Part shown: one piece after another, positions 1-18,751 of the stretch
Layout: each line of letters starts with the position of its first letter
How positions within the stretch are numbered: position 1 is the stretch's first letter
Assembly: GCA_964432405.1 (NCBI GenBank)
Contig: CAYSNH010000002.1
Location: 24,695-43,445 of the forward strand
Direction: 5' to 3'
From: an uncultured Candidatus Saccharibacteria bacterium
Lineage (GTDB): Bacteria; Patescibacteriota; Minisyncoccia; UBA6257; UBA11618
DNA: 18,751 bases
Program-made: the position numbers and the translations under genes
The notes under the pieces: model-generated
The model's database searches: none
Told to the model about the DNA's origin: nothing
What the model saw: the letters and a program-made list of their open reading frames with translations, nothing else

Positions 1-1818
1 AGTTTGATTAGGTGTAGCCTGACTCTGCATGTGCTGACCGATTTTGGTAACTTCACTAGATAAAGCAGCGGTAGCAGATTTAATTACTTCCAAATCTTCA
101 CCATCTTTAACCTGCTTTACATCAGCCACCTTCTTCTCCAAAGAATCTTTTAATTCAGCTGGGACTTTATCCCCTGCTTCACGCAAAGATTTTTCAGTTA
201 AGTGAACAAGTGTTTCGGCCTCGTTACGAGCCTCAACCAATTCTTTTTTCTTTTTATCTTCAGCTGCGTGTTGTACAGCCTCCTCTTTTAGTTTCTCCAC
301 CTCTTCCTTAGAAAGGTTAGAGCTAGCCTCAACCTTAACGGACTGACTCTTGTTGGTAGTCTTGTCCTTAGCTGAAACATTTAAGATGCCGTTAGCATCA
401 ATGTCAAAAGAAACTTCAATCTGAGGCACTCCTCGAGGAGCTGGGTTAACACCATCAAGAATAAAGCGAGCTAAAGTTTTGTTATCAGCTGCCATTTCTC
501 GCTCACCCTGCAAAACGTGAATCTCTACAGACGGCTGATTGTCAGCAGCGGTAGAGAAGACCTGGGTCTTAGCAGTTGGGATAGTAGTGTTTTTTTCAAT
601 TAATCGAGTGAAGACACCTCCTAAAGTTTCAATACCAAGAGATAATGGATTGACGTCTAAAAGAAGAATGTCTTTTACATCACCCTGAAGGATACCAGCC
701 TGAATAGCGGCTCCCATAGCAACTACCTCATCCGGATTAATATTTCGGTGAGGTTCTTTACCAAATTCTTTTTTAACCGCCTCCTGAATAGCTGGCATTC
801 TAGTCTGACCACCAACCAAGATTATTTCGTTAATATCACTAGTTTGAAAACCAGCGTCATTAATAACTTGCTTGGTAATTTTAAGAGAGTGGTCGATAAG
901 ATCTCTAGTTAACTCTTCTAATTTAGAACGAGTTAATTTCATTAAGAAGTGTTTTGGTCCAGCCTCTCCAGAACTGATGTAAGGGAGGTTGATTTCGGTC
1001 TCAACAGAAACAGAAAGCTCATGCTTAGCTCTTTCAACAGCTTCTCTAAGTCGTTGCATAGCTAAAGTATCCTGAGCGATATCAATTCCCTCTTGCTTCT
1101 TATATTCATCAACTAAATATTCATTTAACTTCTTATCGAAATCATCACCACCTAAGTGAGTGTCACCACCGGTAGATTTAACTTCCACAGTATTATCACC
1201 AACCTCTAACACAGAGACGTCAAAGGTACCACCACCAAAGTCATATACAACGATCTTTTCGTTAGCTTGCTTATCTAGACCATAAGCTAAAGCAGCAGCG
1301 GTTGGTTCATTAACAATACGACGAACTTTAAAGCCAGCGATCTCACCAGCATTTTTGGTAGCTTGACGCTGACTGTCATCGAAGTAAGCAGGGACGGTAA
1401 TAATAGCTTCCTCAATAGTTTCTCCTAGTTTAGCTTCTGCATCAGCCTTGATCTTGGCTAGAACGATAGCGGAGATCTCTTCTGGCTTATACCACTTATC
1501 ACCCATCTTCACCTCAACACCACCATTATCAGATTCCTTAATCTCATAAGATAGCCATTTAACATCACTTTGCACCTCAGCATCACTAAACTTGCGACCA
1601 ATAAGACGCTTAATAGAGTGCAAGGTATTTTCTGGATTGGTAATTGATTGCCTTTTAGCCAAAAGACCAGCTAAGCGCTCATCCGACTTACTCAAAGCCG
1701 CCACTGAAGGAGTGGTTCTATTACCTTCTTGATTTTCTAAGACTTTTGGTTGTCCGCCTTCGATAACTGCCATAGCGGAGTTGGTTGTTCCTAAGTCAAT
1801 TCCTAAAATTTTTGTCAT
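1..1818 (-). CDS. dnaK: Molecular chaperone DnaK (Hsp70); C-terminal end cut by the window edge
   Basis: Not in the ORF track because it runs off the window. The reverse complement of 1741-1818 reads [26 protein letters not shown] (Hsp70 phosphate-1 motif). Codons from 1260 downward read [20 protein letters not shown] (Hsp70 phosphate-2 motif). The frame is open to base 1 (...[13 protein letters not shown], no stop). It lies 14 nt downstream of grpE. Confidence 0.95.
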
Positions 1819-1832
1819 ATTATTTATTTAAT

Positions 1833-2279
1833 TTACTTTGATACTTTTACTCTGGCTGGTCGGATAACCTTATCAGCTAACAAATAACCAGCTTCGACTT
1901 CTTCAATAACAATACTTGATTCTTGATCGCTATCAACTAAAGCAATAGCTTCGTGAAAAACAGGATCAAATTCCTGACCAACAGTTCCAGTTAGACGCTG
2001 TAAGCCATTTTTTTCTAAAACTTTTTCTAATTGAGATTTAATAAGTTTAATTCCCTCAACTTCTTCTTTTTTAACATTAGCTAGTGCTAAATCAAAGCTG
2101 TCTAGAACCGTTAAAAGCTCTTTGACCATGTCTTCATTAGCAAATTTAGAAACCTTATCTAATCTATCGGCTTCCTCTTTTTGATAATTAAGGAAATCTG
2201 CTTTGGCTCGCTTCCAGCCTGAAAGATATTCCTCGGCTTTCTGCTGCCATTCTGTTTGTTTGTTTTCTTTTTTGATCAT
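1833..2279 (-). CDS. grpE: Nucleotide exchange factor GrpE
   Basis: 148 aa. It has a GrpE-like coiled-coil N-terminus (WKRAKADFLNYQKEEADRL), then LLTVLDSFDLAL and a C-terminal beta domain (FDPVFHEAIA...GYLLADKVIRPARVKV). It sits directly upstream of dnaK. Confidence 0.9.
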   Translation of the reverse strand: MIKKENKQTEWQQKAEEYLSGWKRAKADFLNYQKEEADRLDKVSKFANEDMVKELLTVLDSFDLALANVKKEEVEGIKLIKSQLEKVLEKNGLQRLTGTVGQEFDPVFHEAIALVDSDQESSIVIEEVEAGYLLADKVIRPARVKVSK

Positions 2280-2296
2280 ATCAAAATCTGACTTAT

Positions 2297-2325
2297 ATAA
2301 TAATATGTTTTTATCATTTAGTCAA
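2297..2325 (-). promoter_or_regulatory. Putative sigma70-type promoter of grpE-dnaK
   Basis: Minus strand reads TTGACT (2320-2325), a 17 nt spacer, then TATTAT (2297-2302). This is 17 nt upstream of the grpE ATG and just downstream of the terminator of the preceding gene. I saw no CIRCE-like inverted repeat. Confidence 0.35.
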
Positions 2326-2342
2326 ATTATTTTTTGAAAAAT

Positions 2343-2368
2343 AAAAAAGCTCTCCTGAGAGGCTTTTT
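2343..2368 (-). terminator. Rho-independent terminator after the 181-aa secreted-protein gene
   Basis: Minus strand reads AAAAAGCCTCTC-AGGA-GAGAGCTTTTTT: an imperfect GC-containing stem with one bulge, followed by a T-run. It starts 9 nt after the stop at 2377. An A-run on the other side makes it potentially bidirectional. Confidence 0.5.
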
Positions 2369-2376
2369 AAGATAAG

Positions 2377-2922
2377 TTATCTAGTGCAACACCAAACTGA
2401 TCTGGTTGAGCAGTGATTAGCACCATATCGAACATCACCATTAGCCGCATCGATAACCATTCCTTCATATTTATTAGAAAGATCTGCTCTGATATCAGCT
2501 ACCCAAGCTGATGTATTACCAGCATCTTCTACCAAAGAAGGTTTATGACCTAGACGACAATCAATTGCTGTTGGATCAGAGGCGTAAACATCTTTACAAT
2601 ATTTTTTACCTCGCTCCTCTGCTGTACAAACCCACCAATTAGCCGGACAAGCAGAAGCAGCATCTCCCCAGTGAACTACGGTTTTGGAACGACTGATCTT
2701 CAAACCATTAATCTGACATTCACCTCCTGAGTTAACTAATTCAACGTTAGGTCTTCCCTGGCCCATTAAGCTTTGTTCTACAGAGGCTTCTCCAACAGCT
2801 GCGTCAACTTGAGATAAGAATTGATCATTAGAAACAGAAGGAGCTGTGAAAGATATCCAATAAACTATTAGCGACAAAACTGCTAGAAATAGAACTGGAT
2901 TATAATTTGAAGATTTTTTCAT
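2377..2922 (-). CDS. Secreted cysteine-rich protein of unknown function, paralogous to the C-terminal module of the next gene
   Basis: 181 aa. N-terminal signal-like segment MKKSSNYNPVLFLAVLSLIVYWISFTAPS. Residues about 54-181 hold 8 Cys and the motifs GQGRP, GEC, GLKISRS, CPxNWWVCTAEER, AWVAD and VWCC, all shared with the 434-aa neighbour. It lies 5 nt downstream of that gene. Confidence 0.7.
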   Translation of the reverse strand: MKKSSNYNPVLFLAVLSLIVYWISFTAPSVSNDQFLSQVDAAVGEASVEQSLMGQGRPNVELVNSGGECQINGLKISRSKTVVHWGDAASACPANWWVCTAEERGKKYCKDVYASDPTAIDCRLGHKPSLVEDAGNTSAWVADIRADLSNKYEGMVIDAANGDVRYGANHCSTRSVWCCTR

Positions 2923-2927
2923 ATTAA

Positions 2928-4232
2928 TTAATTATTAGCACAACACCATACTGGATATTTTTCACAAACTGCTCCTTCGCTAGTATTACCATTAATACTA
3001 ACTGATTTTCCAGAAACTCCAGTAGAGGGGTAATTATAAGCGTCAGCTACCCAAGCGTTAATTACGCCCTCTTGCTCAAAAACTCCATTCCAAAAAGTTG
3101 TTTCAAATCCAAAAGTCCAAATTGTGCCAGCACTTAATTCATTTAAGTGACTAGCTCCTTGTTTGTAAAAATAGACCGTAGGGGCTGATATACTACTTCC
3201 ATAATTTGTATAGTTTGAGTAACAACCTTTAATGGTATAGGTATCTGTACCACAAGAATCCGTAGTTCTTTCAGCGGCAGTACATACCCACCAGCCCTTA
3301 GGACAAGAAGCGGCAGCTCCTTCCCATCTAACAGATGGGATGCTTCTAGATATTTTTAACCCTCCCTTAACACACTCTCCACTAGTGTTCTTTACAACAA
3401 CTCCTGGTCGGCCCTGACCCCACAAATGATCACCTGGCAAATAATCCCATTCAGCTTTACCACCATCAGTACCAGCTTTAAGAAACTTTCCTCTAACGGG
3501 CGAGCCTCCTTTTATTTTTAACTGCCCCATAATCTCTACCAAGCCACTCTCATCAATCCTCATTCTATTTGAAGAAACCGTGGAGCCTTCTGGAGTGGTG
3601 TAAAAAGAAAGGTCGCCGGGTGACTGGTCAGAGTCCCAAGTTTCTCGAGCTGTTCCTTGAATATATGATCCAACACGAGGATTAGCCTCACTACCACCAT
3701 CAGTACCAGTGAATATAATCCTACCCAAAGCATTACCGCCATTAATACTGTTATCTATTCTTTTAAAGGCCATCTTTACCGCCGTACTGTTGTCGGCTAT
3801 TTCTAATTTTGAGCTGGGGCTGGTAGTGCCAATGCTAAGTTTTTTCAAAAAAGCTGCGTCACCACTAGCATTGTCGATCTCAAATACATACTGTCCACCA
3901 CCCGTCACAGCATAATCATAGATATAAAAATTGTCATTGCTCTTATGAGATCCTATCCCCCACTTACGATCCCCCGACTCACCTAAAGAGAACTGTCCCC
4001 AAGAAGCTCCGTAGTCCAGTAAAAGCTCTACCGAAGCATCCTTTTCTTTAACGTGCAATCTTGCATCAGGAGATTCTGTACCAATACCCACATTGTCATC
4101 ATCAGCTGCTAATAAACCATTATCATTAGGAGGTGCTGCGGTAGGGCCTTGGAAAGCAAAAATCGTGCGAATGCTAACCACTAATAAAAGGGCCGCCACA
4201 GCAATAACAGCTACGTAGAAGTAGTTTCTCAT
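2928..4232 (-). CDS. Secreted or membrane-anchored surface protein: tail-fibre-like N-terminal region plus an 8-Cys C-terminal module
   Basis: 434 aa. Hydrophobic N-terminus (YFYVAVIAVAALLLVVSI). Two copies of a [VI]GIGTxSPxxxLx[VI] motif (NVGIGTESPDARLHV and KLSIGTTSPSSKLEI), as seen in tail-fibre-like surface proteins. All 8 Cys lie in the C-terminal residues about 272-434 and align with those of the 181-aa paralog. Confidence 0.75.
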   Translation of the reverse strand: MRNYFYVAVIAVAALLLVVSIRTIFAFQGPTAAPPNDNGLLAADDDNVGIGTESPDARLHVKEKDASVELLLDYGASWGQFSLGESGDRKWGIGSHKSNDNFYIYDYAVTGGGQYVFEIDNASGDAAFLKKLSIGTTSPSSKLEIADNSTAVKMAFKRIDNSINGGNALGRIIFTGTDGGSEANPRVGSYIQGTARETWDSDQSPGDLSFYTTPEGSTVSSNRMRIDESGLVEIMGQLKIKGGSPVRGKFLKAGTDGGKAEWDYLPGDHLWGQGRPGVVVKNTSGECVKGGLKISRSIPSVRWEGAAASCPKGWWVCTAAERTTDSCGTDTYTIKGCYSNYTNYGSSISAPTVYFYKQGASHLNELSAGTIWTFGFETTFWNGVFEQEGVINAWVADAYNYPSTGVSGKSVSINGNTSEGAVCEKYPVWCCANN

Positions 4233-4239
4233 TGCTTTG

Positions 4240-4245
4240 ATTATA
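4240..4245 (-). promoter_or_regulatory. -10 box (TATAAT) 7 nt upstream of the 434-aa gene ATG
   Basis: Minus strand reads GGGGTATAAT-CAAAGCA-ATG. No SD-like sequence lies between, and the -35 is poor (AAGATA at 17 nt spacing). Confidence 0.3.
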
Positions 4246-4266
4246 CCCCGTCACAGACTACTTATC

Positions 4267-4294
4267 TTGTGGATAAAAGGGAAAGTGATATGAT
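4267..4294 (+). promoter_or_regulatory. Putative cysS promoter; the -10 lies 7 nt from the ATG
   Basis: TTGTGG (4267-4272), 16 nt spacer, TATGAT (4289-4294), then TTAATAA and ATG at 4302. There is no SD. The -35 overlaps a perfect DnaA-box 9-mer, TGTGGATAA (4268-4276). Confidence 0.3.
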
Positions 4295-4301
4295 TTAATA
4301 A

Positions 4302-5603
4302 ATGCTTCTATACGACTCTCTTTCTGAAAAAAAGAAAAAAGTGGTTAAACCTGCTAAGGGAGATTTAAAACTCTTTGTTTGTGGTCCCACCGTATATGAC
4401 GATGCTCACATTGGTCATGCTCGCACTTATATTGTTTTTGATGCTCTGGTTAAATATCTTCGCTCTCAAAAAACAAAGGTGTTCTATCTTCAGAATATTA
4501 CCGACATTGATGACAAGATTATTAATAGAGCCAAATTAAAGAAACAAGACCCTAAAGAACTTGCTCGTCAATTTGAAAAAGAATACCAGCAAGACATGAA
4601 GGCTTTGGGAGTTAATAGTGTTGATAAATACGCTCGAGCTAGCACTCACCTCGCTCAGATTAAAAAACAAATTAGCACACTCCTTAAAAAAGGATTTGCT
4701 TATGAAACTGATAATGGAGTTTATTTTGAAATTAAAAAGTTTCCTCGTTATGGCCAGCTTTCTAAGCAGAACCTTGATGAGTTAAAGGCTGGGTGGCGTG
4801 TAGAGCCGGATCTGCAAAAAAAAGATCCTATGGATTTTGCTCTATGGAAAAAAACAGATACTGATTGGAATTTTAATAGTCCTTGGGGGAAAGGACGTCC
4901 TGGATGGCACATAGAAGATACTGCTATTAGTGAAAAATATCTCGGCTCTCAATACGATCTTCATGGAGCAGCAGTTGATCTCAAGTTTCCTCATCATGAA
5001 TCAGAGATAGCTCAACAAGAGGCGGCTTCTGGCAAGAAGCCATTTGTGAAGATATGGATTCACGCTGGTTTTCTATTAGTGAATGGTGAAAAAATGTCTA
5101 AGAGCGCGGGTAACTTTATTACCATCAAAGACTTTCTCAAAAAATATCCGGCTAATGTATTACGTATGATTGTTTTGAGCAATCACTATCGCTCCCCCAT
5201 AAACTACACCCACAAGACGGCTGAACAACAAAGAACCTCTCTAGATAGAATATTTAACTTCTTTAGAACGGTCACTTTAAAAAAAGAACCTAAAGGGGTG
5301 GGGGGTCTTATAAAAAAAGCTGAGAAGCAATTTATTGCTGCTCTAGAAAATGATTTTCATACTCCTAAAGCCTTGGCCGTCATCTTCTCTTTTATTAGCA
5401 AAGCCCCTAAAACAGAAGAGGCTAAAAAATGGATAGCTGACAAATTAAAACTTCTTGGATTGGATCTAAAAACTCCTAAGCCAACTAGTAAAATAAATAA
5501 AATGGTTCAAGAAAGAGAACAGATGCGCCAGCAAAGACAGTATAAAGAAGCTGATAAATTAAGAAGGAAAATAGAAGTGCTAGGATTTTTGGTTGAAGAC
5601 TAG
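4302..5603 (+). CDS. cysS: Cysteine--tRNA ligase
   Basis: 433 aa. Class I synthetase HIGH motif in the CysS context (CGPTVYDDAHIGHARTY), KMSKS motif (GEKMSKSAGNF), and WHIEDTAIS / FPHHESEIAQ resembling the CysS zinc and active-site regions. Confidence 0.95.
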   Translation: MLLYDSLSEKKKKVVKPAKGDLKLFVCGPTVYDDAHIGHARTYIVFDALVKYLRSQKTKVFYLQNITDIDDKIINRAKLKKQDPKELARQFEKEYQQDMKALGVNSVDKYARASTHLAQIKKQISTLLKKGFAYETDNGVYFEIKKFPRYGQLSKQNLDELKAGWRVEPDLQKKDPMDFALWKKTDTDWNFNSPWGKGRPGWHIEDTAISEKYLGSQYDLHGAAVDLKFPHHESEIAQQEAASGKKPFVKIWIHAGFLLVNGEKMSKSAGNFITIKDFLKKYPANVLRMIVLSNHYRSPINYTHKTAEQQRTSLDRIFNFFRTVTLKKEPKGVGGLIKKAEKQFIAALENDFHTPKALAVIFSFISKAPKTEEAKKWIADKLKLLGLDLKTPKPTSKINKMVQEREQMRQQRQYKEADKLRRKIEVLGFLVED

Positions 5604-5609
5604 TATAAT
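5604..5609 (+). promoter_or_regulatory. TATAAT hexamer 9 nt upstream of the dnaB ATG
   Basis: Reads gacTAGTATAATgtatgaactATG. The hexamer starts directly after the cysS stop codon. I found no SD and no good -35. It may be a chance match in AT-rich sequence. Confidence 0.2.
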
Positions 5610-5618
5610 GTATGAACT

Positions 5619-6968
5619 ATGGCCAACCTTAAACTACCCCCTCAAAACTTAGAAGCCGAGGAGTCGGTTTTAGGATCTTTGATGATGGATAAGGATGCTG
5701 TCATTAAGGTGGTGGACATCTTGTTGCCTGATGATTTCTATACTCCCTCTCACGGCAAAATCTATGGCGAAATTCTCAATCTTTTTCAGAAACACCAACC
5801 GGTTGATCTTCTGAGTGTTACCAGTCGCCTTAAAGAAGCTAACCTTCTTAAGAGTGTTGGTGGTTCTAGTTATATAACTAAATTAATTGATGGAGTACCT
5901 ACAGCTTCTAATGTTGGGCACTACGCCAAAATAGTTAAGGAGAAAAAAATTCTTAGAGATCTAATTAGGGTAGCTGGTGATATCAGTGAAACAGCCTTCA
6001 CAACCACTGAGGATGTTGATGAGGTCTTAGGCGAGATTGAGAAGAAGGTTTTCGCTGTTTCTCAAAAATCAGTAGCCAACAAGTTTAGTATTATTAAAGA
6101 TGAATTAAAAAGCGCTTATGAGAGAATTGAAAAACTTCATCGAGGAGAGGGGCGCTTAAGAGGTGTCGGAACTGGCTTTACCGGCATCGACAATTATCTC
6201 TCTGGTCTTCAAAAATCCGACCTAGTTATCTTAGGAGCAAGGCCGTCGGTAGGTAAAACTACCTTTGCTTTGGATGTAGCTCGACACGCTGCAATCAAGG
6301 AAGGTAAGTCTGTGGGTATCTTTTCTTTAGAAATGAGCCGGGAACAGGTTATCGACCGTTTAATATCAGCTGAGGCAAGGGTTCCCTTGTGGAAGCTAAG
6401 AACTGGACGCTTAAGTGATGATACGGAGTTTGAATTGATTCAAGCTAGTTTAGACACTCTTTCTAAAGTGCCTATCTTTGTTGATGATACCCCCAGCCCA
6501 AATATGCTGCAGATGAGATCAATGGCTCGTCGCCTACAAGCCGAGCATGGCTTAGATCTTATTTTGGTAGATTATCTGCAATTAATTCAACCGAAGAGTA
6601 GTAGCTTTAATTTAGTTCAACAAATTACCGAAATATCTCGTGAATTAAAAGGACTAGCTCGAGAATTAGATGTTCCTGTATTATCACTAGCTCAGCTTTC
6701 TCGATCGGTGGATCATAGAGAGGTAAAAATTCCTCGATTGTCAGATTTAAGAGACAGTGGATCTATCGAACAAGATGCGGATGTAGTTATGTTTATTTAT
6801 CGACCTGATAGAGACAAGCAGAATCCCGAGCCAGAAGAGAAAAACACTACAGAAATTATTATCGCTAAACATCGTAATGGTCCATTAGGAACGGTTAAAT
6901 TAAAGTTCGATCCTGACCAAGTTACTTTTCAAAATATTGATACTGTCCATGTTTCCTCAACCAATTAA
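5619..6968 (+). CDS. dnaB: Replicative DNA helicase DnaB
   Basis: 449 aa. N-terminal PPQNLEAEESVLGSLMMDKDAV (DnaB signature), Walker A GARPSVGKTTFAL, and LILVDYLQLI and IIAKHRNGPLG motifs. Confidence 0.95.
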   Translation: MANLKLPPQNLEAEESVLGSLMMDKDAVIKVVDILLPDDFYTPSHGKIYGEILNLFQKHQPVDLLSVTSRLKEANLLKSVGGSSYITKLIDGVPTASNVGHYAKIVKEKKILRDLIRVAGDISETAFTTTEDVDEVLGEIEKKVFAVSQKSVANKFSIIKDELKSAYERIEKLHRGEGRLRGVGTGFTGIDNYLSGLQKSDLVILGARPSVGKTTFALDVARHAAIKEGKSVGIFSLEMSREQVIDRLISAEARVPLWKLRTGRLSDDTEFELIQASLDTLSKVPIFVDDTPSPNMLQMRSMARRLQAEHGLDLILVDYLQLIQPKSSSFNLVQQITEISRELKGLARELDVPVLSLAQLSRSVDHREVKIPRLSDLRDSGSIEQDADVVMFIYRPDRDKQNPEPEEKNTTEIIIAKHRNGPLGTVKLKFDPDQVTFQNIDTVHVSSTN

Positions 6969-7548
6969 AAAATTTATAGATCTCTTCTCTACCCTGCCCT
7001 CAATTGGCCCCCGACAAGCTGCTCGCCTCGCCTTTCACTTAATCAGCTTGGGAAAAGGAACGACTGCTGAATTTGCCCAATCTATTGCCGATCTACAAAA
7101 ATTAAAAACCTGCCCTCAGTGCTTCTTCATCCATGCTCAGATTGGTAATGAGTGTCATATTTGCAACAACCCTCAACGCCGGAAAGATATTATAATGATA
7201 GTGGAAAAAGAAACTGACCTAATGTCATTGGAAAAAGCAAAGCGTTATCAAGGCCGTTACTTCATCATTGGTGACTTAAAAAAGAAAAGTGCTTTTGATG
7301 CCGAACAAAAGTTAAAGATTAATACTTTGAAAGCTTATATTGAAAATAATTTAGATGGTCAGGCTGAGGAGATTATCCTAGCCATCAGCCCCACCACCCA
7401 CGGAGATCTTCACACCTCCTTGATAGCTCAGGAGTTAGTTGGGGTTAGTAAAAAAATAACCCGTCTGGGACGGGGTATTCCTACGGGCGGCGAGATAGAG
7501 TTTGCTGATGAAGAAACTCTAGATGGGGCATTGATTAACCGGGGTTAA
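6949..7548 (+). CDS. recR: Recombination protein RecR
   Basis: MFPQPIKKFIDLFSTLPSIGPRQAARLAFHL (RecR HhH N-terminus), a C4 zinc finger CPQC-x12-CHIC, and a Toprim-like region. The ORF track starts at TTG 6937; I prefer ATG 6949. Either start overlaps the end of dnaB. Confidence 0.9.
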   Translation: MFPQPIKKFIDLFSTLPSIGPRQAARLAFHLISLGKGTTAEFAQSIADLQKLKTCPQCFFIHAQIGNECHICNNPQRRKDIIMIVEKETDLMSLEKAKRYQGRYFIIGDLKKKSAFDAEQKLKINTLKAYIENNLDGQAEEIILAISPTTHGDLHTSLIAQELVGVSKKITRLGRGIPTGGEIEFADEETLDGALINRG

Positions 7549-7856
7549 TTAATCCCCACTATCTCTAATTCGGTATAAGGCTGACGATGACCCTTTCTCT
7601 TCATCTGTCGAGTCTTGTTCTTATATTTAAAAACAATCACTTTATCAGCTTTGCCTTGGCCAAGAACCTTAGCTTCTACCTTCTTACCTTCAACATAAGG
7701 TTTGCCTAATTCAATCTTGTCGTCATTAGCTGTTAAGAGAACTTTATCAAAAACAAATTCAGCCCCCTTTTCAACGGCTAATTTCTCTACTTTTATTTTT
7801 TGACCAGGAGCAACCTTATACTGCTTGCCACCGGTTTCAATAACTGCAAATGTCAT
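7545..7856 (-). CDS. rplU: 50S ribosomal protein L21
   Basis: 103 aa. MTFAVIETGGKQYKVAPGQKIKVEKL...VFKYKNKTRQMKRKGHRQPYTELEI is a canonical L21 sequence. Its stop overlaps the recR stop inside the palindrome TTAATTAA. Confidence 0.95.
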   Translation of the reverse strand: MTFAVIETGGKQYKVAPGQKIKVEKLAVEKGAEFVFDKVLLTANDDKIELGKPYVEGKKVEAKVLGQGKADKVIVFKYKNKTRQMKRKGHRQPYTELEIVGIN

Positions 7857-7861
7857 AATCT

Positions 7862-8200
7862 TTAATTAACAGCAATTATAACGCTAATTGTCAACAAAAT
7901 CAACAGTGAGATCAAAATACTAGAAAAAGCTAACAAATAAGAGAGGAAGCGTTCGCGATAATAAAAGGTAATGGCTAAAAAGGCGTTTATTATATTAAGG
8001 ACTAGTCCGATCAATAAAATTCCATAAACATTGGCTTTAGATCCTAGAAAATCAGGTACCTCATTATAGCTATCAAAATGAATGATTAAGAGGTGTTGAA
8101 CTTCTCCTAGTTGGACGTATGTCATAGAAAAAGCCACCACTAAAAGAAAGAGGCTTAGGAGATAGGCGCTGAATAATATTTTATTTCTATAAAGTTCCAT
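7862..8200 (-). CDS. Small integral membrane protein (about 3 TM segments), function unknown
   Basis: 112 aa with three long hydrophobic stretches. It lies 5 nt upstream of rplU and has a good promoter upstream. I recognise no family. Confidence 0.5.
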   Translation of the reverse strand: MELYRNKILFSAYLLSLFLLVVAFSMTYVQLGEVQHLLIIHFDSYNEVPDFLGSKANVYGILLIGLVLNIINAFLAITFYYRERFLSYLLAFSSILISLLILLTISVIIAVN

Positions 8201-8228
8201 GTTTTGACTAACAACCTACTTATATGAT

Positions 8229-8257
8229 TGTATAAATAACTACCAGCACTTTGTCAA
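8229..8257 (-). promoter_or_regulatory. Putative sigma70-type promoter for the membrane protein-rplU unit
   Basis: Minus strand reads TTGACA (8252-8257), 17 nt spacer, TATACA (8229-8234), about 28 nt upstream of the ATG at 8200. Confidence 0.45.
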
Positions 8258-8271
8258 AGGAGAAACTCACT

Positions 8272-9270
8272 ATGATTAACAATCCTCTGTTAAAAGGATT
8301 CGAAAAAGTTTGGGAGAGAGCTCATCATGTACATATTAATTTTAACCAATTAAGTATCATGGCTCGAGTCTGGGCTAATCAACAAACACCCCTTCCTGAT
8401 TGGTATCTACCAATCTTCCCGGAAAAAGATGAGGAGTTTACTCAGTTTCTAGGCATCAACATGGCTATCAACTTTGGCTTTGTTAATCCTAAAAACAAAA
8501 AACTCTTTGCTGTTACATACAAAGACCAACTCTGGAAAGGTTCGGCTGCTCTTAGCGCTTGTTTGATGAGAGCGCTAGAAGATGGCCTTCCTATTCTCGA
8601 TGCTGGCTATCTCAGCCAACTTCAAGAAGAGGAGTTGTGTAAGATTTTGAAAGGCAATATGGCTAGGATCCCGCTCTTTAAGGAGCGCCTTCAAGCCTTG
8701 CGAATAATTGGCAACTCTTTGAATGGTAAGTTCTGTGGTCGTTTTGAAAGACTCTTCAGCAATGCTGACTATAGAGCCTTTCCTAAAACTGACTGGGATG
8801 GCGGGATTCTCGATTTTATTCGTAAATTCTTCCCACCTTTCTATGATTCTGGCTTCCACTACCGCAGTCATCACAATCTCAATTTCTTTCAACGAGCCCA
8901 AAACATGATCATCGTCTATCATGGTCGAGCCTCGGCTGACAACAGTCTGAAGCCGATCGAAGACATTGATCTCGTTGGTCCAGTGGCTGACTATCAAATT
9001 CCTAACGCCCTTCATGACATGAAGATATTGGAATACGACAGAGGGCTTGAGAGAAAGATTCTGAGAAGAATTGAACTGGAAAGTGGTGATGAAGAAGAGG
9101 TCGAGATCAGAGCCTTGTCAGCTAAGGCTGTTATTGAGTTACTCAAAAAAATTAATGAGATCAGGTCGGAGAAGGATCGCATCAATATTTGCCAACTCAA
9201 TCATCGATTGCGGCAAAGATCCAAAAGATGTCTGACTCCTCACCATCTGACTCTCTGTACATCTTATTAA
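8272..9270 (+). CDS. Queuosine salvage family protein (DUF2419 / QNG1-like queuosine 5'-phosphate N-glycosylase/hydrolase homolog)
   Basis: Recognised by recalled similarity to human QNG1 (C9orf64). Matches (this protein vs human): LMRALEDGLPILDAGY vs VNRALDEGIPITSASY; FFQRAQ vs FYKRAQ; ADYQIPNALHDMKILEY vs ADYRLPQVLAHLGALKY; EEVEIRA vs QEVEIRG; C-terminal PHHLTLCTSY vs PFHRIRCIYY. I prefer ATG 8272, which has AAGGAG 9 nt upstream, over the track's TTG 8251. Confidence 0.65.
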   Translation: MINNPLLKGFEKVWERAHHVHINFNQLSIMARVWANQQTPLPDWYLPIFPEKDEEFTQFLGINMAINFGFVNPKNKKLFAVTYKDQLWKGSAALSACLMRALEDGLPILDAGYLSQLQEEELCKILKGNMARIPLFKERLQALRIIGNSLNGKFCGRFERLFSNADYRAFPKTDWDGGILDFIRKFFPPFYDSGFHYRSHHNLNFFQRAQNMIIVYHGRASADNSLKPIEDIDLVGPVADYQIPNALHDMKILEYDRGLERKILRRIELESGDEEEVEIRALSAKAVIELLKKINEIRSEKDRINICQLNHRLRQRSKRCLTPHHLTLCTSY

Positions 9271-9301
9271 AAAACCCACTACCTAGTAGTGGGTTTATTT
9301 T
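9269..9301. terminator. Bidirectional rho-independent terminator
   Basis: Perfect 10 bp stem, AAACCCACTA (9272-9281) with TAGTGGGTTT (9287-9296), and a 5 nt loop. It has an A-run on the left and TATTTT on the right. It sits between the + strand queuosine-salvage gene and the 3' end of the minus-strand tRNA-Glu. Confidence 0.7.
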
Positions 9302-9303
9302 AG

Positions 9304-9376
9304 TGCTCCCAAGGGGAATCGAACCCCTATTTTCGCCGTGAGAGGGCGATGTCCTGAGCCATTAGACGATGAGAGC
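9304..9376 (-). tRNA. tRNA-Glu (anticodon CUC)
   Basis: Hand-folded 73 nt cloverleaf: GCTCTCA/TGGGAGC acceptor stem, 3 bp GTC/GAC D-stem typical of tRNA-Glu, anticodon arm TCGCC-CTCTCAC-GGCGA, T-arm AGGGG-TTCGATT-CCCCT, discriminator A. No CCA is encoded. Its 5' base (9376) is also the last base of the murF stop codon. Confidence 0.9.
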
Positions 9377-10623
9377 TACATCAACCGAATCTCTTGAACA
9401 ATCCGATCTAATTCTATAACACGAGAACCCTTGATCAAAACTAGGTCTCCTTTTTCTAATAATCCTTGAACTTCTAACTTAGCTTGTTCTGCTGTATCAA
9501 AGCTGAAAATATTGCTTTTGTCAAACCCTGCCTGAGCAGCAGCTTCAGCGATAAATTTGGCTCGTAAGCCAACGGTAACCAAGATATCCAAAGATTCATT
9601 ACAAAGCTGACCAACCGCTTCATGAGCAGCATTGGTAAATTGACCCAGCTCTAACATGTCACCTAACACCCCCACCTTTCTGTTAGCTTTTAGATCTCTT
9701 ACCGTATCTAAAGCTGCGTGCATTGATAAGGGAGCGGCGTTGTAACTGTCATCGATAATATAAGTTCCTTTAATTCCTGGCAGAAGCTTCATTCTTTGAG
9801 CTGGCGGTTGATAGTATTGAATAGCTTCGGCAATCTTCACCAAACTAAGGCCAAAAGCCAAACCTATAGAAGCGGCTGCAGCAACCGCGTAAGCCTGCGC
9901 TTTGCCAAAAGCACCTGTTAGTCGAATCGGCACAAAATCACCCGCATGCTCTAATTTAAAGGCGATTCCGAGAGGCTTATGACCACCGGTATGTAAAGTT
10001 TCACTCTTGTTTTCAAAATTAGTTATTCTAACCTCTGCCCCCTTGCCAAAACCAAAGGTAATTATATGAGCTCGTGTTTTCTCTCTCATTCTCATTACCG
10101 ATTCATCATCGAAATTGAGAACACCAAAACCAGCTGAAGGAAGCGCTTCTATGATGCGAGATTTTTCTCGAGCAACTGCTTCTGGGCCGCTATAAAACTC
10201 AACATGAACTGGGATGGCGCCAACAGTTGTTACCAGCCCCATCTGTGGTTGAGCTATATCTAAAAGATATCTAATATCACCCGGTCGATCAGCAGCATAC
10301 TCTAAGACTAATATCTCTGGATAATCCACCTTAATCATAAGATTTTTAATAGCCTGACAGATGACCTTGGGCCAGAAAAATAAACCCTTAACCTCCTTGT
10401 AATCGCCAAGAATAGTTAGAGGGAGTCCGATCTCATTATTAAAATTACCCCTACTAGACCGCACCTCTCTAATATTACGCAAAATAGTATAGATAGCGTC
10501 TTTGGTAGAGGTTTTACCAACCGTGCCTGTAACGGCTACGATTCCTGGTTGATATTTTTTAATAGTCTTGATGGCTAAGACTTTTAAAATATTCTTTAAT
10601 TTGCTTCTTAAAAAACTTCTCAT
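9376..10623 (-). CDS. murF: UDP-N-acetylmuramoyl-tripeptide--D-alanyl-D-alanine ligase (MurF-type Mur ligase)
   Basis: 415 aa. Mur ligase P-loop VTGTVGKTSTKD and the MurF-typical NFNNEIGLPLTIL motif. Its start overlaps the ftsI stop as ATGA. It lies within the dcw cluster. Confidence 0.8.
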   Translation of the reverse strand: MRSFLRSKLKNILKVLAIKTIKKYQPGIVAVTGTVGKTSTKDAIYTILRNIREVRSSRGNFNNEIGLPLTILGDYKEVKGLFFWPKVICQAIKNLMIKVDYPEILVLEYAADRPGDIRYLLDIAQPQMGLVTTVGAIPVHVEFYSGPEAVAREKSRIIEALPSAGFGVLNFDDESVMRMREKTRAHIITFGFGKGAEVRITNFENKSETLHTGGHKPLGIAFKLEHAGDFVPIRLTGAFGKAQAYAVAAAASIGLAFGLSLVKIAEAIQYYQPPAQRMKLLPGIKGTYIIDDSYNAAPLSMHAALDTVRDLKANRKVGVLGDMLELGQFTNAAHEAVGQLCNESLDILVTVGLRAKFIAEAAAQAGFDKSNIFSFDTAEQAKLEVQGLLEKGDLVLIKGSRVIELDRIVQEIRLM

Positions 10624-12260
10624 GATTCAGAAAGGTTGTCTGGTGCTATATTATAATAGTTTAATATAAATTCTGCTAGTTCGCGAAAAGCAGGAACTAC
10701 AGTCTGACCAGCTAGAGGAGCTCCTAAAGGCTTGTCTATTCTAAATAAAATAACAAATTCAGCATCAGAAGAAGGAGCGAAGCCGATATAGGTGTTAATA
10801 ACATCATCGGTATAACCGCCTTTTTTAAAGTCTGGTACTTGAGCCGTACCCGTCTTGCCAGCCACCTTGTATTTAGGGACCTGAGCCACTCGAGCCTTCT
10901 TAACAGCTGAGGTCATGATGGCCGTTATCTCATTAGCAGACTTCTCACTAATCACCCGCCTTATCTTCTGAGGCTTGTTAGATTTCAGGATATTAGGCTT
11001 CATCAAGAATCCTTTGTTGGCGATGGTGGAGATGGCATTGATAAGAGCAATGGGCGTTACCGAAACCCCCTGTCCAAAAGAGGCCGTAGCTAGATGAATG
11101 GCTCGAGGCTTTTTAACCGGCTCGATATTACCCACCACTTCATTTGATAACTGAATGTTGGTTTTTTTGGTAAAGCCAAATTTAGTTAAATAATCATGGT
11201 ACTTATCTTTTCCTAACTGTCTGCCGGCATAAGCGCTGCCGGTATTAAGTGATTTTTCAATGACCTGAGTCATTGTGGTCTGACCATGAGCCTTAAGATC
11301 CCAGTTTCTAATAGTTCTGCCATTAAGCGTAAGAGAGCCGCTATCATAATAGGTAGTGGTAGGGGTGACAACTCCAGCGTCTAAAGCAGAGGCCATGGTG
11401 ATAACTTTGAAGATAGAACCCGGCTCATAGATAGACTGTGTAACGGGATTGAGAAAGGTCTGGAGACTATTCTTAGAATACTCATTAGGATCAAAGGCTG
11501 GATAAGCTCCCAGGGAGAGGATGCTGCCAGTCTTAGGATTTTGAACGATGACCATGCCCTTTTCTGCCTTATAGGTGTCAACTAGTTTTTTAAGAATCTT
11601 TTCTGATTCTTCTTGAATATTGTGATCAATAGTCAGCTCTAGATCCTCCCCCTGTTTAGGACGAGTTATCTTATCCCCTGTCACCTTACCCGGCACACCT
11701 CTTAATGAATCATCAAAACGTCTTTCTAAGCCATAACGACCACGAAACGTATCATCTTTTTCATTGGGAGCGATAAACCCTAAAATATGCGCGGCTAGCT
11801 TTCCAAAAGGATAGAAGCGAAACTCCTGCTCATCAATATAAACACCTTCCAAATCAGCTTCGTTAATCTTCTCTACCTGTTCTTTATTAGCTTTTTTTTG
11901 TAACAGGCGATAAAGAGAGTTCTCTCGGGAAAGATTTTTCTTTAAATCAGCCTCGTCTTTGTTGAGGATGTTGGCTAATATTTGAGATGTTTTTTCAACA
12001 TTCTTGATCTCTTTTGGAACAGCAAAAATAACCGGATAAGACTTGTTTAAAGCTGCTGGAACCTTCTTCTTTTCTTTGTCGGTAAAATAAATAACCCCTC
12101 GGTGAGGTTCTAAAAATCCAGCCAATTTATACTGTGATTCAGCCCGAGATGAGAAGTATGATCCCCTGTTAATCTGAAGATCGTGGAGGCTGTAAATTAG
12201 GTACGAAAAAGCGCCAAAAATTCCAAGTATTATAATTGTGAAACGGAAACGACTGACCAT
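10620..12260 (-). CDS. ftsI: Class B penicillin-binding protein / peptidoglycan D,D-transpeptidase (FtsI/PBP2-like)
   Basis: 546 aa. N-terminal TM anchor and the three transpeptidase motifs: SxxK (SIFK), SxN (SLN) and KTG (KTGTA). It lies within the dcw cluster. Confidence 0.9.
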   Translation of the reverse strand: MVSRFRFTIIILGIFGAFSYLIYSLHDLQINRGSYFSSRAESQYKLAGFLEPHRGVIYFTDKEKKKVPAALNKSYPVIFAVPKEIKNVEKTSQILANILNKDEADLKKNLSRENSLYRLLQKKANKEQVEKINEADLEGVYIDEQEFRFYPFGKLAAHILGFIAPNEKDDTFRGRYGLERRFDDSLRGVPGKVTGDKITRPKQGEDLELTIDHNIQEESEKILKKLVDTYKAEKGMVIVQNPKTGSILSLGAYPAFDPNEYSKNSLQTFLNPVTQSIYEPGSIFKVITMASALDAGVVTPTTTYYDSGSLTLNGRTIRNWDLKAHGQTTMTQVIEKSLNTGSAYAGRQLGKDKYHDYLTKFGFTKKTNIQLSNEVVGNIEPVKKPRAIHLATASFGQGVSVTPIALINAISTIANKGFLMKPNILKSNKPQKIRRVISEKSANEITAIMTSAVKKARVAQVPKYKVAGKTGTAQVPDFKKGGYTDDVINTYIGFAPSSDAEFVILFRIDKPLGAPLAGQTVVPAFRELAEFILNYYNIAPDNLSES

Positions 12261-12553
12261 GAACCATCAACCTGAATATAATCAGGAGATTTAACCTTCA
12301 TAAGGCCACGCTCTTCACCGAGAGCGGTCAAAAGCTGAGAGTCTATAGCTTGATAAAGTTTGTTTTTGATATCAGCATTAGCCACTTTTAGTTCTTGTAG
12401 TTTTTGTTCACTAGCGGAAAGATTGTGACGCAGGTTAACGGTTTGATTATAAACGTTAACGCCCCAAAAGACCATTAACAATAAAATGGTAATTAATCCG
12501 ATTAAAAGAAAGCTTATACTACTCTTATTATTATTTGGTCTTATGAATGTCAT
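12230..12553 (-). CDS. FtsL-like small bitopic cell-division protein
   Basis: 107 aa with a single TM (ISFLLIGLITILLLMVFWGV) followed by a coiled-coil-like segment. It occupies the ftsL slot between rsmH and ftsI and overlaps the ftsI start by 31 nt. The call rests on position and architecture only. Confidence 0.5.
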   Translation of the reverse strand: MTFIRPNNNKSSISFLLIGLITILLLMVFWGVNVYNQTVNLRHNLSASEQKLQELKVANADIKNKLYQAIDSQLLTALGEERGLMKVKSPDYIQVDGSWSVVSVSQL

Positions 12554-12554
12554 T

Positions 12555-13421
12555 TTATTTTACTAACGCCCCGCGCAACTTAGCTGACCGAGCTCGTGTA
12601 TTATTTTTTATTTCTTCTTCGCTTGGTTTAATAACTTTTTTGGTAATTTCCTCGAACAAACCTTCTTTGGCTAGTTGTCGGAAGCTGTTTTTAACTATTC
12701 GATCCTCAAGAGAGTGGAAAGATATTACAGCAATCCGTCCCTGAGGGGCCATTATTTTATATAAATTATCTAGTAACAATTCGAGGTTCTCTAACTCTTG
12801 ATTGGCGTAAATACGAAGAGCCATAAAAGTTCGAGTAGCAGGATGAATTCTAGACTTCCTATATGCCTGAGGAACAGCTCTTTTAACTATCTCAGCCAGC
12901 TCTTTACTGGTAACAATAGGCTGTTTTTTATGCTGTTTTTTAATAGCATAAGCGATTTTTCGAGAGTGACGCTCTTCACCATATTTGTAGATGATATTAG
13001 CCAACTCTTCTTCATCAATTTCAGCGATAATCTCCATGACCGGTTTCTGTTGGTCGTTATAAGTCATTAACAACGGTTCATCAGCCATAAAAGAAAATCC
13101 TCTACCCGACCTCTCTAACTCATTAGAGGAGAAGCCTAGATCAAGCAATAAACCATCAATCTGAGGATATTGCTGCTTTTCTAGAATTTCAGGTATTTGA
13201 GTGAAATTAGAAACTACACAATCAACTCCCTCAAACTTTTCCTGACAGGTCTTGATCGCCTGCTCGTTCCAATCAATAGCCAAAAGACGGCCTTTGGGCT
13301 GAATTTTCTGCCAAATCTCTTGAGTGTGACCGCCGCCGCCAAAAGTGCCATCAACAAATGTCTCTCCTGGTTGCGGGTTCAACAACTCAATTGTTTCCTT
13401 TAAAAGTACGGGAATATGCAT
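12555..13421 (-). CDS. rsmH: 16S rRNA (cytosine1402-N4)-methyltransferase RsmH (MraW)
   Basis: 288 aa. MHIPVLLKETIELL...VDGTFGGGGH (SAM motif), LLDLGFSS, and ISFHSLEDRIVK, all RsmH hallmarks. Confidence 0.95.
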   Translation of the reverse strand: MHIPVLLKETIELLNPQPGETFVDGTFGGGGHTQEIWQKIQPKGRLLAIDWNEQAIKTCQEKFEGVDCVVSNFTQIPEILEKQQYPQIDGLLLDLGFSSNELERSGRGFSFMADEPLLMTYNDQQKPVMEIIAEIDEEELANIIYKYGEERHSRKIAYAIKKQHKKQPIVTSKELAEIVKRAVPQAYRKSRIHPATRTFMALRIYANQELENLELLLDNLYKIMAPQGRIAVISFHSLEDRIVKNSFRQLAKEGLFEEITKKVIKPSEEEIKNNTRARSAKLRGALVK

Positions 13422-13422
13422 G

Positions 13423-13854
13423 TTATATGTTTAGATCAGTTAGTTTTTCAGCTATCTCATCCGACTCAGCTTCAGTTCTAGTTTTATACTCTTGCCATTT
13501 TTCCTTGTCCCAAATTTCAACTCTGTTAAATAGACCAGCAATGACTGCTTCTTTATTTAAACCAGCATACTCTCTCAAATAGTCAGGCAAAAGAATTCTT
13601 CCCTGACTATCTAAACTAACTTGCATAGCTCCAGCTAACATCAAACGAACAAAAGCTCGGGAATTAGCCTGAGTTAAAGGCAAAGCTACCAGCTTCTGAG
13701 CTAGCTCTTGCCACTCGGTTTCGGTATAAATGAACAAACAGTGATCTAAGCCTCTGGTAACAACAACACCAGTCCCTAATTGTGGACGAAACTTAGCAGG
13801 AACTGCTACGCGACCTTTTTGATCTATACTGTGTTGATATTCACCAATAAACAT
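13423..13854 (-). CDS. mraZ: Transcriptional regulator MraZ
   Basis: 143 aa. MFIGEYQHSIDQKGRVAVPAKFR and a second SpoVT/AbrB-like repeat, LDSQGRILLPDYLR. It is the first gene of the dcw cluster. Confidence 0.95.
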   Translation of the reverse strand: MFIGEYQHSIDQKGRVAVPAKFRPQLGTGVVVTRGLDHCLFIYTETEWQELAQKLVALPLTQANSRAFVRLMLAGAMQVSLDSQGRILLPDYLREYAGLNKEAVIAGLFNRVEIWDKEKWQEYKTRTEAESDEIAEKLTDLNI

Positions 13855-13880
13855 AGGATTTGGGTAGGTTTTATAGGTTA

Positions 13881-13930
13881 ATTATATGATACCATATATT
13901 CCCCACTTTCATCCACATTTCACCACTGAT
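13881..13930 (-). promoter_or_regulatory. mraZ promoter region with three phased GTGG direct repeats (predicted MraZ operator)
   Basis: On the minus strand there is a TATAAT at 13881-13886. Upstream are three consecutive decamers, ATCAGTGGTG / AAATGTGGAT / GAAAGTGGGG (13901-13930), with GTGG at exactly 10 bp spacing. A fourth identical AAAGTGGGG lies at 13963-13971. Confidence 0.5.
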
Positions 13931-14009
13931 TTAATTTTATACTAAAAAAGCAGGGTTACAAACCCCACTTTGTGGATAACTTATTAGAAAATAAGCTTAT
14001 TTTGAGAAT

Positions 14010-14035
14010 AAAAAAAGGGGCTCAAAAGAGACCCC
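14010..14035 (-). terminator. Rho-independent terminator after the PRTase-like gene
   Basis: Minus strand reads GGGGTCTC-TTTT-GAGCCCC followed by seven T. It starts 6 nt after the stop codon and has one bulged base in the stem. Confidence 0.6.
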
Positions 14036-14041
14036 TATCCT

Positions 14042-14695
14042 TTACAAATTAAGATGATTTAATGGAACGTCGTCTACCTTGCTTTCAGACAAGTCAATCC
14101 CCTGACAATCTGGGCATTGATCTTGAGTCCAAATTTGAAAACTAGCACTCGCCAAAGGGATGATGCTGAAAATGCCATCTCTAGACAAAGGCAGTCCTGA
14201 ATTGAGATTCAAGATTGCAGTTAAGCCAGCTACAACCCCACCCAATTCACGAGTTAGGTGAACTAGCTTTGTATTCTGACTTTCGATGTAGAAGATGTCA
14301 TCCACTATCAAAACCTTATGCCTCTTGATGAAAAGCTGGTGGTGGTGATGGATGAAAAACTCACCGTCCTGATCTTTCTCGGCAAAAAAAACATTGACGG
14401 GCTTGCTTCCAGAAAACCGATCATAGATCTCAGCTAATTGCTGAGCTATAAGATAGGTTTCCACAGAAGTTGCTAAAAAGGTGTTGATAACACACCTTTT
14501 CTCATATGCAGCAACAAGTATGCGACTAAGAGAAAAACAAAAAGCGTTGAGCTGCTGTTGATTCTCATACAAAAAAGAACGGTTAATTGCTAGATTGCTA
14601 TGATAACCATCCTCCAAATCAGTATGTGAGCGACGAACAATCACCCGCAAATCCTCTAGTATGTGTATAGGCAGCTTGATTTTTTGCTGATCCAT
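14042..14695 (-). CDS. Phosphoribosyltransferase-like (type I PRTase / orotate-PRTase-like fold) protein with a degenerate PRPP loop
   Basis: 217 aa. The hydrophobic-strand-plus-acidic-pair signature KVLIVDDI sits where PRPP-binding motifs normally do. It is followed by FYIESQNT rather than the usual xTTGxT. The N-terminal SHTDLEDGYHSNLAI resembles the GHFxLSSGxHSxxY segment of PyrE-like proteins. It also has an HHHH run and a C-terminal CPDC. A strong SD (AAGGAGGA) lies 5 nt upstream of the ATG. Confidence 0.5.
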   Translation of the reverse strand: MDQQKIKLPIHILEDLRVIVRRSHTDLEDGYHSNLAINRSFLYENQQQLNAFCFSLSRILVAAYEKRCVINTFLATSVETYLIAQQLAEIYDRFSGSKPVNVFFAEKDQDGEFFIHHHHQLFIKRHKVLIVDDIFYIESQNTKLVHLTRELGGVVAGLTAILNLNSGLPLSRDGIFSIIPLASASFQIWTQDQCPDCQGIDLSESKVDDVPLNHLNL

Positions 14696-14746
14696 TTTAT
14701 TCCTCCTTGTTAAAGTACTTAGATAAAGAATATCCTTATTGTTCCT

Positions 14747-14775
14747 ATTATAATATTTAAAGATGAATTAGTCAA
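14747..14775 (-). promoter_or_regulatory. Near-consensus sigma70-type promoter for the PRTase-like gene
   Basis: Minus strand reads TTGACT (14770-14775), 17 nt spacer, TATAAT (14747-14752). Confidence 0.55.
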
Positions 14776-14779
14776 GTTC

Positions 14780-14807
14780 TTGCTAATAAAAGATTTTTTT
14801 GTATAAT
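14780..14807 (+). promoter_or_regulatory. Near-consensus sigma70-type promoter for thyX, back-to-back with the previous promoter
   Basis: TTGCTA (14780-14785), 16 nt spacer, TATAAT (14802-14807). Only 4 nt separate the two divergent -35 boxes. This implies a leader of about 165-210 nt before thyX. Confidence 0.5.
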
Positions 14808-15024
14808 GGGGGTTAGCAATTTAACATTTTCTAAAAAAAAGGAAGGTAAACATCTAGCCAAAAGAGAAAGCGAGAGAATAATGTGGTTTGTTAATCCAAA
14901 CGGCCTCTGAAAGGAAGGCTTTACTTGAAGAGCTTTATACTAGTGCCGATCTTACTAATTCCCAAATCAATGACTTGGAGTGGATGAGCAGTCGATTCCA
15001 CAAAGTCGGAAAGGTAAATTTGCC

Positions 15025-15744
15025 ATGCAATTTACGAGTGATATTAAAGTCAACTTGATTCAGAAAATGGGTGGCGATCACATGGTCGTTGCAGCAGCCA
15101 AAGTCAGCACAGATGGAGAAGCTGCCGAGAAGATGGCTTATGAATCTGCGGAAGGAAAGGCGGGTTTAATCAATTACTTGATGAATCATCGTCACGGTAC
15201 GCCCTTTGAACATTCGGCTTTGACGTTTTTTGTGCACGCTCCTATCCTTGTATGGCGAGAGTGGCATCGTCATCGTGTGGGATTCAGCTATAACGAGGAA
15301 TCGGGCCGCTACAAAAAGCTAGAACCACTGTTCTATCTGCCTGACCGTGAACGTCTCATGATGAAGATTGAGGATTGGAAACCGGGTCGACCTAAATTCA
15401 CACGTTGTGAAAGTGACTTGGTTTTTGAGCAATTGTGTAACAACTTGAAGCAAGCCTATGAGCTATCGTACGCAATGTACGAGGCTAACTTAGCTTTAAA
15501 AATTGATCCCGGACTCGCACGAGATTGTCTCCCAGTTGGTATCTACTCGGGCTGTTGGGTCACCTGCAATCCTCGATCGCTAATGGCCTTCCTTTCTCTT
15601 CGTACGCATGAGCCAGACGCTACTCAAATTTCTTATCCGCTATGGGAAATTGAGGTAGCTGCTCGTATTTGTGAGCAGATTTTAGAATCGGGTTGGCCTA
15701 TCACTTACAAAGCATTCGTCAACAATGGAAGAGTTGGTCCGTAG
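15025..15744 (+). CDS. thyX: Flavin-dependent thymidylate synthase ThyX
   Basis: ThyX signature RHRxxSxxxxSxRY is present as HRHRVGFSYNEESGRY. Also HGTPFEH and NPRSLMAFLSLR. I prefer ATG 15025 (MQFTSDIKVNLIQ..., with GGAAAGG 10 nt upstream). The track's GTG 14980 would add 15 aa. Confidence 0.9.
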   Translation: MQFTSDIKVNLIQKMGGDHMVVAAAKVSTDGEAAEKMAYESAEGKAGLINYLMNHRHGTPFEHSALTFFVHAPILVWREWHRHRVGFSYNEESGRYKKLEPLFYLPDRERLMMKIEDWKPGRPKFTRCESDLVFEQLCNNLKQAYELSYAMYEANLALKIDPGLARDCLPVGIYSGCWVTCNPRSLMAFLSLRTHEPDATQISYPLWEIEVAARICEQILESGWPITYKAFVNNGRVGP

Positions 15745-15751
15745 AAACGCT

Positions 15752-15813
15752 CTGGAGCACCTACGCCGGGGAGATTGCCATCTGGTGTAATTTACGATCC
15801 GGCTAGGCTCCAG
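15752..15813 (+). other. GC-rich imperfect stem-loop in the thyX / MazG-like intercistronic spacer
   Basis: CTGGAGC (15752-15758) pairs with GCTCCAG (15807-15813), CTA with TAG (15761-63 / 15804-06), and GCCGG with CCGGC (15765-69 / 15799-803). That gives about 15 bp with two small bulges and a roughly 29 nt apical region. No U-tract follows. Confidence 0.4.
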
Positions 15814-15880
15814 TTCGTGCTTACCGTAAAACTCATGAATAAAAAATCTTTTTCACCCCTTTTGTTAGAGGAATAAAATT

Positions 15881-16198
15881 ATGACCCTACGAGGAAGCGA
15901 AGCATTTCATCATGAACTCGGTGAGATGGGAAAGCTGCACGATAAGAAGCAAAATGACTATGGGAGTCCCTATGACCCTTTTTCCAATGTGAGGGCGTCC
16001 GAAGACTTTGGAATATCAGCGTGGCTGGGATGTCTCATTCGAATGAATGACAAGATGTCTAGACTGAAGACATTTGCAAGAAAAGGATCTCTCAGCAATG
16101 AAAGTGTGGAAGATTCTTTACGAGACTTGGCAGTTTACGCGATCATTGCTCTCTGCCTATATCAGGAAGAAAGTGACAGAGATGATAAAGGAAAGTAG
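15881..16198 (+). CDS. All-alpha NTP pyrophosphohydrolase-like protein (MazG-like / DUF1599-like)
   Basis: 105 aa. ELGEMGKL resembles the MazG EExGE helix, and VEDSLRDLAVYAIIAL resembles the MazG ExxaDvlxYxxxla helix. The central KQNDYG...RMNDKMSRLK resembles what I recall of DUF1599. The SD AGAGGA lies 8 nt upstream of the ATG. The family assignment is from memory only. Confidence 0.5.
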   Translation: MTLRGSEAFHHELGEMGKLHDKKQNDYGSPYDPFSNVRASEDFGISAWLGCLIRMNDKMSRLKTFARKGSLSNESVEDSLRDLAVYAIIALCLYQEESDRDDKGK

Positions 16199-16328
16199 GA
16201 GAAGAATATGGCGCGTTAATCCAGACAGCGTAACAACTGATCCTGAGCAAGAAGTATCGACTGAATCGATGTTTACCGATAGTCTAGTTGATGTTTTTCT
16301 ATTACTAGAAAATCACTCTAGATAGTTG

Positions 16329-16400
16329 TGAGCATTGTGGGAATCGAACCCACAACCTCTACCTCATCAAGGTAGCGCTCTACCATTGAGCTAAACACTC
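16329..16400 (-). tRNA. tRNA-Ile (anticodon GAU), atypical G at position 37
   Basis: Hand-folded 72 nt cloverleaf: acceptor GAGTGTT/AATGCTC (two adjacent G-U pairs), D-arm GCTC-AATGGTA-GAGC, anticodon arm CTACC-TTGATGA-GGTAG, variable loop AGGTT, T-arm GTGGG-TTCGATT-CCCAC, discriminator A. No CCA is encoded. Confidence 0.8.
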
Positions 16401-16401
16401 T

Positions 16402-16429
16402 GAAACCCCTCAAAAGGGGTTTCTTTTTA
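16402..16429. terminator. Hairpin between rplL and tRNA-Ile; a T-run follows it only on the + strand
   Basis: Perfect 9 bp stem GAAACCCCT (16402-16410) with AGGGGTTTC (16415-16423), loop CAAA, then TTTTTATTT on the + strand. On the minus strand it lies 3 nt after the rplL stop and 1 nt before the tRNA 5' end, with no U-tract. Confidence 0.55.
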
Positions 16430-16939
16430 TTTCAGTTCAACTGCAGCACCAGCTTCCTCTAACTTGCCTTTCATCTCTTCAGCCTCTTCTTTCTTTACAG
16501 CTTCTTTAATGGTGCTAGGAGCGCCATCAACTAATGCTTTAGCTTCTTGTAAGCCTAAACCAGAAATCTCCTTAACGGCTTTGATGACCTGAATCTTCTG
16601 AGCACCGGCGTCCTTAAGGACCACATCGTACTCGCTTTTCTCTTCAGCGCCACCTTCACCACCTGCACCAGCAACAGCGACTGGCATAGCAGCGGAAACA
16701 TCAAAACGGCTTTCGATAGCTTTAACTAACTCAGATAGCTCCAAAGCATTCATCTTCTCAACTTTATCAAGAAGATCTTTATACTTCTTCTCTAATTCAG
16801 CTGCCTCTTCAGTTTTCTCTTCTTTTACTTCTTCAGCTGGTTTTTCTTCAGCTTTCTCCTCTTTCTTTTCTTCTACTTTTTCCTCAGCAGCTGGCTGAGC
16901 TTCCTCTTTAGTTTCTTCTACTTTTTTATCTTCTGCCAT
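16427..16939 (-). CDS. rplL: 50S ribosomal protein L7/L12 with an N-terminal E/K-rich extension of about 50 aa
   Basis: 170 aa. Residues about 51-170 align with canonical L7/L12: [31 protein letters not shown], an A/G hinge, then [39 protein letters not shown]...EAGAAVELK. The ATG lies 4 nt after the rplJ stop. Confidence 0.9.
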
Positions 16940-16943
16940 AGTT

Positions 16944-17453
16944 TTATTGAGTTTCTAATTGTTCTTTTCGACTATTAAGAGCGAACATTAATTTCTTAAT
17001 TGGCATAGTGAATACGATAGCCACTTGAGCCAATAGAATTTCTTTGGTTGGTAATTTAGCAAGAATATTAAATTCATCAAGGGTAATGATCTTTTTATCT
17101 TTAAGATCATAGCCTCCTAGAACATTTAATTCCTTTTCTTCTCCAGCTAATGCTTTAGCGAAGTTATGTATACTACCAGCCACAGATACGATCTCATCAG
17201 GAACAAAAATTACAGCTGCCTGAGCATCAAATTGAGTTGGGTCATAATCAACCCCAGCTTCTTGAAAAGAAAGTTTCAAGAGTCTCTTTTTAATGACGGC
17301 CATCTTAGCTCCCGCCTCTCTTAATAAGCTTCTGAAAGATTGTAAATTGGTGACAGGAACGCCTGAGAAATCAACAAATAGTACACTATGACTACCTTTA
17401 ATTAACTCTGCTCCCTGAGCAATTTGTTCTTTCTTTTGTTGTTTTGTAAGCAT
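16944..17453 (-). CDS. rplJ: 50S ribosomal protein L10
   Basis: 169 aa. [58 protein letters not shown] is typical of L10. It lies directly upstream of rplL. Confidence 0.9.
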
Positions 17454-17553
17454 GCTCTTAATTAGAAATTAAAAAACGACCTTTCGGCCGCAGACATATA
17501 CAAATTTAAGTATTATCCTCGGTAGGTCTTACAACTGCCTACGGTCTGCGGAA
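17454..17553 (-). promoter_or_regulatory. Structured rplJ 5' leader (L10-leader-like) with a terminator-like hairpin
   Basis: Minus strand: CCGCAGAC (17551-17544) pairs with GTCTGCGG (17495-17488), enclosing the hairpin GTAGG/CCTAC (17542-17538 / 17526-17522). This is followed by CGGCC-GAAA-GGTCG plus TTTTTT (17490-17471), which shares 3 nt with the long stem. It ends 17 nt before the rplJ ATG. Confidence 0.45.
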
Positions 17554-17560
17554 CAAGATT

Positions 17561-17589
17561 AAGATAACAATCTTTGATTAAATAGTCAA
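17561..17589 (-). promoter_or_regulatory. Putative rplJL promoter
   Basis: Minus strand reads TTGACT (17584-17589), 17 nt spacer, TATCTT (17561-17566), just downstream of the trmD stop. Confidence 0.35.
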
Positions 17590-17594
17590 TAATC

Positions 17595-18227
17595 CTAGTG
17601 CTTCTTTCGCCAATCACTAATTTTTTGATGATTGCCGGAAAGTAACACTTTAGGAACTTTTAACTTCTTTTTATTGATAATGAACTCTTCCGGTCGTGTG
17701 TAAACAGGATAGCTGCCTTTAATACTTTCTAAAGACTCCTGCTTACCCAAAACACCTGGGATAAAACGAGCCACCGCATCAACCACCAACATAGCTGGCA
17801 CCTCCCCGCCAGATAAAACAAAATCACCTATCGAGATCTCCTCATCGGCAATGTGCTTAGCTACTCGCTCGTCAACCCCTTCATAACGGCCGCAGATAAG
17901 GATTAATTGATCATATTTAGCTAGTCTTTTAGCGTTTTTTTCATCAAATTTTTTACCACGAGTACTAAATAAAACAACGCGGGACTTTTTGCGAGTCTTT
18001 TTCTTGGCTGCCTGAACAGCTTTATAAATAGAGTCTACTTTTAAGACCATGCCTGGACCACCGCCATAAGGAGCGCCATCAACAACATGATGTTTATCGG
18101 TGGTAAAGTCACGAGGATTATGAATGTCTATTTTTATTTTTTTCCTTTCCTGAGCTTTTTTAAGAATGGACTGATTGAAGTAATCGCCAAAGGCTTCAGG
18201 AATAACGGAAACTATATCGAATCTCAT
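17595..18227 (-). CDS. trmD: tRNA (guanine37-N1)-methyltransferase TrmD
   Basis: MRFDIVSVIPEAFGDYF...DGAPYGGGPGMVL...LICGRYEGVDERV...SIGDFVLSGGE are TrmD hallmarks. I prefer ATG 18227 over the track's GTG 18251. Confidence 0.9.
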   Translation of the reverse strand: MRFDIVSVIPEAFGDYFNQSILKKAQERKKIKIDIHNPRDFTTDKHHVVDGAPYGGGPGMVLKVDSIYKAVQAAKKKTRKKSRVVLFSTRGKKFDEKNAKRLAKYDQLILICGRYEGVDERVAKHIADEEISIGDFVLSGGEVPAMLVVDAVARFIPGVLGKQESLESIKGSYPVYTRPEEFIINKKKLKVPKVLLSGNHQKISDWRKKH

Positions 18228-18289
18228 ATATTTATTATATATAAAAACCACAATTAAAATAATGTGGCTTTTATATTTTTGAATTAAAT

Positions 18290-18568
18290 TTACTCGCTTT
18301 CAGAGGCCCGACCTCCTTCTGGCTCTTCAATTTTAAGGTTGACGCGAGCGTTATTCTTAACGCCAACGATTCTCAAAAGAGAGCGGATGGATTTAGCTGT
18401 TGAACCAGCCTTACCCACAACAACGCCCATATCTTGAGCATTAACCTTTAATGAAAGTAAAACTCCCATTTCATCTACTTTTCGATCAACTTGAACATCG
18501 TCTGGGTTATCAACGATAGCTTTAACAACGTATTCTAAAAATTCTTGATCGCTAGTGATATTAGCCAT
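18290..18568 (-). CDS. KH-domain RNA-binding protein (YlqC/UPF0109 family)
   Basis: 92 aa. LEYVVKAIVDNPDDVQV...VVGKAGSTAKSIRSLL contains the GxxG KH motif. It occupies the usual slot between rpsP and rimM/trmD. Confidence 0.85.
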   Translation of the reverse strand: MANITSDQEFLEYVVKAIVDNPDDVQVDRKVDEMGVLLSLKVNAQDMGVVVGKAGSTAKSIRSLLRIVGVKNNARVNLKIEEPEGGRASESE

Positions 18569-18639
18569 ATCTGTCTTTACAATCTATCTTTCCTGGTACC
18601 GACCTTTGAGTATATATAAAATATTACAATTAATTATTT

Positions 18640-18670
18640 AAAAGTCAACCGCGGGTTGACCGCGGTTGAC
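18640..18670 (-). terminator. Strong rho-independent terminator after the upstream partial gene
   Basis: Minus strand: perfect 11 bp stem GTCAACCGCGG / CCGCGGTTGAC with a 5 nt loop (18644-18670), followed by TTTTAAATAA. It starts 6 nt after the stop at 18677-18679. Confidence 0.75.
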
Positions 18671-18676
18671 TGATAC

Positions 18677-18751
18677 TTACATTGATGGAGTTTCTTCCTC
18701 AGCTGGAGCTTCCGCAGGAGCTTCTTCCATTGGAGATTCCATAGGAGCTTC
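18677..18751 (-). CDS. 3' end of a CDS with an acidic E/A/P-rich tail (possibly rpsP, by synteny only)
   Basis: The reverse complement reads EAPMESPMEEAPAEAPAEEETPSM then stop, open to the window edge. The gene upstream of the KH protein is commonly rpsP (S16). No diagnostic S16 sequence lies inside the window. Confidence 0.4.
   Translation of the reverse strand, partial: EAPMESPMEEAPAEAPAEEETPSM

Follow-up and report, generated by a model that had tools for sequence, protein, structure and literature searches.

Between the dcw cluster and rplJL, the 18,751-nucleotide stretch of Candidatus Saccharibacteria DNA analysed here (the window) carries a PRTase-like gene, a thyX gene and a DUF1599-like gene side by side, and the question it raises is whether the three form one cassette. 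The original prediction took them for a single co-regulated thymidylate or nucleotide-modification module read from back-to-back promoters. The gene order on which it was built is correct (mraZ, at 13423–13854 on the minus strand, followed by the PRTase-like ORF, thyX, the DUF1599-like ORF, tRNA-Ile(GAT), rplL and rplJ), and the identification of the three genes as a degenerate PRTase-like gene, a thyX and a DUF1599-like gene holds. The dcw–rplJL interval is a variable region in this Patescibacteria clade, and we consider, with a probability of about 0.75, that it contains three separate layers (resident genes, an insertion, and its spread) and not one cassette.

The PRTase-like gene and both promoters occur without thyX and DUF1599

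The predicted pair of divergent promoters is present, with -35 boxes 4 nt apart. The minus-strand promoter (TTGACT-17-TATAAT, 14747–14775) serves the PRTase-like gene; no other site in the 18.7-kb window comes within one mismatch, and 0.15 such matches would be expected. The plus-strand promoter (TTGCTA-16-TATAAT, 14780–14807) now lies upstream of thyX and DUF1599; taken alone it is unremarkable, with 3.06 matches expected at two mismatches or fewer, and its support comes from its position and its conservation in a relative. Shine-Dalgarno (SD) sites precede all three genes, as had been noted, and the calculated energies agree: the site of the PRTase-like gene (AAGGAGGAA) reaches -11.4 kcal/mol and those of thyX (-5.4 kcal/mol) and DUF1599 (-6.0 kcal/mol) are moderate, against values near 0 for most backbone genes.

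The adjacency of the three genes, the strong-looking promoters with their closely spaced -35 boxes, the SD sites that most of the backbone lacks and the preservation of all three genes in the sister MAG UBA11618 all favour a single module. We nevertheless regard such a module as highly improbable, since both the PRTase-like gene and the promoter pair are older than the insert and exist without it. In the related lineage L003–L005, a PRTase-like orthologue (67% amino acid identity) and both promoters are found together with an intact gene of 175 amino acids and tRNA-Ile, and thyX and DUF1599 are absent, which argues against co-regulation of the three as one cassette. The L003 counterpart of the minus-strand promoter reads TTGACT-17-TATTAT, and a homologous TTGGAA-16-TATAAT stands upstream of its intact 175-aa gene; the plus-strand promoter of the window is that of this resident gene. 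The composition of the PRTase-like gene is also that of the backbone (z 0.56), in line with what had been predicted for this arm.

Co-occurrence was scored outside the clade, at 25 ThyX loci and about 105 DUF1599 loci, and none of these (0 of about 130) carried thyX and DUF1599 together. The three genes therefore do not co-occur as a cassette would require, an outcome that the original prediction had itself named as refuting it. The only other trio, that of UBA11618, lies inside a recently shared tract. Sliding identity places a recombination breakpoint at 13943–13975, between mraZ and the PRTase-like gene. To its left the window and the sister lineage L006 are approximately 85% identical, with per-gene dS of 0.5–1.3, whereas to its right they are 98–100% identical, with dS of at most 0.07; left of the breakpoint L006 matches L003 at 98–99%. 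The tract from about 13943 rightwards, including the insert, would have been exchanged by recent homologous recombination with a lineage some 15% diverged in the dcw region. This shared tract explains the sister trio, which is therefore not independent conservation.

A foreign segment lies within the remains of a resident gene

Homology to L003 flanks the thyX–DUF1599 pair on both sides, running from 14681 to 14824 and on to about 14904, and resuming at 16237. On the left, alignment to L003 identifies the resident gene's 5' UTR, its RBS and its first codons (14808–14904, plus strand), now reduced to a 9-codon remnant ORF starting at ATG 14882. On the right, blastn, tblastn and alignment to L003 identify its last 30 or so codons (16237–16325, plus strand; blastn 82% identity over 16238–16417, tblastn E 5e-8). 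The 130 nt before the tRNA, which had been suspected to be decayed coding sequence, are thus the 3' end of this gene, which a relative retains in full, and some 400 nt of its body are missing from the window.

Between the junctions lies a segment of 1,286 nt (14905–16190, plus strand; GC 44.9%) for which L003 has no homology and which is assigned as foreign and phage-type from its composition and its phage homologues. It comprises a 120-nt leader, thyX, a 136-nt spacer and DUF1599; neither leader nor spacer had a match among the sampled sequences. The spacer contains an imperfect long hairpin (15747–15818, plus strand; MFE -35.2 kcal/mol) of weak significance (z -1.87, with 8 of 200 shuffles as good) and with no match in Rfam. 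The original prediction that the thyX arm is compositionally distinct stands, at a lower GC than the 50–52% it gave: thyX is at 46.1% (z 2.4) and DUF1599 at 44.0% (z 1.7), compared with 39.0 +/- 3.0% for the backbone. One in three of the 60-nt lines is at 50% or above; the hand counts behind the higher figure were thus taken from real lines, though they put the mean too high. Of the 21 genes, these two are the highest in GC and GC3 and the least typical in codon usage, and the tetranucleotide deviation has its peak at z 2.95. Their nearest homologues, 70–78% identical, are in phage contexts in every place examined, and the PHROG matches agree. Composition and homologue contexts together bear out the phage-derived origin that had been left as one option for this arm.

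It can be seen that the insert is bounded exactly at both junctions by the copies of an imperfect 39-nt direct repeat (left 14866–14904, within the resident 5' region; right 16191–16229, overlapping the DUF1599 stop codon; both on the plus strand), although no flanking repeat had been noted originally. The copies agree at 29 of 39 positions, against a best of 24 of 39 in 300 shuffles, and form the only match of at least 27 of 39 in the window. Neither integrase nor recombinase was found among the window ORFs or in Pfam scans, in agreement with the earlier view that any mobile origin would be old; the insertion is old and without an integrase. Two observations fit less well with an insertion: 39 nt is longer than target-site duplications usually are, and integrase and attP were not found.

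The tRNA had been proposed as an integration target. tRNA-Ile(GAT) (16328–16400, minus strand; ARAGORN, Rfam 72.9 bits) occupies an identical position in L003 and L006, and in the uninserted L003 it also adjoins the uninterrupted resident gene. In the window an 89-nt remnant of that gene separates it from the insert, the 39-nt repeat contains no tRNA sequence, and there is no repeat of the tRNA end at the insert. We conclude that tRNA-Ile is a conserved neighbour and not an insertion target. Between it and rplL, a G+C-rich hairpin with a T-run on the plus strand (16402–16423), which lies 3' of rplL on the minus strand, is likely to mark the end of the plus-strand transcript.

The direct repeats at both junctions, the phage-type character of both cargo genes and the deletions that have been active here (some 400 nt missing from the resident gene and 210 nt from the variant L147) could also be accounted for if the 1.3-kb segment were what remains of a larger integrative element or prophage. 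Such an element would have integrated by site-specific recombination through an att core of about 39 nt at the start of the 175-aa gene, and internal deletion would then have removed its integrase and other genes. We think this possible but unlikely, because the element must have shrunk to exactly two intact genes, its putative att copies are only 74% identical, the window contains no excisionase or other phage gene, and viral contigs yielded no match resembling an attP.

The reverse polarity, in which the clade started out with thyX–DUF1599 and the 175-aa gene took the place of the pair in the L003 lineage, is almost certainly wrong. With three lineages and no outgroup, polarity falls short of formal proof; against the replacement, however, the insert is compositionally foreign and phage-affiliated, and both ends of the 175-aa gene surround it in the window, so that insertion into this gene is its sole possible origin.

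Insertion into a resident gene can be set out as a series of proposed steps. The resident layer would consist of a clade-specific PRTase-fold gene and the divergent 175-aa gene, with their back-to-back promoters. In an ancestor of the window lineage, 1.29 kb of phage-type DNA carrying thyX and DUF1599/NMAD1 would have entered the RBS/start-codon region of the 175-aa gene, creating or using the 39-nt repeat. The gene body would subsequently have been lost, and the insert would now be read as a thyX–DUF1599 transcript from the resident promoter. Because the two genes are adjacent in no sampled phage, their arrival in a single event is a matter of parsimony and not of observation.

thyX encodes a full-length flavin-dependent thymidylate synthase of phage type

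The thyX gene (15025–15744, plus strand) encodes an FAD-dependent thymidylate synthase of 239 amino acids starting at ATG 15025, and not at GTG 14980 as originally given. It matches TIGR02170 over its full length at 145.7 bits, well above the equivalog cutoff of 87.9, and PF02511 at 130.6 bits (cutoff 24.8, E 7.7e-38). The RHR...SGRY motif is intact. The stretch HRHRVGFSYNEESGRY, together with HGTPFEH, ARDCLP and NPRSL, lines up with PolB and with the ThyX of T. maritima, and the Arg and His residues that bind substrate and FAD are present. From the equivalog-level match and the intact motifs, the protein is predicted to convert dUMP to dTMP with CH2-THF, FAD and NAD(P)H. Between window and sister the gene has a dS of 0.026, too little divergence alone to prove selection.

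The nearest ThyX homologues (70–77% identical) are on phage-like contigs. Like the phage ThyX proteins of PHROG 85, which include those of actinophages and aquatic phages, the window protein is full-length with intact motifs, and it shares about 50% identity with ThyX from Gordonia and Streptomyces phages. As in known phage-to-cell lateral transfers of thymidylate synthases, it is an isolated foreign gene in a chromosome. Unlike in those transfers, the recipient is a Patescibacteria genome and expression is predicted to come from a captured resident promoter; the pairing with DUF1599 also sets it apart from the sampled phages.

The best solved relative is PolB (PDB 4P5A, E 9.6e-52; PMC5003785), the UMP/dUMP C5-methylase of polyoxin biosynthesis. 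UMP methylation by the window ThyX was considered and is unsupported. Tyr126 of PolB favours UMP, and the dUMP-specific Streptomyces ThyX has Phe in its place (PMC5003785). Within the limits of an uncertain loop alignment, the window ThyX has Phe at this position, as in Streptomyces ThyX, and Pro at that of PolB Tyr124.

DUF1599 is a dispensable passenger

The second cargo gene (15881–16198, plus strand) encodes 105 amino acids and is intact here and dead in sister variants. The protein narrowly misses the PF07659 gathering cutoff (23.2 bits against 25); all 38 members of its subfamily match PF07659, all 23 family-invariant residues are present in it, and it matches phrog_1485 with an E of 1.1e-16. 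An AF2 model (pLDDT 91) gives a four-helix bundle, and Foldseek matches it to viral DUF1599/NMAD1 models in BFVD (E 6.5e-6, TM 0.7–0.85). PF07659 (DUF1599) is also named nucleotide modification associated domain 1 (NMAD1), and the family has no known biochemical function. Its members (PF07659, PHROG 1485) are typically set in phage replication and nucleotide-metabolism modules; unlike these, the window gene is in a bacterial chromosome and decaying in sister variants. The subfamily is rare, occurring at only 10 loci, scattered across phyla, among genomes of 185,579 species.

A MazG-like nature had also been proposed, with an all-alpha NTP pyrophosphohydrolase supplying dUMP to ThyX in a two-gene dTMP module. 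The DUF1599 half of that identification stands and the MazG half does not: none of the 38 subfamily members had a MazG-type Pfam match at E <=1, hhalign against E. coli MazG gave a probability of 0.4%, and a PDB profile search returned no match. The four-helix bundle is consistent with such an enzyme, as are the conserved acidic (D26, D32, D57, E74, D78, D82) and basic (K23, R38, R54, K58, R61) residues, which would fit nucleotide-metal binding; in some phages, moreover, family members adjoin dCMP deaminase or dUTPase. The acidic residues are not in the canonical ExxE...ExxD spacing, and the MazG-family folds found by Foldseek (RS21-C6/DCTPP1, iMazG and YpjD) are non-significant matches (E about 1–5, TM 0.35–0.43). 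Linkage to ThyX is also absent from the approximately 105 DUF1599 loci, and sister variants have lost DUF1599 while retaining thyX. A dUMP-supplying pyrophosphohydrolase is thus improbable.

The fate of the gene in the sister lineage also counts against a three-gene module. In L006–L009 (at least four independent assemblies) the W48 codon TGG has become TGA, and in L147 the 210-nt deletion has removed half of the gene. Because of this nonsense mutation and deletion, a dN/dS of 0.8, and a thyX that is 99.2–99.6% identical in the same variants, we conclude that DUF1599 is an accessory passenger that is dispensable and not needed by ThyX.

The PRTase-like gene is a fast-evolving resident

The PRTase-like gene (14042–14695, minus strand) encodes 217 amino acids and is placed in the pyrE_Therm/HP1257-like family by TIGR01367, alignment and an AF2 model. 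The TIGR01367 score is low (39.6 bits against a curated cutoff of 150.25), and PF00156 gives no match at E <=1. The model (pLDDT 84) has PDB 4paw as its best match (E 3.5e-12, TM 0.67–0.76), with many OPRTase and APRTase matches besides, and points to a type I PRTase fold of the OPRTase type. In fold and length the protein resembles the TIGR01367 'Thermus family' OPRTases (H. pylori HP1257, PDB 4PAW) and stand-alone CPR PRTases, and it shares with the TIGR01367-type enzymes the AEK motif, the acidic pair and the C-terminal W..ECPLC-type motif, retained here as W..CPxC. One canonical relative has housekeeping genes as neighbours, on a contig that also carries a T4SS pilin and looks CPR-like by gene content.

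The catalytic loops are a different matter. The altered PRPP loop noted originally is degenerate in the alignment, VDDIFYIESQNT replacing the family VEDxLTTGGS; over the longer stretch (VLIVDDIFYIESQNT against VLxVEDxLTTGGS) the acidic pair is the only part kept, and YIESQ stands for TTGGS. The PPi loop reads LATSVET in place of VGPAxGG (ATSVET for GPAxGG), the conserved flexible-loop Arg is His, and NRGG has become NLNSG, with loss of its Arg, so that the base-pocket and loop Arg residues are gone. The replacement loops are themselves conserved between the 67%-identical orthologues (DDIFYIES[QH]NT and ATSV[ED]T), the ORF is intact at 77% nucleotide identity, and dN/dS is 0.40. Only two close relatives were found among 5.8 billion proteins. 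We conclude that the gene is a fast-evolving, clade-specific resident whose product is probably not a PRTase; most likely it is a non-catalytic, ligand-binding or otherwise repurposed PRTase fold, and most likely the gene has no functional tie to thyX.

If its fold is maintained by selection without canonical catalysis, the protein would be analogous to the non-catalytic or regulatory PRTase-fold proteins PurR, PyrR and GfcR, and canonical relatives of the window protein match the purR_Bsub, PyrR and GfcR models. The protein has no DNA-binding domain, and PurR and PyrR keep the PRPP motif that it lacks. Within the window its gene alone has a near-perfect sigma-70 promoter, and its SD site is perfect, in a genome mostly without such sites. 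A pseudo-PRTase of a new kind, either a sensor of small molecules (nucleotides or PRPP-like ligands) acting on the adjacent divergent promoter or an enzyme with a new substrate, is a long shot.

Discussion

The locus is a capture of a phage thyX by a small Patescibacteria (CPR) genome. Because the PRTase-like gene is an unrelated resident, the event is gene capture of an ordinary kind and does not amount to a new three-gene system. If the sensor reading of the PRTase-like protein were true, control of the captured phage thyX would have become nucleotide-responsive. For a metabolically reduced cell, the captured ThyX would provide its own supply of thymidylate.

Gene order and expression signals

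The window belongs to a Patescibacteria (CPR) scaffold from a lake metagenome; its ThyX protein occurs on ENA ERZ23498901 scaffold_105 (102 kb). The gene order runs from mraZ (-) through a PRTase-like ORF of 217 aa (14042-14695, -; the PRT gene), thyX (239 aa, start ATG at 15025, +; its length agrees with homologues), a DUF1599-like ORF of 105 aa (15881-16198, +) and tRNA-Ile(GAT) (16328-16400, -) to rplL and rplJ (both -). The original prediction treated the first three ORFs after mraZ as a single cassette expressed from back-to-back promoters. The two promoters described are present, with -35 boxes 4 nt apart. TTGACT-17-TATAAT on the minus strand is the sole match at ≤1 mismatch in 18.7 kb (0.15 expected), and the plus-strand promoter (14780-14807) is by itself statistically unremarkable. 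It can also be seen that the unit carries Shine-Dalgarno (SD) sites, perfect for the PRT gene (AAGGAGGAA, -11.4 kcal/mol) and moderate for thyX and DUF1599, which are absent from most backbone genes. Several backbone genes of this mostly SD-less genome have a TATAAT-like box 6-12 nt before the ATG (orf434, 4233-4250; cysS, 4285-4301; dnaB, 5600-5618; trmD, 18228-18245), so some mRNAs of this genome may have no leader or a very short one.

A riboswitch or other RNA element in the leader or the thyX-DUF1599 spacer was considered and rejected: neither matched an Rfam family at E≤1, and the leader fold and spacer hairpin gave z scores of 0.0 and -1.87. A sub-threshold match to wcaG RNA (23.6 bits against a gathering score of 42, E 0.16) lies antisense within the PRT coding sequence at 14310-14408 (+) and probably reflects chance.

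thyX and DUF1599 interrupt a resident gene

Relatives of the locus were recovered from three related lineages. One of these, the M lineage (L003-L005), has a PRT gene 67% identical to that of the window, the tRNA-Ile-rplL arrangement and the same two divergent promoters, here TTGACT-17-TATTAT and TTGGAA-16-TATAAT. Both thyX and DUF1599 are absent, and an intact 175-aa gene occupies their position. The PRT gene and both promoters therefore occur without the other two genes, and this is not a three-gene cassette.

The window retains the promoter, 5' UTR, RBS and first codons of the 175-aa gene, to approximately 14904, together with its final ~30 codons (16237-16325); these remnants match the M lineage at 80-82% by blastn and with a tblastn E value of 5e-8. 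The 130 nt beside the tRNA, previously described as decayed coding sequence, is indeed the 3' remnant of this gene. Where the original prediction had found no flanking direct repeat, an imperfect 39-nt repeat lies exactly at both junctions (14866-14904 and 16191-16229; 29/39 identical). None of 300 shuffles scored above 24, and no other match in the window reaches 27/39. Since the gene remnants and the repeats together delimit it, the foreign segment spans 14905-16190, a length of 1,286 nt. The tRNA-Ile, suggested as the integration target, is instead a conserved neighbour.

The segment entered the 175-aa gene at its beginning and now lies behind its promoter at 14780-14807, from which transcription of the insert would start; ~400 nt of the gene body were lost later. 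The repeat may have arisen by duplication of the target, or it may be the att core left by an integrative element that has since decayed; as an attP, the degenerate 39-nt sequence had no match in viral contigs.

The interval between the dcw cluster and rplJL is a hot spot of variable genes. The M lineage has a Laminin_G_3 protein of 1,194-1,236 aa between the PRT gene and mraZ (L003, 10668-14360; L004, 5437-9147), and its trmD and rplJ are separated by genes for a sigma-70 factor and a 236-aa protein. Neither the 175-aa protein nor the 236-aa neighbour matched a Pfam family. The adjoining rplL (16427-16939) encodes an L7/L12 protein with a Glu/Lys/Ala-rich N-terminal extension of ~50 residues ahead of the dimerisation domain, such that Pfam L12_N begins at residue 54; the product is 170, 173 or 174 aa long, depending on the lineage.

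The insert is of phage type

The GC content of thyX (46.1%) and DUF1599 (44.0%) was compared with that of 18 backbone genes (39.0 ± 3.0%). Among 21 genes these two rank highest in GC3 and depart furthest from typical codon usage, and tetranucleotide deviation peaks at 15001-16200 (z 2.95). The composition is therefore genuinely distinct, as predicted, although the distinctness is modest and the GC content lies below the 50-52% originally counted.

Homologues of ThyX run into the thousands, and those nearest to it (70-77% identity) are without exception in phage gene contexts, on contigs of 10-220 kb and with neighbours including primase, DNA polymerase A, SSB, DUF3310, D5-type primase-helicase and HNH genes. 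For DUF1599, the nearest homologues (70-78%) are likewise on phage-like contigs. The neighbours of DUF1599 in phages are varied and include RecB-like nucleases, AAA_24, SSB, dCMP deaminase and dUTPase. Genomes of 185,579 species yielded no more than 10 loci of this DUF1599 subfamily, in unrelated phyla; one is that of a sister metagenome-assembled genome (MAG; UBA11618, GCA_003539915.1). Together with the foreign composition, these affinities support a phage-type origin for both genes. Donor-type phage loci are mostly 54-63% GC, as expected if the insert has partly ameliorated.

Outside the clade, thyX and DUF1599 were never found together (0/25 ThyX loci, 0/~105 DUF1599 loci), so the expected co-occurrence did not hold. 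A donor phage with the two genes side by side was sought among 80+8 viral DUF1599 and 15 viral ThyX loci without success, and the 10 genomic loci and 8 gene contexts that were also covered held no such pair. No source was found for the leader, spacer or 56-aa ORF, since tblastx against the fetched phage loci matched the two coding sequences only. The most parsimonious reading is one insertion of an already adjacent pair from an unsampled donor. On one viral contig of 163 kb (L128), a ThyX homologue from phage is in two pieces ~760 nt apart (8963-9241 and 10001-10456, residues 1-93 and 88-239), which suggests an intron, intein or homing-endonuclease insertion.

ThyX is retained and DUF1599 decays

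The thyX product scores 145.7 bits, above the 87.9 required of an NCBIfam equivalog, and solved structures of ThyX align with it at the RHR...SGRY motif and at the other residues that bind substrate, confirming the identification and indicating, at the sequence level, an intact enzyme. A reading as a PolB-like UMP methylase was set aside: the protein has the loops, yet carries Phe at the position of the Tyr126 that favours UMP. The selected benefit would be dTMP synthesis by ThyX.

The small ORF belongs with DUF1599 (PF07659, 23.2 bits, cutoff 25; phrog_1485, 1.1e-16), as proposed, and AF2 models it as a four-helix bundle (pLDDT 91) with a TM score of up to 0.85 against viral DUF1599/NMAD1 models. 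The MazG half of the label found no support. MazG-type Pfam models matched 0/38 family members, hhalign against E. coli MazG gave 0.4%, a PDB profile search found nothing significant, and Foldseek placed MazG-family structures among non-significant matches only (E 1.5-5). With no significant similarity in profile or fold, the predicted step in which a pyrophosphohydrolase supplies dUMP to ThyX is thus unsupported, if still conceivable. Among the papers searched, DUF1599/NMAD1 comes up only in passing.

In the window DUF1599 is intact, with 23/23 invariant residues. In the sister T lineage (L006-L009, L129, L146; at least six independent assemblies) TGA stands in place of the codon for Trp48, a residue invariant in the family, 9/105 residues differ and dN/dS is 0.8, with ThyX 99.2% identical. 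A third haplotype (L147, Ga0315338_1028638) has lost 210 nt spanning window positions 15829-16038, including the DUF1599 RBS and first 52 codons, with ThyX 99.6% identical; downstream of the deletion, window-like and T-like states are mixed. DUF1599 is decaying in these relatives, and is a dispensable passenger.

The neighbouring PRT gene encodes a degenerate PRTase fold

The PRT product scores 39.6 bits against a TIGR01367 cutoff of 150.25, with no PF00156 match. An exhaustive HMMER search recovered 248 distant relatives, which are stand-alone PRTases of ~210 aa (TIGR01367/HP1257 type) in which the VEDxLTTGGS and GPAxGG motifs are canonical and W..ECPLC lies at the C terminus. One has housekeeping genes around it and shares its contig with a gene for a T4SS pilin, a setting that we read as CPR-like from its gene content. 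Close relatives number only two among 5.8 billion clustered proteins, and the nearest homologue is labelled 'Patescibacteria group bacterium'.

The modelled fold is preserved (pLDDT 84; 4paw, E 3.5e-12), as are the AEK motif, the acidic pair and the CxxC motif. The PRPP and PPi loops are replaced (TTGGS by YIESQ, GPAxGG by ATSVET) and the conserved loop and pocket arginines are lost, in agreement with the description of the gene as degenerate. Since these replacements are kept in the 67%-identical orthologue, and the ORF is intact at 77% nucleotide identity with a dN/dS of 0.40 (0.03-0.14 in backbone genes), the protein is fast-evolving but maintained. Most likely it is not a PRTase, catalysis presumably having been lost, and nothing links it functionally to thyX. 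PADLOC returned nothing for PRT, ThyX, DUF1599 or the 175-aa protein, and a defence function was rejected.

The thyX-bearing tract has been exchanged between populations

Left of approximately 13943, the window and the T lineage are ~85% identical (dS 0.5-1.3), and T and M are 98-99% identical. Right of this position, identity between the window and T rises to 98-100% (dS ≤0.07) over at least 8.7 kb, and M is ~80-86% identical. The switch in identity thus points to recent exchange of the tract by homologous recombination between CPR populations ~15% diverged. Because of this exchange, the three genes in the sister MAG are not independent evidence for a cassette.

The shared tract starts in the mraZ-PRT spacer, includes rplJL, trmD, rpsP and smc, and covers 13943-18751, continuing in L001 to about window-equivalent 22690. 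Within this otherwise 99-100% identical tract, 12/100 nt differ from the sister at 14342-14441 (PRT residues ~85-118), and 6/7 of the PRT amino-acid differences fall in the flexible-loop region (FFIHHHHQ vs FFIRHHDQ); this patch could reflect diversifying selection acting locally, or a short conversion tract. Elsewhere, a queuosine salvage gene (Q_salvage, PF10343; 8251-9270, +) is 73% identical at the amino-acid level between lineages, its neighbours 88-97%. A 181-aa ORF (2377-2922, -) has a weak, below-cutoff match to Tox-PLDMTX, a papain-like toxin domain (E 0.003), and adjoins a 434-aa ORF (2928-4232, -) that matched no family; in a relative, the neighbour at this position has a Dockerin_1 domain.

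Implications

The original observation is confirmed in part and its interpretation partly supported: a CPR genome has captured a phage-type thyX, which lies beside an unrelated pseudo-PRTase. Transfer of thyX between phages and cells is known, as are degenerate PRTase folds, so neither will surprise a specialist. The pseudo-PRTase is a minor question, and the locus cautions that adjacency and divergent promoters need not indicate a functional module. What it offers is a clean, fully reconstructable case in which a bacterium of reduced metabolism acquires a nucleotide-synthesis gene from the phage pool, with junctions, repeat, disrupted gene, promoter capture, passenger decay and recombinational spread all readable in the DNA. 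It bears on how Patescibacteria patch gaps in nucleotide metabolism.
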